Assembly: GCA_963756425.1 (NCBI GenBank)
Contig: CAVWNW010000012.1
Coordinates: 160,783-224,782 of the forward strand
Origin: an uncultured bacterium
GTDB lineage: Bacteria > Actinomycetota > Acidimicrobiia > Acidimicrobiales > VFJN01
DNA: 64,000 nucleotides
Reading direction: 5' to 3'
The notes under the pieces were generated by a model. That model made no database searches. It had not been told where the DNA came from and worked only from the letters and a program-made list of their open reading frames with translations. Shown one piece after another: positions 1-64,000 of the stretch (within the stretch, counting starts at the first letter, position 1; each line of letters starts with the position of its first letter). The position numbers and the translations under genes were made by a program.

Positions 1-1313
<1,313 letters not shown>

Positions 1314-1340
1314 TTAGCACTCGATTGATGTGAGTGCTAA
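1314..1340. promoter_or_regulatory. CIRCE operator (HrcA binding site), perfect match
   Basis: TTAGCACTC-gattgatgt-GAGTGCTAA matches the CIRCE consensus TTAGCACTC-N9-GAGTGCTAA exactly. It sits 28 bp upstream of the groEL start. Confidence 0.9.
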
Positions 1341-1358
1341 CCAGTCAAGCACCTCGGA

Positions 1359-1385
1359 TCAGCACTCGCAACACGTGAGTGCTAA
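1359..1385. promoter_or_regulatory. Second CIRCE operator (one mismatch)
   Basis: TCAGCACTC-gcaacacgt-GAGTGCTAA, 45 bp from the first CIRCE. Confidence 0.85.
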
Positions 1386-1408
1386 CCGGAAGCCGGGGTG
1401 CCAGGGGC

Positions 1409-1684
1409 TCAGCCGCCGGCGACCGCAGGGATGATCGACACCTCGGAACCGTCGGGGACGGGCGTGTCGAGGCCCTCCAGGAACCTGATGTCGTCGTCGG
1501 CGACGAACACATTGACGAAGCGCCGCAGGTTGCCGTCGTCGTCGAGCAGCCGGTCGGCGAAGCCCGGGTGGGCTTGGTCGAGGCTGCTGAGCACGTCGCG
1601 CACGTTGGATCCCTCCAGCGACACCTCGGACTTGCCCGCCGTGAGGGTGCGCAGCGTGGTCGGGATGCGGACGGAGACGCTCAT
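1409..1684 (-). CDS. MoaD/ThiS/CysO-family sulfur-carrier protein (ubiquitin-like, C-terminal GG)
   Basis: 91 aa, ending ...SEVSIIPAVAGG. The size and the beta-grasp-type sequence MSVSVRIPTTLRTLTAGKSEVSLEG are typical of the family. Confidence 0.8.
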   Translation of the reverse strand: MSVSVRIPTTLRTLTAGKSEVSLEGSNVRDVLSSLDQAHPGFADRLLDDDGNLRRFVNVFVADDDIRFLEGLDTPVPDGSEVSIIPAVAGG

Positions 1685-1832
1685 GCAGTGGTCCTTCGTG
1701 ATCCGAGGGCCGGGCGATCGTAGTCAACCGCCCCGGAACGGGCGGCATTCCGACGTGAGCGGGGGCTGCGAGGGCCCGATGCCCGGAACCGGCGTCCCGA
1801 ACCGCCGGTATCCGGCACATCCGGACGCCGCG

Positions 1833-2831
1833 TCACCGCCGGGCGGCGAGGACGTCCCCGGCGACGGCCTCGATGCACGCGACCGTTTCGGCGTGGGCGC
1901 GCTCCCGGCCGAACCGTTCCACCAGCGACACGATCTCGAAGTCCTTGCCGGGCGGCTCGAGGTCCTCGACGACCTCGCCGACGATGGCCACGCACGGGAC
2001 GCCTAGCGGCGCCGCCAGGCCGACAACGCCGCCGACCACCTTGCCCTCGAACGACTGCTGGTCGAGGAACCCCTCGGCCGTGATGACCAGGTCGGAGCCC
2101 TCGAGCGCGTCGTGGAGGTCGACCTCGTCGGCAACCGCGTCGAACCCCGGCACCAGCGACGCACCGGCGACGGCCATGCCGCCCGCAAGGCCGCCGGCCG
2201 CCCCGGCGCCGGTGAGGTCGCGCACGTCGACCCCGTAGTCGGAGAGGTAGACGTCCGCTAGGCGGTCCAGGCGCCGCCGGAGCAGCTCCACCTGGGCTGG
2301 CGAGGCCCCCTTCTGCGGGGCGAACACCTCGGCGGCGTCGACGAAGCGCGTACGGACGTCGCACAGCGCCACCAGCTCGAGCCCACCCAGCCGGTGCAGC
2401 GGGTACAGCGCCCGCAGCGCCCCTAGCCCCCCGTCCGTGGTAGCGGACCCGCCCAGGCCGAGCAACACCCGGCGGGCCCCGCTGTCGACGGCGACGCCGA
2501 TCAGCTCGCCGGTCCCCACCGTCGAGGCAGCGACCGGATCGTTGACGTCGGGGCCACCGACCAGCGCGAGCCCCGACGCGCGCGCCATCTCGATCACCGC
2601 CGTGCCCCGGTCGAGCCGCCAGTCGGCCTGGACCGGGTCCCCCAGGGGCCCGGTCACCGACGTGCTCCGGTTGGGGCCGCCCAGGACCTCGAGCGTGCCC
2701 TCGCCGCCGTCCGCCAGCGGCATCTCGTCGCACTCCCATCCGGCGGCCGCCGCAGCGCGCCCCAAGGCCGCCGCCACGTCACGGGCGCTCGCGGTCCCCC
2801 GGAGCTTGTCGGGGGCGGCCACGACGTGCAT
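1833..2831 (-). CDS. Glycerate kinase
   Basis: MHVVAAPDKLRGTASARDVAAALGRAA...MPLADGGEGTLEVLGG...VITAEGFLDQQSFEGKVVGGV matches the glycerate kinase family pattern. The start was chosen at the internal Met of ORF 1833..2912. Confidence 0.85.
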   Translation of the reverse strand: MHVVAAPDKLRGTASARDVAAALGRAAAAAGWECDEMPLADGGEGTLEVLGGPNRSTSVTGPLGDPVQADWRLDRGTAVIEMARASGLALVGGPDVNDPVAASTVGTGELIGVAVDSGARRVLLGLGGSATTDGGLGALRALYPLHRLGGLELVALCDVRTRFVDAAEVFAPQKGASPAQVELLRRRLDRLADVYLSDYGVDVRDLTGAGAAGGLAGGMAVAGASLVPGFDAVADEVDLHDALEGSDLVITAEGFLDQQSFEGKVVGGVVGLAAPLGVPCVAIVGEVVEDLEPPGKDFEIVSLVERFGRERAHAETVACIEAVAGDVLAARR

Positions 2832-2914
2832 GACAGGACAGTGTGGACCAAAAGGCCAAGCGCATCGCCCTCCAATCGGTCGTGCGGGCCGGCCACCTGT
2901 AGCCTCGGCCAACC

Positions 2915-4292
2915 GTGGATCGCCCCCTCGTCATCGTGTCCAACCGCGGCCCCCTGTCCTTCCGGCGCGACGAGCGCGGCGATCTGGTGGCGACCCGGGG
3001 GGCTGGGGGGCTCGTCTCGGGACTCCGGCCGGTCGTGGCCGACACCGGCGCGACCTGGATCGCCGCCGCAATGTCCGACGGCGATCGCGAGGCGGCAGCC
3101 CAGGGGCTGATCGACGCCGAAGGCTTCCGCGTCGACCTGGTGGCCGTCGACCGCGAGGCGTTCAGGCTGGCCAACGACGTGGTGAGCACCGAGATCCTGT
3201 GGTTCGTGCACCACGGGCTCTACGACCTGCCCCGGGCGCCGGCGTTCGGGCGCGACCTGCGGGACGCCTGGCTGGCGTATCGCCACGTCAACGAGGCCTT
3301 CGCCGACGCCGTTGCCGAGCATGCGCCCGAAGGGCGCGGCCGTCCTCGTGCAGGACTACCACCTGAGCCTGCTGGGCGTGGCCCTGGCCGAGCGCAGGCC
3401 CGACGTGGCCGCCGTCCACTTCAGCCACACCCCCTTCGCCACGCCGACCTGGCTGGGGGTCCTCCCCAGCCACGTCCGCGGGGAGGTCCTGTCGAGCCTG
3501 GCCGCCCACCGAGCCTGCGGGTTCCACACGCGCCGTTGGGCGGACGACTTCCTGGCGTGCTGCCGCATCAACCTCGCGCTGACCCCGGCGACGTTCGTCT
3601 CGCCGCTGCCTGCCGACGCCGACGACCTGCGGCGCGTCGCCTCGTCGCCGGCGGCCGAGGCGGCCCTCACCGAGATCGAGGAGCAGGTCGGCGACAGGAC
3701 CGTCATCGCTCGCGTCGACCGCATCGAGCTGTCCAAGAACCTGCTGCGCGGGTTCCAGGCGTACGACGACCTGCTCGAAAATCGGCCGGAATGGCGCGAG
3801 CAGGTGGTGTTCCTGGCGTCGTGCTACCCGTCGCGCAGCGGCGTGCCCGCGTACGTCGAATACCAGCGCGAGGTCGAGGCCCTGGTGGACGTGATCAACG
3901 AGCGCTGGGCCACGCCCAACTGGACGCCGATCGTCTATGACACCACCGACGACTACCCGCGCTCGGTGGCGGTCCTGCGGCGTGCCGACGTGGTGCTGGT
4001 CAACCCCATCCGCGACGGGCTCAACCTCGTGGCCAAGGAGGCCGCGATCGTCAACGAGCGCGACGTGGTGGTGTGCCTGTCGACCGAGGCCGGCGTGTGG
4101 GACGAGCTCAGCGACGCCGTCGTGCAGGTGCAGCCGTTCGACGTGGCCGGGACGGCCGACGCCCTGGCGAAGGCTCTGCGCATGGACGACGTCGAGCGGC
4201 GCTCACGGGCGAAGCTGCTACGGCAGCTGGCCGTGGCGCGCCGGCCCGCCGACTGGCTGGCCGACCAGCTGGCGGCGGCGGGCGCACACTGA
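2915..4292 (+). pseudogene. otsA: Trehalose-6-phosphate synthase OtsA, reading frame interrupted by one extra base near 3332-3335
   Basis: The N-terminal part (frame of 2915) reads MDRPLVIVSNRGPLSF...WLAYRHVNEAFADAVAEHAPEG. The C-terminal part (frame of 3312) reads AAVLVQDYHLSLLGVALAERRPDVAAVHFSHTPF...VLVNPIRDGLNLVAKE. The two pieces join cleanly if c3335 (or one G of the ggg run) is removed. Confidence 0.8.
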
Positions 4293-4307
4293 GAAGCGCG
4301 CGGGCGG

Positions 4308-5126
4308 TCAGGCGCCGGCGGTGGCGGCTGGCGCGTCCGACGCCAGCTGGCGCAACAGGTCGAGGACGGCGTACGGCCCGTCCACGATCAGGTCGGCCCG
4401 TTCGATCAGGTCACTGGGGGCCTCGGCGCTGGCCACCGCCACCCTGAGGACCGCCACGCCCCGCGCCTCCAGCCGATCGAGGGTGTCGAAAGCCGGCAGG
4501 TCACCCCGGTCGTCGCCGACGAAGCACACCGCCTCGTCGCCGGTGACCAGGGCCTGGACGGCCGTGCCCTTGTCGATGGCGACCGGTGGGTGCAGCTCGA
4601 ACGACATGCGTGCGCGGCGCATCACGAGTCCCGACCTCTCGGCCTCGGCCGACGTCCACTCGCGCACGGCGGGCCCGAGCCCCGGATGCTCCCGGTAGTG
4701 GAGCGTCAGCGACAACCCCTTGGGTTCGATCGCCATGCCCACCGGTCCGCTCTCCTTGGCCCGGCGCGCGGCTTTCGCGACCGCGTCACGCCAGCTGGAG
4801 GCGCCCGCGTGGTCGGAACGCACGCCGTCGCGAACCGTCTCGAGGCCGTAGACCCCGGAGATGACCACGCCCGGTGGCAGCAGCGGCTCGAGGAACGAGG
4901 CCGGACGCCCGGACACCACCGCCACGACCGCGAACCGGTCCGCCAGCGCCTCGAGGACCTCGTAGGCACCGGGCAGCGGCCGGGCCTCCGCGGGGACATC
5001 GACGATCGGGGACAACGTGCCATCGAAGTCGAGCAGCAAGGCCGCCCGGGCCGGCCGCTCGATGAACGGCGCCAGCAGGTCGCTCATGGGAAGGTCGGTT
5101 CCGCCGGTCGCCCGCGGGCTCGACAT
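4308..5126 (-). CDS. otsB: Trehalose-6-phosphate phosphatase (HAD family)
   Basis: It carries the HAD motif I LLLDFDGTLSP, then VVSGRP, and GDDRGDLPAF near the C-terminus. It lies convergent with otsA. Confidence 0.85.
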   Translation of the reverse strand: MSSPRATGGTDLPMSDLLAPFIERPARAALLLDFDGTLSPIVDVPAEARPLPGAYEVLEALADRFAVVAVVSGRPASFLEPLLPPGVVISGVYGLETVRDGVRSDHAGASSWRDAVAKAARRAKESGPVGMAIEPKGLSLTLHYREHPGLGPAVREWTSAEAERSGLVMRRARMSFELHPPVAIDKGTAVQALVTGDEAVCFVGDDRGDLPAFDTLDRLEARGVAVLRVAVASAEAPSDLIERADLIVDGPYAVLDLLRQLASDAPAATAGA

Positions 5127-5171
5127 CCGCCGCCCGCGCGCTGCGCACGATCCCCGGGGTCGGCCGCCAGA

Positions 5172-5717
5172 TCAGCCTCCGGCGAGATCGGTGCCGAGCA
5201 TCACCACCAGCTGGGCCCCGCCAGGATCGGCCGGGGGTTGGGCGGGGATGGCGGCCACGCCGTCGGCGGGGGCACCGAGTGCCTCGGCCAGGGCCCCGGC
5301 CTCGCCCTCGAATCCGTCGACGAACAGCACCTGCGTGGCGTCGAGCTGCTGGCCCTCGGGCCCGTTCGTCGCCTCGACGGTCTGGTACCCGGCGGCCGCC
5401 AGCTGTTCGGTCTTCGCGCCGGCCGCGCCGCTCACGCCGGAGACGTTGGCGACGCGTACAACGATCTCTGCGGGCTGGCGCAGTGGTGCGGTGGTCGTCG
5501 TGTCGCCACCGTCCTCCGCCGCCGTCGTGTCGGTTGCCTCCCCGTTGGCGGCCGTCGTGTCGGTGGTGGCGGTCGCGATGTCGTCGGAGGACGAGCTGTC
5601 ATCGATTGCCCGCAACAGGAACAACCCGAGCACCACGGCCGCCGCCAGGAGCACGATCCCGCGGGCCGGGTTCGACCGGGTGGACGGTCCTTCCGTCGGT
5701 GGTCGCTCGGTCTGCAT
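5172..5717 (-). CDS. Membrane-anchored LytR_C-domain protein
   Basis: An N-terminal TM helix (IVLLAAAVVLGLFLL) is followed by a Thr/Asp-rich linker. The C-terminal pattern VRVANVSGVSGAAGAKTEQLAAAGYQ...VVMLGTDLAG is typical of LytR C-terminal domains. Confidence 0.6.
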   Translation of the reverse strand: MQTERPPTEGPSTRSNPARGIVLLAAAVVLGLFLLRAIDDSSSSDDIATATTDTTAANGEATDTTAAEDGGDTTTTAPLRQPAEIVVRVANVSGVSGAAGAKTEQLAAAGYQTVEATNGPEGQQLDATQVLFVDGFEGEAGALAEALGAPADGVAAIPAQPPADPGGAQLVVMLGTDLAGG

Positions 5718-5727
5718 GCGGGGCCTC

Positions 5728-6012
5728 CTATCGCCCGTGCCCGACGCCGATGCGGCCCACGAAGCGGGCCCGGCGGCGCTGGAGCCGCATCCGGCGCAGC
5801 CGGCGGACGACCAGGGGGTCGTACGCCAGGGCGTCGGGATCGTCGAGCAAGGCGTTCAGCAGTCGGTAGTAGCGGGTCGGCGAGAGGTGCAGCTGCTCGC
5901 GAATGCCGGCGCTCTTCGGCGCCGGGAGCATCCACCAGCACCTCTCGAAGTCGACGATCGCCCGGTCGCGGTCGGATAAGGACACTCGGACAAGGCTGGC
6001 GTGGCCACCCAT
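5728..6012 (-). CDS. DUF3263-type small protein
   Basis: LSDRDRAIVDFERCWW...KSAGIREQLHLSPTRYYRLLNALLDDPDALAYDPLVVRRLRR matches my recollection of this actinobacterial family. The long upstream ORF extension is rejected. Confidence 0.6.
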   Translation of the reverse strand: MGGHASLVRVSLSDRDRAIVDFERCWWMLPAPKSAGIREQLHLSPTRYYRLLNALLDDPDALAYDPLVVRRLRRMRLQRRRARFVGRIGVGHGR

Positions 6013-6069
6013 CCAATGCAAGCACCCTCCGTGGGTGGCGGAAGAGGTCGGCGATATGGTCGCGCCGCC

Positions 6070-6142
6070 GCCCGAGTAGCTCAGCCGGCAGAGCAGGCGC
6101 CTTGTAAGCGTCAGGCCGCGGGTTCGATTCCCGCCTCGGGCT
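6070..6142 (+). tRNA. tRNA-Thr (anticodon UGU)
   Basis: Manual cloverleaf: GCCCGAG-TA-GCTC-AGCCGGCA-GAGC-A-GGCGC-CTTGTAA-GCGTC-AGGCC-GCGGG-TTCGATT-CCCGC-CTCGGGC-T, 73 nt. Confidence 0.9.
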
Positions 6143-6161
6143 CGGAGGAGCGCTCGGGTGA

Positions 6162-7091
6162 TCAGCGCCGCCGGGCGATCTCGAAGCATGCGAGCGCGGC
6201 CGCCGCCGACACGTTTAGGGATCCCAGGCGGCCGTGCATGGGGATGGCCACCAGCTCGTCGCAGCGCTCGCGGACCAGGCGCGACAGCCCCTTGCCCTCC
6301 GCGCCCAGCACGACGCAGACGGGGCCGTCGGCACCCGCCAGGTCGTAGATCGACGCCGCCGCCTGTCCGTCGAGGCCGACCACGTGCACGCCGGCGTCGC
6401 GCATGCGCGCCAGCGCCGCCGGCAGGCCCCCGACCACGGCGATGGGCAGGTGCTCCACGGCTCCGGCGGCCGCCTTGGTCGCCGCCGGCGTGACGTGGAC
6501 GGCGCGATGGCGCGGCAGCACCACGCCCGTGACGCCCGCGCACTCGGCGGAGCGCAGGATCGCACCGAGGTTTCCGGGATCGGTGACGCCGTCCAGCCCA
6601 ACGAGGAACGGCGCCACCACCCCGCCGTCCCCGCTGCCGCGCGGGGCGGCGTCGTGGGCGCGGGGCCCTCCAGCGACCAGGTCGTCGAAGTCGGCCTCGG
6701 GCAGCGGTGCCGCGAGGGCGAGCACCCCCTGGGGTGCCTCGCTCCGCGCCTGGGCGGCGAAGCGTCCCCGTCCGACGACGTTCAGGGGCACCCGGTTGGA
6801 CTCGGCGAGCTCGCGGATGTCGCGCAGGATCGGCGCGTCGCCCCCAGCGCTCTCCATCCACACCTCCCTGACCCGGCGGGTGCCCGCCAGCAGGAGCTCG
6901 CGGACCGCCTGGCGGCCCTCGACCTGGTCGCCCCCCAGTCCCCGACCGGACGAGCCGGCGTGACCCCGCCGACCCGCCGGACCCGACGGGCCCCGGGCTC
7001 GGCCCGTCGACCTGGCCGCCGGTGGTGCACCACGTCCGGGACGCCCCGACGTCCCGCTGCGCGAGCCCGGACGGCCACGGCGCGGGGTCAC
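6162..7091 (-). CDS. rlmB: 23S rRNA (guanosine-2'-O)-methyltransferase RlmB (SpoU/TrmH family)
   Basis: VEGRQAVRELLLAG...LDGVTDPGNLGAILRSAECAG...VLGAEGKGLSRLVRERCDELVAIPMHGRLGSLNVSAAAALACFE. It has an Arg/Gly-rich N-terminus. The proposed GTG start overlaps the ispF stop (GTGA). Confidence 0.85.
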   Translation of the reverse strand: MTPRRGRPGSRSGTSGRPGRGAPPAARSTGRARGPSGPAGRRGHAGSSGRGLGGDQVEGRQAVRELLLAGTRRVREVWMESAGGDAPILRDIRELAESNRVPLNVVGRGRFAAQARSEAPQGVLALAAPLPEADFDDLVAGGPRAHDAAPRGSGDGGVVAPFLVGLDGVTDPGNLGAILRSAECAGVTGVVLPRHRAVHVTPAATKAAAGAVEHLPIAVVGGLPAALARMRDAGVHVVGLDGQAAASIYDLAGADGPVCVVLGAEGKGLSRLVRERCDELVAIPMHGRLGSLNVSAAAALACFEIARRR

Positions 7092-7603
7092 GCCGATTCC
7101 CCGCCGACCGGTGCACCGCGGGCGACCAGCGCCACCGCGAAGCAGGCGATCCCCTCGGCCCGTCCCAGGGCTCCGAGACCCTCGGCCCGCTTGCCCTTGA
7201 CCGTGACGGGCGCGCCCACAGCGTCGCCGAGCCGGGCCTCCATGTCCGCCCGCTGCGGGGCCACCTTGGGTTCCTCCAGGACCACGGTGCAGTCGACGTT
7301 CTGCGGGTACCAGCCGGCCTCGCGCAGCGCCGCCACCGCCCGCCGCAGGAGTCCGACGGAGTCCGCACCGGCCCAGGCGGGCTCGCTGTCCGGGAAGTGC
7401 TGGCCGATGTCGCCCAGCCCGGCGGCCCCGAGCAAGGCGTCCGTGACGGCGTGGGCGATCACGTCCCCGTCGCTGTGCCCGGCGAGGCCCGGCAGCCCGG
7501 CGAACGCCACGCCGCCGAGGACCAGCGGGCGGTCGGCGTCGCCCGAGAACGGATGCACGTCGAAGCCCTGTCCGATCCGGATCGTGGGCGTGGTGGCGGT
7601 CAT
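7088..7603 (-). CDS. ispF: 2-C-methyl-D-erythritol 2,4-cyclodiphosphate synthase
   Basis: IRIGQGFDVHPF...GHSDGDVIAHAVTDALLGAAGLGDIGQHFP. Confidence 0.95.
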   Translation of the reverse strand: MTATTPTIRIGQGFDVHPFSGDADRPLVLGGVAFAGLPGLAGHSDGDVIAHAVTDALLGAAGLGDIGQHFPDSEPAWAGADSVGLLRRAVAALREAGWYPQNVDCTVVLEEPKVAPQRADMEARLGDAVGAPVTVKGKRAEGLGALGRAEGIACFAVALVARGAPVGGESA

Positions 7604-8247
7604 GACGTCTCGCCGAACCGGAGCAACGCCTCCGCGATCGCGAGATCGACCGGCCGGGTGATCTTGAGGTTGGCCGGAGAGCCCTCCACGACGACCACCT
7701 TGCCACCCGCGGCCTCGACCAGGGACGCATCGTCGGTCGCCTCGGGCTCGGCGGCATGGGCCCGGCGCAGCGCCGATGCCCGGAACGCCTGGGGTGTCTG
7801 CACCGCCACCAGTCCGTTGCGGTCGACCGCCGCGCCGGACCGGTGCCGGAGCGTGTCTGTGACGTCGACCGCGGGTACGGCCGCATCGGCGCCGTCGCGC
7901 ACCGCCCCCACGACTCGGGCGAACAGCTCCGCGCCCGCTAGGGGGCGAGCACCATCGTGGACCACGATGACCTCGGCGTCGCTCGGCACCGCCGCCAAGC
8001 CGGCCCGGACCGAGCGCGACCGGGTGGCGCCGCCGCCGACGACCGTGTCGGCGCCGGATGCGGGCTCGGCCGCCCGCTCGGGCGGCACCACGACCACGAT
8101 GCCGCCGCCGGGGCCGCCGGCCGCGGCGCGGGCGGCGCCAACCGACCAGTCGAGCACCGGGCGTCCGGCGAGCTCCTCGTACTGCTTGGGCCGTCCGAAC
8201 CGGCTGCCCGATCCGGCCGCCACGACGATCACCCACACCGACTGCAT
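7600..8247 (-). CDS. ispD: 2-C-methyl-D-erythritol 4-phosphate cytidylyltransferase
   Basis: VIVVAAGSGSRFG...KQY...VVHDGARP...VQTPQAF. It overlaps ispF by 4 nt. Confidence 0.9.
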   Translation of the reverse strand: MQSVWVIVVAAGSGSRFGRPKQYEELAGRPVLDWSVGAARAAAGGPGGGIVVVVPPERAAEPASGADTVVGGGATRSRSVRAGLAAVPSDAEVIVVHDGARPLAGAELFARVVGAVRDGADAAVPAVDVTDTLRHRSGAAVDRNGLVAVQTPQAFRASALRRAHAAEPEATDDASLVEAAGGKVVVVEGSPANLKITRPVDLAIAEALLRFGETS

Positions 8248-8375
8248 GTCCGGCCGGAGGCTACCGGTCGCAGACTGGGCTTGAGGGGGGTGAAAGTGTT
8301 ACGGATGCAACGAAACATCCGGAACGTCCCCGTATGTGCGGACGCTCGGCCGGCTCGTCGTTATCGTTCCCCGTG

Positions 8376-9035
8376 ATGAGCGCCACCGATCTGCTCGCCG
8401 ACGTGGACCTGTTCGCCGACCTGACGCCGGGCGAGCTTCTCCAGCTCGCCGACGCCAGCACCACGGAGGACCTGCGCCGGGGCGACGTCGTGTTCCACGA
8501 GGACGACGCACCCGACAAGATGTACGTCGTCGTGAGCGGCCGGATCGCCATCGCCAAGCGCTCGATCGACGGGCGGGAGGCGGTGGTCGCACTCATGGAG
8601 CCGGGCGATCTCTTTGGCGACATGGGCTTCTTCGAGGGGCTGGGCCGATCGGCGGAGGCACGGGCCCTGGAGCCGTCCCAGCTCCTGGCCATCGGATTCG
8701 ACCCCATTCGGCAGGTGTACGAGCAGCGGCCAGAGCTCCTCTGGGGCGTGGTTGCCCTGCTTGCGGGGCGGATACGCACGATGGACGTGGCGCTCGCCGA
8801 CTCGGTGTTCCTCGACGTCACGGGCCGCACCGCCAAGCGGTTGGTCGAGATGGCCGCCGGGTACGACGAGTTCACGCTGCCGGTGACGCAGGAGGAGCTG
8901 GCCGCCATGGTCGGTGCCTCGCGGGAACGTGTGAACAAGGCGATCGCCAGCTTCGTGCGCCTCGGCTGGATCGAGCAGTCGGAGCGCCGCTATCGCATCA
9001 CGGACCGCGAGCAGCTCGAGCGCCGGGCGCGGTAG
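8376..9035 (+). CDS. crp: Crp/Fnr-family cAMP-receptor-type transcription regulator
   Basis: It has a cNMP-binding domain (LFADLTPGELLQLADAS...GDLFGDMGFFEG..RSAEARAL). The C-terminal HTH reads TQEELAAMVGASRERVNKAIASF. The start was taken at ATG 8376 within ORF 8058..9035. Confidence 0.85.
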   Translation: MSATDLLADVDLFADLTPGELLQLADASTTEDLRRGDVVFHEDDAPDKMYVVVSGRIAIAKRSIDGREAVVALMEPGDLFGDMGFFEGLGRSAEARALEPSQLLAIGFDPIRQVYEQRPELLWGVVALLAGRIRTMDVALADSVFLDVTGRTAKRLVEMAAGYDEFTLPVTQEELAAMVGASRERVNKAIASFVRLGWIEQSERRYRITDREQLERRAR

Positions 9036-9174
9036 AGACCGAGCGAATACGCACGTCGTCGGGGTTCACCGTGGTCAGCGCTCTCGGAGGCCGAGCTGTG
9101 TGGCCTGGCTCAAGGTGCAGATCCCGTACGGTTCTGTGCGCACTTGCCGGCCTATCCGCTCGGCCTCTCAGCGG

Positions 9175-9837
9175 TCAGGTCGAGCCACCGAGGAACGCCG
9201 TCACCCGACGCCAGGCATCGGCGGCATCCTCCGGCCGATGCGCGGGCCGGGCGGGGTCGTGGACGAATCCGTGGTCGGCGCCCTCGTACCGCACGACCTC
9301 GACCCCCGCGGCCTCGAGCGCCTCGGCGTCGGCCGGGGGCACCCAGGGGTCCGCGGTGCCGACGATGGCCAGGGTGGGGCAACGCTCGGGCGAGGCCAGC
9401 GCGTCGAGCGGTTCGCCCTGCGACGGGCTACGCCACTGCTCCGGCACCCTCGCCATGCCGTAGAAGGCCGCCGCCCGGTCGAACCGTCCGGTGGCCGATG
9501 CCTTGAGCGTGTACATGCCGCCCATGCAGAAGCCGATGACCCCTACCGGGTCGCACCCGGTGGCGTCGGCGGCGGCCACGGCATCCCCGAGGATCCGTGC
9601 GTCATCCAGTGAGCCGACGGCGGCGAGGCGATCGGGCAGGGACAGCGACTCCCGGCCCGCCCACAGCTCGAACGCGCACACCGTCCAGCCCTGCTCCTTG
9701 GCGAGCCGCGCCACGAGGTCGTCGAACAACGGCCGCAGGCCCATGAGGTCTGGGAGCACCACCAGTCCCCGCGCCGGCTGCCGCCCATCGGGTCGGGCGA
9801 TCTCGGCCGGCGTGCCCGACGGCAGGCTGATCCGCAT
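9175..9837 (-). CDS. Dienelactone hydrolase-family alpha/beta hydrolase
   Basis: 220 aa. It has a nucleophile elbow GFCMGG and C-terminal GADHGF. Confidence 0.8.
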   Translation of the reverse strand: MRISLPSGTPAEIARPDGRQPARGLVVLPDLMGLRPLFDDLVARLAKEQGWTVCAFELWAGRESLSLPDRLAAVGSLDDARILGDAVAAADATGCDPVGVIGFCMGGMYTLKASATGRFDRAAAFYGMARVPEQWRSPSQGEPLDALASPERCPTLAIVGTADPWVPPADAEALEAAGVEVVRYEGADHGFVHDPARPAHRPEDAADAWRRVTAFLGGST

Positions 9838-9864
9838 GCCCGGGGTTCTACACGATCGCCCCGG

Positions 9865-10938
9865 CTAGCTGTAGCGATCGAGGATGCTCGACTCGGCCAG
9901 CCGGGACAGGCCCTCCTTGATGGCCCGGGCGCGTGACTCGCCGACGCCGGCCACGTCGTCGAGGTCGTCGATCGTTGCCCGCATGATCTTCTGCAGGCTG
10001 CCGAAGCGCCCCACGATGCGCTTGATCACCGACTCGGGAAGGCGGGGGATGCGGGCCAGGAGGCGGTAGCCCCGGGGCTGAACGTTGGCGTCGAGATCGA
10101 CGATGGTGCCCGGAAGGTGGAGGGTCTCGGCCACGGCCCGGGGGTCGAGCAGCTCCTCGGTGCCCATGTCGGTGAGGGAGGCCATGGCCTTTTCGACCTC
10201 CCACTCCGACTCGGGATTGAAGTAGTCGAGGACTACCAGGCGTCGATCGTCGTCCACGCCCCCCATCAGCTCCTCGAGCTGGAGCTTGACCAGCCGTCCG
10301 TCTACGCCGAGCTCCACGATGTCGCCTGCGATCTCGTCGGCGATCCGCCGGACCATCTCGGTGCGTTGTAGGACGTTGACGACGTCGCGGACAGTCACGA
10401 GATCCTCGACCTCGAGGGCGGACAGCGCGGCCGTGACGCTGTCGAGGCGCTGCCGGTAGCGCTCGAGCGTCTGCAGCGCCTGGTTGGCCCGGGTCAGGAG
10501 GCGGGGGATGTTCTCGAGCGGATGCTTCTCGTCGTTGACGTAGACCGCGATGATCGACATGTCCTCCGACACCGAGATGACCGGGACGTTGATGGAACGG
10601 GCGACGCGCTCGGCCGTGCGGTGCCGGGTGCCGGTCTCGGACGTCGGCACGTTGGGGTTGGGCACGAGATGGACGTTGGCGCGGGCGATGCGGCTCGAGT
10701 CGCTGGCCAGGATGATGGCGCCGTCCATCTTGGCCAGCTCTGACAGCCGCTGGGGGCTGAAGGCGGCGTCGAGCAGGAACCCGCCCGAGCAGATGTTGAG
10801 GACCTCGGGGCCGTCGCCGACCACGATGAGCGCGCCCTTGTTGGCTTGGAGGATCCGGTCGAGTCCCTCACGCAGCGGGGTCCCCGGAGCGACCGCAGCG
10901 AGTGCGGCCATGAGCTCCGCGCTGGGCCGGGCAACCAC
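9865..10938 (-). CDS. disA: DNA integrity scanning protein DisA (diadenylate cyclase)
   Basis: GALIVVGDGPEVLNICSGGF...DGAIIL...RIARANVHL...GTRHRTAERV, plus a C-terminal HhH (VAGVGESRARAIKEGL). Confidence 0.95.
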   Translation of the reverse strand: MVARPSAELMAALAAVAPGTPLREGLDRILQANKGALIVVGDGPEVLNICSGGFLLDAAFSPQRLSELAKMDGAIILASDSSRIARANVHLVPNPNVPTSETGTRHRTAERVARSINVPVISVSEDMSIIAVYVNDEKHPLENIPRLLTRANQALQTLERYRQRLDSVTAALSALEVEDLVTVRDVVNVLQRTEMVRRIADEIAGDIVELGVDGRLVKLQLEELMGGVDDDRRLVVLDYFNPESEWEVEKAMASLTDMGTEELLDPRAVAETLHLPGTIVDLDANVQPRGYRLLARIPRLPESVIKRIVGRFGSLQKIMRATIDDLDDVAGVGESRARAIKEGLSRLAESSILDRYS

Positions 10939-11000
10939 GTGGCAATGCTACTGCCCTGGCTGGGAGCCCCTGCCGTACCGCCGGTCGCGCCGTCGAGCGA

Positions 11001-11033
11001 GGATTCGTCCGCACGCGGCGTGCGGACGAATCC
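11001..11033. repeat. 33-nt perfect palindrome in the radA-disA spacer
   Basis: GGATTCGTCCGCACGC-g-GCGTGCGGACGAATCC: 16-nt arms that are exactly complementary. Confidence 0.9.
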
Positions 11034-11053
11034 GGCGAGCCCAGCGACCGGCC

Positions 11054-11150
11054 CGAGGCAATGACGAACGCCGAGCCGAGGGCGAGGCAATGGCTAACGG
11101 TTTGAGTGCGCAATCGCCTCAGACTCCCGGCTGCGTTCGCCATTGCCTCG
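11054..11150. repeat. Nested inverted-repeat element, sequence variant of the GCGGAACC..ATGACCTC family architecture
   Basis: Outer arms are CGAGGCAATGACGAACGC (11054-11071) and GCGTTCGCCATTGCCTCG (11133-11150), complementary at 17 of 18 positions. The inner unit CGAGGCAATGGCTAACGG (11083-11100) has only a degenerate partner (11108-11120). The radA stop (11094-11096) lies inside the element. Confidence 0.7.
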
Positions 11151-12557
11151 GCGGTCGACGGGCGACAGTGCCGCGGGGGCCACCCGGGTGACGCGCAGCG
11201 CGTCGACGATCGACGCCGAGCGGGCCACGCGCATCCCGTCGGGCGGGTCGGGTGCCGACCGGGGCACGACCGCACGCGTGAACCCGAGCCGCGCCGCCTC
11301 GGCCAGGCGTCGCTCGGTGCGGTGCACCTGGCGCAGCTCCCCGCCCAGCCCGACCTCGCCGCACGCGACGAGGTCGGCAGCGAGCGGGTGGCCCAGCGCC
11401 GACGACGCCACCGCCAGGGCCACGGCAAGATCCGCGCCGGGCTCGGGCACCCGGACGCCCCCCGCCACCGCCACGTGCACCTCGCACCGACCGAGCGGCA
11501 GCTCGGCGTGCCGTTCGAGCACCGCCAGCACCTGGGCCAGCCGGCCGCCGTCGATGCCCTGCGCCGTGCGCCGGGGCGCGGGCGCCGGGCTGGGCGCCAC
11601 CAGCGCCTGAACCTCGACCAGCAGGGGCCGCTGCCCGTCGAGCACGGGTGCCACCACGGAGCCGGGAACGCCGGCCTGCCGGTCGGCGAGGAACAGCGCA
11701 CTCGGGTCGGGCACCCCGACGAGGCCCCCCTCACCCATCTCGTACAGGCCCAGCTCGTGGGTGCTCCCGAACCGGTGCTTCAGCGCCCGCAACATCCGCA
11801 GCGCGTGGTGTCGCTCGCCGTCGAAGGCGAGGACGGTGTCGACCAGGTGCTCGAGCACCCGGGGACCGGCCAGCCCCCCGTCCTTCGTCACGTGGCCGAC
11901 GAGCACCACCGTGACGCCGCGGCCCTTGGCGGCGGCGACGAGGCGGTGGGCGCAGCCGCGCACCTGGCCGACCGAGCCCGGGGCCGAGCTCATCTCCGGG
12001 TCGAACACGCTTTGGATGGAGTCGACGACCACCACGTCGGGCCCGAGGGTGTCGATGTGGTGGAGGACCTGGGGCAGCGACGTCTCGGCCACGAGCCACA
12101 GTGACGGCGGGCCCAGGCCCAGGCGCTCGGCGCGCAGCGCCACCTGGCGCGCCGACTCCTCGGCGGTCACGTACAGGCACGTGCAGCCGCGTGTCGCCTG
12201 GTCGGCCAGCGCCTGGAGCAGCAGCGTGGACTTGCCCACGCCGGGCTCGCCGCCGAGGACCGTGACCGACCCCGGCACGAACCCGCCCCCGAGCACGCGG
12301 TCGAGCTCCACGTCGCCGGTGGGCACCGGCTCGGTGGCGTCGCCCACGGCCTCGGCAATGGGGATGGGTACCGAGGGCACGTTGGTGTCGATGGGCCCGC
12401 CGACGCCTCCCCACCCCAGCCCGAGGCCGGGTCCCTGGAGTTGGGCCCGCTCTTCGACCAGGGTGCCGGAGGCGTCACACGCCGTGCACCAACCCATCCA
12501 CTTCGGTGCCTCGGCGCCACACGCGGTGCAGCGGTAGACGGTCTTGGTCCGGGCCAT
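11094..12557 (-). CDS. radA: DNA repair protein RadA/Sms
   Basis: It has an N-terminal zinc ribbon (YRCTACGAEAPKWMGWCTAC), the Walker A motif GGEPGVGKSTLLLQ, the KNRFG variant LKHRFG, and a Lon-like C-terminal domain. The last ~25 aa (..PVDRRGNGERSRESEAIAHSNR) are encoded by the repeat element. Confidence 0.95.
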   Translation of the reverse strand: MARTKTVYRCTACGAEAPKWMGWCTACDASGTLVEERAQLQGPGLGLGWGGVGGPIDTNVPSVPIPIAEAVGDATEPVPTGDVELDRVLGGGFVPGSVTVLGGEPGVGKSTLLLQALADQATRGCTCLYVTAEESARQVALRAERLGLGPPSLWLVAETSLPQVLHHIDTLGPDVVVVDSIQSVFDPEMSSAPGSVGQVRGCAHRLVAAAKGRGVTVVLVGHVTKDGGLAGPRVLEHLVDTVLAFDGERHHALRMLRALKHRFGSTHELGLYEMGEGGLVGVPDPSALFLADRQAGVPGSVVAPVLDGQRPLLVEVQALVAPSPAPAPRRTAQGIDGGRLAQVLAVLERHAELPLGRCEVHVAVAGGVRVPEPGADLAVALAVASSALGHPLAADLVACGEVGLGGELRQVHRTERRLAEAARLGFTRAVVPRSAPDPPDGMRVARSASIVDALRVTRVAPAALSPVDRRGNGERSRESEAIAHSNR

Positions 12558-12566
12558 GCTTCCGCA

Positions 12567-12606
12567 CCCTACGGAGGGCCTGTGACACCCAGGACCCTCC
12601 GTAGGG
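12567..12606 (-). terminator. Stem-loop downstream of the VOC gene and upstream of radA
   Basis: CCCTACGGAGGG-N16-CCCTCCGTAGGG, a perfect 12-bp stem. No clear U-tract follows it. Confidence 0.45.
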
Positions 12607-12626
12607 GCGGCAAATGATCAGCCGCG

Positions 12627-13400
12627 CTACGCGGGCGGCTGGATGAGCTTGAAGTTGATCCCGGACGGATCGGCGGCCGTGGCGAGACGGCCGTACGGGG
12701 TGTCCTCGGCCGGCTGCACGATCGATCCGCCGAGCTCGACGATCTTCGCCAATGTGGCGTCGGCGTCCTCGGTGCCGAAGTAGATCGACCATTGGCCCGG
12801 CACACCGTCGGGCAGGAAGGCGGTGGCGTCCATGATCCCGGCCAGCGCGGCCTCGCCCTCACCCAGCGTCGTGTAGTGGAGCTCGGGCGTGTCGCTGGCG
12901 ACGTGGGCATCCCAGGCGAAGACCTTGCGGTAGAAGTCGACCGAGGCGTCGTAGTCGCGGGTCTGCAGCTCGAACCACTGGGGGGTGTCCGGCTCGGCGT
13001 ACACGCCGAAGCCGGTGTGCGTGCCGGGCTGCCAGCCTCCGATGACGCCCCCTCCGGGGTCACTGACGACGACCATGCTGCCGAGGTCCATCACCTCCAT
13101 GGGTTCGGCCATGACCTGGCCGCCGTTGGCCTTGGCGGCGTCGGCCGTCGCCTTGGCGTCCTCGGAGGCGAGGTACACCGACCAGACGTCGGGCGCACCC
13201 GACTGGCCGTCGTTGCGCATGCCGCCGGCCACACGCACGCCGTCCTTGTAGAAGGTGAAGTATCCGCCGAGCTCCTCGGCGGGTTCGTCCGAGGTCCAGC
13301 CGAACAACTCGTGATAGAAGGCCCGCCCCTTCTCGACGTCGGACGTGAACAGCTCGATCCAGCAGGGGGCGCCGACGGGCGCCGAATCACGCTTGGGCAT
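12627..13400 (-). CDS. VOC/glyoxalase-family protein (two glyoxalase-like repeats)
   Basis: PCWIELFTSDVEKGRAFYHELFGW...WSVYLASEDAKATADAAKANGG, then a second repeat WFELQTRDYDASVDFYRKVFAW...WSIYFGTEDADATLAKIVELGG. The internal ATG at 13400 is preceded by GAGGAG at 6-nt spacing. Confidence 0.8.
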   Translation of the reverse strand: MPKRDSAPVGAPCWIELFTSDVEKGRAFYHELFGWTSDEPAEELGGYFTFYKDGVRVAGGMRNDGQSGAPDVWSVYLASEDAKATADAAKANGGQVMAEPMEVMDLGSMVVVSDPGGGVIGGWQPGTHTGFGVYAEPDTPQWFELQTRDYDASVDFYRKVFAWDAHVASDTPELHYTTLGEGEAALAGIMDATAFLPDGVPGQWSIYFGTEDADATLAKIVELGGSIVQPAEDTPYGRLATAADPSGINFKLIQPPA

Positions 13401-14268
13401 GGGGGACTCCTCGGGACTGGTGGAAACGGTGTCGGACGTTGGACGTGCCGGCGCGTCGGAACTCATCGCGGGCCGGGCGGCGGGCTCCCGGCTGCGCCGG
13501 ACCATCCCCACCGCCACCACCGCCACCACCGCCAGACCACACGCGACCGCGACGCCCGTGAGCGCCAGCACCCACCAGTCGCGGACGGTGCCCGTGGCCG
13601 CCAGGTCGACGGGCTCCCCGCCGAGCTCGGGCGTCCAGGCCGCCGCCTTCGAGTCGCCCGGCAGTTCGGCCGAGACCTCCAACGAGAACATCTCCGCCAG
13701 CGGCCGCCCCAGCTCCGCCTCGATCGCGCTCGGGATCCTGACCGAGAACCTCGCCCTCGAGGGCTGCCGCCAGGCCTTCGTCGCCGAAGGCCTCGAGGCC
13801 GCCACTCAGGTCGGCCGTGCCCTCGAACGTGAAGCGCGTCCGGCCGAAGCTGTCGTTCCGATCGACCCGGAGGTCGCGCAGCGGACCGTCCGTGCCGGCG
13901 ACCTCGGCCAGCACCTGCCCGGCCTCCTCGGGCGTCCCGAAGGGCTTGGTCGCCCGGATCCACACGAACCCGTCGTCGGCCGAGCCCGCCGGCCCGGAGA
14001 CGTGCCAGCCGGCCGCAGCCAGGTCGTCGGTCCGCACCAAGCGGGTGAGATCGGCGGTGGTGGACCGGCCGTCGTCGTCGAGATCGGGCACCCGTCCGAG
14101 GGCGTCGGCGTCCAGGCCCACGGCCACCGTGACCGTGCCCGATCCGTCCTTCGCAACGTCGACCGCCACGGTGGTCCGCACCTGACAGGCGGTGGCGGTG
14201 AGCACCACCAGCACCCCGAGCAGCAGCAAGCGAAAGGGCCGCCCCGAGGAGCGGCCCTTCGCGACCAA
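13401..14268 (-). pseudogene. LppM-like (DUF3153-type) lipoprotein gene with an apparent frameshift and no stop before the VOC gene
   Basis: The frame of 14268 gives a signal peptide and lipobox (LLLLGVLVVLTATAC) plus a domain up to ..GLEAFGDEGLAAALEGE. The expected C-terminal part (AIEAELGRPLAEMFSLEVSAELPG...) and TM anchor (WWVLALTGVAVACGLAVVAVVAVGMVRR) are in the frame of ORF 12627..13805. Confidence 0.5.
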
Positions 14269-14308
14269 CCGGTTGATCCCCCCGCTTCCGTTCAGTGGCG
14301 CTCCTGCG

Positions 14309-16843
14309 TCAGCCTTCGGCCGGCGGTGAGCCCCCCGCCTCGGCTAGCTCCATGGGCGGCGGGTTGAACCCCTCGACCGTGCGGAAGACGATGACCTTCT
14401 CACCCGTCTCGGGTTCGTCCTCGGCGTCGACCACCACGATCTCGCCGGCTCGAACCTCCTTGAGGAGGAGCTTCTCGGACACCGGGTCCTCGACCATCCG
14501 CTGGATGGCCCGACGCAGCGGCCGGGCGCCGAGCTGCGGGTCGTAGCCCTTGTGGGCCAGCAGGACCTTGGCCTCCGGCGTGAGCTCGAGCCCGAGGCCC
14601 TGGCCTTCGAGCTGGCGCTGCACCCGGGTGATCATCAGGTCGACGATCTGGGTGACCTCGTCGGTCGACAGCTCGTGGAAGACGATGGTGTCGTCGATGC
14701 GGTTGAGGAACTCGGGCCGGAACTGGGTCTTGAGCGCGTCGTTGACCTTGTCCTTCATCCTCTCGTACGAGATCGCCTCGTCGGCCCGGGCGAAGCCCAC
14801 GTTGGCCTTGCGCAGGTCGGCCGTGCCCAGGTTGGACGTCATGATCAGCACGGTGTTGCGGAAGTCGACCGAGCGCCCCTGGGCGTCGGTGAGCCGACCC
14901 TCCTCGAGGATCTGCAGCAGCGTGTTGAAGACGTCCGGGTGCGCCTTCTCGATCTCGTCGAACAGCACCACCGAGAACGGCTTGCGGCGGACGGCCTCGG
15001 TGAGCTGACCGCCCTCCTCGTAGCCGACGTAGCCCGGGGGCGACCCGACCAGCCTGGACACGGTGTGCTTCTCCATGTACTCGGACATGTCGAGCTGGAT
15101 GAGCGACGACTCGTCGCCGAACAGGAACTCTGCCAGCGTCTTGGCGAGCTCGGTCTTCCCGACGCCGGAGGGTCCCAGGAAGATATAGGAGCCACTCGGC
15201 CGCTTGGGGTCCTTCAGGCCGGCCCGGGTGCGTCGGATGGCCTGGCTGACCGAGCGGATCGCGTCCTCCTGGCCGACGACCCGCTTGTGCAGCTCGTCCT
15301 CCATGCGCAGCAGCTTCTGCGTCTCTTCCTCGGTGAGCTTGTAGACGGGGATGCCGGTCCACACCGAGAGCACCTCGGCGATGGCCTCCTCGTCGACCTC
15401 GTCGAACAGGTCGACGCCGGAGTCCTTGATCTCGCGCTCCTTGGACTCCTTGCGGGCCAGCAGCTCCTTCTCGGCGTCGCGCAGGCGCCCGGCCTCCTCG
15501 AAGTCCTGCGACTCGACCGCCTTCTTCTTCTGCTCGACCACCTGGGCCAGCTCGTTCTCGAGGTCCTTGTAGTCGCCGGGGGTCTGCATGCGCTTGATGC
15601 GCAACCGGCTGCCGGCCTCGTCGATGAGGTCGATGGCCTTGTCGGGCAGAAACCGGTCGGAGATGTAGCGATCGGCCAGGTTGGCCGAGGCCACTAGGGC
15701 CTGATCGGTGATCGTGACGCGGTGGTGGGCCTCGTAGCGGTCACGCAGGCCCTTGAGGATCTCGATGGTGTGGGCGACCGTGGGTTCGTCGACCGTGATC
15801 TTCGCGAAGCGCCGTTCCAGTGCGGCGTCCTTCTCGAGGTGCTTGCGGTACTCGTCGAGCGTCGTGGCGCCGATGGTCTGGAGCTCGCCCCGGGCCAGCA
15901 TGGGCTTGAGGATCGACGCGGCGTCGATGGCACCCTCGGCGGCGCCTGCGCCCACCAGGGTGTGGATCTCGTCGATGAACAGGATGATGTCGCCGCGCGT
16001 GCGGATCTCCTTGAGCACCTTCTTCAGGCGCTCCTCGAAGTCGCCGCGGTAGCGGCTGCCGGCGACCAACGCCCCCAGGTCGAGGGTGTACAGCTGCTTG
16101 CCATTGAGGGTCTCCGGCACGTCGTTGGACACGATGTTCTGTGCCAGGCCCTCGACGATCGCCGTCTTGCCGACCCCGGGCTCGCCCACCAGCACCGGGT
16201 TGTTCTTGGTGCGGCGGGACAGCACCTGCATGACCCGCTCCATCTCGCGGCCCCGGCCGATGACCGGGTCGAGCTTCTTCTCGCGGGCCAGCTGGGTCAG
16301 GTTGCGCCCGAACTGGTCGAGCACCAGCGAGCCGGTGGGCTGGGACTCGGAGGAGCCGCCACCCGCCGTGGCGCCCGCCTTCTCGGGGCCGGGTCCGCCG
16401 GAGCCCTGGTAGCCCGATAGGAGCTGGATGACCTGCTGGCGCACCCGCGACAGGTCGGCGCCCAGCTTGACCAGCACCTGGGCGGCCACACCCTCGCCCT
16501 CCCGGATCAGGCCGAGGAGGATGTGCTCGGTGCCGATGTAGTTGTGCCCCAGTTGCAGCGCCTCCCGCAGCGACAGCTCCAGGACCTTCTTCGCGCGGGG
16601 CGTGAACGGGATGTGCCCAGAGGGCGACGAGCCACCCTGGCCGATGATCTCTTCAACCTGCTGGCGAACGGCCTCCAGGCTGATGCCCAGCGACTCGAGC
16701 GCCTTGGCCGCGACACCCTCGCCCTCGTGGATGAGGCCCAGGAGGATGTGCTCGGTGCCGATGTAGTTGTGGTTGAGGAGCCGGGCTTCTTCCTGGGCCA
16801 GGACGACCACTCGGCGAGCCCGGTCGGTGAACCGTTCGAACAA
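14309..16843 (-). CDS. clpC1: ATP-dependent Clp protease ATP-binding subunit ClpC1
   Basis: 844 aa. It starts [37 protein letters not shown] and has two AAA+ modules ([15 protein letters not shown]; [15 protein letters not shown]). Confidence 0.97.
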
Positions 16844-16986
16844 GTCTTGCCTCCCGCCAGTCGGGGGATCCGTGGGGAAACTCTACAGCCCACCCAGCCC
16901 TGCGACGCTTCCGGAAGAGCGATGGCTGGGGTTCTTAATCCGATCGCGCGCGGTGCCGTACAGACCGTGCTGAGCTTGTGAACTAC

Positions 16987-17532
16987 TTACCCCGATTCGT
17001 CGTTGGGCGCCCGATCGGATTCATCGGCCGGTTCGGCGCCGGCCGAGCGCCGCCACCAATGCTCGCGCCGGGGTGACCGGCGGGGACGTGATGCCGGTTC
17101 GGCGGCCATCAGGTCGAGCAGCCGGGCGCGCACATCCGAGAGGCCTACCCGCGATCCGACGAGGATCTTGGCGGCGAGCCCCTCGCCTTCGCGGGTGATC
17201 CCGAGGAGGATGTGCTCCGTCCCGATGTAATCGTGGCCCAGGTCGAGCGCCTCGCGCAGCGACAGCTCGAGGACCTTCTTGGACCGCGGCGAGAACGGAA
17301 TGCGCCCATGTAGGGCGGCGTCGCCACGGCCGGCGGCCTCTATGACCTGCTCTCGGACCGCCCCGATCTCGATCCCGAGCGACGTGAGAGTCCGGGCGGC
17401 GAGCCCGTCACCCTCGCGGAGGATGCCCAACAGAAAGTGCTCGGTGCCGACGCACTTGTGACCGAGCTCCTGGGCCTCCTCCTGCGCCAGCACGACCACC
17501 CGGCGCGCCCGGTCGCTGAACCGCTCGAACAT
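16987..17532 (-). CDS. Stand-alone Clp N-terminal (double Clp_N repeat) domain protein, ClpC2-like
   Basis: [49 protein letters not shown]...[24 protein letters not shown], followed by an Arg-rich disordered tail. There is no AAA+ module. Confidence 0.85.
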   Translation of the reverse strand: MFERFSDRARRVVVLAQEEAQELGHKCVGTEHFLLGILREGDGLAARTLTSLGIEIGAVREQVIEAAGRGDAALHGRIPFSPRSKKVLELSLREALDLGHDYIGTEHILLGITREGEGLAAKILVGSRVGLSDVRARLLDLMAAEPASRPRRSPRREHWWRRSAGAEPADESDRAPNDESG

Positions 17533-17634
17533 GGCGCGTCCTCCTCTCCGCCAACCGTGCTCGACGCTACTGGGCAGGCCCGGTTTCGGCGTCGCCACCA
17601 CGATGACTTCGCGGGGGTCCACTAGCGTGACGCG

Positions 17635-18639
17635 GTGGCCGCCCCCAACCCGCTCCTCGAGCTGCCGGCCATGCCAGCGCTGCAGGAGCGGGTCGAGAAG
17701 CGGCTGCTGGCAGCGGTCGAGTCCGACGACCCGGCGATGAACGAGATGGCCTCGCACCTCGTCAGGGCGGGCGGTAAGCGGCTCCGGCCGCTGCTGGGTG
17801 CAGTGTCCGCCGCCACGGTCGCGGGTCGGGTCCGCGCCGGCGGCGACATCGGCGACGTGATCTCCGATGACGCCGTGACGGGCGGCGTGGCATGCGAGCT
17901 GGTCCACGTCGGCTCGCTCCACCACGACGACGTCATCGACGAGGCCGCGACCCGCCACGGTGTCGCCAGCGTCAACGCCCGCTGGGGCAACATGCGGGCG
18001 ATCCTCTCCGGCGACTTCCTGCTCGCCCGGGCATCGGAGCTGGCATCCTCGCTGGGCACCGAGGTGGCGTCCCTACTCGCCGCCACTATCGGCCGGCTGT
18101 GCGAGGGGGAGGTCCGCGAGCTGGAGCTGGCCTACAACGTCGACCGCACGGTGGACGACTACCGGGCGGCCATCGAGGGCAAGACGGCCGCGCTGTTCTC
18201 GACCGCCTGCCGCATCGGCGGGATCGTGGCGGAGCTGCCCCGCGACCAGATCGATGCCCTCACCACCTACGGGCTCCGATACGGCCTGGCGTTCCAGGTG
18301 GTCGACGACATCCTTGACGTGGTGGCCAGCGGCGAAGACCTCGGCAAGCCCGCCGGCCACGACGTGGCCGAGGGCATCTACAACCTGCCGGTCCTCCGCG
18401 CCCTCGCCGGGCCGGCCGGCGGCGAGCTACGGGCTGTCCTCGGCGGGCCACTGGATGCCGATGCGCAGGCGCGGGCATTGGCCCTGGTGCGGGCCGGCGA
18501 CGGCGTGGCCCTGGCGACGGCCGAAGCCGGTTCCCACATCGAGGCCGCGGTCGCCGCCCTCGACGACCTGCCCCCGTCGACCGCCACCGACGCGCTGGCC
18601 GGCGCCGCCCGCCACCTCCTGGCAGGCCTGGGGAACTAG
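17635..18639 (+). CDS. Polyprenyl diphosphate synthase (trans-isoprenyl diphosphate synthase family)
   Basis: The first Asp-rich motif is LHHDDVIDE, the second is FQVVDDILD, and GKRLRPLL is also present. Confidence 0.85.
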   Translation: MAAPNPLLELPAMPALQERVEKRLLAAVESDDPAMNEMASHLVRAGGKRLRPLLGAVSAATVAGRVRAGGDIGDVISDDAVTGGVACELVHVGSLHHDDVIDEAATRHGVASVNARWGNMRAILSGDFLLARASELASSLGTEVASLLAATIGRLCEGEVRELELAYNVDRTVDDYRAAIEGKTAALFSTACRIGGIVAELPRDQIDALTTYGLRYGLAFQVVDDILDVVASGEDLGKPAGHDVAEGIYNLPVLRALAGPAGGELRAVLGGPLDADAQARALALVRAGDGVALATAEAGSHIEAAVAALDDLPPSTATDALAGAARHLLAGLGN

Positions 18640-18675
18640 CGGGAACGGCATCATTTCGGTAGACCACGATTTCCG

Positions 18676-19248
18676 GTGCTGGCTACGTTCCCAGCGATGC
18701 CCATCACCCCAGACACCAAGGACTGGACGTGGGTGCTGGAGCGTCGCTGCCCCGAGTGCGGGTTCGACGCCCGGACCTTTCCCCGCGAGGAGGTCGGCCA
18801 GATGGTGCGGGCGAACGCCTCGGGTTGGCAGGACGTTCTCGCCCGGCCCGACGGCCTCACAACCCGGCCGGCCGACGACCGCTGGTCGGCGTTGGAATAC
18901 GCCTGCCACGTACGGGACGTGTTCCGCATCTACGACCGGCGCCTGGAGATGATGCTCACGGAGGACGACCCCCACTTCCCAAACTGGGACCAGGACGCCG
19001 CGGCGGTCGTGGAGCGCTACAACGAGCAGGACCCTGAGGCCGTTGCCGGCGACATCACGACCGGCGCCGCTCGGCTGGCGGATCGCTTCGACGGCGTGTC
19101 CGGGGACACGTGGCAGCGCACAGGCAACCGAAGTGACGGCGCCCGCTTCACGGTGGAGTCATTCGCCAGGTACCTGGTCCACGATCCCGTGCACCACCTC
19201 GACGACGTCGCCCGGGGCTTCGCCAGGCTCGGCGCCCAGAGCTCGTGA
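18676..19248 (+). CDS. DinB-like (DinB_2 / mycothiol-dependent-enzyme-like) metal-binding protein
   Basis: WSALEYACHVRDV...YLVHDPVHHLDDV gives a His-triad pattern on a four-helix-bundle-type sequence. Confidence 0.65.
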   Translation: MLATFPAMPITPDTKDWTWVLERRCPECGFDARTFPREEVGQMVRANASGWQDVLARPDGLTTRPADDRWSALEYACHVRDVFRIYDRRLEMMLTEDDPHFPNWDQDAAAVVERYNEQDPEAVAGDITTGAARLADRFDGVSGDTWQRTGNRSDGARFTVESFARYLVHDPVHHLDDVARGFARLGAQSS

Positions 19249-19372
19249 GCTCGGGTCACCCCTAATGAGGGTCGATTCCGCCGGTCCGACATCGGCCCGT
19301 GCTCCTGGTTCGCGCGACTTGGCGATCCGCGGAATCCACCCTCCTAGGCTTGGGCGCGTGGACCATCCCTCG

Positions 19373-19666
19373 ATGACGCCATCAACTCGCCCCCGCACGG
19401 GGGTGGTGCTCGATGAGCGCACCGACGAGGACCTCGAGACCGGCAAGCCCAGGGTCGCGCACATCGTGCGGACCGAACCCGGCGAGTCGGCGGTCGCCAA
19501 GGTCACCGAGGCCCGCATCTACGGGTTCCCCGTCGAGGCGCTGTGCGGCGAGCGCTTCGTTCCGCAGCGCGACCCCAAGAAGCTGCCGATGTGCCAGGTC
19601 TGCAAGGAGATCTACGACCTGTATCGCATGGACAACGAGGGCCTGAGCGACACGCCTAGCTCCTGA
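19373..19666 (+). CDS. DUF3039-type conserved actinobacterial protein
   Basis: GKPRVAHIVRTEPGESAVAKVTEARIYGFPVEALCGERFVPQRDPKKLPMCQVCKEIY. Confidence 0.7.
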   Translation: MTPSTRPRTGVVLDERTDEDLETGKPRVAHIVRTEPGESAVAKVTEARIYGFPVEALCGERFVPQRDPKKLPMCQVCKEIYDLYRMDNEGLSDTPSS

Positions 19667-19715
19667 CGGCTAGGCGGCTGCAGCGGCCGGCAGCCGCGGT
19701 GGTGTGCACGTCGGA

Positions 19716-20093
19716 TCAGGGCGCCGCCCTCCATGGCGCCCGCCACTCGGGCGCGTCGAACCGTTCGCCGACGTAGATGGTTTCGCGGGTGATCTTGCCG
19801 TCCCTGATCTCGAGGATGTCGACTCCGTAGTGCGGTTCGCCGCCGTCATAGCTGACGTTGATCTCCACCACCCAGATGTCGCCTGCGCCTCTGACGCGGC
19901 GGATGTCATAGGCCACCGATCCCGGATAGCGGCTGCGCCACTCGCGGATGTTCGCAACGCCCTCGAATCGCTCCCCCGACTGCGGGAACTCGAGCACCGC
20001 ATCGTCGTCGTACATGTCGTGCGAGCCGACGGGATCCACCCCTTCCCGCCCGAGGTTCCGCAACAACATCGCCCTGACCGTTTCCGGATCCAT
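19716..20093 (-). CDS. SnoaL/NTF2-like fold protein
   Basis: 125 aa. ..DMYDDDAVLEFPQSGERFEGVANIREW...DIWVVEINVSYDGGEPHYGVDILEIRDGKITRETIY is the typical SnoaL_2 pattern. Confidence 0.6.
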   Translation of the reverse strand: MDPETVRAMLLRNLGREGVDPVGSHDMYDDDAVLEFPQSGERFEGVANIREWRSRYPGSVAYDIRRVRGAGDIWVVEINVSYDGGEPHYGVDILEIRDGKITRETIYVGERFDAPEWRAPWRAAP

Positions 20094-20188
20094 ACCCGGG
20101 CAGGTTGTCCCGGGCGCCGCCGGTCTCGCCACCCCCGCCGATGTTGTCGTCAAGCGCAGCCAACGGCACGCCCCGACGCTGTCCACGC

Positions 20189-21613
20189 CTAGTGCGCGGT
20201 GGCTGCGGCGGCCGGCAGCCGCCGCGGTAGGCGACGGGCGGCGAACACGCCGCCGGCGGCAACCCCCAGCGTGACGATGAACGCGATAGTCAGCGAGCTG
20301 GACGTATCCCAGCCCCGGCCGTCACCCAGCGCCACGAACACACCGCCCAGGCCGGTGCCGAGCGAGACGCCCAGCACGTCGGTGAGCTGCAGAGAGGCGC
20401 TCGCGCTCCCCTCCTGGCCCGGCGCAGCGGTGCCGAGCACCGTCACCGAGATCGGCGCGTAGGCCAACCCCATGCCCAGGCCCGCCACCGCCCAGGCGGC
20501 GATGGCGACGGCGACCGGCACCGACGGGTTGAGCGCCACCAGCAGGCCCGCGATCCCGACACCGAGGAGCGCGAAGCCCCGCCGCACCAGCCACGCCGGG
20601 CCCCGCTCGCCCACCAGGCGCTGCTGGACCCAGGCGCCGGTCGTCCAGGCCAGGGTTGCGCCGGTGAGGACCAGGCCGGCCACCCACGTGGGCTGGTCGC
20701 GGGCATCGGTCATGGCCAGCGAGACGTAGGCGTCGGTGCCGAAGAACGCGAACGTGAGGATGCCGCGCACACCGACGGCCGCCGGCATCCCGCGGCGCAG
20801 CGCCACCGTCCCGGTCGGCACGAGCCGCACGAACGCCCACGCCGCCGGGAGCGCGCCGAGAACCACCAGTGCGACCGTTGGGCCGATCTGGTGGGCGCTG
20901 AGCCCGGCCAGGACCAGGGCGACCCCCGCAACCAGCACGACCGCGTCGCGCCGGCGATCGCGGCCCGTGCCCTCCGCGGGCGTCCCATTGGCCGGCGGCC
21001 GCGGCGACAGCGCCGGCAGCGTCATGGCGGCCGCCACCGCCACCAGCGGCAGGAGCGCCAGGAACACGACGCGCCACGACGACCAGCGCTCGACCGCGCT
21101 GGCCGCCGCCGGCCCGATCAGGCCCGGGATCACCCAGGCCGACGAGAACACGGCGAACACCCGGGGGCGGAGCTCGGGCGGGTACCCACGGCCGACGCTG
21201 GCGTACGCGACCGCCGGGATCACACCGGCACCGACACCCTGGGCGATCCGGCCAGCCACCAGCATCGGCATCGACTGAGCCGAGCCTCCGATCACCAGCC
21301 CGATCGAGAACAGGACCAGACCGGCCAGGAACGGCTCGCGGGTGCCCCGGCGGTCGGCCGCCTCGCCGGCCAGGACGATGCCGAGGAGGTTGCCGAGGAA
21401 GAAGCCGGAGAAGACCCAGCCGTACAGCCCGAGCCCGCCGAGGTCGTCGGACACCACCGGCATGATCGTGGCAATCGCCAGCGCCTCGAACGCCACGAGC
21501 GTGATCGTGAGAACCAGGCCCGTGGTCAGCCGTCGCCTGGCCGGCGCCCAGACCCCGTCGGGGGCCGTCGCCGACGTGGCGGCGGTGGCGGGGCGGGCTG
21601 TCATCGAGGACAT
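20189..21613 (-). CDS. MFS transporter (14-TM, DHA2-like)
   Basis: 474 aa and highly hydrophobic. It has an MFS motif-A-like GEAADRRGTREPF. Confidence 0.85.
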   Translation of the reverse strand: MSSMTARPATAATSATAPDGVWAPARRRLTTGLVLTITLVAFEALAIATIMPVVSDDLGGLGLYGWVFSGFFLGNLLGIVLAGEAADRRGTREPFLAGLVLFSIGLVIGGSAQSMPMLVAGRIAQGVGAGVIPAVAYASVGRGYPPELRPRVFAVFSSAWVIPGLIGPAAASAVERWSSWRVVFLALLPLVAVAAAMTLPALSPRPPANGTPAEGTGRDRRRDAVVLVAGVALVLAGLSAHQIGPTVALVVLGALPAAWAFVRLVPTGTVALRRGMPAAVGVRGILTFAFFGTDAYVSLAMTDARDQPTWVAGLVLTGATLAWTTGAWVQQRLVGERGPAWLVRRGFALLGVGIAGLLVALNPSVPVAVAIAAWAVAGLGMGLAYAPISVTVLGTAAPGQEGSASASLQLTDVLGVSLGTGLGGVFVALGDGRGWDTSSSLTIAFIVTLGVAAGGVFAARRLPRRLPAAAATAH

Positions 21614-21744
21614 GCTCCCGCGGCAACCTGCCGGATCCCCACGGGATTCCTCGCGACACCGCCGGACCGACCGTCGGCGTGTGGAAATCCGTCCCCGGAC
21701 CTAGTGCCAAGGACCGGGGCGACGAGATTTGGCGAGTGCGACCC

Positions 21745-21838
21745 GAGGCATTGGGTTCCGCCGTGGTGAGGCGGAGGTCATCGGTTCCGCAAGCGGAACC
21801 CATGACCTCGGCCGGCCGGGTGCGGAACCCATAACCTC
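21745..21838. repeat. Nested-palindrome element, copy A (four GCGGAACCnATGACCTC-type units, arranged rev-rev-fwd-fwd)
   Basis: The four units are GAGGCATTGGGTTCCGCC (21745-21762), GAGGTCATCGGTTCCGC (21774-21790), GCGGAACCCATGACCTC (21793-21809) and GCGGAACCCATAACCTC (21822-21838). The inner pair is complementary at 16 of 17 positions with a 2-nt loop. Confidence 0.85.
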
Positions 21839-21963
21839 ATGTGCGCCGCCGTGCTCGGCGTCCGTTCGCATGCGCAACTACCGTGCGCGTTGATGGCAGC
21901 CCGCACGGCGACGTGGCGTGACGCGCTCGGCAACGATCGGCTGCTGGTGAGCGGGTTCGGCAA

Positions 21964-23406
21964 GTGGGGGGCGGGATCTACGACGTCACGGCGACCACGC
22001 CCGAGGCGTTCGACGACCTCGCCACCGCGGGCATCACGGTCGGCGGGGGTCGGCTGTGGCGGGTCCTCCGGGCCCCCGGCGAGCAAACCAGTACCTGCGA
22101 GCTCCTGTCATACGACGCCCGGGGCCTGCGCAGCTACCGGCGTCTCGATGTCATCCGCGACCCCCACGACGTGTGCTGGCACCAGGGCGCCGTCCACGTC
22201 AGCTCGAGCTGGGACGACACCGTGTGGCGCGTCACCGGCGGGGCCGTCGAGCCGCTGTGGCGGGCGCGGGCCGACGACACCGTGCCCGACGCCTGGCACG
22301 TCAACTCGCTGCTGGTCGTGGACGGGGCCCTGCACGTCTGCGCCTTCGGGAGGTTCGAGCGCCACAAGGCGTGGAAGGTCGCCCCGCGCAAGGACGTCGG
22401 GTTCGTCCTCGACCTGCGCACGGGCCGAGACGTCGTCACCGGGCTGACCCATCCCCATGCCCCCCGGCGGCGCGGCGATCGCTGGTACGTGTGCGAGTCG
22501 ACGCCGGGCCGGCTCACGGAGCTCGATGCCGCCGGGCGGGTGTCACGGCAGCTGCCACTCCGCCGGTTCACGCGAGGCCTGGCGTTGCTCGGCGACTGGG
22601 CGCTGGTGGGCGGCAACGCCCACCGCGATCACGACAACGACCGAGCCGAGGTACTGGTGGTCGATCTCGACTCGTTCGAGGTCGTCGAGCGGATCACCCT
22701 TCCCTGCCTCGAGATCTACGACATCCTGCCCACCCCGGGGTCCCTGGCCCGGGGCGTGGCGCAAGGGTTCGGGGCGAACGCCGCGCGCACCGTCGAGCAG
22801 TACCGATCGGCGCACCGGCCGTCCGTGCGCCGGCCGGCGCCGCCCGAGGCGGTCGTGCGCCTGGTGCCGTCCCGAGTCGCGAGCTCGGTGGCGGCGTTGG
22901 GCCGTCCGCTCGAGGCCGGCGATGCGCGCCGCTGCGGAGTGCAGGGAACGCTTCCGCCCGAGATGGTGGCGGGCACGACCCGCACCGTCCCGCTCCGGGT
23001 CGTCAACCGCTCGTCGCGGCCCATCGCATCCCTGCTCCCGCGTCCGGTCAAGGTGGCGGCCCGATGGTTTCGCCTGACCGACGGCCAGCGGGGCGAGCCG
23101 CTCGCCAACCCCCGCATCCCCCTCCCCCGGGTGGTGCCGGCCGCCGGCACCACGACGGTGGACGTGCCGCTGGAGGTCCCGCGCGACCCCGGGCTCTACG
23201 AGGTATGGGTGGCGCTCCACCAGCCGCGGCTGGGGTGGTTCGGCGCCCGGGTGCAGGCCGAGGTGACGGTGATCGCGCCTGCCGACGGCTCAGGCCTGCT
23301 CGGGGCGGAGGGTGGGGAACAGGACGACGTCGCGGATCGAGTGGCTGTCGGTGAGGAGCATGACGAGCCGATCCATGCCGATGCCGAGGCCCCCGGTCGG
23401 CGGTAG
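21964..23406 (+). CDS. DUF4915/TIGR03032-like protein with an extra C-terminal domain
   Basis: [29 protein letters not shown]...[17 protein letters not shown] matches my recollection of the TIGR03032 pattern. Residues ~265-440 form an additional beta-rich region. The last 117 nt overlap the lysS 3' end on the opposite strand. Confidence 0.55.
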
Positions 23407-24717
23407 CCCGTACTCGAGCGCCCTCAGGTAGTCCTCGTCGACGGCCATGGCCTCGTCGTCGCCGCCGGCGCGGGCGCGGGCCTGGTCCTCGAACCGACGC
23501 CGCTGCTCGTCGGGGTCGACCAGCTCCGTGAACGCGTTGCCGAGCTCGCGCCCGGCCACGATCGGCTCGAACCGCTCGACCACCCCGGGCAGCTCGCGGT
23601 GGTCGCGCGCGAGCGGCGAGACCTCCTTGGGATAGTCGAGCACGAAAACCGGTCCCCACAGCGCGGCCTCGGTGGTCTTCTCGTAGATCTCCAGCACCAG
23701 CTTCCCGGGGCCCCACGACGCGTCCACGTCGATGCCGTGGTCGGTGGCGATCCGGCGCAGCTCGTCGACGGGCATCCGCACGTCGAGTCGCACCCCGGCG
23801 TGCTGCTCGACCAGGTCGGTCAGCGACTCTCGGGCCCACGGCGGGGTGAGGTCGACCTCCCGGCCGCCGTACGTGATCACCGTCGAGCCCGTCACCTGTC
23901 GCGCCAGGTGGGCGACCAGCTCCTCGGTGAGCTCCATGATGTCGCCGTAGTCGGCGTACGCCTGGTACAGCTCGAGCATCGTGAACTCGGGGTTGTGGCG
24001 GGGGGACAACCCCTCGTTGCGGAACACGCGCCCGAGCTCGAACACGCGCTCGAACCCGCCTACGACCAGCCGCTTGAGGTACAGCTCCGGAGCCACCCGC
24101 AGGTAGAGGTCCAGGTCCAGCGCGTTGTGGTGGGTGATGAACGGTCGTGCCAACGCCCCGCCGGGGATGGGATGCAGCAACGGGGTCTCGACCTCGACGA
24201 AGCCACGGCCCTCGAGGAAGCGGCGCGTCTCGGACATGATGCGGCTGCGGGTCTGGAACACCCGCCTGCTGTCTTCGTTGGCCCACAGGTCCGCATAGCG
24301 CTGCCGGTAGCGGAGATCGGTATCGGTGATGCCCTTCCACTTGTCGCCGAACCCGCGGCGGGCCTCGGCCAGGAGCTGCCAGCGATCCACGGACACCGAC
24401 AACTCACCCCGGCGTGACCGGATCACCTCACCTGTGGCGACGATCCAATCCCCGAGGTTGCGCGCGGTGAACTCCTTGTAGTCGTCGGTCTCCTGGGCGG
24501 TGGCCATCAGCTGGATCGAGCCACTGGAGTCGCGGAGGGTGGCGAACGTCCGCCCGCCCATGTCGCGCAGCAGCATCACCCGGCCCGCCACGGTGGCGTT
24601 GGAGCCGCTGTTGGCGCCGTCGGCGAGCTCGGCGTGGGCGGCCTGCAGATCCGCGGCCCGGTCCGTCACCTCGACCCGGTACGGGGGGCGGAAATCCGGC
24701 GGCCTGTGCTCTGTCAC
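23290..24717 (-). CDS. lysS: Lysine--tRNA ligase (class II)
   Basis: [10 protein letters not shown]...[21 protein letters not shown]...[35 protein letters not shown]...[14 protein letters not shown]. The GTG start overlaps the coaX stop (GTGA). Confidence 0.95.
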
Positions 24718-25523
24718 TGGTTCTTCTCGTAGATGAGCCTCAGGCCGTGCAGGGTCAGCCAGGGCTCGTGGTGGGTGATCGTGCTGGACAGCGGCGTGAT
24801 CAAGCCTGACAGACCGCCCGTGGACACGACCTCGGCTTTCTGGTTCAGCTCGTCCTGGATGCGAGCGACCATGCTGTCCACGAGGCCCGTGTAGCCGTAG
24901 ATCACCCCCGACTGCATCGACTCCACCGTGGACCGGCCGATCACATGGCGGGGCTCGACCAGCTCCACACGACGCAGCGCGGCCGCCCGGGCGAAGAGCG
25001 CGTCGAGGCTGATGTCGATGCCGGGGAAGATGGCGCCGCCCAGGTACTCCCCCTGGCCCGAGATGGCCTCGAACGTGGTGGCGGTGCCGAAGTCCACCAC
25101 CACCACCGGCCCGCCGAAGAGGTCGAAGGCGGCGACGGCGTCTGCGATGCGGTCTGCGCCCACCTCCTTGGGATTGTCGTAGAGGATGGGCAGCCCGGTG
25201 CGGATGCCCGGCTCCACGATCACGGCTGACTGCCCGAAGTAGCGCTCGCTCATCCGACGCAACGCCCCGGTCACCCGGGGGACCGACGAGCACACGCAGA
25301 CGCCGGCGATGTCGTCATCGAACGAGAAGCCGTGGAAGCCCAGGAACTCCTGGACGACCAGCGCATGCTCGTCGGCCGTGCGCTCGGCGTTGGTGGCGAC
25401 GCGCCAGTGGTCGAGCAGGTGGGTGTCCGCCAGCATGCGACCGACGTTGTGCTCGTCGTCGGGCTCGAGGTCGTAGAGCCCGATGACCGTCTGCGTGTTG
25501 CCGACGTCGATGACCAGGAGCAT
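24714..25523 (-). CDS. coaX: Type III pantothenate kinase
   Basis: [17 protein letters not shown]...[12 protein letters not shown]...GGAIFPGI. Confidence 0.9.
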
Positions 25524-25595
25524 CACGGCCTCGGAGGCTAGTGGGGCCACCCCACTACGCCGGGGCGCCGAAGAGCTACGAACCCCCAGGCCCGT

Positions 25596-26486
25596 CTATG
25601 CGATCACGTCGAGGCCGATGTCGAGGACGGGCGCCGAGTGGGTGAGCGCGCCGATCGAGGCCAGGTCGGCGCCCGTCGTGGCGTAGGCGCCGATGCTGTC
25701 CAGGTCGAGGCGGCCCGATACCTCGAGCAGGGGCCGGTCCGGGTGCCGCTCGCGGACCTCGTTCACGACGGCCCGAACCTCGTCGGGTGACATGTTGTCG
25801 AGGAGCAGGGCGTCGGCTCCGGCCGCCACGGCCTCACGTACCTGATCCAGGTCCCCGCACTCGACGTGAACCGTGCGGCCGGGCCAGCGCTGCCGCGCCC
25901 GGGCGACGGCGGCGCTGATGCCGAACAGCTCGAGGTGGTTGTCCTTGAGCAGCACCCAGTCCGAAAGGTTGCCGCGGTGGTTGGCTCCCCCGCCGGCCCG
26001 CACGGCCGCCTTCTCCAGCGTCCGCAGGCCGGGAGTGGTCTTCCGGGTGTCCCATATCCGCAGGGTCCCGCCCGCCGCCGTAACGGCGTCGACGAACCGG
26101 GCCGTGAGCGTGGCGACGCCCGACAGCCGGCCGAGGAAATTGAGGGCGGTGCGCTCGGCGGTGAGGATCGGGGCCAACCGCCCCGTCACCCGGCCGAACT
26201 CCTTGCCGGCGTCGAGGTGATCGCCGTCGTCGGCATCCCAACGCAACTCGAGCGTGGGGTCGATCTGGTGCATGGCCTCCTCGGCGCACAGCCGCCCGGC
26301 GAGGACCCCATGGGCGCGGGGCACGAACGACGCAGTCGCCTCCAGCTCCGGCGGCAACAACGCCGACGTCAGGTCGCCGATCGGCGTGAGATCCTCGGCC
26401 AGGGCACGGGCGACCGCCTCGCGCACCGCGGGGAGGGGGGGATCGGCGTCGTGCACCGCGGCGAGTTTCGCAGGTTTTTCATCCAC
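25596..26486 (-). CDS. nadC: Nicotinate-nucleotide diphosphorylase (carboxylating)
   Basis: ALAEDLTPIGDLTS...ERTALNFLGRLSGVAT...IWDTRKTTPGLRTLEKAAVRAGGGANHR...LLLDNM. The start is uncertain (GTG 26486 or ATG 26552). Confidence 0.9.
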   Translation of the reverse strand: MDEKPAKLAAVHDADPPLPAVREAVARALAEDLTPIGDLTSALLPPELEATASFVPRAHGVLAGRLCAEEAMHQIDPTLELRWDADDGDHLDAGKEFGRVTGRLAPILTAERTALNFLGRLSGVATLTARFVDAVTAAGGTLRIWDTRKTTPGLRTLEKAAVRAGGGANHRGNLSDWVLLKDNHLELFGISAAVARARQRWPGRTVHVECGDLDQVREAVAAGADALLLDNMSPDEVRAVVNEVRERHPDRPLLEVSGRLDLDSIGAYATTGADLASIGALTHSAPVLDIGLDVIA

Positions 26487-26550
26487 CCGGGGGGCCGGCT
26501 CCGAACACCCCGACGAAAGGCTGGACTTTGCCCCGTACGAGGTGTTGCCC

Positions 26551-28542
26551 ATGTTGCTCCGCGCACCGAACGCGCCCGCCGGCGCCCCCGCGTCGGCGCT
26601 GATGCCGTGGTGGCACCGCGCGCGCCGGTGGGTCGGGGAGCACCACGCGAGCCTGTGGGTCGTCGGCGCCATCGGGGTCCTGGGCGTCGCCGTGCACAGC
26701 GTCAACCTGGGCACCGCCCCTGCCCCCGCCAGCGGCGAGGGCGCGCTGGTAGCCGCCGGCTGGTCGATCGTCCACCTCGGCTCCGCCGGCGACGCCACGT
26801 TCTCCTCGGCCGGGCCATCGCTCGCACCGATCCACCTCGGCGGCTGGATCTGGACCACGGGCGCGCTGGGACGGGCATCGAGCGCCATCGCCGCGGGCCG
26901 GGAGGCGATGCTCGTCGCTCACATCATCGGCATCCCCCTCGTGTGGGTCCTGGCCCGGCGCTCGGGGCTGGCCCGCTGGGCGGCCGGCGGCGCCGCCCTG
27001 GTCTTTGCCGTGTCGCCACTGGCGATCGCGCTCTACCGACCGGTGAGCGGCGCCGGGTTGGCGGTGCCATGGATGCTGGCGGCCCTGGCGCTCGCCAGCG
27101 CTCGACGACCCCGGGCGTGGACGGGCGTAGCCGCCGGCCTCTGCCTGGCGGTGGCGGTGCTGACCGAGCCCGCCGTGGTCGTGGTGGCACCGGCGGTCGG
27201 CTGGCTGCTGTGGCGGTCCTCCCCGAGCACCCGTCGCCGGCGCCGCCGCCTCCTCGCCGGCGCGATCGCGTTCGGCGTCGGCTGGCTGGCCGTGACCGCC
27301 CTGATGACATCTGGGTCACCCGATCCCGTGGCGTCGCTCGGGCTACTCGACCGGATTCGTTTGGCCGCCGGCGGTGCGTCCTCGGCCATGGAGACCGTTG
27401 CCGACGGCTTCGACGGTCGATCCGTGGCGAGTCTCATCGGGCTCGACCGCATCGGCGCAGGCGCCTGCCTGATCGCGGCGACGGTGGTGCCGCCGGTGGT
27501 GCCACGCTTTCGGCCGATCGGCTGCGCGTTCTGGGCGCTTGCCGCCTTGGTCCTGGTCTCGGGAGAACCGTCATGGACCATCGTCTTGCCGATGATGCCG
27601 CTGGGTGCCGTGCTGCTGGCCGCCGGGGCACAGCTCGTGTGGGTCTGGCACCTCGAATCCCGCATGGAGCCGCGGCGGGATGCACACGCGTCGACGGCCG
27701 TGAGCCGGCTTGATTCCGCCGTGCCCCTCGTGCTCGCAGCCGCGGCCGTGGCGCTGGTGTTGGCGGTCCCCGACTGGATCTCGACCCACCGAGACGTCGC
27801 AGCGGCCGATGCCGCAGCGCCGTTGGCGTCCGCCTGCGTCTGGGTGGTGGACAACCTCAACGAGGGTGACCGCGTCATCGTCGACGACGCCATCTGGGTC
27901 GACCTGGTCGAGAACGGACTCGCACCACAGGTGCTCGCCGGATACGGAGCAGTCGGCGCCGGCCCCGACTGGCGCTCGTACCGCTACATCGTCTCCACGC
28001 CGGCGCTGCGTGAATCCGGTGGCGCGCCCGAGGTCGCCAAGGCCGTCGACAGTTCCCGCGAGATCGCCAGCGTCGGCGAGGGCGACGAGCGCGTCGAGGT
28101 GCGGCGCATCGTCGCCACCACCGCCGAGGCCCCGGCCGCCCAAGAGGCGACCAGGAACGAAGCCCGGGCCATCGCCGGGCAGGCGCTGGCTGCGAATCCG
28201 GGCATCGAGGCGCCGCCCGCCGCCATCTCGCAGTTGCGCGCCGGCGAGGTGGACGAGCGGCTGACGACGGTGCTCGCCACCCTCGCGGGCGCCCACCGCC
28301 TCGAGATCGGCGCATTCGTCGCCATGCCCGGCGAGGACGTGGCGGGCGCCGCCTTGCGCACCGTCGAGCTCGCTTCCATCGACGGTCGGCCCATCGCCGC
28401 CGGCGACCCCGCCGTGGTCGAGGCCGTGGCGTTCCTCGGCAACCAGCTCCCAGAGTTCCGGCCGCACCAGGTCAGCCTGGTCGGTCGCAGCAGCGGCGAA
28501 CCACGCCTGCGCATCACGTTCCCCATAGGACAGGAGGACTGA
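26551..28542 (+). CDS. Polytopic membrane protein resembling GT-C (family 39/PMT_2-like) glycosyltransferases, with a ~260-aa extracytoplasmic C-terminal domain
   Basis: About 10 predicted TM segments. The first loop, SGEGALVAAGWSIVHLG, resembles the actinobacterial 'DEGTYVAQAWA' loop of GT-C enzymes, but Gly replaces the first Asp. The gene is followed at a 2-nt distance by the DUF4397 gene. Confidence 0.45.
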   Translation: MLLRAPNAPAGAPASALMPWWHRARRWVGEHHASLWVVGAIGVLGVAVHSVNLGTAPAPASGEGALVAAGWSIVHLGSAGDATFSSAGPSLAPIHLGGWIWTTGALGRASSAIAAGREAMLVAHIIGIPLVWVLARRSGLARWAAGGAALVFAVSPLAIALYRPVSGAGLAVPWMLAALALASARRPRAWTGVAAGLCLAVAVLTEPAVVVVAPAVGWLLWRSSPSTRRRRRRLLAGAIAFGVGWLAVTALMTSGSPDPVASLGLLDRIRLAAGGASSAMETVADGFDGRSVASLIGLDRIGAGACLIAATVVPPVVPRFRPIGCAFWALAALVLVSGEPSWTIVLPMMPLGAVLLAAGAQLVWVWHLESRMEPRRDAHASTAVSRLDSAVPLVLAAAAVALVLAVPDWISTHRDVAAADAAAPLASACVWVVDNLNEGDRVIVDDAIWVDLVENGLAPQVLAGYGAVGAGPDWRSYRYIVSTPALRESGGAPEVAKAVDSSREIASVGEGDERVEVRRIVATTAEAPAAQEATRNEARAIAGQALAANPGIEAPPAAISQLRAGEVDERLTTVLATLAGAHRLEIGAFVAMPGEDVAGAALRTVELASIDGRPIAAGDPAVVEAVAFLGNQLPEFRPHQVSLVGRSSGEPRLRITFPIGQED

Positions 28543-28544
28543 CA

Positions 28545-29459
28545 ATGATCGACGTTCGTTCGAACCGGGTGGGTCATCGGTCGAGACGACTGACGGTATT
28601 GGTCGCGGCCATCGCCAGCGTGGCGGGCGCGCTGGCGGTGGCCGGCCAACCCGCCAGCGCCGGCACCGCCACCGACGTCCAGCTGCGTGTCGCACACTTC
28701 TCCCCCGACACGCCGCCGATGGACGTCTACGCCACCGGCTTCGACGGCAAGGAGCAGCTCGTGCTCCCCAAGCTGGGATACGGCCAGGTGTCGGAGTACC
28801 TGCCGCTCAACGCGGGCCTGTACGCGTTCTCGATGCGGCCCGCAGGGTCGCCGGCCACCGACGAGGCGGTGCTGCGGGTCTCGGCCGACCTGGCCGCCAA
28901 GACGTCGTACACGTTCGCCGCCTTCGGCCGCCAGGCGGAGCTGAACACCGATCTGCTGACCGACGACCTCGCGGCGCCGCCGCCCGGCCAGGGTCGGGTG
29001 CGCCTGATCCAGGCCGCGATCGACGCGGGTGCGGTCGACGTCAGCACCGCGGGCGGCCCGCTGCTGGCCCAGGACGCCGACCTGGGAAGCGTCAGCAACT
29101 ACGTGGCCGTGCCAGCCGGCGCCTGGGAAGTCACGGCCGACAGTGAATCGGCGGATCCGGTCGTCGAGAACCTCACCGTCGAGCCCGGCGCCGTGAGCTC
29201 CCTGGTGGTGCTCGACGGCAACGGCACCGGCAACCTCCAGATCATGAGCGTCAACGACGCCGCCAGCGCCACCGCGGGCGCCGGCGTCGCTCCGGCGGGG
29301 GGCGTCGACACCGGTGGCGGCGGGCTGGCCGGCGGCATCGCGCGGTCGGCCGACTCCGCGGGCACCGCGGGCGCGCTGGTGGCCACCGCGGCGGGGCTGC
29401 TGGCGGTGCTGCTCGCCGTCGGGACGACGCGCCTGCTGAGGAGAAGACGGGCAGCGTGA
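28545..29459 (+). CDS. Secreted DUF4397-type surface protein with a C-terminal membrane anchor / sorting-signal-like tail
   Basis: A signal peptide is followed by LRVAHFSPDTPPMDVY...YTFAAFG...VRLIQAAIDAGAVDV, the DUF4397 repeat pattern. The C-terminus is GGVDTGGGGLAGG...ALVATAAGLLAVLLAVGTTRLLRRRRAA. A GGAGGA SD lies 6 nt before the ATG. Confidence 0.7.
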   Translation: MIDVRSNRVGHRSRRLTVLVAAIASVAGALAVAGQPASAGTATDVQLRVAHFSPDTPPMDVYATGFDGKEQLVLPKLGYGQVSEYLPLNAGLYAFSMRPAGSPATDEAVLRVSADLAAKTSYTFAAFGRQAELNTDLLTDDLAAPPPGQGRVRLIQAAIDAGAVDVSTAGGPLLAQDADLGSVSNYVAVPAGAWEVTADSESADPVVENLTVEPGAVSSLVVLDGNGTGNLQIMSVNDAASATAGAGVAPAGGVDTGGGGLAGGIARSADSAGTAGALVATAAGLLAVLLAVGTTRLLRRRRAA

Positions 29460-30163
29460 ACGTCCGAAGGCTGACGTTCGTCGGCGGGCGGGCCCTTCCC
29501 CTGGCCTTCGCCCTCCTGGGCGCACTGGCCGCGCCGGCGGTCGTCGCCCACGCAGTCGACGGCAGGGGTTGGCCGGCCGAGCCGGTCGACACCAGGTCGG
29601 CGGGAGCGGTGGTGACCCGGGTGGGCGGCCCGGGCACCGCCGTGCCGGGTCCTCGAACCCGGCCGTCGATCCGCGTCGCCGAACGGCCGCTCCCGCTGGG
29701 CGTGTCGGCGGCGGAGGACCAGCCGGCACCACCGGCCAGCCTGGCGATCCCCTCCATCGGGGTCGAGACCCAGCTCGAGCACCTGGCGGTGCGCGGGGAC
29801 GGGACGCTGGCGGCCCCGGACGACTTCGGGCGGGCCGGCTGGTTCTCCGAGGGCCCGGCGCCGGGCGAGCGGGGCCCGGCGGTGATCGTCGGCCATGTCG
29901 ACTCCCGGGACGGTCCAGCGGTGTTCTATCGCCTGCCCGAACTGCGCACCGGCGATCTCGTCGAGGTCATGCGCACCGACGGCACCGTCACCCGCTTCGC
30001 GGTGACCGACACGTTCGAGGCGACCAAAAACGCATTCCCGACCGAGGCCGTCTACGGCCCGACCACGGGACCCACGCTGCGGCTCGTCACCTGCACCGGC
30101 ACGTTCGACCGCGGCTCCCGGCACTACGTGTCGAATCTCGTCGTGTACGCGGAGCCCGCGTGA
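29456..30163 (+). CDS. Class F-type sortase
   Basis: LAIPSIGVETQLEHL...GPAVIVGHVD...GDLVEV...PTLRLVTCTG...VVYAEP gives the His, TLxTC Cys and Arg regions of sortases. The GTG start overlaps the upstream stop. Confidence 0.85.
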   Translation: MNVRRLTFVGGRALPLAFALLGALAAPAVVAHAVDGRGWPAEPVDTRSAGAVVTRVGGPGTAVPGPRTRPSIRVAERPLPLGVSAAEDQPAPPASLAIPSIGVETQLEHLAVRGDGTLAAPDDFGRAGWFSEGPAPGERGPAVIVGHVDSRDGPAVFYRLPELRTGDLVEVMRTDGTVTRFAVTDTFEATKNAFPTEAVYGPTTGPTLRLVTCTGTFDRGSRHYVSNLVVYAEPA

Positions 30164-30197
30164 CGGGCTCCGCTCCCGGGTCACGCCGGGCCGGGGC

Positions 30198-31817
30198 CTA
30201 CCGCTCGGGAACCACACCACCGATGACGTAGCGCAGCCGTTGGCGCGGATCGACATCGGGATGGTCGGTCCGGGCGTGGGCTCCCCGGCTCTCCGTGCGG
30301 GCCAGCCCGCCGGTGGCCAGCGCCCAGCCGACGGTCGCCAGGTTGGCGAGCTCACACGTGGCACCGTCGGGGGACGGTTCCCGTTGGGTGCGGGCCAGAG
30401 CCGCCGTGGCGGCGTCCCGGGCGCGCTCCAGCGAGGCAGCGGACCGCAGCACTCCGGCGCCCGCCGTCATGGCTCGCTGCAGGGTGTCGCGCGCGGCGCC
30501 TACCGGCGGCTCGGCGGTGGCGGCCGACGTCGTCGCCACCGCATCGTCACCGCGTTCGGGGGGCAGCCCGGCGTCCAGCCGTCGCCCCGGGATGGCGTCG
30601 TCGTCGCCGCCCAGCACGCAGCGCATGGCCCCGGTGGGAGACGGCCCGTCCTTGCCCTGCTCGACCGCCTCGACGACTCGGGGGCCGAACACCATGCCGT
30701 CAAGCAACGAGTTCGATGCCAGCCGGTTGGCGCCGTGGACGCCGTTGCACGCCGCCTCGCCGGCGACCCACAGTCCCGGGAGCGACGCGGCGCCGTCGAG
30801 GTCGGCGACGATGCCGCCGCAGTTGTAGTGCGCGGCCGGCGCCACCGGGAGCCATTCCACCCGGGGATCGAGGCCCACGGCGGCGAGCGAGGCGGCGATG
30901 GTGGGAAAGCGCTGGCCGAAGTGCTCGAGCCCGGTGGCATCGAGCCACACGTGGTCGGTGCCCTGTTCGGCGACCCGGGTCATGATCGCCTGGCTCACCT
31001 TGTCGCGGGGCAGCAGCTCGTCGACGAAGCGCTCGCCGTTGGCGTCGCGCAGCAGCGCACCGTGGCCCCGCAGTGCCTCCGACAGCAGCGGCCGGGGCAT
31101 GGCCGGGTGGTGGAGAGCGGTCGGGTGAAACTGCACGAACTCCAGGTCGGCCACCGCGATCCCGGCGCGCAGCGCCATGGCGATGCCGTCGCCGGTCGAC
31201 TCGGGTGGGTTCGTCGTCACCGCGAACAGCTGGCCGGCGCCCCCCGTGGCCACCAGCACGTGGTGGGCCCGCACCTCGGCCCGCTCCGCCGACGGTCCCA
31301 GAGCCACCACCCCGCCGCAGCGGCCGCCCTCGATGAGCAGATCCAGCGCGAACCAGTGCTCGTAGACGGCCGCGGCCGTCTGGTGGACCGCAGCGACCAA
31401 GGCGCGCTCCACCTCGACCCCGGTGGCAGCACCGCCGGCGTGCACCACGCGGGCGTGTGAGTGCCCGCCCTCGCGTGCCAGTAGCAGCTCACCCCGCGAG
31501 TCCCGGTCGAAGATGGCGCCCCGGGCGATCAGCTCGTTGACCCGCGCCGGACCCTCGTCCACCAGCACCCGCACCGCATCCGGATCGCCCAACCCCGCCC
31601 CCGCCGCCAACGTGTCGGCCAGGTGCAGATCGGTCGAGTCGGGGTCGTCGGACAGGACCGCCGCCACGCCCCCCTGGGCCCAGCGCGTCGTCGCCTGGTC
31701 CAGCTCCGCCTTGGTGAGCACGCCGACCCGCATGCCATGGGTCTTTGCCGCCCGCACCGCAGCAGACAGGCCCGCCACCCCCGATCCGAGGACCAGCAGG
31801 TCGAGCACGCCGTTCAT
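30198..31817 (-). CDS. nadB: L-aspartate oxidase
   Basis: DLLVLGSGVAGLSAA...TRWAQGGVAAV...HPTAL...GLWVAGEAACNGVHGANRLASNSLL. Confidence 0.92.
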   Translation of the reverse strand: MNGVLDLLVLGSGVAGLSAAVRAAKTHGMRVGVLTKAELDQATTRWAQGGVAAVLSDDPDSTDLHLADTLAAGAGLGDPDAVRVLVDEGPARVNELIARGAIFDRDSRGELLLAREGGHSHARVVHAGGAATGVEVERALVAAVHQTAAAVYEHWFALDLLIEGGRCGGVVALGPSAERAEVRAHHVLVATGGAGQLFAVTTNPPESTGDGIAMALRAGIAVADLEFVQFHPTALHHPAMPRPLLSEALRGHGALLRDANGERFVDELLPRDKVSQAIMTRVAEQGTDHVWLDATGLEHFGQRFPTIAASLAAVGLDPRVEWLPVAPAAHYNCGGIVADLDGAASLPGLWVAGEAACNGVHGANRLASNSLLDGMVFGPRVVEAVEQGKDGPSPTGAMRCVLGGDDDAIPGRRLDAGLPPERGDDAVATTSAATAEPPVGAARDTLQRAMTAGAGVLRSAASLERARDAATAALARTQREPSPDGATCELANLATVGWALATGGLARTESRGAHARTDHPDVDPRQRLRYVIGGVVPER

Positions 31818-31867
31818 TCTCTCAGTACTCGGGTCGCAAGACGCACGCCAGCGCCTGAAGGAGGCGG

Positions 31868-32248
31868 TCAGCCGGTGGCGAGCCGCTCGGCCGTGGCGGC
31901 GTCGATCGGACGATTGGCGGTGTCGACGTGCACGACCACGGGCTCGTAGTGGTCCAGCTCGCTCGCCTCGTAGTCGGCGTAGGAGATGACGATGACGCGG
32001 TCGCCCGGTGACACCAGGCGGGCGGCGGCGCCGTTGAGGCACATGTCACCCGAGCCGGGACGACCGGCGATGGCGTAGGTCTCGAATCGGGCGCCGTTGT
32101 CGATGTCGACCACGGCCACCTGCTCGTGCTCGAGGATGTCGGCGGCGGCGAGCAGGTCGGGATCGATGGTGATCGAACCTACGTAGTGCAGGTTGGCGTC
32201 GGTGACGACCGCACGATGGATCTTCGACTTGAGCATGCGGCGACGCAC
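31868..32248 (-). CDS. panD: Aspartate 1-decarboxylase
   Basis: [29 protein letters not shown]. The self-processing G-S site is present in YVGSITID. Confidence 0.95.
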
Positions 32249-32254
32249 GATCGG

Positions 32255-33121
32255 TCAACCTTCCTGGGTGGGTGCCGGCACGGTCACCCCCACGTTGTCG
32301 ATGAGCCTCGCTCGCCCGAATCGAACGGCTGCCAGGAGCCGGAGATTCCCGGCGAGTGGGTCCGGGATGCGGAAGAAGTCTGTGTCGACGACCTCCGCGT
32401 AGTCCAGTTGCGCCAGTGGTTCTGCCTCGATGATCTGGCCCATGAGGGTGCGGACGGCCGCTGGGTGGCGTTCGCCGCCCAGAATGGCGGCGAGGCCGGC
32501 CCGCAGCGCCCGGTACACGACCGGCGCCGCCTCCCGCTCGTCGGCGGTGAGGTAGCTGTTGCGGGACGACATGGCCAGGCCGTCGTGCTCGCGCACCGTG
32601 GGGCAGCCGACCACCTCGACGGGCAGCGACAGGTCCCGAGCCATGTGCCGCACCACCGCCAGCTGCTGGAAGTCCTTCTCGCCGAAGTACGCCCGGCAGG
32701 TCCCGACGATGGCGAACAGCTTGGCGACCACGGTGGCCACGCCGGCGAAGTGGTGGGGCCGGGCGGCGCCCTCGAGCGCCTCGGACACCTCCGCCACCGA
32801 CACGGTGGTCAGCGCTGGCTCCGGGAACATCTCGTCGGCGCTCGGCACGAAGAGCACGTCGACGCCCGCAGCCTCGGCGAGGCGCCCGTCCCGATCGAGG
32901 TCGCGGGGATAGGCCTCGAGGTCCTCGCCGGCGCCGAACTGGAGGGGGTTGACGAAGATCGAGGCCACCACCACGTCCCTCTCGGCCCGGGCCCGCCGCA
33001 TCAGCGCAAGGTGGCCGTCGTGTAGGTACCCCATGGTCGGCACGAGCCCAACGGAGCGGCCCGCAGCCCGCTCGCCGTCGAGCAGCGACCGCAGCTCGGC
33101 GATGGCGTGCAGGGCCTTCAC
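32255..33121 (-). CDS. panC: Pantoate--beta-alanine ligase
   Basis: VGLVPTMGYLHDGHLALM...IFVNPLQF...FGEKDFQQL...GLAMSSRN. Confidence 0.95.
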   Translation of the reverse strand: MKALHAIAELRSLLDGERAAGRSVGLVPTMGYLHDGHLALMRRARAERDVVVASIFVNPLQFGAGEDLEAYPRDLDRDGRLAEAAGVDVLFVPSADEMFPEPALTTVSVAEVSEALEGAARPHHFAGVATVVAKLFAIVGTCRAYFGEKDFQQLAVVRHMARDLSLPVEVVGCPTVREHDGLAMSSRNSYLTADEREAAPVVYRALRAGLAAILGGERHPAAVRTLMGQIIEAEPLAQLDYAEVVDTDFFRIPDPLAGNLRLLAAVRFGRARLIDNVGVTVPAPTQEG

Positions 33122-33873
33122 GGCGTGCCTTCGCGGCCAGCGGGCGTCCCCTGCGTCGCGGAGCGCGCCTGCTGTGCCAGGCGACGGGCGGCGTCGGCGA
33201 GAGAACGGTACGCGCGGCGTTCGTCGGCCGGGAGGGCCCGCAGGTGACGGCGGATCGTGGCCTCGTCGCCCCGGGCCGCCGGGCCTGTCAGCCCCGTCGC
33301 CGGGCCGAGGGCGGCGACGTTGTCGAGCGTGGCCCGGGCCAGGTCGACGTAGGCCTCGAACGGCACGCCGACGGCCTCGCTCAGGCGTTCGACCTGCCCC
33401 ATCAGCGCCACCACGTGATTGGAGGCGATGACGGCGGCCGCGTGGTAGACGGGACGGTCGGCGTCGGCCACCTCGAACCATCGGCCGCGCAGGGCGCGCA
33501 CGACGTCGTGGGCCAGCGGGTCGCCGGCGATGGCGAACCAGGAACCGACGAGGCGCCGAGCGCCGAGCGTCGTGTTGGGCAACGCCACCAATGGGTGGAC
33601 CGCTGCCCGCCGCCGGTGGGGGGCCAGCGCCGCGAGGCCGAGCGACCCGGCCAGGTGGGCGACGACCGTGCCGGGTACCGGATCGACCGCCCGCGCGATG
33701 TCGCGGACGCGATCGTCGGGCGTGGCGATCACCAACAGGTCGACGCCCCGGGCGGCCGGTGCCAGGTCGTCGCCCCGACCCAGCAGCGGCGCCACGCTCC
33801 AGTGGGCGGCGCGGAGCGCCCGCGCCAGCGCCGTGCCGGCGCGACCGGGGCCGATGATCCGTACCCGGACCAC
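33118..33873 (-). CDS. Rossmann-fold DUF2520-type oxidoreductase-like protein
   Basis: VRIIGPGRAGTALARAL...HPL...YHAAAVIASNHVVAL. It occupies the position between folK and panC that is typical in actinobacteria. Confidence 0.65.
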   Translation of the reverse strand: MVRVRIIGPGRAGTALARALRAAHWSVAPLLGRGDDLAPAARGVDLLVIATPDDRVRDIARAVDPVPGTVVAHLAGSLGLAALAPHRRRAAVHPLVALPNTTLGARRLVGSWFAIAGDPLAHDVVRALRGRWFEVADADRPVYHAAAVIASNHVVALMGQVERLSEAVGVPFEAYVDLARATLDNVAALGPATGLTGPAARGDEATIRRHLRALPADERRAYRSLADAARRLAQQARSATQGTPAGREGTP

Positions 33874-33875
33874 GG

Positions 33876-34385
33876 TCAGTGCGGGGCCAGCTCGTCGAGT
33901 GCACCCACGGGCTCGACGTAGCCCGTCGATGCGTCGAGGGTGGCGTCGTCGACCAGGTCGGGGGCGAGGTCGCGCAGCGGCGCCAGCACGAAGCGGCGCT
34001 CCCACATCCGGGGATGGGGCACCTGCAGGTCGGGCTCGTCGACCGTGACGCCGTCGATCCACAGGACGTCGACGTCCAGCGTCCGGGGCCCCCAGCGCTC
34101 GTCGCGCACGCGGCCGGCTGCCGCCTCCAGGCGGTGGCACACGCCGAGCAGGTCGTGCGGCGCCCGTGCCGTCTGCAGCTGTGCAACCAGGTTCAGGTAG
34201 GCGTCCTGGCCGCCCGGTCCGCCAAGCGGTTCGGTCTCGTAGACCGGCGACACTGCTTGCAGGTCCACGGCCCGCAGCGTGTCGACCGCCTCGCGCAGGT
34301 AGCGCACCCGGTCGCCCATGTTGGACCCGAGCCCGAGGAACGCTCGCCTGGGGCTCGGGGCGTCACCCTCGGCGCCGGTCATCAT
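33876..34385 (-). CDS. folK: 2-amino-4-hydroxy-6-hydroxymethyldihydropteridine diphosphokinase
   Basis: AFLGLGSNMGDR...SPVYETEPLGGP.QD.YLN...RWGPRTLDVDVL...PHPRMWERRFVLAPL. Confidence 0.9.
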   Translation of the reverse strand: MMTGAEGDAPSPRRAFLGLGSNMGDRVRYLREAVDTLRAVDLQAVSPVYETEPLGGPGGQDAYLNLVAQLQTARAPHDLLGVCHRLEAAAGRVRDERWGPRTLDVDVLWIDGVTVDEPDLQVPHPRMWERRFVLAPLRDLAPDLVDDATLDASTGYVEPVGALDELAPH

Positions 34386-34765
34386 CTCGTCCGGACCACG
34401 TGCACGCCCGAGGTTGCCAAGTCGTGTGGCACGGGGGGACGCAGCTTCCGCACCGCGAGGTCGACGGCGATGATCCGGGTATCCACGCCGAGCACGGCGT
34501 GCGCGACGAGCTCCGCCAGGCGCTCCAGCAGCGCCACGTGCCCCGCGCCGACGGCCGTCGCCACGGCATCACACACCGCGCCGTAGTGAACCGTGTCCGC
34601 GAGATCGTCACTCCGGCCGGCCGGCCCCAGATCGACGACCAGGTCGAGGTCGATCTCCAACGGCTGGTCCTGCTCGCGTTCGATCGGTAGGACCCCCACC
34701 CGCGCGGGCACGCGGAGGCCGCGCAGCTCGATGCGATCCCAGGGCAGCGCCGAGGGTTCGCTCAT
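34382..34765 (-). CDS. folB: Dihydroneopterin aldolase
   Basis: IELRGLRVPARVGVLPIEREQDQPLEIDLDL...DLADTVHYGAV. It overlaps folK by 4 nt. Confidence 0.9.
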   Translation of the reverse strand: MSEPSALPWDRIELRGLRVPARVGVLPIEREQDQPLEIDLDLVVDLGPAGRSDDLADTVHYGAVCDAVATAVGAGHVALLERLAELVAHAVLGVDTRIIAVDLAVRKLRPPVPHDLATSGVHVVRTR

Positions 34766-35277
34766 CCGGGTTCGCGGAGCTCATCGGCGGAGGCCACCAA
34801 CTCCCGCCCCTCCGGACCGAGCTGTCGCCCGGTCAGGCGCTCAGTGACCGAGATCGCCTGGGGGCCGTAGGGCACGAGGCCGGCCCACAGCACGTAGCCC
34901 GCGACCAGGCCGCAGATGCGGTCGCCCACCTCCTCCTGATGGATCAGGAGCTTCTCGCCCTTCGCCAGGAGGTCGCGAATCTCGGTGTAGAGCGCGAGCT
35001 GGAACTCGACCGGGTCATCCTGGGGCTGCTGGGGCCGGTGCAGCCACGCCACACCCAGCTCGTCGTAGTTGTGCAGGTTGTGGGGCGCGGCGATGAGCGA
35101 GATGACGTGCGTGAAGCCCTGCTCGCGGATCCAGATGATCTCCTCCTGGCGGCGCACCCGGCGATGGTTGGCCCCGTAGCCGCCCGGCCGCTCGCAGATG
35201 GCCAGCCGGTCCTTGAGCACCCACACGAAGTTGCGGGGGGTGATGCCCTGGGCCCACTTGCCCTTGGTCGGTGGCAA
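34762..35277 (-). CDS. Dual-specificity/Cys-phosphatase-fold protein lacking the nucleophilic Cys (HQX5R)
   Basis: GFTHVISL...WLHRPQQPQDDP...KLLIHQEEVGDRICGLVAGYVLWAG aligns to the DSP pattern VLVHCxxGxxRSxxxxxAYLM. The Gln codon CAG (34936-34938) sits at the Cys position. The start is TTG with an AAGGAG SD 8 nt upstream. The gene overlaps folB by 4 nt. Confidence 0.65.
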   Translation of the reverse strand: MPPTKGKWAQGITPRNFVWVLKDRLAICERPGGYGANHRRVRRQEEIIWIREQGFTHVISLIAAPHNLHNYDELGVAWLHRPQQPQDDPVEFQLALYTEIRDLLAKGEKLLIHQEEVGDRICGLVAGYVLWAGLVPYGPQAISVTERLTGRQLGPEGRELVASADELREPG

Positions 35278-35301
35278 ATCAGGTACTCCTTGCTGGAAAC
35301 A

Positions 35302-36141
35302 TCACGCGGCCGCCAACACCCGGTCACAGGCCTCGATCGCCCGCACGGTGGCGGGCACCTCGTGGACGCGGACCATGCTGGCGCCGCGCAACAAAGCCCA
35401 CGCGGCGGTGGCGATCGAGCCCTCCAGGCGGTCCCCAACCGGTGGGACGGTCCGGGTGCGGTCGGCTCGCGCCGCCAGGGCGCCGAGCGTCGACTTGCGG
35501 CTGGTGCCGACCAGCACCGGATAGCCGGTGGCCACCAGGACGTCGAGGTTGGCGAGGAGGGCGAGGTTGTGATCCAAGGTCTTCCCGAAGCCGATGCCAG
35601 GATCGATCCACACCTCCTGCACCCCTGCCGCCCGGGCGGCGTCGGCCCGGTCGACGAGGAAGTCGCACACCTCGGCCACGACGTCGTCGTACACCGGGTC
35701 GGCCTGCATGGTCCGGGGATCGCCCAACATGTGCATGGCCACGAACGCGGTGCCGATGCCGCCGGCCACCGCCGCCAGGCTGGCCGACACGTCGTTGATC
35801 ATGCGGGCCCCGGCGGCCACCGCGGCCTCGGCCACGGCCGCCTTGCGGGTGTCGATCGAGACAGCCACGCCGTCGGACGCCAGCGCCTCGACGACGGGGA
35901 GCACCCGCCGCAGCTCCTCGTCGACGGGCACCGGCTCGGCCCGGGGGCGGGTGGACTCACCGCCCACGTCGACCCAATCCGCTCCCTGGTCCACCATCGT
36001 GCGGCCGTGGGCGATGGCGGCCCGGTGGTCGAGGAATCGTCCGCCGTCGGAGAACGAGTCCGGGGTCACGTTGACGACACCCATGACCCGGCGGCGTCCG
36101 CTCTCCACGATCGGCAAGCATATGTCGCGCCCTGTGACCAC
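35302..36141 (-). CDS. folP: Dihydropteroate synthase
   Basis: VMGVVNVTPDSFSDGG...DVGGESTRPRA...SIDT...INDVS...DPGIGFGKT...LVGTSRKS. The start is approximate (GTG 36141). Confidence 0.9.
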   Translation of the reverse strand: MVTGRDICLPIVESGRRRVMGVVNVTPDSFSDGGRFLDHRAAIAHGRTMVDQGADWVDVGGESTRPRAEPVPVDEELRRVLPVVEALASDGVAVSIDTRKAAVAEAAVAAGARMINDVSASLAAVAGGIGTAFVAMHMLGDPRTMQADPVYDDVVAEVCDFLVDRADAARAAGVQEVWIDPGIGFGKTLDHNLALLANLDVLVATGYPVLVGTSRKSTLGALAARADRTRTVPPVGDRLEGSIATAAWALLRGASMVRVHEVPATVRAIEACDRVLAAA

Positions 36142-36206
36142 CGACGGCGCGCTCCGGCACCGCAGGGTTGCGTTCCGTAGCGTCTCGGCAGGCAACTGGT
36201 CCGGCG

Positions 36207-36941
36207 TCAGCGGGGTGGTGATTCGGCCGCCTCGACCGCCACGTCGAGAGCCAGCTCGGCCATGGCGAAGAAGCCCGTCTCGCGCTCGCCGGAGCTGATC
36301 GCCTCGGCGCGGGGGATGTGGTCGCTGACGGTCGAGACGCACAACGCCCGCGCCTGGTGGGCGGCGGCGATGGTGTAGAGGGCGGCGGCCTCCATCTCGA
36401 CTGCGAGCACGCCGTGCCTGCTCAGCGCGTCGGTCACCTCGGGATCGCTGTCGTAGAAGGTGTCGGTGGACAGGATGGTGCCGACGTGGGCGGTGATGCC
36501 TCGCTCACGGGCCAGGCGCCACGCCTCGACGGCGAGCCCGAAGTCGGCGGCCGGGGCGTACGTGATGCCCTTGAACCGCCGTTCGATCATCGCCGAGTCC
36601 GTGTGTGCGGCCAGGGCGATGACGAGGTCTCGGAGGGCCACGGCGTCGTGCAGCGCACCGCACGACCCCACCCGGATCGCGGTCGTCACGCCGTAGAAGC
36701 GGAACAGCTCGGTGGCGTAGATGGCGATCGACGGCATGCCCATGCCGGTCCCCTGCACCGAGATGCGGCGGCCCCGGTACGTGCCGGTGAAGCCCAGCAT
36801 GTTGCGGACCTCGTTGTAGCACTGGGCGTCGTCGAGGAAGCGCTCCGCGATGGCGGCGGCCCGCTTGGGGTCGCCCGGGAGCAGCACCGCGTCGGCGATG
36901 TCGCCGGGCTTGGCCTCGTTGTGTGGCGTCGGCGCAGTCAT
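36207..36941 (-). CDS. deoD: Purine nucleoside phosphorylase, DeoD-type (PNP_UDP_1 family)
   Basis: HNEAKPGDIADAVLLPGDPKRAAAIAERFLDDA...GRRISVQGTGMGMPSIAIYATEL...RVGSCGAL...VLAVEMEAAALY. Confidence 0.85.
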   Translation of the reverse strand: MTAPTPHNEAKPGDIADAVLLPGDPKRAAAIAERFLDDAQCYNEVRNMLGFTGTYRGRRISVQGTGMGMPSIAIYATELFRFYGVTTAIRVGSCGALHDAVALRDLVIALAAHTDSAMIERRFKGITYAPAADFGLAVEAWRLARERGITAHVGTILSTDTFYDSDPEVTDALSRHGVLAVEMEAAALYTIAAAHQARALCVSTVSDHIPRAEAISSGERETGFFAMAELALDVAVEAAESPPR

Positions 36942-36971
36942 AGATCCCCCGCAGCGTACGGGGCCGCGACG

Positions 36972-37592
36972 CTATCTCTGGCCGACGATGAAGCGCATCG
37001 CCTCTTCCCGGGTGGCGACGCTGGACCGGAACAGGCCCCGGACCGCCGACGTCACGGTGGTCGCGCCCGGCTTGCGCACGCCCCGCATCGTCATGCACAG
37101 GTGCTCGGCCTCGATCACCACCATCACACCCCGGGGCTGGAGCGTGCGGTCGATCTCGTCGGCGATCTGAACGGTCAGGTTCTCCTGCACCTGTGGCCGG
37201 CGGGCGAAGGCGTCGACCAGGCGCGCCAGCTTGGAGATCCCGGTTATCCGGCCATCCTCCCCGGGGATGTACGCCACGTGGGCCTTGCCGATGAACGGGA
37301 TGAGGTGGTGCTCGCAGATCGACTGCATCGGGATGTCCCGCACCATGACCATCTCGTCGTGGCCGGCCTCGAACGTCACGGCCAGGTGGGTGTCGACCTG
37401 CTCGTGGATGCCCGAGCAGATCTCGGCGTACATGCGGGCGACACGCTCGGGCGTGTCGCGCAGGCCGTCGCGGTCGGGATCCTCCCCGATGGCCTCGAGG
37501 ATCTCCCGCACTGCCTTGGCGATCCGCTCCATGTCCATCGGGGTATCGATGGGCGGGAAGTCCCGGCTTGGGCTGGGCCACTCGTCGGCCAC
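36972..37592 (-). CDS. folE: GTP cyclohydrolase I
   Basis: [13 protein letters not shown]...[20 protein letters not shown]...[19 protein letters not shown]. Confidence 0.95.
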
Positions 37593-37724
37593 TACGTCCC
37601 GCTCCTGTGGCTGCGCGGCGGCCCACTCGTGGCTCGCTCGCTCTCACCTTGCTTCCCCGTCACCCTCGACGGACGCTCGCTCATGGGCGCGACCTCGCTG
37701 TGTCTCCTCCGCTCGCCCCTCGGG

Positions 37725-39743
<2,019 letters not shown>

Positions 39744-39797
39744 GGTGCGGGCCAGGCTACCGGCGGGGCCGCGCCGGGGACCACCGCCGGTACCGCG

Positions 39798-40373
39798 TCA
39801 CCCGCTTATCTCGCCCGTGAACTCGCACACGTAGGGAAGGTTGCGGAAGCGCTCGGCGACGTCGAGTCCGTAGCCCAGCACGAAGGCGGGCGGGATCTCG
39901 AAGCCGACGTAGCGCAGCTCCTCCTGGGTCTTCTGGTTGCCTTGGCGCACGAAGAGCGCGCACACGGCCAGGCTCGCCGGATGGCGGGCCGCCAGGTTCC
40001 GCCGCAGGTAGGTGAGCGTCAGCCCCGAGTCGACGATGTCCTCCACCAGGATCACGTGGCGCCCGGCGAGGTCGACGTCGAGGTCCTTGACGATGCGGAC
40101 GACGCCGGACGATCGGGTCGAGGCGCCGTAGGACGAGACGGCCATGAAGTCGATCTCGACCGGTAGGCGGATGGCCCGGGCGAGGTCGGCCATGAACACG
40201 AAGGCGCCCTTCAGCACGCCGACGAGCAGCGGGGGGCGGGTGGCGTAGTCGGTGGTGATCTGGTCACCCAGCTCGGCGATCCGCGCCTGGATCTCCTTCT
40301 CGCCGACCACGACCGGCCCGAGCGAGGGATCATCGAGATGATGGATGAAGTCGCCCGGAGAGTCCGTCGGCAT
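39798..40373 (-). CDS. hpt: Hypoxanthine-guanine phosphoribosyltransferase
   Basis: LVGVLKGAFVFMADL...HVILVEDIVDSGLTL (PRPP-binding motif). Confidence 0.95.
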   Translation of the reverse strand: MPTDSPGDFIHHLDDPSLGPVVVGEKEIQARIAELGDQITTDYATRPPLLVGVLKGAFVFMADLARAIRLPVEIDFMAVSSYGASTRSSGVVRIVKDLDVDLAGRHVILVEDIVDSGLTLTYLRRNLAARHPASLAVCALFVRQGNQKTQEELRYVGFEIPPAFVLGYGLDVAERFRNLPYVCEFTGEISG

Positions 40374-40395
40374 GCGTCTTTACGCTAGTGGGCCA

Positions 40396-41319
40396 CTAGT
40401 GGGGATCGGGCCGGTCGAGCCGTAGCCGCCCCCGGGACCGCGTCACCCGCCAACGCCCCGGGAGCTCGCACGCCACGGCCTCGCCCCGCGCCACGGCGAG
40501 GACGCGATCGACGCTGGCCCCGTCGGGCGGATGCAGCTCGTCGCCGCCGGGCCCGCCGGAGCGCAGCCACCGCCTGACGGCGCGGCGGGCGAGCGGCGCC
40601 GGGGCCGCGGCGAGCGTCCGGGCGTCGCAGGGATCGAGCGCCGCGGACAGCTCGTCGAGGAGCGCGACGTCGTCGCGTGCCAGGTCGGTCTGGCGGGCGA
40701 GGATCGGCGCGATGTCGCGCTCGGCGATGTCGTCGAGCAGCGGAAGCAGCTCGTGCCGGACCCGGTTGCGGCGGAATGCCGGGTCGCGATTGGTCGGGTC
40801 CTCGACCGGCTCGAGGCTCAGGGCCTCGCACAGGGCCCGGGTCTCCCGGCCGCGCAGGCGGCGCAGTGGGCGGGCCCGCGGGTCCATGCCGGCAAGGCCG
40901 TCGAGGCCGGCGCCCCGCAGCAGGTTCAGCAGCATCGTCTCCGCCTGGTCGTCGGCGGTGTGCCCGGTGAGCACGCCGGCCGGGAGGGCGGCGTAGCGGG
41001 CGGCCCGGGCGCGAGCCTCGAGGTTGGGGCCAGGCTCCACCGGGGCCCGCACCCCGCAGAACGCGGCGCCCCAGCGGTCGGCCGCGGCCCGCACGACGTC
41101 GGCCTCGCCGGCGGACCCCGGCCGCAGCCCATGGTCGACGTGCACGGCCGTGACCCGACAGCCGGCCTCTACGGCGAGAACCAGGAGCGCCAGCGAGTCG
41201 GCCCCGCCCGACACCGCGCACGTCACCGCCGTCCGGTCCGTCGCGAAGTCGCACCTGGCCAGCAGGGCGGCGATCAGCTCGCCGCCCGGAGGCGTTGCCT
41301 GCGTTCGTCCGGAGGTCAT
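40396..41319 (-). CDS. tilS: tRNA(Ile)-lysidine synthase
   Basis: It has the PP-loop AVSGGADSLAL, then HVDHGLRPGS. The start ATG (41319-41317) lies inside repeat unit b1. Confidence 0.85.
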   Translation of the reverse strand: MTSGRTQATPPGGELIAALLARCDFATDRTAVTCAVSGGADSLALLVLAVEAGCRVTAVHVDHGLRPGSAGEADVVRAAADRWGAAFCGVRAPVEPGPNLEARARAARYAALPAGVLTGHTADDQAETMLLNLLRGAGLDGLAGMDPRARPLRRLRGRETRALCEALSLEPVEDPTNRDPAFRRNRVRHELLPLLDDIAERDIAPILARQTDLARDDVALLDELSAALDPCDARTLAAAPAPLARRAVRRWLRSGGPGGDELHPPDGASVDRVLAVARGEAVACELPGRWRVTRSRGRLRLDRPDPH

Positions 41320-41409
41320 GAGTTCCGCCGGGGCGAGGCCGAGGTCATAGGTTCCAGGCCCGGAACCTATGACCTCAGGCTCCCACGTGCGGAACTCACG
41401 ACCTCGGGC
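41312..41409. repeat. Nested-palindrome element, copy B (best copy)
   Basis: The four units are GAGGTCATGAGTTCCGC (41312-41328), GAGGTCATAGGTTCC (41341-41355), GGAACCTATGACCTC (41362-41376) and GCGGAACTCACGACCTC (41389-41405). The inner stem is a perfect 15 bp with a 6-nt loop. The outer stem pairs at 16 of 17 positions. Confidence 0.9.
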
Positions 41410-41429
41410 GGGGACCCGGCTGCAAGCCG

Positions 41430-42521
41430 CTACCCGACGAGCTCCTCGGAGAGCTTGACCCGGTCCAGCCACTCCTGGGGGGCCCGGATCTCGGCCAGGG
41501 TGGGCAGCCACTCGGGCCCGCGCCAGGCGGCGTCGAGGGCGCCGGGCCCGCCATGGCGCTCGACGTAGGCGATGAACGACTCGCCCTGCGCGTACTGCTG
41601 GAACTTGGCGTCGATGCCGAGCGCCTTCTGCAGCAGCTTGGCCACGCTGCCCCCCTGTTTCCGCCGCTCGCGCAGCGCCCGCGAGAACCGGGCCGCCGAG
41701 GGGACGTGACCCTTGCCGGCCCGGTCCATGGTGACGTCGCCGTGGCCCTCGAGCAGGCTCATCAGACCGCCGATCCGGCCGAACAGCTCACGCTGGTCGG
41801 GGCTGGCCAGCAGGGTGGCGATGCCCCCCTCGTCAAGCGGGTTGTTGCCCGAGCGCAGGTCCTCGATCACCCGACCGAGGGCGTCGAGGAATCGCTTGGG
41901 ATCGGGATCGACGGCGCCGAGCGTCTGCTCGACAAGGGAGAGGAAGTGCGGCCGCAGCCACGGCACCCCGGTGAACTGCGCCCGGTGGGTCACCTCGTGG
42001 AGGGCCAGCCACAGGCGGAACTCGTGGGGCGGGAAGGCGTAGCGCTTCTCCAGCGCCAGCACGTTGGGACCCACGTAGTAGACGAGGTCCTGGTCCTCGG
42101 GGTCCTCGTCTTCGATCACCAGCAGGTCGTACTGACCGAGCACGCGAGTGGCCATCCACCCGAGCAGGGTGCCGACCTCGACACCAGCGATCCGGCGGGA
42201 CACCGCCGCCGGGACCGCGGCGATCCCCTGCTTGTCCCCCGTGCGCTCGGCCATCTTGTCGGTGAGCGGGCGCAAAAGGCGACCGAAGCTGGCGAGGTTG
42301 GCCCGCACCCAGTCGGCCCGGTCCACCACCCGGGCCCGGGCCGGACCGCTGGCCGAGCGCAGCCCGGTCGCCGCGGCCACGAGCTCCTCGGCTTGGGTGG
42401 TCACCTCGGCGAAGTCGGACTCCAGCCGGTCGTAGTGGTACGACGCCGCCAAGGGCTCGTGGCCGGAGACCCGGACCGCCACGCGTTCGGCGAGCCCCCA
42501 GTCGACCGGACTGACTGGCAC
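41430..42521 (-). CDS. Zinc-dependent metalloprotease, DUF2342/TIGR03624-type
   Basis: It has the HEXXH motif (LALHEVTHRAQF). The general pattern is that of the actinobacterial 'coenzyme F420 biosynthesis-associated'-type hydrolase family. Confidence 0.7.
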   Translation of the reverse strand: MPVSPVDWGLAERVAVRVSGHEPLAASYHYDRLESDFAEVTTQAEELVAAATGLRSASGPARARVVDRADWVRANLASFGRLLRPLTDKMAERTGDKQGIAAVPAAVSRRIAGVEVGTLLGWMATRVLGQYDLLVIEDEDPEDQDLVYYVGPNVLALEKRYAFPPHEFRLWLALHEVTHRAQFTGVPWLRPHFLSLVEQTLGAVDPDPKRFLDALGRVIEDLRSGNNPLDEGGIATLLASPDQRELFGRIGGLMSLLEGHGDVTMDRAGKGHVPSAARFSRALRERRKQGGSVAKLLQKALGIDAKFQQYAQGESFIAYVERHGGPGALDAAWRGPEWLPTLAEIRAPQEWLDRVKLSEELVG

Positions 42522-42552
42522 TACCGCGCCCCCACCTAGCCGACCCCCACCC

Positions 42553-42684
42553 CTACGAACCCTTCTTGGGGTAGCGGGGCGACTCCACCTTCTTCAGGTA
42601 GCCGAACGCCAGGGCGGCCAGCGTGACGACGGCGCCCAGCACGAGCGCCACACCGATCCAGTAGTGCCAGACCACCGCGAGCAT
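42553..42684 (-). CDS. Possible 43-aa single-TM small protein
   Basis: MLAVVWHYWIGVALVLGAVVTLAALAFGYLKKVESPRYPKKGS. It is too short for the ORF track. One clear TM helix is followed by a basic tail. There is no homology evidence. Confidence 0.35.
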   Translation of the reverse strand: MLAVVWHYWIGVALVLGAVVTLAALAFGYLKKVESPRYPKKGS

Positions 42685-42755
42685 GGGTCGCATGCTAGGC
42701 AACGAACGCAAGAGTCACGAAGCGCACCCGGCCGGGCCGGGACTGGTGACCCGGC

Positions 42756-42998
42756 TCAGTCGGTGAGTTGGGAGGCCTCCGACTCCAGCGCCGTGCGGAT
42801 CTTGTCCATCAGGGCGTCGGGCACCTGTTCCTGACACTTCCGCCGCACGACCGCCCGCAGTTCAGCCTCGAAGTCGTAGGGCTCGGCGCACGGCTGGCAC
42901 TCGTCGAGGTGGTGCTGGATGGCGACGCGGCGGTCGTCGGTCAGCTCGCCGTCCAAGAAGCCGTACAGCTCGTGGAGTGCGTCTTGACAATCAGACAT
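42756..42998 (-). CDS. rsrA: Zinc-binding anti-sigma factor (ZAS family, RsrA/RshA-like)
   Basis: It has the HHLDECQPC (HxxxCxxC) motif plus an N-terminal Cys. It overlaps the sigma factor gene's 3' end. Confidence 0.85.
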
Positions 42999-43575
42999 GA
43001 GCATCATCCGGAACCGGGGCAGTGAGGTTGCGTTCGACGGCAAACTCGTACAACCGCTTCTGAAGCGCCTTTCTTCCCCGGTGCAGGCGACTCATGACGG
43101 TGCCGATGGGGATGTCGAGTATCTCGGCGATCTCTTTGTAGGCGAATCCCTCCACGTCCGCCAGCAGTACGGCCATGCGGAAGTTCTCGGGCAACGACTC
43201 GAGGGCCTCCTTCACCTCGGCGTCGGTGAACCGCTCGAGCAGCTCGTCCTCGGCGCTCCGGCCCGCCATGGCCGCCTCGAGGCCGCCAATCCGGCGGTAG
43301 AGGTAAAGGTCCTCGACCTCGTCGAGCTCGGTCTCGTCGGGCCGACGCTTCTTGGCGCGATAGCTGTTGATGTAGGTGTTGGTGAGGATGCGGTACAGCC
43401 ACGCCTTGAGGTTGGTCCCCTCCTCGAAGCCCTCGAACCCGCGGTAGGCCCTCAGGTACGTCTCCTGCACGAGGTCCTCGGCGTCGGACGGATTCCGGGT
43501 CATGCGCAGCGCGGCCGCATACAGCGACGGCATGAGGCCCATCGTCTGCTCGGCGAATGTCGCCCGGTCGGCCAC
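42991..43575 (-). CDS. sigH: ECF sigma factor, SigH/SigR-type
   Basis: Region 2 reads [40 protein letters not shown]. Region 4 reads [27 protein letters not shown]. It is paired with a ZAS anti-sigma gene. Confidence 0.88.
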
Positions 43576-43632
43576 AGCGGGACCCTACCCCTCACCCGGG
43601 AGGCACCCAACTGCCCGGTATGTTGCCGCGCC

Positions 43633-44169
43633 ATGAGCTTCATGACGGATATCGCGACCCTGCGTGAGCGCGCCCGGGCGACGATCAACGAGGGCCCCAT
43701 CACCGACGCCTACGGCGCCGATCGCACCCAGGTGATCGACGTCCTGAACCAGGCGCTGGCCACCGAGATCGTGTGCGTCCTGCGCTACAAGCGCCACTAC
43801 TTCATGGCCGAAGGGCTCAACAGCGGTCCGGTCGCCGCCGAGTTCCTCCAGCACGCCAACGAGGAGATGGGGCACGCCGACCAGATCGCCATGCGCATAA
43901 CCCAACTCCAGGGCGAGCCCAACTTCTCGCCGGCCGGCATCGAGACCCGCTCGCACTCCGAGTACGTCGAGGGCAGCGGCCTGGTGGACATGATCAAGGA
44001 GGACCTGGTCGCGGAGCGCATTGCCATCGAGTCCTACGCCGAGATCGTCAAATGGCTGGGCGACAAGGACCCGACCACGCGTCGGCTGATGGAAGAGATC
44101 CTGGCGGTGGAGGAGGAGCACGCCGACGACCTCCTCAACCTCCTCGCCGACCTGGAAAAGCTTGGCTAG
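43633..44169 (+). CDS. bfr: Bacterioferritin-like ferritin-domain protein
   Basis: LNQALATEIVCVLRYKRHYFMA...HANEEMGHADQIAMRI...LVAERIAIESY...EEILAVEEEHADDL shows di-iron ligand spacing of ExxH type. Confidence 0.75.
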   Translation: MSFMTDIATLRERARATINEGPITDAYGADRTQVIDVLNQALATEIVCVLRYKRHYFMAEGLNSGPVAAEFLQHANEEMGHADQIAMRITQLQGEPNFSPAGIETRSHSEYVEGSGLVDMIKEDLVAERIAIESYAEIVKWLGDKDPTTRRLMEEILAVEEEHADDLLNLLADLEKLG

Positions 44170-44186
44170 GACCGGCCGGGCCCCGG

Positions 44187-46004
44187 TCAACGGGGGACCA
44201 GCGCCCCCGCCGAATAGGTGACCGACGGGTCCCAGAGGATGAACCGGTCGATCCCGAGGGAGGCAGCGGCATCGATCTGGGCCCGCACCTGGGCATCGCC
44301 GTAGCCCACGCCCCGCAGAGAGAAGTCCTGCAGCCACGGAGCGAGCACCGCGCCCCGGTAGGCGGACGCCTGCTGGAACCGCTGGAGCACGGCACGTACG
44401 AGGTCACCGGGCTGGTTGATCGGGCTGGCCACGTTGTGGCGCCCGGCGCTCCAGTACCCGGGGAAGATCTGCGGAGCCACGTAGTCGGCGTTGGCCGCGA
44501 TGCGGGGAACGTCCTGGCCCACGAGGTCGCCCTGCTCGGCCGCCTCGCCGTCGCTGGTCACACCCTGGTAGGCGCCGCGCCGGCGGAGCTCGCTATGGGC
44601 CTCGGCCAGGAATCCCACGATCGAGTCGCTCGGCGAGCCGGACAGGCCAGGGATCACCATGCCCGCGAGATCACCGCCAGGGCGTCGGGTGTCGTCCCAG
44701 AGGATGTCGTCGACGCCCCGGTTCACGGCGTCGAGCGCGATGGCGAGGTTGTAGCGGCGCACCGCACGGTCGGCGAAGTTGGTGAACTGCCCGTCGGAGC
44801 CATAGGGACCGCCACCCGGCGACTGGATCACCTGGTTGGTCTCGCCCGCCCCCCAGGCGGCGTGCGCCAGCGCCGGATCGCGGAACGCCACCACCCTGCC
44901 GATCACGCGAGCCCCGCGGTCCTTCAACGCCCGGACCGCGTCGTCGAGATCGTAGAACGCGGTCACGGCCCCGATCTGGTGCGCGCGCTCGACGGTGGTG
45001 TCGTAGCCGACGATGCCCTGGTCGTCCTTGAGGTCGAGCTGCACGGTGTCGATCCGGCCCTCGTCGACCAGGCGGAGGATGCCGTTGCGCAGCTCCTCGT
45101 TCCCCCAGGCCGGTGCGCTCACGTGCACGCCCCGGAGGCTGGGATAGGTCACCGGGACGACCACCGATGCGGGCGTGACGTTGCCGGCCTCGTCGACGAC
45201 CTCGAGCGAGAACGGGCCCGCCGGGGCGCGCGTGTACGAGAGCGTGAAGTCGCCTTCGTCGTCGACCTCGACCTCGTCGCCGTCGGCCCGCACCGTAGAC
45301 CCCGCCTCGACCCTGCCCCTCACCTCTGCGGGCGCGTCGATCGCCACCGGCTCGACCATCGGCGGCACCTCGACCTTCGGTGGTGTCAGGTCGACGGTGA
45401 AGTCCCATGTGACGTGGGCGTCGTCGAGCACCGCGCGCGGCACCGCCAGCACCAGCTGGTGCTCGCCCTCGGCCAGCTCGCCCGGCGGCTTCCACACCAT
45501 GGTGGCGCCCTCGACCGTCGGCTCCTCGACCGCCTCGCCGTCGAAGCTCAGCGACGCCGCGCGGGCGTCGCTGCGCGATGCGAACGTGACCTTCACCTCG
45601 AGGGCCGCCGCCGCTTTACCGTCGAGCGCGGCGCCGTCCTCGAGGCCGGTCTGTTCGATGTCGACCCGGGTGGCCCGGTACACGAGCACGGCGACGAACG
45701 CGATCGTCGCGAGCGCCACCACCGCGGCGAAGATGGTGCCGGCCTCGATCCGCTTGCGGTGCTCGCGGAACACGGTCGGCCCGTCCGGCCTGCGCTCTTC
45801 CAACGTCAGCGGCCGGGGCGCGAAGTCGAGCCGGCCGCTGCGCCACGGGCGCCGTCCCCGCCCCTTGCGTTTGCCCGGACGGAGCGTGTGGCGCGACCCC
45901 TCGTCCTCGGTCCCCGGCATGTCGCTCAGCGAAGACGTCACGGTGGGCTCGGTTCTGTCCGGCGATATGGGAGTCAGTCTCCACATCCCGTGTTCCCCCC
46001 GCAA
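44187..46004 (-). CDS. Membrane-anchored protein with Ig-like region and putative glycoside-hydrolase (GHL/DUF4015-like TIM barrel) domain
   Basis: It has a basic N-terminus, one TM helix (IFAAVVALATIAFVAVLVY) and beta-rich repeats. These are followed by LRGVHVS..W......L..LV.EGRIDTVQLDLKDDQG.VGY...RVIGRVVAFRD...FILWDP. The start codon is uncertain. Confidence 0.5.
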   Translation of the reverse strand: MRGEHGMWRLTPISPDRTEPTVTSSLSDMPGTEDEGSRHTLRPGKRKGRGRRPWRSGRLDFAPRPLTLEERRPDGPTVFREHRKRIEAGTIFAAVVALATIAFVAVLVYRATRVDIEQTGLEDGAALDGKAAAALEVKVTFASRSDARAASLSFDGEAVEEPTVEGATMVWKPPGELAEGEHQLVLAVPRAVLDDAHVTWDFTVDLTPPKVEVPPMVEPVAIDAPAEVRGRVEAGSTVRADGDEVEVDDEGDFTLSYTRAPAGPFSLEVVDEAGNVTPASVVVPVTYPSLRGVHVSAPAWGNEELRNGILRLVDEGRIDTVQLDLKDDQGIVGYDTTVERAHQIGAVTAFYDLDDAVRALKDRGARVIGRVVAFRDPALAHAAWGAGETNQVIQSPGGGPYGSDGQFTNFADRAVRRYNLAIALDAVNRGVDDILWDDTRRPGGDLAGMVIPGLSGSPSDSIVGFLAEAHSELRRRGAYQGVTSDGEAAEQGDLVGQDVPRIAANADYVAPQIFPGYWSAGRHNVASPINQPGDLVRAVLQRFQQASAYRGAVLAPWLQDFSLRGVGYGDAQVRAQIDAAASLGIDRFILWDPSVTYSAGALVPR

Positions 46005-46040
46005 TGACCCAATCTCCGCCCCGCGAAATCCCTGCTCGCG

Positions 46041-47192
46041 GTGGCCGCGCCACGGAGAGAGATACTCGTCGCGTGGGGTGGTTTCGCGGGGATTCCGTAT
46101 GTAACACTGCCGTCAGCGGGGGACACGACACGGGGAGGACCGGCCGTGGTTGACGACGAAGGCACCGAGGGTCAGCCAGACCTACTCGGGTCCAGCGTCG
46201 ATGTCCCGGCGCCGGGTTCGATCGACGGACTCGACTACATCGCCCCCACCGCACCGCCGTCGCGGGTCGGCACGACCGACATCGCCCAGGTACGCGACTC
46301 CGCGGCATCGGTCAAGCGGGGCGACATGCGCTGGGGCGGAGGCTTCGGGTTCGACGCTGCGCTGGTCGAGACGCGACGGGCGCGCGACCTGCTGGAGGCC
46401 CGTTGCCCGCCGAAGCTCCGGCCGCAGCTGCTGGTGGCGGTCGGGTGGCTCGCATGCAACACCGGGTTCATGGCCTTCGACGTCGACCGCTACCGCGACG
46501 CGTCCCGGCTCTGGCAGATGGCGTCGCACTGCGCCGAGGAGGCCGACAACTGGAGCCTGGAGGCGCGGGTGCTCGGGTCGATGGCGCGCCAGGCGACCTG
46601 GTTGGGGCGGCCATCGGAGGCGCTCGCCCTCCTCGATCGGGCGCTCGAGGACGCCCATGGGCGCCTGGTTCCGACCGAGCAGGCGATGCTGTGGGCGCTC
46701 AGGGCCCGGGCCCACGCGGAGGCCGGTGAAGTGGAGGCGACAGAGGCGGCGATCGGGACGGCCGACCAGTGGTTCGCGGCGCGCGACCTCGACGAGTGCG
46801 GCGACCGCCCGTGGGTGGCGCACTACAGCCACGCCCACCACTGGGGGGACACGGGCCTGGCCTGGGACCGCCTGGCGGTGACGGGGCACAGCGCCCATGC
46901 GGTGGTCCAGGCCGGGGGGCGCCACCAGGCGGCCGCCGACGGACACGGCGAGGACGCCGCCCGGTCGCATGCACTGGCGCTCGTCGCCCTGGCACAGCTC
47001 GACACGACGGTCGGCGACCTGGACCGCGGCGTCGAGGCGGGCCACCGGGCGCTGGCGGCGGCGCGGCGCGTCAGCTCCGGCCGCGTGCGCGACAACCTGA
47101 TCGCCCTGCACGAGAGCATGGCGCCGCACAACGACCGCAACGACGTCGCCGACCTGCGCGAGCAGATCGCCTCTGTCCTGCTGGCCGCCTGA
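46041..47192 (+). CDS. TPR-like regulator-domain protein (resembles the C-terminal part of Streptomyces XRE/TPR regulators; no HTH seen)
   Basis: VRDSAASVKRGDMRWGGG...LLVAVGWLACNTGFMAFDVDRYRDASRLWQMASHCAEEADNWSLEARVLGSMARQATWLGRPSEALALLD. The start is uncertain. Confidence 0.45.
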   Translation: MAAPRREILVAWGGFAGIPYVTLPSAGDTTRGGPAVVDDEGTEGQPDLLGSSVDVPAPGSIDGLDYIAPTAPPSRVGTTDIAQVRDSAASVKRGDMRWGGGFGFDAALVETRRARDLLEARCPPKLRPQLLVAVGWLACNTGFMAFDVDRYRDASRLWQMASHCAEEADNWSLEARVLGSMARQATWLGRPSEALALLDRALEDAHGRLVPTEQAMLWALRARAHAEAGEVEATEAAIGTADQWFAARDLDECGDRPWVAHYSHAHHWGDTGLAWDRLAVTGHSAHAVVQAGGRHQAAADGHGEDAARSHALALVALAQLDTTVGDLDRGVEAGHRALAAARRVSSGRVRDNLIALHESMAPHNDRNDVADLREQIASVLLAA

Positions 47193-47196
47193 CCCG

Positions 47197-47243
47197 GTCT
47201 TTGAAGGAAATCCGGGCCTAGGGCCCCGAAGATCTTCAAAGAC
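47197..47243. terminator. Hairpin between convergent genes (locally AT-richer)
   Basis: GTCTTTGAAG-N27-CTTCAAAGAC, a 10-bp perfect stem between the stop at 47192 (+) and the stop at 47268 (-). Confidence 0.45.
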
Positions 47244-47267
47244 GCGTGTCTGGACGCCTGACGCCGC

Positions 47268-47783
47268 TCAGGCGGTGAAGCGGTAACGAGCTTGGCTGTA
47301 GGGCTCGCCCTTGCCGAACGACAGCACCTTCGTCGGGGTGACACCGAAGACCAAGGCCACGCCGGGGCCATCGGGATCCCTGAACGCGCCGTCGGCGACG
47401 TCGAAGTCCCAGTCGAGCTTCGACTTCCATATCGCCGCCAGCCGTTCGAGCTGCGCGGTGTCGGTGACACGGGTGGCGGTGCCCTCGACCACGACGTCGA
47501 GCCCGGATCGGAACTGGTTGGTCCCGGTCGTGAGGATGCAGCGGGGATTGTCCTCGAGGTTCTTCGCCTTCTGCTCGGCGGCGCCGGTGCAGAAGTGAAG
47601 TGTGCCGTCGAGCCAGACGGCGGGCAGCGGCGTGACGTGCGGTCGCCCGTCGCGGCGGACGGTCGACAGCCAGAACATCTCGGAGCTCGACAGCACGTCG
47701 ACCACCTCGGCCCACGGAGGCGCCTTGGCGCCCGGACTACTGAACTGCTCGTTCAACTCGGCGGTCGGTTCGATGTCGGGCAT
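47268..47783 (-). CDS. Pyridoxamine 5'-phosphate oxidase-family (F420/FMN-binding split-barrel) protein
   Basis: MFWLSTVRRDGRPHVTPLPAVWLDGTLHFCTGAAEQKAKNL..NPRC. Confidence 0.75.
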   Translation of the reverse strand: MPDIEPTAELNEQFSSPGAKAPPWAEVVDVLSSSEMFWLSTVRRDGRPHVTPLPAVWLDGTLHFCTGAAEQKAKNLEDNPRCILTTGTNQFRSGLDVVVEGTATRVTDTAQLERLAAIWKSKLDWDFDVADGAFRDPDGPGVALVFGVTPTKVLSFGKGEPYSQARYRFTA

Positions 47784-47931
47784 CTCGATGCGCTCCTGTA
47801 CCGGGTTCCATGCATCCACCCGCCACTGGTAGGACAGCGCGTCGAGGCGGAACTCATCGGTGGTCAGCCGGCGAGTGCCCGACCGTGCCCGACACCCTCG
47901 CGCCCTGACCCTCGCGGAGGCCGATAGGTGT

Positions 47932-49932
47932 ATGTCGATGTTCGGGACCGTAGGGTTCGCGCCCGTGGTGGTCGCTGCGAGCATCGGCGAGGTCGCCCTC
48001 AGGATCCTCGTAGCGGCCGTGCTGGCGATGGTCACGACGTCGCTCTCGCTCCGGCTGCTCGGCGTGCGCCGAGGCTGGGCGACGGCGCTGGTTTCGGGGG
48101 CGGTCGGATGGGTCCTCGGAGGGCTACTGGCCCTGCGTCTGTCCGATTGGGACTGGGGGGCGGACGCCCTCGTGGTTCAGACCCTCGCGATCGCGATCCC
48201 GACGACGATGGCCGTCGCGGTCGCGATCGACCTCCTGAGCAGCCCGGGATCCCTCGCGCGCGCCGAGGCCGCCGGGCTGGTCATCGCACCACGACCCCTA
48301 CAGTCCATCCGTGGCCGCGTCGACGTCTACCGGCGCTACCGCGAGCTGGTCGGGCTGGCCCGGCAGCACGGCTTCGGGCCGCTGCTGGCTGCGGGCGGCA
48401 AGGCCGAGCGATCGAACGAGCCGGTTGGCGTGCGCCTCCGCCAAGTGCTCGAGGAGGCCGGCGGCGTCTACGTGAAGATCGGCCAGATCGCGGCGACGAG
48501 GGTCGACCTGGTGCCACCGGAGATCTGCGACGAGCTCGCCAAGCTGCAGAATCGCGTGCCCACCGAGGCGCCGGAGCGCATCGAAACCGTGCTCGAGGCG
48601 GAGCTTGGCGGTTCGGTCGATGCCGTTTTCGCCGACTTCGATTGGGAACCGCTGGCGGCCGCCTCGATCGGCCAGACCTACCGGGCGCGGCTTCACACCG
48701 GCGAGGCTGTGGTCGTCAAAGTCCAGCGGCCGGACATCGAGCAGATCATCGAGCGGGACCTGGCGGCACTGGCCAACCTCGCGGACCTGGCCGAACGACG
48801 GACGCCCATCGGGCGGAGCGTGCGATCGGGTGAGATCCTGGGGCAGTTCGCGCAGAGCCTGCGCGAGGAGCTCGACTACCTGGGCGAGGCCGACGCCATG
48901 GCCGAAATGGCCGTCGTGCTCGGCGACGGCGACGGCGGCGGGGTCCGGGTCCCCGGGGTGTATCCCGAGCTGTGCACCAGGCGTGTGCTGGTCCAGGAGC
49001 GCTTCGAGGGCTTCACGGCGGCCGACGCCGACGAGCTGGCGGCCTCGGCCACCGACCGCAGCGCTCTCGCCGACAGCCTGCTGCGGTCGGCCCTCCAGCA
49101 GGTGCTGAAGCACGGCTTCTTCCACGCCGACCCCCATCCCGGCAACGTCTTCGTCCTGGCGGACGGGACATTGGGCCTTATCGACTTCGGAGCGGTGGGC
49201 CGGCTCGACCCGATCTTGCGGTCGGCGGTCATCGACATGATGGCGGGATTCGTACGGCAGGACGTGGGCCTGGTGCGAGACGGAATCGAACGAGTGGCCG
49301 ACATGAGCGGTGCGGTGTCGAGCGACCGTCTGGAGCGGGCCATCGCGCACCTCATGGCACGCAACCTGCGGCCCTCGGGCACGATCGGCGTGGGTGCTCT
49401 GCAGGAACTCGTCCCGATGCTGACCGAGTTCGACATCCGCTTGCCAGGCGATCTCGTCCTCCTGTCGAGGGCGCTGGTCACCCTCGACGGCACCCTCGGG
49501 GTCCTGTCACCTGGTCGCTCCATCGTGGGCGCCGCCTTGGACCTAGCGGCGCCGTCAAGCGAGCCGCCCATCGTCGATACCGACGCGCTGCTCCGCGACG
49601 AGCTGGCAGCCGTCCTGCCGCGCCTCCGACGACTCCCCGATCGGTTCGACCGGGTGATGACACTGGCGGCGCGTGGCGACCTGCGGGTGCGCCAAGTCGT
49701 CGACGAGGACACCGGTCGCATCCTCCGGACCCTCGTGAACCGTGCGCTCCTGGCGGCCACCGGTGCCGCGTTCATGGTCGCGTCTGCGGTCCTGCTCGTT
49801 GCGACCGAGGACGGTCCAACCGTGGCCGGGAATACCGGACTGTTCGAGATCTTCGGCTACGGAGGCTTGTTGATCGGCAGCGTGCTCGTGCTGCGCGTCG
49901 TCGCCGCGGTGGCCCGCGACGGGACGACCTGA
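47932..49932 (+). CDS. ABC1/UbiB-family atypical kinase with N- and C-terminal TM segments
   Basis: LRQVLEEAGGVYVKIGQIAATRVDLVPPEICDELAKLQNRVP...PLAAASIGQTYRARL..GEAVVVKVQRP...FHADPHPGNVFV...GLIDFGAVGRL. Confidence 0.85.
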   Translation: MSMFGTVGFAPVVVAASIGEVALRILVAAVLAMVTTSLSLRLLGVRRGWATALVSGAVGWVLGGLLALRLSDWDWGADALVVQTLAIAIPTTMAVAVAIDLLSSPGSLARAEAAGLVIAPRPLQSIRGRVDVYRRYRELVGLARQHGFGPLLAAGGKAERSNEPVGVRLRQVLEEAGGVYVKIGQIAATRVDLVPPEICDELAKLQNRVPTEAPERIETVLEAELGGSVDAVFADFDWEPLAAASIGQTYRARLHTGEAVVVKVQRPDIEQIIERDLAALANLADLAERRTPIGRSVRSGEILGQFAQSLREELDYLGEADAMAEMAVVLGDGDGGGVRVPGVYPELCTRRVLVQERFEGFTAADADELAASATDRSALADSLLRSALQQVLKHGFFHADPHPGNVFVLADGTLGLIDFGAVGRLDPILRSAVIDMMAGFVRQDVGLVRDGIERVADMSGAVSSDRLERAIAHLMARNLRPSGTIGVGALQELVPMLTEFDIRLPGDLVLLSRALVTLDGTLGVLSPGRSIVGAALDLAAPSSEPPIVDTDALLRDELAAVLPRLRRLPDRFDRVMTLAARGDLRVRQVVDEDTGRILRTLVNRALLAATGAAFMVASAVLLVATEDGPTVAGNTGLFEIFGYGGLLIGSVLVLRVVAAVARDGTT

Positions 49933-49951
49933 CCCTGGAAGCCGGTGGTCG

Positions 49952-51048
49952 TCAGGACAGGGCGGGCGCGACCGGCTCGCCGCCCGGCGCCGGGGCGATC
50001 GTCGCGGGCAGCGGCGGAGCGGAATCGAGCCACGAACGGTTGCGACGCCAGTACAGGTAGGTGATGGCCCCGAAGATGATCGGGACGACGTAGGTAAGCA
50101 GGCGGAAGATCAACACCGACGCCACAACCGCCGCATCCTCCCCGCCGGCGCGCGTGATCCCGGAGATGAGGGCGAGCTCGATGATGCCGACGCCACCCGG
50201 TGTGAGGGGGATGGCCGTGAGCAGCCGGGCGAAGGCGAACGTCGCGAGCACCTGCGCCCAGCCGACCTCGTCGTCCGACACGCCCATGGCCCGCAGCGTG
50301 ATGAGGAGAACTGCGTACAACGACAGATGGCCCACGACCGTGGTGATGGTCAGCAATGCCCAGCGTTGGCGCACCAACCCGACGACCCGGCCCCGGAACT
50401 TCGTGAGCGCCAGGTCCCACCCCTCGACCGGGTCCTTGTGCACCAGCCGACGGAGCGCGGACATCCAGCGGCCGGCGCCGAGCCCGAACCGCCGGGCGTA
50501 TTCCTCGCTACGCAGGATGACGCGAACACCACGATCGCGCCCACCAGCCCGGCCAGGCCGGCCACCGCCGCGACCAGGCGACCCCCGCCCGGCTCTCCCT
50601 GCGCCGCCAAGATGGCCAGCGCCACGATTGGCATCCCCAGCTTGGCGAAGTTGTTCCAGATGCCGCTCACGACCAGGGACAGGGTCGTACGCGACTTCGA
50701 GAACCCCCACGAGCCCAGCATCGAGTAGGTGAGCCCGACGCCCACGGCGCCGCCGGCGGGCACGGAGTTCGACACCGCGGTGGTCGACTCGGTCATCACC
50801 ATTGATTGGGAGAACGTGAGCCCGGGCGTGGCGATCATGTTGAGGATCCAGTAGGTGACCAGGTTCCAGCCCGCCGCAACCACCAGTCCGCCGATCTCGA
50901 GCGGGGTGAGGGTGCGCATCGCGTCCCAGATCTGGGAGAGATCTGCGAACTGGCGCAGGACATACCAGAAGATGAAGACAACCAGCGCCAGGGAGACGGC
51001 GATCTGAATCGCCTTGCGCAGGCGGGGGTCCCGCACGATCGTGGGCAC
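49952..51048 (-). pseudogene. LPG_synthase_TM / MprF-flippase-like membrane protein, apparent 1-nt deletion near 50518-50523
   Basis: The N-terminal half is in the frame of ORF 50350..51096 (..IQIAVSLALVVFIFWYVLRQF...LVGAIVVF). The C-terminal half is in the frame of ORF 49952..51211 (ILRSEEYARRFG...LLTAIPLTPGGVGIIELALI...). A GGAGGA SD lies 6 nt before GTG 51048. Confidence 0.65.
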
Positions 51049-51234
51049 GAGGGCTCCTCCGATTACGCGCCGGCAGCGCGTCCCCGGAGTCTTCACCCCA
51101 CCGACCGACCTGGCAACAGCTTGCCGCCATCACCCCTCGAGGCATGCCCCCTCCCCCTCGTCGATCGTCCTGTGGGAGGCTGTCGGTGCGCCGTCGTCGA
51201 CGGTGCCACAACCGAAGGAGGGGTCCTGCGCAGC

Positions 51235-52161
51235 GTGGGAGCCCTGAGGTCAGTAGCCGTTCTCGCGCTTGCGGGCCTGGCCGTCCCGCTCGTCGGCTGT
51301 GGTTCGCGGCCCCCGGCGGACGGTCGGAACAGCGTGCTCGGCGATCAGTCGATCACCGTCGCCTCGTTCGACTTCCCGGAGAGCGAGGTGCTCGCCGAGA
51401 TCTATGCCCAGGCGCTTCAGGCCGGCGGATTCGATACGCGGCTCGAGGGCCGCGTCGGCCCGCGGGAGCTCGTCCAGCCGGCGCTGGCCAGTGGTCTGGT
51501 CGAGTTCGTGCCGGAGTACTCGGGCACGGCGCTCGAGTTCCTCAGCCTCGGTGCCGCCGAGCCCACGCCTGACGGCGCCGCAAATCGCGCGGCACTGCGC
51601 CGCACCGTGGACCACGATCGCATCGTCGCGCTGGAGCCGGCACCGGCTCAGGATGCCAACGCCGTAGTCGTCACACGCAACCTGGCCGACCGATACGACC
51701 TCGACGAGGTCAGCGACCTGGAGGCCGTCGCGCCGCAGCTGACGATCGGTGGCCCACCGGAGTGCCCGACCCGGCCGTTCTGCCTCGCGGGACTGGAGCG
51801 GGTCTATGGCCTCCAGTTCGAGAACTTCCTGCCGCTCGATGCTGGTGGCCCCCTCACCCACCAGGCCCTGACCGGTGGCCACGTCGACGTCGCGATTCTG
51901 TTCACGACCGATCCCGAGGTCGACACGCCTGCGCTGGTCGTGCTGGACGACGACCGTCGCCTGCAGCCGGCCGAGAACGTCGTCCCCCTGGTGCGTGCCG
52001 AAGTCGTCGAGCGCTGGGGTGACGACCTGGTACGGCTCGTCGACGGCGTTTCGGCCCGCCTCACAACCGAGGACCTGCGAGCCCTCAACGCCCGAGTGGC
52101 CGCCGGCGACAGCCCCGCGGCCGTGGCCGAACGGTGGCTCGACGGGGAGGGCCTGAAGTGA
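51235..52161 (+). CDS. OpuAC-family (glycine betaine/choline-type) substrate-binding lipoprotein, no ABC partner genes adjacent
   Basis: It has the lipobox LAVPLVGCGS. ITVASFDFPESEVLAEIYAQALQAGGFDT...LVEFVPEYSGTALEFL...ENVVPLV. The start (GTG 51235) is approximate. Confidence 0.75.
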   Translation: MGALRSVAVLALAGLAVPLVGCGSRPPADGRNSVLGDQSITVASFDFPESEVLAEIYAQALQAGGFDTRLEGRVGPRELVQPALASGLVEFVPEYSGTALEFLSLGAAEPTPDGAANRAALRRTVDHDRIVALEPAPAQDANAVVVTRNLADRYDLDEVSDLEAVAPQLTIGGPPECPTRPFCLAGLERVYGLQFENFLPLDAGGPLTHQALTGGHVDVAILFTTDPEVDTPALVVLDDDRRLQPAENVVPLVRAEVVERWGDDLVRLVDGVSARLTTEDLRALNARVAAGDSPAAVAERWLDGEGLK

Positions 52162-52179
52162 GAGCAACGGGCGGCGGAC

Positions 52180-54391
52180 ATGAGCACTCCTAGCCAGATC
52201 AGACCCGGAGTGGCTGGGTCGAGCACGATCGACGTCGCTCCGGGCCCCTCGTCGGCCGTGCGACAGGACCGCCGCCGGCGGCGGCCGACAGGGGCGCCGC
52301 CGCCACTGCCCAAAGCCGTCGGGCGCACAGGCAAGGTGTGGCTGGTCGCGCTGGTGGCGCTCATGGGCTGGGTGATCGTGCTGTTCGTATCGGCCGCCGC
52401 GCGGCGGCTCACCGACCGTGTCGACTCCGCGGCACTGCGACAGATCGCTCGACTGCGGACGGAGTGGCTCACCGATGTGATGACCGCCATCGATCGCATC
52501 GGGACCGGCTGGACTCTCACCGTTCTGGCGCTGGGCACCATCGTGCTGCAAATGGTGTTCCGCCGGTGGCGACACCTGTTCACGTTTCTCGCCAGCATCG
52601 TCGTCGTGGACGTCGTCGGCAGCATCGTCTACTACAACTTCTCCCGGCCCCGGCCCTACGACGTGACCGCCATCGGCCGCTGGGCGGGGTACTCCTTCCC
52701 GTCCCCGCCCCTCGGGTATCTCGCCGTGGTCCTCGTCGCCATGGTGTACTCACTGGCGCCGGCGGGCAGGCCGAGGCGATGGGCCAAGCTGGCGGCTGGC
52801 GCGGCGCTAGGGGCACTTGCGTTCGCGCGGCTTTACCTCGGTGTCGACCACCCGTTCGACGCCATCATCGCCCTGGCGCTCGGCGTGGTCATCCCGCTGG
52901 TGGCCTTCCGGATGTTCACGCCCAACGACATCGTGCCGGTGACCTATGGACGCGGCAAGACGGCGCATCTCGACGTCGGCGGCAAGCGCGGCGAGGCGAT
53001 CCGCCGGGCCGTGCACGAGCAGCTCGGGCTGAGAGTGCTCGACGTCAAGCCCGTCGGCCTCGAAGGCTCGGGAGGCTCGACGCCCCTGCGACTCCGCGTG
53101 GCGGGCGAGCCCGAAACCTTCCTGTTCGCCAAGTTGTTCGCGATGAACCACGTGCGGGCCGATCGCTGGTACAAGCTGGGCAGGGAGCTGCTCTACGGCC
53201 GGCTCGAAGACGAAGCGCGGTTCCAGAGCGTCCGGCGGCTGGTCGAGTACGAGGACCACGCCCTCCGTCTGCTGCGCGACGCCGGCATCCCCACGGCCGC
53301 GCCCTACGGCATCGTCGAGATCACTCCCGAGCGCGAGTACATGCTCGTGACCGGGTTCATCGAGGACCCCCAGGAGATCGGCGAGGCCGCCGTCGACGAC
53401 CAGGTGATCGACGAGGCGCTCCAGATCGTCCGGCGGCTGTGGGATGCCGGGCTGGCGCACCGGGATGTGAAGCCAGCGAACCTGCTCGTGAGCGATGGCC
53501 ACGTCTTCCTGATCGACGCATTCTTCGTGCAGGTCCGCCCCTCCCCGTGGCGACAGGCCATCGACCTCGGGAACATGATGCTGGTCTTGGCCGTCCGCAC
53601 GGACGCGGAGCGGGTCTACGAGCGGGCACTTCGGTTCTTCACGCCCGACGAGATCGCCGAGGCATTCGCCGCCACCCGCGGTGTCGCCAGCCCCACCCAG
53701 CTGCGGGCGGTGATGAAACACGACGGCCGCGATCTCATCGAACAGTTCCGTCGCCTCGCGCCGCCTCGCCGGCCGATCGGCCTGCAGCGCTGGAGCGTCC
53801 GCCGGGTTGTGCTGGCACTAGGGCTGGTAGGCATAACTGTTTTCTCCGCGGTGCAGGTCACGTCGATGTTCACCCCCGTCCATGACGTTCCGATCGGCGA
53901 CAGCCCCGACTGCGGAACCGGCGACATGGCCATCACGGTTGCCCAGTCCGTGCCCTCCGCCACCCTCGTCCCCTGCATCGCCACCCTGCCGGCGGGCTGG
54001 AAGCTGGGCGGTGTTCACGTCAAGCGCGACCGCAGCACGTTCTGGCTCGATTCGGATCTCGGGGGCGACCGGGCCGTCGAGGCGACGCTTCACCCCGCGG
54101 GACGAATGCGACACCTCTGACGCTTCGCCCGTTCCGAGCGACGAGGTCGGCACTGATCGCTACGAGCAACCTGAGCGCCTACCGCCTGGGCTGCGCAGCA
54201 CCCGGTACTACCTGTTCCCCGGGGGTTGCGTCACCTACAGGTTCGAGTTCGACGACGAGGCCACTCCGGAGCTCATGTTCAGCGCCGACCAAGCCCTCGC
54301 CTTCCAACCACGATCGACCCTCTTGGACCACGTGAGGGCGACCACCGGCCTCGACCTCTGCGGAGCCGGCGCGACCTGCGTCGGAGAGTGA
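52180..54391 (+). pseudogene. Fusion membrane protein: degenerate PAP2-like domain + protein/Kdo-kinase-like domain + TM + Cys-containing extracytoplasmic domain; frame broken near 54088-54095
   Basis: The PAP2-like part has YNFSRPRP, SFPSPP (no His) and ARLYLGVDHPFD. The kinase core has LFAKL, LAHRDVKPANLLV and FLIDAFF. After the TM VVLALGLVGITVFSAV the frame of 52180 ends in ..EATLHPAGRMRHL*. The frame of ORF 53882..54391 continues RDECDTSDASPVPSDEVGTDRYE...YYLFPGGCVTYRFEFD. Confidence 0.6.
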
Positions 54392-54430
54392 GGGGCGGGC
54401 ACGACACGCCACGGCCGAAGGGCGGTACTG

Positions 54431-55087
54431 ATGACCGACTTGGAAATCGGGAGGACCGCAGCGCAATGGACCCGGCGACGCGGCGACGCAGTCGCGTTGG
54501 TTGCTGGCCTCGCGGTCCTGGCGGTCGGCATGGTCATTGTCCGCGACGGCACGGTTCCAGCCTGGGAGCGCAACGCGTTCGACGCGGTCAACGACCTGCC
54601 TGGCTGGCTCTACCCGCCGGCCTGGCCGCTCCAGCAGCTCGGTGTGCTAGTCGTCGGACCAGTCGTGGCCCTCGTGGCCGCGCTCACTCGTCACTTCCGT
54701 CTGGCGCTGGCCGCCCTGCTCGCCACCCTCGCCAAGCTCGCCCTGGAGGACGTCGTCAAGGCGATCGTGAGCCGCGAGCGGCCCGGAACCTCGATCGGCG
54801 GCGACATCGAGACGCGGGGCGACGTCAGCATCAGCGGCGAGAGCTTCGTGTCGGGCCACGCCGTGCTCGCCGCCGCACTCGCCGGTGTGGTGACGCCCTA
54901 CCTGCCGGGCCGTTGGAAGGTCGTCCCGTGGGTCCTCGTGGCTCTCGTCATGCTCGGACGCGTCTACGTCGGCGCGCACGCACCGCTCGATGTGGTGTGC
55001 GGTGCAGCTCTCGGCCTCGCCATCGCGGCGTGCATCAACCTGCTGCTCGGGGTGCCCACCGACGCACCCGAGCCGGAGTCCGGATGA
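54431..55087 (+). CDS. PAP2-family phosphatase (intact catalytic motifs)
   Basis: KAIVSRERP (KX6RP), FVSGH (SGH), GRVYVGAHAPLD (RX5HX3D), and 5-6 TM segments. Confidence 0.85.
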   Translation: MTDLEIGRTAAQWTRRRGDAVALVAGLAVLAVGMVIVRDGTVPAWERNAFDAVNDLPGWLYPPAWPLQQLGVLVVGPVVALVAALTRHFRLALAALLATLAKLALEDVVKAIVSRERPGTSIGGDIETRGDVSISGESFVSGHAVLAAALAGVVTPYLPGRWKVVPWVLVALVMLGRVYVGAHAPLDVVCGAALGLAIAACINLLLGVPTDAPEPESG

Positions 55088-55195
55088 CGGCGAACGAAAC
55101 TTGCCCAGTCATTTGCTGACGATGCGGCTCGACTGAGGCGACGTTACACAGAGCCTCCGGGACGCTGCTCTGTCACGACGACTGGGCGACACGCG

Positions 55196-56026
55196 CTAGT
55201 CGACGATCGTGGCGGCGTGATCGGGAACGTAGTGCTGTTCGGCGCGCGGCGGGCGCACGTAGCCCGAAGGCTTGGGCCGCTTCGGGAGCGTCGTCGCCGG
55301 ATGGGCGACCTCGTGGTAGTCGAGCGTGCTGAGCAGATGAGCGATCATGTTCAGGCGGGCCCGCCGCTTGTCGTCGCTCTCCACCACATACCACGGGGAC
55401 TCAGGGATGTCGGTGTGCACCATCATCTGGTCCTTGGCACGCGAGTAGTCCTCCCAATGGATGATCGATTCGGGATCCATCGGTGACAGCTTCCACGACT
55501 TCAGCGGGTCCCCGAGGCGGCCATGGAAGCGCCGCTCCTGCTCGGCGTCGCTAACCGAGAACCAGTACTTGCGCAGCAGCACCCCGTCCTCCACGAGCAG
55601 GCGCTCGAAGATCGGGCACTGGTGGAGGAAGCGCTGGTACTCCTCGGCCGTGCAGAACCCCATCACGTGCTCGACGCCGGCCCGGTTGTACCAGGAGCGG
55701 TCGAAGAGCACGATCTCCCCCGCCGTCGGCAGGTGGTCGACATAGCGCTGGAAGTACCACTGTCCCCGCTCGCGCTCGGTCGGCGCCGGCAGGGCGGCGA
55801 TGCGGGCGACGCGCGGGTTGAGGTGCTCGGTGACCCGCTTGATCGCGCCCCCTTTGCCCGCCGCATCGCGCCCCTCGAAAATGACGACGACGCGCTGACC
55901 CTCGGCTCGCACCCACTCCTGTACCTTCACGAGCTCGCCCTGGAGCCGCAGCAGCTCGGCCTCGTACGCCTTCTTGGGCACCCGCACTGTCCCGTCGCCG
56001 TTTGCCTCGTGGTGTGCCTTGGCCAT
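55196..56026 (-). CDS. ppk2: Polyphosphate kinase 2 (single-domain)
   Basis: VVIFEGRDAAGKGGAIKRV...NPR...LPAPTERERGQWYFQRY...GEIVLFDRSWYNRAGVE. Confidence 0.9.
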   Translation of the reverse strand: MAKAHHEANGDGTVRVPKKAYEAELLRLQGELVKVQEWVRAEGQRVVVIFEGRDAAGKGGAIKRVTEHLNPRVARIAALPAPTERERGQWYFQRYVDHLPTAGEIVLFDRSWYNRAGVEHVMGFCTAEEYQRFLHQCPIFERLLVEDGVLLRKYWFSVSDAEQERRFHGRLGDPLKSWKLSPMDPESIIHWEDYSRAKDQMMVHTDIPESPWYVVESDDKRRARLNMIAHLLSTLDYHEVAHPATTLPKRPKPSGYVRPPRAEQHYVPDHAATIVD

Positions 56027-56092
56027 GTGCGGAGGGTACGTCCGCTCTACGGCATTTGAGCCGCGTTTGCTCTGATCAATGCCACGCTCGCG

Positions 56093-56165
56093 AGCCCGAG
56101 AGGAGAATCGAACTCCTGACCTACGCATTACGAGTGCGTTGCTCTGCCGTCTGAGCTACTCGGGC
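56093..56165 (-). tRNA. tRNA-Thr (anticodon CGU)
   Basis: The reverse complement folds as GCCCGAG-TA-GCTC-AGACGGCA-GAGC-A-ACGCA-CTCGTAA-TGCGT-AGGTC-AGGAG-TTCGATT-CTCCT-CTCGGGC-T, 73 nt. Confidence 0.9.
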
Positions 56166-56190
56166 GGGAAGGAGCGAGGATAGCAGCGCC

Positions 56191-57288
56191 CTAGTTGCCG
56201 CCGACCGGCGCGGGTGGCAGCCGGGCGACCAGCGCCTGCAGCAGGAGCGTCTCGTTGGGATAGCGGATAAGGGCCAGCCCGGCGTCGTCGATGCGCGCCA
56301 ACGCATCGACCAGCCGGGCCGACGACGGGCCCGGGCCGCTGGCGACCAGCGCGTCGCGGTAGGCGGACGCCAGGGTGGCGAGCCCGAAGCGCAGCTCCGC
56401 CATGCGGAACCGGCGGATCTCCCGGCGGTGACGCGTCTCCGTGTCGCGCTTGCCCGCGCCCCGCAGTCCGAACTGCGCGACCTGGGCCTCGATGGCGGCG
56501 GCCTCGTCGGCCTGCCGCTGCTGCAGCGGGACCAGCGCCTCGCCGATCATCGCCTGCAGCTCCGCCACGATCTGGGCGGCCCGGGCTCCGGTGCCGTCGA
56601 CCCGGCGGGGCACCTCCCGCCATGCCTGGTGCCTCAGGGCCAAGCGGTCGTCGGTCGCGAGGGTGCGGGCGCGGTCCATGTCGCCCGATGACGCCGCGGA
56701 CGCCGCGGCCGCACGGTCGGGGGACACGCCCTCCGCCAGCAACCGCTCGGCGATGGCAGTCGCCGGCAGCGCGCAGACCTCGATGCGCACGCACCGGCTG
56801 GCGATCGTCACCAGCTCGGTGACCACCTCGGTGGCCAGCAGCACGAACACCGTCGACGCCGGCGGCTCCTCGACGACCTTGAGCAGGTAGCCGGCGGCCT
56901 CGTCCTCCATGAGCTCGCACCCCAAGGCGACAACCACCTTGCGGTTGCCCTCGACCGGCGCCAACGTCGCGTGCCGCACCATGCGCTCGGCCTCACCCTT
57001 GCGGAACGTCATGCCCTCGGGCTCGACGATGCGCAGGTCGGGATGCTGCTCGGCGAGTGCGAGCCTCACGTGACGTTCGCGGTCGCCGTCGCTGGCGTCC
57101 GAGGTGGCCAGGACCTGGGCGGCGAAGCCCCGCGCCAGCGCCCGCTTGCCGGAGCCCGGGGGGCCGACCAGGAGGTAGGCGTGGACGGGCGCCCGGGCCG
57201 CCGCCTCGAGCTGGCGGATCGCGGCTGCCTGGTCGACGACGTCGCGCCACGGGTCGCTGCTACGGGCCGGAGCGGTCGGCGAGGTCAT
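56191..57288 (-). CDS. holB: DNA polymerase III subunit delta'
   Basis: HAYLLVGPPGSGKRALARGFAAQVL...LLKVVEEPP..TVFVLLA. The start ATG (57288-57286) lies inside repeat unit c1. Confidence 0.85.
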   Translation of the reverse strand: MTSPTAPARSSDPWRDVVDQAAAIRQLEAAARAPVHAYLLVGPPGSGKRALARGFAAQVLATSDASDGDRERHVRLALAEQHPDLRIVEPEGMTFRKGEAERMVRHATLAPVEGNRKVVVALGCELMEDEAAGYLLKVVEEPPASTVFVLLATEVVTELVTIASRCVRIEVCALPATAIAERLLAEGVSPDRAAAASAASSGDMDRARTLATDDRLALRHQAWREVPRRVDGTGARAAQIVAELQAMIGEALVPLQQRQADEAAAIEAQVAQFGLRGAGKRDTETRHRREIRRFRMAELRFGLATLASAYRDALVASGPGPSSARLVDALARIDDAGLALIRYPNETLLLQALVARLPPAPVGGN

Positions 57289-57378
57289 GGGTTCCACCAG
57301 TCCAAGGATGAGGCCATGAGTTCCGAATCCGGAACCTATGACCTTGGGCGGGCCGGCGTGGAACCTATGACCTCGGGC
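57281..57378. repeat. Nested-palindrome element, copy C
   Basis: The four units are GAGGTCATGGGTTCCAC (57281-57297), GAGGCCATGAGTTCCG (57310-57325), CGGAACCTATGACCTT (57330-57345) and GTGGAACCTATGACCTC (57358-57374). The outer arms are complementary at 16 of 17 positions. Confidence 0.88.
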
Positions 57379-58057
57379 CGGACGGCCCGCCGCCGGCGGA
57401 CGGCCCGCCCCCAACGTCGCCCGCGAGCTCCGGGCAGCGGGCCACGACCGACTTCCAGACCACGGCCTCGACGTCGTCGGCCGGTGCCGTGCCGTCGACG
57501 ACCACCCAATGGGACGGGTCCGCCGCCGCGAGCGCCCGATAGCCCCGCATCACCCGGTCGTGGAACCCGTCCCCTGCGGCCTCGAGACGGTCGGGCTCCG
57601 GATCGGCACGACCGGCGGCGCGGGTCGAGCCCAGCTCCCAGGGAACGTCGAGCAGCAGCACCACGTCGGGCGCCAGGCCGGCTGCCGCCCAGCCGGACAG
57701 CCGGCGCAGGTCGTCGACCGGCAGCCCCCGCCCGAAGCCCTGGTACGCCAGCGTCGACCCGACATAGCGGTCGGACACCACGTGCCGCCCCACGGCCAGT
57801 GCCGGGCGGACCACCTCGGCGACGTGCTGCGCCCGGTCCGCGGCCATGAGGAGCGCCTCGGCGCGGTCGTCGAGCCCGGTGGTGCGGGCGTCGAGCAGGA
57901 GCGCCCGCAGGGCCGCACCGATGGCGGTCCCCCCGGGCTCCCGCGTCAGCACCGCACCGAGCCGGCGTGCGAGCCGGGCGGCCTGGGTCGACTTGCCGCT
58001 GCCCTCACCGCCCTCGAAGACGACGAAACGGCCCGTGGGCGTCGTGGGCGAGATCAT
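57365..58057 (-). CDS. tmk: Thymidylate kinase
   Basis: FVVFEGGEGSGKSTQ...LTREPGGT...DRY..S.LAYQG. The Gly-rich tail and the TAG stop (57365-57367) lie in the repeat element. Confidence 0.9.
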   Translation of the reverse strand: MISPTTPTGRFVVFEGGEGSGKSTQAARLARRLGAVLTREPGGTAIGAALRALLLDARTTGLDDRAEALLMAADRAQHVAEVVRPALAVGRHVVSDRYVGSTLAYQGFGRGLPVDDLRRLSGWAAAGLAPDVVLLLDVPWELGSTRAAGRADPEPDRLEAAGDGFHDRVMRGYRALAAADPSHWVVVDGTAPADDVEAVVWKSVVARCPELAGDVGGGPSAGGGPSGPRS

Positions 58058-59517
58058 GCCACCGACCTCTCGTTGAGCCGGGCCTCGGGCACGGTACCGG
58101 CGGTGCGAACGGAACGGAGCCCGCCCAGCGCAGCCGCCGACAGGGCACCAGCGACGAGCATGATGACGCCGGCGAGCCACAACGTCAGGCGCACGCCGGG
58201 GATCGAGACCTCGACGCCCACGTCGATCTGGCCGTCGAGCAACCGGTCGGACACCCCGTCGAGCAGGTCGGCCAGCACCGGCGCCACGGCCATCGCCAGC
58301 AGGACGCAGAGCCGCACCAACGTGTAGAGGGCCGAGAAGACGCGGCCCCGCAGCTCGTCCTCGACGCTCTCGTGGAGCAGCGTGAACCCCAGCACGTAGA
58401 CGCTGCCGGCGAAGATGCCCATGATCGCCACCCACATGGCGGACAGGATGAGTGTCGACATCGAAGCGGCGACGATCAGTGCCACGCCCGCACAGGACAA
58501 CGACAGCACGAAGGTCCGTGCCTTGCGCAGCCGTCCCTGCAGCGCCGACACCCCCACGACTCCGGCGGCGGTGCCGGCGCCGAGGGCGAAGACGAACACC
58601 CCGAACCCGCCCGGTCCCTCGTGGAGGACCTGCTCCGAGAACGTCTGCCCCAGCGGGATCAGCATGCCCCCGCCGATGAGCCCACACGCCAGGCCGACGT
58701 TGACCGCCCGCACCACCGGCGTGATGAACGCGTAGTGCCAGCCCTCCTTGACCTCCTTGAAGACCTGGCCGAGATCGATCGGGGCGCGGTCGTCGAGCCG
58801 GCGGATGTGGTCCCGGGGGATCGCCAGCCGATAGATGATCAGGGCCGCGGCGAGGTAGCAGACGACGTTGACGTAGAACGCCACCGCCGCCTGGCTGGTG
58901 CGCAGGGAGTCGAAGGCCTGGATGCCACCGAGCCACTCGGCTACCTCCGCCAACAGCGCGAAGAGGCCGGCCGCCACGGGGAAGGTGCCGTACGCGGCCG
59001 CCAGCCCGAGCGAGTTGGCGGTCGCCAGCTTCTCGACGGGAACCAGGTTGGGGACCGTCGCCTCCTTGGCGGGCGAGAAGAACAGCGTCGCCAGCTCGAG
59101 CACCAGCGAGGCGAACACCAGGCCGATGACCGAATCGACGAAGGGCAGCGACGCCACCACCAACGCTCGCACGAGCATCGACGCGACCATCACCTGCTTG
59201 CGGTCCATCCGGTCGATCAGCACGCCGGCGCCCGCCGACAGGAAGAACCCCGGCACGATCCGGGCTGCCATGACCAGGCCCACGGATGCCCCGGGCGCCC
59301 CGGACCCGAGGCGGTTGGCGAGGATCAGGATGGCCAGGAAGCCGAGCCAGTCACCCAATGACGACAGCGCCTGCGCCAGCCACAGCCGGAAGAACGTGGG
59401 CGTACCAAAGATCCGCTCGAGGAACGTGGCGCCCTCGCCGGGATGGTCGTGAAGTGCGCGCAGGGACTCGACGACCTCGGACGGATCGTCCAAGTCGTGG
59501 TCACGCGCTTCCATCAC
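58054..59517 (-). CDS. MFS transporter
   Basis: 487 aa with 12-14 TM segments. It overlaps the tmk start by 4 nt. Confidence 0.85.
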   Translation of the reverse strand: MMEARDHDLDDPSEVVESLRALHDHPGEGATFLERIFGTPTFFRLWLAQALSSLGDWLGFLAILILANRLGSGAPGASVGLVMAARIVPGFFLSAGAGVLIDRMDRKQVMVASMLVRALVVASLPFVDSVIGLVFASLVLELATLFFSPAKEATVPNLVPVEKLATANSLGLAAAYGTFPVAAGLFALLAEVAEWLGGIQAFDSLRTSQAAVAFYVNVVCYLAAALIIYRLAIPRDHIRRLDDRAPIDLGQVFKEVKEGWHYAFITPVVRAVNVGLACGLIGGGMLIPLGQTFSEQVLHEGPGGFGVFVFALGAGTAAGVVGVSALQGRLRKARTFVLSLSCAGVALIVAASMSTLILSAMWVAIMGIFAGSVYVLGFTLLHESVEDELRGRVFSALYTLVRLCVLLAMAVAPVLADLLDGVSDRLLDGQIDVGVEVSIPGVRLTLWLAGVIMLVAGALSAAALGGLRSVRTAGTVPEARLNERSVA

Positions 59518-59549
59518 CGCAAACGCTAGAGCGCCGCCGATCGCGAGCC

Positions 59550-59739
59550 GTTCCAGCGTTCGATCACGCCGGGTGCCGTCACTTCGGAACGCCGGTTCGG
59601 CCGACCCCCGCCAACAACACGTTCCAGCGTTCGATCCCGCCGGGTTCCGTCACTTCCGAACGCCGGTTCGCCCGCCCGCCGGCTACAACCCGTTCCGGCG
59701 TCCGATCACGCCGTATTGGGCCGCTTCCGAACGCCGGTT
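59550..59739. repeat. Tandem repeat, 71-bp unit x ~2.7
   Basis: By manual alignment, unit 1 (59550-59620) and unit 2 (59621-59691) match at 62 of 71 positions. Unit 3 (59692-59739) is partial and more diverged. Each unit carries GTTCC(A/G)GCGT(T/C)CGATC and the core (G/C)GAACGCCGGTT. Confidence 0.9.
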
Positions 59740-62420
59740 GCCGGCGCCTTCTTCGCCGCAGCCTTCTTAGCCGATGCCTTCTTGGCGGACGCCTTCTTGG
59801 CCGCGGACTTCTTGGCGCCAGCCTTGCGAGGCGCCGACCGCTTGCGCGCACGCGTCGAGGGAACCGCGTCGCGCCGCGCCTGGAGCAGATCGGCGGCGCG
59901 CTCGTCGGTCAGACCCTCGACGGTGTCGCCCTCGCGCTCGCGGAGCGAGGCGTTGGTCTCTCCGTCGGTCACGTACGGCCCGTAGCGCCCGCTGCGGACC
60001 ACCATCGGCCTGCCGGTGACCGGGTCCGTCCCCAGCTCGCGCAGCGGCGCCGACGCGGTGGCCCTGCCTCGCCGCTTCGGCTCGGCGAACAGCCGCACCG
60101 CCTCGTCGACCGTGACCGTGAACAGCTCCTCCTCGGTCGCCAGGCTGCGCGTCTCGTTGCCCCGCTTGACATACGGGCCGTAGCGGCCGTTGAGCGCCTC
60201 GATCTCCTCGCCGGTGCTCGGGTCGGTCCCCACCGTGCGGGGCAGGCTCAGCAGCGCGAGGGCCTCCTCCAGGGTCAGCGCCGACGGCGACATGGTCTTG
60301 AACAGCGAGGACATCTTCGGCTTGGTCCCGTCGGGGAGGGTGTCGGCGTCACCGAGCTGCACGTAGGGGCCGTAGCGGCCGGTCTTCACGTACACCGGCA
60401 GCCCGGAGTCCGGGTCGGTGCCCAGGGGCTCATCCCCCCTCGGCGCCGCCAACAGCTCGAGCGCCCGGGCGATCGTCAGCTCGTCGGGGGCGATGTCGGC
60501 GGGCAACGACACCGTGTCGTCGCCACGCCTGATGTACGGCCCGTAGCGACCGTTGCGGACGACGATGTCGGTGCCCTCGTCGTCCTTGCCGAGCGGGATG
60601 GCGTTGACGACCGCCGGATCGGCGTTGGCCATGGCATGGTCGATCAGGCTCGTCAGTCCCGGCGTCCCATTGCCGAACCAAAAGGCGTGGAGGAACGGCA
60701 CCCGCGCCCGCTGGCCGGCGGCGATCTCGTCGAGGTCGTTCTCCATCCGGGCGGTGAACGAGTAGTCGACCTCGCCGCTGAAGTGGCCCTCCAGCAGGTT
60801 GACCACGGCGAACGCCGACCACGACGGCACCAGGGCCTGACCCCGCTTCCACACGTAGCCCCGGTCCTGGATCGTCTGCATGATCGACGCATAGGTCGAC
60901 GGGCGCCCGATGCCCAGGTCCTCCAGCTTCTTGACCAGGGACGCCTCCGTGTAGCGGGCGGGCGGCTGGGTCGTGTGCCCCACCGGCTCGAGGGAGGGGT
61001 CGGGAAGCCCTTGGCCGACCACCAGTTCGGGGAGGATCCGCTCGCGGTCGTCGAGATCGGCTTCGGGATCGTCGGAGCCCTCGACGTAGACGCGGAGATA
61101 GCCCGGAAACGTGATGGTCCGGCCCGACGCCGCCCACGTCGTCGCCGTGGCCTCGGGAAGTACCACCGAGGACGCGGTGCCCACGGTGACGTCCCCGGAC
61201 AGCGGCGCCTCGATCCGCACCGACACCGTCTTGCCCACGGCGTCGGCCATCTGCGACGCCAGCGTGCGCTTCCAGATCAGGTCGTAGAGGCGCAGGTCGG
61301 CCCCGCGCAGCTCGCCGTCCAGCTCGTCGGGCGTCCGCCAGCGGTCGCCTGCGGGACGGATCGCCTCGTGCGCCTCCTGGGCGTTCTTCACCTTGCCGCG
61401 GTACTGCCGGGCGGTGTCCGGCAGGAACCGGTCGCCGTACAGCTCCCGCACCTGGGTCCGGGCTGCGGCCAGCGCCTCGTCTGACAGCGTCACCGAGTCG
61501 GTGCGCATGTAGGTGATGTAGCCGCGCTCGTACAGGCCCTGGGCGGTCCGCATGACCTGACCCGACGTCATGCCCAGCTTGCGGCCGCCCTCCTGCTGGA
61601 GGGTGGAGGTGATGAACGGCGCCTTGGGCGAGGAGCGGTACGGCTTCTGGTCGACCGACGCCACCGTGAACGGCGAGCCACCGAGCGCCGCCACCAGCCG
61701 CGTCGCCGCGGGCTCGTCGACGACGACGACGTCGTCACGGGCGACGCGGCCCTGGCTGTCGAAGTCCTTGCCCGTAGCGACGCGGCTGCCGTCGAGCCCC
61801 ACCAACGTGGCACCGAAGCCGGGATCGGTGGGGAAGGCAGCGTGCAGGTCCCAGTAGTCGGCGGCCACGAAGGCCATGCGCTCGCGCTCTCGCTCGACCA
61901 CCAGCCGCACGGCTGGGCTCTGCACGCGCCCGGCCGACAGCCCCGACGAGATCTTGCGCCACAGCACCTCGGACACCGGGTAGCCGAACAGCCGGTCGAC
62001 GATGCGCCGAGCCTCCTGGGCGTCGACCAGGCCGGCGTGGATGTCCCGTGACTCCGTCACGGCCCGATCGATGGCCTGGCGGGTTATCTCGTGGAACACC
62101 ATCCGCCGCATCGGAACACGCGGCCTGAGCACCTCGGAGAGGTGCCAGGCGATGGCCTCGCCCTCGCGGTCCTCGTCGGTGGCGAGGTAGAGCTCGTCGG
62201 CGTCCTTGAGCGCGGCCCTGAGCCGTCGGACCACGTCCTTCTTGGCCGGCGGCACGACGTAGGTGGGCTTGAAGTCGTCGTCGATCGCCACGGCCAGGCC
62301 CTTGGGCTCGAGGTCGCGGATCGCGCCGATGGACGCCTCGACCAGGAAGTCGTCGCCGAGGTAGCGGGCGATGGTCCGGGCCTTGGCCGGCGACTCGACG
62401 ATGACGAGCGAGGTGGACAT
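59706..62420 (-). CDS. topA: DNA topoisomerase I
   Basis: It starts MSTSLVIVESPAKARTIARYLG (Toprim). It also has the catalytic Tyr region ITYMRTDS, repeated C-terminal GRYGPY-type domains and a Lys/Ala-rich tail. Confidence 0.97.
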   Translation of the reverse strand: MSTSLVIVESPAKARTIARYLGDDFLVEASIGAIRDLEPKGLAVAIDDDFKPTYVVPPAKKDVVRRLRAALKDADELYLATDEDREGEAIAWHLSEVLRPRVPMRRMVFHEITRQAIDRAVTESRDIHAGLVDAQEARRIVDRLFGYPVSEVLWRKISSGLSAGRVQSPAVRLVVERERERMAFVAADYWDLHAAFPTDPGFGATLVGLDGSRVATGKDFDSQGRVARDDVVVVDEPAATRLVAALGGSPFTVASVDQKPYRSSPKAPFITSTLQQEGGRKLGMTSGQVMRTAQGLYERGYITYMRTDSVTLSDEALAAARTQVRELYGDRFLPDTARQYRGKVKNAQEAHEAIRPAGDRWRTPDELDGELRGADLRLYDLIWKRTLASQMADAVGKTVSVRIEAPLSGDVTVGTASSVVLPEATATTWAASGRTITFPGYLRVYVEGSDDPEADLDDRERILPELVVGQGLPDPSLEPVGHTTQPPARYTEASLVKKLEDLGIGRPSTYASIMQTIQDRGYVWKRGQALVPSWSAFAVVNLLEGHFSGEVDYSFTARMENDLDEIAAGQRARVPFLHAFWFGNGTPGLTSLIDHAMANADPAVVNAIPLGKDDEGTDIVVRNGRYGPYIRRGDDTVSLPADIAPDELTIARALELLAAPRGDEPLGTDPDSGLPVYVKTGRYGPYVQLGDADTLPDGTKPKMSSLFKTMSPSALTLEEALALLSLPRTVGTDPSTGEEIEALNGRYGPYVKRGNETRSLATEEELFTVTVDEAVRLFAEPKRRGRATASAPLRELGTDPVTGRPMVVRSGRYGPYVTDGETNASLREREGDTVEGLTDERAADLLQARRDAVPSTRARKRSAPRKAGAKKSAAKKASAKKASAKKAAAKKAPATGVRKRPNTA

Positions 62421-62534
62421 CGGCGGACAGTTGAAAGGCACGGGCGCGCAACTGTCAAACACCTGGGCGCGGGCGTGGCACACCGGCGTGTGCCCCACAC
62501 CGGCTGCGGTGCGGCCGCCGGGATGGGCGAGTGG

Positions 62535-63716
62535 CTAGGCCGCCAGCAGCAGGGCGTCGCCCTGCCCGCCGCCGCCGCACAGGGCGGCCGCACCGAGGCC
62601 CCCGCCGCGGCGCTTCAGCTCGAGGAGCAGCGTCAGGGCGAGGCGGGTGCCGGACATGCCGATCGGGTGGCCGAGGGCGATGGCGCCGCCGTTGACGTTG
62701 ACGACGTCGTCGGTGATGCCGAGATCGTCCATGGACGCCAGGCCGACGGCGGCGAACGCCTCGTTGATCTCGAACAGGTCGACGTCCCCTAGGGCCTTCC
62801 CGGCCGACTCCAGCGCCGCCAAGACGGCCCGCGACGGCTGAGTGAGCAGGGACGCATCCGGTCCGGCCACCTGCCCGTAGCCAACGATCTCGGCCAGGGG
62901 CTCGGCGGTCCCGAGCCGCTCGGCCGCAGTCTTCGACGCGACGATCACCGCCGCACCGCCGTCGGAGATCTGCGAGGCGTTGCCTGCTGTGATGTTGCCG
63001 GCCTTGTCGAACGCCGGGCGGAGTGCGGCCAGTGACTCGACCGTGGTGCCGGGACGCACGCCCTCGTCGGTGTCGACAACGAGCGGGTCCCCGCGGCGCT
63101 GCGGCACCTCGACCGGGACGATTTCCTCGGCGAACCGGCCCTCCTTGATGGCGGCGGAGGCGCGTTCGTGCGACTTGGCCGCGAGGTTGTCCTGGGGTTC
63201 GCGGGCGATGCCGGCCGAGGCCGCGTACTTCTCGGTGCCGGCGCCCATCGCCACCTGATCAAAGGCGCAGAACAGGCCGTCGTACATCATCGAGTCGACC
63301 ACCGAGCGGTCACCCAGGCGGTAGCCCTCGCGCGCGCCGGGAAGCAGGTAGGGCGCCTGAGTCATCGACTCCATGCCGCCGGCGACCACCACGTCGGCGG
63401 CGCCGGACTGGATCAGCAGATCCGCGAGGAAGATGGCGTTGAGCCCCGACAGGCACACCTTGTTGACCGTCGTGGCCGGAACCGTCATGGGGACGCCGGC
63501 GTGCACCGCGGCCTGGCGAGCGGCGATCTGGCCGGTCCCGGCCTGGAGCACCTGACCCATGAACACGTAGTCGACCTGGTCGGCAGCGACACCCGCCCGG
63601 TCGAGTGCGGCCTTGATGGCGAAGCCGCCGAGGTCGGTGGCCTTGAAGCCTCCCAGTTCGCCCGAGAGCTTGCCGATCGGCGTCCGGGCACCGGCGAGGA
63701 TGACGGAACCAGCCAT
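62535..63716 (-). CDS. Acetyl-CoA C-acetyltransferase (thiolase II)
   Basis: [12 protein letters not shown] (active-site Cys), [17 protein letters not shown], and ALCGGGGQG near the C-terminus. Confidence 0.95.
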
Positions 63717-63763
63717 CTGCTACTTCCCCCAAGGGTGGTCGGATGGGACGCGGCCCACGCTAC

Positions 63764-64000
63764 CTAGCGGTCCCCGCCATCGTCGTAGTCGTCCCAGTCG
63801 GGGACGTCGGGCGGGATCCGCATGCCCGCGGGCAGCTCGCGCTCGATCCGGGGCCGGGGCCGCGGTCGAGCCTGCTCCGGTGCCGAAGGTGCCGGCGGCG
63901 GTGGGGGCGGGGGCGGCGGTGGGCCGTTCCGCGGGAGGGATGCCGGCCTCCGGCGGATCCGCGCCGGCAACGGGGGACGGGACTCGAGCGGCGTCTCGGG
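63764..64000 (-). CDS. 3' end of a proline-rich protein of unknown function (open to the right window edge)
   Basis: The frame is open from position 64000: ..PPPPPPPPPPAPSAPEQARPRPRPRIERELPAGMRIPPDVPDWDDYDDGGDR*. It is low complexity, so coding status is uncertain. Confidence 0.3.
   Translation of the reverse strand, partial: PETPLESRPPLPARIRRRPASLPRNGPPPPPPPPPPAPSAPEQARPRPRPRIERELPAGMRIPPDVPDWDDYDDGGDR

Follow-up and report, generated by a model that had tools for sequence, protein, structure and literature searches.

A conserved protein family with a predicted dual-specificity-phosphatase fold but no catalytic cysteine, encoded between folP and folB in the Acidimicrobiia and retained in genomes lacking folate synthesis

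Does a gene lodged inside an actinobacterial folate operon encode the missing phosphatase of folate synthesis, or has it merely inherited its place there? The question is raised by a 171-aa ORF, hereafter X, that begins with a TTG codon at 34762..35277 of the reverse strand of the window, i.e., the whole 64,000-nucleotide stretch of DNA that we analysed. The first-pass annotation had read it as a phosphatase-fold protein without the catalytic cysteine and proposed it for the dephosphorylation of dihydroneopterin triphosphate or monophosphate (DHNTP, DHNMP), an attractive idea because the DHNTPase step is unassigned in most bacteria (PMC1971073). The neighbors FolE, FolP, FolB and FolK are confirmed by Pfam and NCBIfam. 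All of them lie on the reverse strand in the following order: behind ftsH (37725-39743), the fol string opens with folE for GTP cyclohydrolase I (36972..37592; Pfam GTP_cyclohydroI, 1.4e-77) and continues through a gene for a DeoD-type nucleoside phosphorylase of the PNP kind (36207-36941; Pfam/NCBIfam), folP for dihydropteroate synthase (35302..36087; Pterin_bind, 2.5e-76, TIGR01496), whose start is drawn at the Met just 5′ of the Pterin_bind domain and may truly lie slightly upstream, then X itself, folB for dihydroneopterin aldolase (34382..34765; FolB, 7e-29, TIGR00525) and folK for HPPK (33876..34385; HPPK, 9e-39, TIGR01498). Downstream of folK are genes for a DUF2520 oxidoreductase, panC, panD and nadB.

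The ORF between folP and folB, its AAGGAG motif and its 4-nt overlap with folB can all be read directly in the sequence, as the first-pass annotation had it. The folP stop codon (35302-35304) is separated from X by a gap of 24 nt that holds the Shine-Dalgarno motif (35286..35291, reverse strand), 8 nt 5′ of the TTG start (35275-35277). At its other end, the stop codon of X shares the tetranucleotide ATGA (34762..34765, reverse strand) with the start codon of folB; a 4-nt overlap of the same kind joins folB to folK, and the tight X/folB junction is present in distant relatives too. In congeners X starts with GTG at an unchanged position. From this layout X is predicted to be translationally coupled to folB through the ATGA overlap, which indicates that X is evidently co-expressed with folP and folB. 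A scan of positions 33700-37800 found no promoter or terminator, such a scan being uninformative for a high-GC actinobacterium. Contigs from rRNA-depleted rhizosphere metatranscriptomes, coming from relatives about 91% identical to the window, run unbroken over folK-folB-X (e.g., across 34149-35082) and thus favor the expression of X, as support from relatives and not as proof for this strain.

What kind of protein is X? A search of Pfam and NCBIfam with X returned no match, including none to DSPc, Nudix or HD, and a Pfam search with 58 diverse members of its family gave none at threshold and six weak DSPc matches, with a best E-value of 0.004. As a single sequence, X is weakly alignable to PDB 25XA (E-value 0.04). 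A profile of the family, prepared from 58 class-wide homologues, matches the same structure with an E-value of 2.4e-13 and also VHR (about 1e-3), DUSP23, Tk-PTP and KAP, and it is by way of this profile that sequence homology to the catalytic domains of dual-specificity phosphatases (DSPs) is recovered. An AlphaFold2 model computed from the 58-sequence alignment (pLDDT 94.6, pTM 0.89) displays the five-stranded sheet flanked by helices that is typical of the DUSP fold. In Foldseek searches this model has DUSP23/VHZ (2IMG; TM 0.75/0.85) as its best match, with KAP, Tk-PTP and Cdc14 among the top matches; it yields 245 PDB matches at E<=1e-3, of which the best 50 are DSP/PTP-fold proteins, and the pseudophosphatase STYX stands at rank 48. 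The structural neighbors further include BVP, PIR1, Siw14 and PFA-DSP1, which are DSPs directed against tri- or pyrophosphates. Hence, by profile and predicted structure alike, X is a protein of the DSP fold and a homologue of the DSPs; the DSP template of the first-pass annotation has held up in both the HMM comparison and the structural modelling that it had called for.

The retention of the fold is accompanied by a thorough erosion of the active site. The segments GFTHVISL, PQQPQDDP and LLIHQEEVGDRICGLVAGYVLW, to which the first-pass annotation had pointed, are present in X as quoted. The 25XA structure is that of CCaDUSP of Ca. Chlorohelix, an active enzyme that binds sulfate in its P-loop H-C97-R-A-G-Y-G-R103 and is inactivated by the C97S mutation (PMC13687992). 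Against its HCRAGYGR the alignment places HQEEVGDR of X, residues 113-120 (34918..34941, reverse strand), a degenerate former P-loop. Immediately after His113, codon 114 is CAG (34936-34938), coding for a Gln at the site of the nucleophile; as all three of its positions differ from TGY, the replacement is, as had been noted, not a single-base slip. Among the 286 Acidimicrobiia sequences that cover the loop, a set biased towards the order of the window, no Cys is seen at site 114, which is instead occupied by Q (150), R (43), G (42), H (15), A (10), K (8) and others. The P-loop Gly site (117) is Val or Leu across the Acidimicrobiia family and V, L or F overall. Arg is found at the P-loop Arg site (120) in about 70% of the order-biased 286 sequences and in 31 of the 58 of the class-balanced alignment; it is present in the protein of the window, where the spacing Q-x5-R is intact. 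Sites 115 and 119 are acidic in all 286 sequences.

The canonical general-acid site, two residues past Pro82, tells a similar story: it is Q in X and G, R, P, S or A in the family. The PQQPQDDP segment, earlier taken for a candidate general-acid loop, thus does not qualify, and its D87/D88 are kept only within the order. Likewise, phosphate binding by the P-loop, as had been envisaged, loses its footing with the loss of the Cys, the Gly and a family-wide Arg and the presence of conserved acidic residues in the cradle. The catalytic Cys, the P-loop Gly and Arg, and the general-acid Asp are all lacking as family features, and the alignments indicate that the thiol phosphatase machinery is gone throughout the family. 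We also considered Cys28 as a substitute nucleophile and rejected it: other family members have Ser, Ala or Gly at this site, and the sister clade described below has Ala. A DSP fold, replaced catalytic residues and purifying selection, the three marks of a pseudophosphatase, are all seen in X.

In place of the lost machinery the family has acquired a signature of its own, E-R-P-G-G-x4-H-R-x-V-R-R-x-E-E (residues 29-46; 35140..35193, reverse strand), whose positions are invariant or nearly so both in the 58 class-wide sequences and in a set of 330+ sequences. The hallmarks of the family can be summarized as ERPGG-x4-HRxxRRxEExxW, Tyr71 and His113-x-[DE]-x3-[DE]. In full, the invariant or nearly invariant residues are P14, R15, W19, E29-R30-P-G32-G33, H38-R39, R42-R43, E45-E46, W49, S60, N67, Y71, H113, D119, G123, G154 and R158. 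The HRxVRR element is an Arg-rich insertion of six residues in the alignments with 25XA and DUSP23. It is this new motif that defines the family and not HQX5R, the signature suggested previously, because Gln114 and Arg120 are both variable. Lys/Ala/Pro-rich tails might suggest nucleic-acid binding, a possibility that we set aside: other lineages have acidic or Ser-rich tails, and the pI of the core spans 5.2 to 11.5 across lineages, so that there is no consistent nucleic-acid-binding signal.

The active-site crevice of DSPs is walled by the P-loop, the β2-α1 loop and the β3-β4 insert. In SsoPTP, Glu40, for which the source gives the residue number only, serves as an alternative (second) general acid (PMC13577060). 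If, as we assume, Glu40 lies in the loop equivalent to the β2-α1 loop of X, then the latter would reach the active site. By homology mapping, the conserved residues of X are thus likely to line the old crevice, though the Arg-rich loop and the acidic former P-loop may just form internal salt bridges.

More than 3300 homologues of X were found, every one of them unnamed or called “hypothetical”. Of 41 close relatives, 39 have it as a single copy, and so do 199 genomes in a class-wide sample of 200 high-quality Acidimicrobiia genomes, those of 0.9-1.1 Mb included; named carriers include the Microthrixaceae and Iamiaceae, Iamia, Rhabdothermincola and Ca. Microthrix parvicella. Across a sample of the whole phylum, X is limited to the Acidimicrobiia and, weakly, to one other family, a sister clade in the Thermoleophilia. 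The dN/dS among congeners is 0.02-0.08. Over 66 order-level loci the mean identity of X is 72%, as compared to 67% for FolP, 60% for FolB and 68% for FolK; between orders X diverges faster (35-40% identity) than these three proteins (45-55%). By its number of homologues and low dN/dS, X is a real conserved gene, far beyond chance. We found no description of the family in Pfam, NCBIfam or, within a limited search, the literature; a 2018 survey lists five unnamed signature proteins specific to the Acidimicrobiia (PMC5962788), none of which could be matched to X. X thus belongs to the single-copy core of a whole actinobacterial class whose members abound in soil, fresh water, marine waters and activated sludge.

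The usual gene order, folP-X-folB-folK, is kept from 98% down to 32-38% identity and in 1-Mb genomes as well. Across 80 order-level loci folP lies 5′ of X in 66 and folB 3′ of it in 70, so that the folP-X-folB synteny, a survey of which had been proposed earlier, is conserved with its fol-gene neighborhood across the class. The family predates the radiation of the Acidimicrobiia and became fixed between folP and folB. There are departures from this order: X remains with folP in some families where a gene for pyruvate kinase, or other genes, stand between X and folB; in other lineages X remains with folB-folK and folP is located elsewhere; and in one family, f7, the gene follows tilS and is distant from folB and folK. 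A clustered protein library also holds apparent FolP-X and X-FolB fusions, which we regard as frameshift or gene-calling artefacts, because their Arg/Pro-rich linkers are out-of-frame read-through.

From this synteny X could be taken for a DHNTP pyrophosphatase and/or DHNMP phosphatase dedicated to folate synthesis in the Acidimicrobiia, an analogue of FolQ. The position of X inside folE-folP-X-folB-folK throughout the class speaks for it, as do the metatranscriptome contigs of close relatives spanning folK-folB-X and the precedent of FolQ and FolQ2, which came from fol clusters (PMC1971073). Alternatively, X could assist the folate enzymes without being a catalyst, i.e., as a scaffold, chaperone or regulator that binds FolP, FolB or FolK, or as a holder of a pterin (pyro)phosphate intermediate. 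Such a role would be in keeping with its coupling to folP upstream and folB downstream, with a stop/start overlap even in distant lineages, and with its staying beside folP where other genes have been inserted ahead of folB; conservation within orders combined with faster divergence between them also fits co-evolving protein contacts.

Both proposals predict that X should share the fate of folate synthesis, and it is here that they falter. Eight of the 200 high-quality genomes have no HPPK, and seven of these come from three genera of f7. All seven are also devoid of GTP cyclohydrolase I (FolE), and FolB and the operon-type FolP are absent in both of the f7 genomes checked for them (G030, G244). 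The seven nevertheless keep X at 220-231 bits, as against 227-233 bits in folate-proficient members of f7. With three other genomes added, at least ten carry X without HPPK. In two such loci, with the configurations hpt-ftsH-X-DUF2520-panC (L105) and tilS-ftsH-X-fpg (L097), X is intact with every signature residue, and no HPPK was found anywhere in the genomes of these two or of a third; at L105 all four fol genes have been deleted around a retained X. The reciprocal case is a complete 2.2-Mb genome (G255), the sole high-quality genome without X, whose fol genes run folE-folP-folB-folK with about 75 bp between folP and folB. The co-occurrence of X with the pterin branch (FolE, FolB, FolK) that a folate-specific role would entail was therefore not observed. 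These data indicate that the selective value of X is independent of de novo folate synthesis.

The ftsH-X and tilS-X adjacencies in such loci could be mistaken for a link to FtsH or TilS; they are better read as leftovers after removal of the fol genes, and the several configurations are better explained by an ancestral string tilS-hpt-ftsH-folE-folP-X-folB-folK.

If X were a phosphatase dedicated to DHNTP/DHNMP, its distribution should follow that of the pterin branch; it does not, and that role, the one put forward in the first-pass annotation, is weakened: X is equally constrained in at least ten genomes without HPPK, seven of them also without FolE, it was left in place where the fol genes were deleted, and the fol operon of G255 does without it. 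As the sister clade moreover has no fol context, and the catalytic residues and phosphate cradle are gone, we hold the FolQ-like role to be very unlikely; its retention by genomes that lack folate synthesis makes X an improbable candidate for the phosphatase missing from the pathway. An accessory role is unlikely, too, in that X is unrelaxed in genomes with none of the proposed partners and in f7 adjoins tilS, away from folB and folK. With X in the middle of the operon, guilt by association would have it annotated as the folate phosphatase still missing, against which the double dissociation argues. Its operon position would reflect ancestry and not point to its substrate: the position being ancestral, X stays in the operon because the operon itself is maintained. 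The most economical reading is that the role of X reaches beyond folate synthesis. That said, a coupled operon position held throughout the history of the class may still mean a functional tie to pterin metabolism.

The sister clade in the Thermoleophilia, comprising about 227 clusters, provides a second vantage point. It shares with the Acidimicrobiia family the pattern ERPGG..HR..R..E..W, Y71, H113 and the acidic 115/119 pair. Its loop is mostly of the form H-C-D-R-x-x-E-W, with a Cys in 95 of 120 sequences; a Trp stands in place of the P-loop Arg, and the Gly is likewise missing. R42 and E45 are not retained, and Asp and Glu are exchanged at 115 and 119 relative to the Acidimicrobiia. In the three neighborhoods examined, the gene lies behind one for a 4HBT-type thioesterase and beside glycosyltransferase genes, and no fol genes were found near it.

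Taken together, these observations lead us to propose that X represents a family of bacterial pseudo-DSPs acting as a non-catalytic binding or regulatory module, a reading to which we assign a probability of roughly 45% and which is therefore offered as tentative. Under this proposal, X would be a small cytoplasmic protein related to DUSP23/VHZ that gave up the cysteine-based phosphatase chemistry and most likely acts through the former active-site crevice. One wall of the crevice would be furnished by the inserted Arg/His-rich β2-α1 loop (E29 R30 ... H38 R39 R42 R43 E46), and the others by Tyr71 and by the acidic former P-loop headed by the invariant His113. Its partner would be a phosphorylated or otherwise charged metabolite or protein, which is bound and not turned over. 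Weighing against a binder, at least ten invariant polar residues, among them two His, four Arg and a number of carboxylates, are more typical of an active or metal site.

This points to the possibility that X is an active, cysteine-independent phosphohydrolase with a rebuilt site of His38/His113, Arg and carboxylates, possibly with a metal, that acts in house-cleaning on a general substrate such as nucleotides or other tri- or pyrophosphates, with DHNTP possibly included. The strict retention of E29, R30, H38, R39, R43, E46, Y71, H113 and the acidic 115/119 in both clades would be accounted for in this way, as would the very strong purifying selection on X and its survival in 1-Mb genomes; BVP, PIR1, Siw14 and PFA-DSP1, found among its structural neighbors, set a precedent for tri/pyrophosphate cleavage on this fold. 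A broad substrate range, of which E. coli NudB is an example, would explain X in folate-less genomes. Yet no hydrolase of the PTP/DSP fold is known to work without the Cys nucleophile, D/E swaps at 115 and 119 are tolerated between the clades, and R42 and E45 are lost in the Thermoleophilia, leaving this phosphohydrolase a doubtful candidate. A more specific variant, which we consider distinctly unlikely, is that the DSP scaffold became a cysteine-independent phosphohydrolase operating through a phospho-histidine intermediate or a bound metal on tri- or pyrophosphate esters, DHNTP among them, and fills the FolQ step in addition to house-cleaning; the wider house-cleaning role would then explain X in folate auxotrophs. 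In this variant the site would be made up of His38, His113, Arg30/39/42/43 and the carboxylates E29, E46, D/E115 and D119.

The proposed pseudo-DSP would, if correct, provide a prokaryotic model for the recycling of phosphatase folds, while X as a catalyst would bring a novel mechanism to the PTP fold. To our knowledge, as far as a limited literature search extends, no family of DSP-fold pseudophosphatases has been described from bacteria before, and this would be the first. New in this work are the locus with an in-situ deletion of the fol genes, the comparison showing equal constraint in folate-less genomes, the fol operon without X, and the gene context of the homologue in the Thermoleophilia.

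How does X compare with known systems? The Foldseek matches baculovirus BVP (1YN9), PIR1/DUSP11 (4MBB), Siw14 (6BYF) and PFA-DSP1 (7MOF) have the same fold and illustrate that the scaffold is able to act on triphosphate and pyrophosphate groups; all four depend on the cysteine of HCX5R, a residue absent from X. Closer in this respect are the eukaryotic pseudophosphatases STYX (PDB 2R0B) and MK-STYX, which, like X, display a DSP fold without the catalytic Cys. These proteins work by binding and not by catalysis, and STYX keeps the P-loop Arg and phosphate-binding pocket with which it recognizes phosphoproteins. In X, on the other hand, the cradle is dismantled and a different motif conserved, and the protein is bacterial and operon-encoded; only the fold is shared with STYX. 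FolQ/NudB of the Nudix type and FolQ2 of the HD-domain type resemble X in being extra genes within folate clusters (PMC1971073). Neither a Nudix box nor an HD motif is found in X, whose DSP fold and motifs are unrelated to theirs and which, unlike them, occurs in genomes without the pathway.

The nearest relatives are the enzymes of the DUSP23/VHZ type (human VHZ, 2IMG/4ERC; CCaDUSP, 25XA; archaeal Tk-PTP, 5Z59/5Z5A, and SsoPTP), which match X in fold and size and are its best counterparts in both structure and sequence. Only one or two bacterial DUSPs have been characterized, both of them active enzymes (PMC13577060, PMC13687992). X has in common with this type the N-terminal strand pair PxNFxWV..LA, the hhVSL strand, the LhH strand preceding the loop and helix, and the R..LGP motif. 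In contrast to these enzymes, X is without the Cys nucleophile, the P-loop Gly, a conserved P-loop Arg and the general-acid Asp, and it is distinguished from them by the six-residue HRxVRR insertion, the acidic loop and its standing as a class-wide core gene within the fol operon.

The gene order folE-folP-X-folB-folK, where X denotes the gene for the Cys-less protein with a dual-specificity-phosphatase (DSP) fold, is embellished or broken up in particular lineages. In the operon of the window, a DeoD-type purine nucleoside phosphorylase gene (36207-36941, minus strand) is lodged between folE and folP; among the 80 order-level X-bearing loci, only about 3 share it, as do some loci of close relatives (L001 and L007-L009). 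This gene is a recent, genus-level insertion and does not belong to the conserved fol operon. At two loci from the families f104 and f113 (L029 and L030), an opposite-strand pyruvate kinase gene sits between X and folB-folK, dividing the operon into folE-folP-X and folB-folK.

Beyond the window, the same genome (G000) codes for a second Pterin_bind/DHPS-like paralogue (contig C12, 478852-479574; Pterin_bind match of 209 bits), additional to the operon folP and a MetH-type Pterin_bind match. Two same-genus assemblies, G003 and G009, lack X and retain the corresponding match at 202-208 bits. Neither an operon-type folP nor folB was found in G003, and folB is likewise missing from G009; however, because the latter has a partial Pterin_bind match (130.9 bits) on a short contig, the operon copy of folP there may be fragmented rather than lost. 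Within the Acidimicrobiales family f7, FolE and HPPK (FolK) are absent from seven small, nearly complete genomes of 1.7-2.5 Mb (G030, G244, G384, G396, G405, G408 and G481), as are FolB and canonical FolP from the two checked for them (G030 and G244); these seven organisms look like folate auxotrophs. The genus g28 is mixed, with both folate-proficient and folate-deficient members.

In the Thermoleophilia sister clade, the X gene (6001-6490 on the contigs L115-L119) specifies an H-C-D-R-x-x-E-W loop. In each of the three neighborhoods examined, a 4HBT_2 thioesterase gene lies before it; a glycosyltransferase/Bac_transf exopolysaccharide cluster follows, and an ECF-sigma-like gene and one for a large Big_13-like protein are divergent from the X gene. 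At L105, a locus with no fol genes around X, DUF2520 and panC directly follow it. Taken together, the thioesterase neighbor and the X-DUF2520/panC order hint, at the level of gene context, at a possible link to acyl-CoA or pantothenate chemistry.

The public protein library also contains apparent multi-domain versions of X (P0123, P0151, P0164, P0236, P0125 and P0131). Many such TilS-X, FolP-X and X-FolB proteins are frameshifted read-throughs with Arg/Pro-rich linkers, a caveat for mining fusions in gene calls from high-GC metagenomes. In some lineages X has a genuine Lys/Ala/Pro-rich "PAKKA" extension of 80-260 residues at its C-terminus, resembling histone H1, as at L120 (5001-6017) and in the proteins P0121, P0127, P0137 and P0138. 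The genes so extended remain in the operon, their starts and stops overlapping folP and folB. The tails of other lineages are instead acidic or Ser-rich.

What the first reader, a model, noticed from the sequence alone, without database searches (positions are those of the whole stretch)
41312..41409. Dispersed ~98-bp nested-palindrome element built from four GCGGAACCnATGACCTC units; the best copy provides the tilS start codon
Three loci in this window (21745-21838, 41312-41409, 57281-57378) share one architecture. Two copies of a 15-17-bp unit in reverse orientation are followed by two in forward orientation, which gives an inner and an outer hairpin.

In copy B:
- The inner stem GAGGTCATAGGTTCC / GGAACCTATGACCTC is a perfect 15 bp with a 6-nt loop.
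- The outer arms GAGGTCATGAGTTCCGC / GCGGAACTCACGACCTC pair at 16 of 17 positions.

Each unit contains CATG, so it offers an ATG on either strand. The tilS ATG (41317-41319, giving MTS...) and the holB ATG (also MTS...) both lie in the outer-left unit. The element fills the whole spacer to the upstream gene. A fourth locus (11054-11150) has the same layout with a diverged unit.

I do not recognise this as a described REP, MITE or riboregulator family, and no transposase is nearby. Possible roles are a MITE/REP-like selfish element, an intercistronic RNA double-hairpin (processing, stability or attenuation), or an array of sites for a DNA-binding protein.
Basis: seen in the sequence. Interest (0 to 1): 0.7.

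Follow-up and report, generated by a model that had tools for sequence, protein, structure and literature searches.

The report
Repeat arrays tied to AbiEi-nuclease gene
The 98-bp nested palindrome is one copy of a previously undescribed family of dispersed four-site DNA arrays in uncultured Acidimicrobiales, and its 15-bp units match the arrays that flank, and change in step with, a gene for an AbiEi-like DNA-binding protein fused to a Vsr-type nuclease, which resembles the REP/RAYT partnership but uses an unrelated enzyme.

Summary
The window holds three copies (21745-21838, 41312-41405, 57281-57374) of a 94-bp element made of four 15-bp units (GAGGTCATNGGTTCC x2, then its complement x2), with unit starts exactly 29, 21 and 29 bp apart. 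A fourth copy (11055-11149) has the same geometry and a different unit.

- **A real family.** 45 more loci in about 14 Acidimicrobiales MAGs carry it, and 40 of 51 elements have the exact geometry.
- **Not one continuous hairpin.** The 14-nt spacers are no more complementary than chance, and pairing within a copy equals pairing between copies.
- **Selection is on the units.** At orthologous sites the outer units stay 86% identical and the spacers only 63%.
- **Start codons.** The tilS and holB ATGs do lie in the outer unit, in all three orthologues of each site. Across the family this is about the chance rate of one in three.

The main new result concerns a gene for an AbiEi-like domain fused to a Vsr/EDxHD-type nuclease. 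It has such arrays within 300 nt in 28 of 36 loci sampled by protein, and on both sides in 16 of 31. Most of the rest carry simpler palindromes. The unit sequence changes with the protein lineage.

Best reading: the units are this protein's binding sites, spread in a REP/RAYT-like way. Binding and mobilisation are inferred, not shown.

The parts
41312..41405 (.). Copy B, type 1 four-unit array. Units at 41312-41326, 41341-41355 (both GAGGTCATNGGTTCC orientation), 41362-41376 and 41391-41405 (both GGAACCNATGACCTC orientation). The spacers are 14 nt and the loop is 6 nt.
   Evidence: Orthologous copies are in L044 and L031.
21745..21838 (.). Copy A, type 1 array. It lies in the 350-nt spacer between divergently oriented genes: an MFS transporter on the minus strand (start 21613) and a plus-strand ORF starting at 21964.
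57281..57374 (.). Copy C, type 1 array between tmk and holB. Its inner units carry 2 and 1 mismatches.
   Evidence: Orthologous copies are in L004 and L001.
11055..11149 (.). Copy D, type 2 array with unit GAGGCAATGACGAAC / GTTCGCCATTGCCTC and unit starts 29, 22 and 29 bp apart. It lies between radA and disA.
   Evidence: The same unit type is at folB-folK in L047 and on both sides of the nuclease gene in L072.
40396..41319 (-). tilS (tRNA-Ile lysidine synthetase). Its ATG (41319-41317) lies in the outer unit of copy B.
56191..57288 (-). holB (DNA polymerase III delta' subunit; named from its sequence, no family search was run). Its ATG (57288-57286) lies in the outer unit of copy C. No alternative in-frame start occurs within 150 nt downstream.
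41430..42521 (-). Zincin_2 metalloprotease gene upstream of tilS. Its stop codon is 24 nt from copy B.
   Evidence: The Pfam family is assigned in syntenic loci.
57365..58057 (-). tmk (thymidylate kinase). Its TAG stop (57367-57365) is the CTA at the variable position of the outer unit of copy C.
11094..12557 (-). radA. Its stop codon lies inside copy D, so the last residues are encoded by the element. The downstream gene disA starts at 10938.

Best explanation
**What it is.** The element is one copy of a dispersed family of four-site DNA arrays. Each 15-bp unit is most likely a binding site for the AbiEi-like winged-helix domain of a protein of about 310 residues. That protein also carries a Vsr/EDxHD-type (PD-(D/E)XK) nuclease domain.

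**How the parts relate.** The protein's own gene has the same arrays beside it, often on both sides. The unit sequence differs between lineages of the protein. This suggests a recognition pair that evolves together, as REP sequences do with their RAYT transposase.

**The window copies.** The copies at tilS, holB, disA and the MFS gene are solo arrays of this kind, three of type 1 and one of type 2.

**Geometry.** The fixed 29-21-29 spacing with free spacer sequence would reflect the shape of a multimer bound to four sites, not an RNA fold.

**Coding by-products.** The type 1 unit contains CATG and ATGA, and 29 leaves remainder 2 on division by 3. An array therefore closes two reading frames and leaves one open with ATGs. 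Neighbouring genes have come to use these codons: the tilS and holB starts, and the tmk stop. The radA stop falls inside the type 2 array.

**Shown**
- The family, its geometry and its conservation pattern.
- The flanking of the gene.
- The change of unit sequence with protein lineage.
- The domain make-up of the protein.

**Inferred**
- That the protein binds the units.
- That it spreads or maintains the solo copies.
For: **Family and geometry**
- 45 loci in about 14 Acidimicrobiales MAGs carry the inner hairpin.
- 40 of 51 elements have unit starts exactly 29, 21 and 29 bp apart.

**Selection on sequence and spacing, not on pairing**
- At five orthologous sites the outer units, which played no part in choosing the loci, are 86% identical. 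Spacers are 63% and the 12-nt flanks 57%.
- Spacers give 6.15 Watson-Crick pairs within an element and 6.15 between elements.
- Paired cells are 80.6% against a shuffle mean of 80.6%.

**Flanking of the gene**
- In L020 a gene with AbiEi_4 and DUF559 domains lies between two arrays.
- Homologues found by protein alone (72-83% identical, L049-L052) have arrays on both sides.
- So do 57-63% identical orthologues, with a different unit, GAGGCAATAGGTCCC.
- In 36 protein-first loci, 44 arrays lie within 300 nt of the gene (18.9 kb searched) against 3 in the other 107 kb.
- Arrays are upstream in 26 of 34 loci, downstream in 18 of 33 and on both sides in 16 of 31.
- Of the loci without four-unit arrays, L073, L076, L077 and L079 carry simpler lineage-specific palindromes on both sides. 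L080 carries one upstream only, and L084 has degenerate units upstream.
- Three still more distant homologues are also flanked on both sides by repeats.
- The gene sits in several unrelated genomic contexts.

**Change of unit with protein lineage**
- Unit consensus identity tracks protein identity: Mantel r 0.31, reached by 18 of 5000 permutations.
- Two lineages (L066, L074) have a much-diverged (L066) or unrelated (L074) unit in the same geometry.
- The window's type 2 unit matches the arrays around the 51%-identical lineage in L072.

**Same-genome dispersal**
- The MAG that holds L020 has at least 8 other type 1 copies on other contigs.
- L071 has the matching unit in three successive spacers.

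**The protein**
- The AlphaFold model has mean pLDDT 90.
- Residues of about 1-200 match the AbiEi antitoxin structure 6y8q. The C-terminal 105 residues or so match the homing endonuclease I-Bth0305I catalytic domain, NGO0050 and Vsr.
- PADLOC AbiEi models match at E 4e-31.
- D229, E240, D242, H247 and D256 are invariant in 33 sequences.

**Precedent.** AbiEi-family proteins bind repeat arrays upstream of their own genes. Rv2827c binds four repeats, with 13-bp gaps within pairs and a 4-bp gap between pairs (PMC7319586). That is close to the 14-nt and 4-8-nt gaps here.
Against: - No binding or cleavage data exist, so the link is correlative.
- The protein gene is not in the window, and I could not check that the window's own genome encodes it.
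- Many of the flanked loci are orthologous (the site between two acyl-CoA dehydrogenase genes), so the number of independent events is smaller than the number of loci.
- In Rv2827c the repeats within a pair are inverted. Here the two units on each side are direct repeats, so the operator analogy is not exact.
- No target-site duplication or fresh insertion was seen. Paralogous copies share no spacer sequence (44% identity), so recent copying of whole elements is not evident.
- The element is lost or decayed at the tilS site in relatives whose TilS is 83-90% identical, so single copies are dispensable.
- The inner units were used to find the loci, so their 97% conservation is biased.
Confidence: 0.6

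Rival explanations
1. Ordinary regulon. The AbiEi-nuclease fusion, or another factor, is a host transcription regulator, and the arrays are its operators. They would have been recruited at many genes for the host's benefit, with no selfish spread and no role for the nuclease in moving them.
For: - AbiEi-family proteins autoregulate through repeat arrays in their own promoters (PMC7319586).
- The upstream array ends at a fairly constant 65-111 nt from the gene start.
- Units and spacing are under purifying selection at orthologous sites.
- Arrays lie just upstream of gene starts more often than just downstream of gene ends: 45 sides against 21.
Against: - The gene is flanked downstream as well as upstream.
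- Solo arrays sit inside operons between stop and start codons, not at recognisable promoters, and next to functionally unrelated genes: tilS, holB, disA, folK and an MFS transporter.
- Copies are lost in close relatives.
- The nuclease residues are invariant.
- Recognition sequences turn over completely between lineages. That is more typical of selfish or conflict systems.
Confidence: 0.2
2. RNA element. The transcribed array folds into a long double hairpin that controls processing, stability or translation of the flanking cistrons, and that fold is what selection maintains.
For: - The predicted folds are very stable, -60 to -82 kcal/mol, z down to -10.6.
- Most copies lie between co-directional genes.
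- The tilS and holB start codons would be buried in the outer stem.
Against: - Spacers do not pair beyond chance.
- There is no within-copy compensation: 80.6% of cells paired against a shuffle mean of 80.6%.
- At the variable outer-stem positions 8 to 16 of 39 copies are unpaired.
- Sequence is conserved, not pairing.
- Copy A lies between divergent genes.
- Orientation relative to transcription is not significantly biased, 18 against 9.
- No Rfam family matches.
- This reading does not explain why the arrays flank one particular gene family.
Confidence: 0.1
3. Classical MITE. The element is a deleted derivative of a DDE-type transposon whose ends each carried two transposase-binding sites, and it is moved in trans by that transposase.
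For: - Two direct sites on each side, inverted between sides, resemble the multi-site ends of Tn7, Mu or IS21-type elements (my own knowledge).
- The copies are dispersed and intergenic.
- Presence and absence differ between relatives.
Against: - No flanking direct repeat stood out in the 12-nt flanks I printed for the exact-geometry copies; I ran no formal test for target-site duplications.
- No transposase gene was noticed in the window or in the gene calls and ORFs I read (I ran no systematic search). The only gene repeatedly tied to the arrays is the AbiEi-nuclease fusion.
- Copies do not share spacer sequence.
Confidence: 0.05

Closest known systems
REP / BIME / REPIN elements with their RAYT (Y1 HUH) transposase in Proteobacteria
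   Same: - Short conserved units in inverted pairs, dispersed in intergenic spacers, often within operons.
- Long persistence at orthologous sites.
- A gene in several lineages that is flanked by the same repeats, often on both sides.
- Repeat sequence specific to the lineage of that gene.
   Different: - The flanked gene encodes an AbiEi-like DNA-binding module fused to a Vsr/EDxHD nuclease, not an HUH tyrosine transposase.
- The units are 15-bp non-palindromic sequences without a GTAG or CGTC head.
- There are four units at fixed 29-21-29 spacing, with spacers of unconstrained sequence.
- No hairpin selection is detectable.
AbiEi-family operators (S. agalactiae PabiE; M. tuberculosis Rv2827c promoter), PMC7319586
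   Same: - A homologous DNA-binding module.
- Arrays of two or four repeats just upstream of the protein's own gene.
- In Rv2827c, 13-bp gaps within pairs and a 4-bp gap between pairs, against 14 and 4-8 here.
   Different: - The known operators are single-copy promoter elements of a toxin-antitoxin operon. Here the arrays also lie downstream of the gene and are dispersed over the genome.
- The partner is a fused nuclease domain, not a separate AbiEii nucleotidyltransferase.
- The repeats are 15 bp rather than 23 bp, and the two units on each side are direct, not inverted.
MIRU (mycobacterial interspersed repetitive units)
   Same: - Found in an actinobacterial lineage.
- They lie in spacers between genes of operons.
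- They carry stop and start codons that overlap those of the flanking genes (my own knowledge of Supply et al. 1997).
   Different: MIRUs are direct tandem repeats of 46-101 bp, oriented with the operon. They are not nested inverted arrays, and no cognate protein is known.
ERIC, Correia/NEMIS and BOX elements
   Same: Imperfect palindromic or modular intergenic repeats of about 100-150 bp that are co-transcribed with neighbouring genes (my own knowledge).
   Different: - There is no sequence similarity.
- Those elements are conserved along their whole length.
- None is known to flank and co-vary with a nuclease gene.

Membership tests
REP/BIME (RAYT-associated) | Unit is a 20-40 bp imperfect palindrome with a conserved GTAG or CGTC head | tested here: not met
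   The unit is a 15-bp non-palindromic sequence, GGAACCNATGACCTC, with no GTAG or CGTC head.
REP/BIME (RAYT-associated) | Many copies dispersed in intergenic regions of one genome | tested here: met
   Four copies lie in the 64-kb window. At least 9 contigs of one MAG carry it. Every copy examined lies between ORFs or overlaps only their ends. Whole-genome counts were not possible.
REP/BIME (RAYT-associated) | Cognate Y1 HUH transposase (RAYT) gene flanked by the repeats | tested here: not met
   The flanked gene has AbiEi_4 and DUF559 (Vsr-like) domains, not Y1_Tnp. The flanked arrangement itself is present.
REPIN | Two inverted REPs plus spacer form one hairpin and are copied as a unit, so copies share the spacer | tested here: not met
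   Paralogous spacers are 44% identical, and spacers are not complementary.
MITE | Terminal inverted repeats with target-site duplications, and a related autonomous transposon | tested here: inconclusive
   Inverted outer units are present. No flanking direct repeats were seen in the copies I inspected. Occupied and empty tilS sites have diverged too far to define the junctions. No DDE transposase gene was noticed in the window or in the gene calls and ORFs I read, but I ran no systematic search for one.
AbiEi-type operator | Repeat array immediately upstream of a gene for an AbiEi-family protein | tested here: met
   Met for the gene-linked copies: upstream in 26 of 34 loci, ending 65-111 nt before the start in most. 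The window copies are solo arrays away from such a gene.
AbiEi-type operator | The protein binds each repeat (gel shift or footprint) | not testable with these tools
   Shown for AbiEi and Rv2827c only (PMC7319586).
MIRU | Head-to-tail direct repeats of 46-101 bp, oriented with the operon | tested here: not met
   The arrangement is two reverse plus two forward units. Extra outer units at 29-35 bp spacing occur in a few loci only.
Any Rfam family | Score at or above the family's gathering threshold | tested here: not met
   Only two tRNAs in the window pass. With lax thresholds the element hits only generic microRNA-precursor hairpins at 20-33 bits, against thresholds of 65-168.

The most novel reading that the evidence does not exclude
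A new kind of partnership between a repeat and an enzyme. A large family of AbiEi-like / Vsr-type nuclease fusion proteins (2,381 clusters at 50% identity with E <= 1e-30) would each recognise their own lineage-specific palindromic array, be flanked by it, and spread or maintain solo copies through the chromosome. That would be a functional analogue of REP/RAYT built on a PD-(D/E)XK nuclease and a toxin-antitoxin-type DNA-binding module. It would give a function to the widespread AbiEi_4-DUF559 proteins, for which I found no published function.
Probability: 0.35. Interest if true: 0.85.

Novelty: new variant of a known kind. Interest (0 to 1): 0.75.

Why it matters
- REP-like repeats with a cognate, flanked, vertically inherited enzyme gene are so far known only with HUH (RAYT) transposases (my own knowledge). 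A second, unrelated enzyme class in the same arrangement would show that this association arose more than once.
- It would extend the association to Actinomycetota.
- It would give a testable function to the AbiEi_4-DUF559 fusion proteins. I found no functional study of this fusion in the searchable literature.
- For annotation, the arrays supply start and stop codons to essential genes (tilS, holB, tmk, radA), and they probably contribute to the many very short contigs.

Tried and rejected
- **One continuous long hairpin.** Rejected: the spacers pair at the chance level.
- **The element exists to donate start codons or to couple translation.** The frame logic is real. ATG in unit c runs to TGA in unit d as a 10-codon mini-ORF, and two of three frames are closed. 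But the unit ATG is in frame with the downstream gene in only 14 of 33 cases, and other unit types lack the forward ATG.
- **Intrinsic orientation tied to transcription.** An unsupervised orientation based on the spacers gave 18 against 9 independent cases, which is not significant.
- **Recent amplification from a master copy.** Copies within one MAG share only weak spacer motifs.
- **Resemblance to known motifs from memory** (IdeR iron box, tRNA T-arm, Shine-Dalgarno / anti-Shine-Dalgarno mimicry). Considered while reading the sequences and dropped, because spacing or key positions do not fit. None of these was tested further.
- **The L020 gene as a multi-copy mobile gene.** Local tblastn found no other copy in the loci held at that point. 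Its homologues sit at a syntenic site, so it is not an insertion-sequence-like multi-copy gene.
- **Target-site duplications and exact insertion junctions at tilS.** Divergence between occupied and empty sites was too great.
- **Other databases.** Plasmid records hold neither the element nor the protein. NCBIfam has no model for the protein.
Full report
**1. The observation**

The sequence at 41312-41405 is as described.
- Two units GAGGTCATNGGTTCC are followed by two units GGAACCNATGACCTC.
- The inner pair is a perfect 15-bp inverted repeat around a 6-nt loop. The outer 17-nt arms pair at 16 of 17 positions.
- Copies A (21745-21838) and C (57281-57374) have the same layout.
- Copy D (11055-11149) has the layout with a different unit, GAGGCAATGACGAAC / GTTCGCCATTGCCTC.

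This is more than chance.
- The unit pattern occurs 15 times against 5.5 expected, and 12 of the hits lie in A, B and C.
- A geometry scan that ignores the unit sequence finds only A to D in the 64 kb.
- A profile of the family finds A, B and C at E about 1e-24 and D at E 0.39.
- Rfam has nothing for it.

**2. Context in the window**

The window is 71.5% G+C.
- B lies between a Zincin_2 metalloprotease gene (stop 24 nt away) and tilS.
- C lies between tmk and holB.
- D lies between radA and disA.
- These genes are all on the minus strand. The tmk and radA stop codons fall inside the element, and the tilS and holB ATGs lie in its outer unit.
- A lies between divergently oriented genes.

**3. 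The family**

A scan of one genome per species with the inner hairpin gave 45 loci in about 14 Acidimicrobiales MAGs.
- Of 51 elements in the window and these loci, 40 have unit starts exactly 29, 21 and 29 bp apart.
- A few have one to three extra outer units at 29-35 bp (39 bp in L028). A few have only two or three units.
- One pair of orthologous loci differs by exactly one 29-nt module of spacer plus unit (L024 against L029).

**4. What is conserved**

The 14-nt spacers of the two arms are no more complementary within an element than between elements: 6.15 against 6.15 Watson-Crick pairs. Pair counts on 39 copies agree.
- Paired cells are 80.6%, equal to the mean of shuffles that re-pair arms among copies (258 of 500 shuffles reach the observed value).
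- The spacer helix is 50.7% paired.
- At the variable outer-stem positions 8 to 16 of 39 copies are unpaired.

The arms therefore pair because every unit matches one consensus, not because pairing is maintained.

BLAST between loci defined five orthologous sets with full elements, whose flanking genes are 73-90% identical. Identity within those sets is shown below.

| Part of the element | Identity between orthologues |
|---|---|
| Inner units (biased, used to find the loci) | 97% |
| Outer units (not used to find the loci) | 86% |
| Spacers | 63% |
| Loops | 52% |
| 12-nt flanks | 57% |

Spacer length does not change within these sets. Copies at different sites share 85% of outer-unit positions and only 44% of spacer positions, so no recent master copy is evident. 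Selection thus acts on unit sequence and on spacing. That is what one expects of sites read by a protein.

**5. Start and stop codons**

The forward unit carries ATGA. The reverse unit carries ATG or TAG, depending on the variable base. Because 29 leaves remainder 2 on division by 3, the array closes two frames and leaves one open frame with ATGs (derived from the sequence; frame limits).
- For tilS and holB, the unit ATG is in frame and open in all three orthologues. There is no alternative start for 85 nt or more in the window and L031 copies of tilS (L044 has a TTG at +49), and none within 150 nt in the window and L004 copies of holB (L001 has a GTG at +4).
- Gene callers start close TilS relatives at MTS.
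- Across the family the unit ATG is in frame in 14 of 33 cases, which is near chance.
- TilS relatives at 83-90% identity start elsewhere. Upstream of their tilS there is a 42-nt spacer with no element (L048), a decayed GGTTCC-N18-GGAACC remnant (L046), or another hairpin (L047).

Donation of start codons is real here but incidental, and single copies are dispensable.

**6. The lead that changed the picture**

In L020 a 329-residue ORF with AbiEi_4 and DUF559 domains lies between two full elements. I then sampled by protein, not by repeat.
- Homologues at 72-83% identity (L049-L052) have an element on both sides, at E 1e-16 to 1e-26.
- Orthologues at 57-63% identity (L053-L055) also have a four-unit array on both sides, with the same geometry but unit GAGGCAATAGGTCCC.
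- A metagenome scan with the protein alignment gave 29 more loci at 43-76% identity.
- Over the 36 protein-first loci, 44 arrays lie within 300 nt of the gene (18.9 kb) and 3 in the remaining 107 kb.
- Arrays are upstream in 26 of 34 loci, downstream in 18 of 33 and on both sides in 16 of 31.
- Of the loci without four-unit arrays, L073, L076, L077 and L079 have simpler palindromes repeated on both sides of the gene. L080 has one upstream only, and L084 has degenerate units upstream.
- Three still more distant homologues (L085-L087) are flanked by one or two copies per side of repeats that share a GAACCCAGGGTTC core. In L087 the two sides are inverted relative to each other.
- Some loci share the site between two acyl-CoA dehydrogenase genes, and others lie in unrelated contexts.

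**7. The unit changes with the protein lineage**

Flanking units by lineage, with the protein's identity to the L020 protein:

| Protein identity to L020 | Flanking unit |
|---|---|
| 71-100% | GAGGTCATGGGTTCC; GAGGCAATGGGTTCC in some loci (L049, L057, L060) |
| about 60% (several lineages) | GAGGCAATAGGTCCC, GAGGCGATGGGTTCC, GAGGCAATGCGTCCC |
| 57% | GAGGCAATGGCGCTC |
| 51% (L072) | GAGGCAATAGCGAAC, the window's type 2 |
| 46-47% | GAGGCAATGAGGACC |
| L066 (60%) | AGGAACCTGGGCTCA, much diverged (still begins GAGGAACC) |
| L074 (52%) | AGTCGTTTCTGGTCG, unrelated |

- All units around one gene share the lineage's sequence.
- Unit identity correlates with protein identity: Mantel r 0.31, reached by 18 of 5000 permutations.
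- Dispersal within a genome is seen for type 1, in the MAG that holds L020.
- It is also seen for the L071 lineage, in three successive spacers.
- Type 2 copies are known from three different sources: window D, L047 (folB-folK) and L072.

**8. The protein**

- The AlphaFold model has mean pLDDT 90.3.
- Foldseek matches roughly the first 200 residues to the AbiEi antitoxin (6y8q).
- The C-terminal 105 residues or so match the I-Bth0305I homing-endonuclease catalytic domain (3r3p, TM 0.71), NGO0050 (3hrl) and Vsr.
- PADLOC AbiEi models match at E 4e-31.
- Motif residues D229, E240, D242, H247 and D256 are invariant in 33 sequences.
- The family is large: 2,381 clusters at E <= 1e-30.
- AbiEi binds two 23-bp repeats in its own promoter. 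Rv2827c binds four, with 13-bp gaps within pairs and a 4-bp gap between pairs (PMC7319586). That geometry is close to the one found here.

**9. Interpretation**

The simplest account is that the units are binding sites of this protein, and that the dispersed arrays stand to it as REP sequences stand to RAYT.
- *Shown:* the family, its geometry, the conservation pattern, the flanking of the gene, the change of unit with protein lineage, and the protein's domains.
- *Inferred:* binding; any role of the nuclease in spreading or maintaining copies; and any effect of a bound array, or of the transcribed hairpin, on neighbouring genes.

Rivals are an ordinary regulon of the same protein, an RNA element, and a classical MITE. 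They are weighed in the separate fields.

**10. Limits**

- My gene calls in the loci are home-made: codon log-odds trained on long ORFs.
- The inner units were used to find the first 45 loci.
- Many gene-linked loci are orthologous.
- The window's own genome could not be checked for the gene.
- I found no paper on these repeats or on a link between DUF559 proteins and repeats. The library searched is not the whole literature.

Noticed in passing
L056 about 150-230; L058 about 2920-3000; L084, L053, L054 and L073 upstream of the gene: Between the upstream array and the start codon of the AbiEi-nuclease gene there is a motif TGTCACA about 20-45 nt before the ATG; in L056, L058 and L084 it lies in a stretch of lower G+C. 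It is conserved across lineages whose array units differ. In L056 it forms TGACAT-N5-ATGTCA. It could be the promoter or a second operator.
   Followed up: no
protein hit lists: Most contigs that carry the AbiEi-nuclease gene are only 1.0-1.6 kb long, barely more than the gene. Assemblies appear to break at the flanking palindromes.
   Followed up: no
L014 2100-2218: A run of N sits between two half-elements on one scaffold. This is probably a scaffolding artefact caused by the repeat.
   Followed up: no
L048 11929-15189: The gene called at the ftsH position encodes 1086 residues, with AAA, Peptidase_M41, a faint LAGLIDADG_3 hit and GTP_cyclohydroI. It could be an intein in FtsH or a gene-calling fusion with folE.
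   Followed up: no
L047 9806-9845: A perfect G/C-rich hairpin (cgaggggggaggg aaa ccctcccccctcg) starts 4 nt after the stop codon of the Zincin_2 gene, at the position the four-unit array occupies in the window. The same locus starts with a TrwC relaxase gene.
   Followed up: no
L024 43-107 against L029 1444-1479; L003, L008, L014, L033: Arrays gain or lose whole 29-nt modules of spacer plus unit. In several loci the sequence after the last unit repeats the preceding spacer, which points to tandem duplication as the way extra outer units arise.
   Followed up: partly
alignment A3, columns 38 and 57 (variable base of the inner units): The variable base of the two inner units tends to stay complementary: 26 Watson-Crick and 5 G-U pairs against 8 unpaired. 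This is the only position with a hint of arm-to-arm correction.
   Followed up: no
window 6070-6142 and 56093-56165: Two tRNA genes are present. The second lies just downstream of holB on the minus strand.
   Followed up: no
window 36037-36108, 56969-57022, 20019-20079: Weak partial matches to the element profile (E 0.5 to 9). Read by eye, 36037-36108 does not look like an element. The other two were not read.
   Followed up: partly
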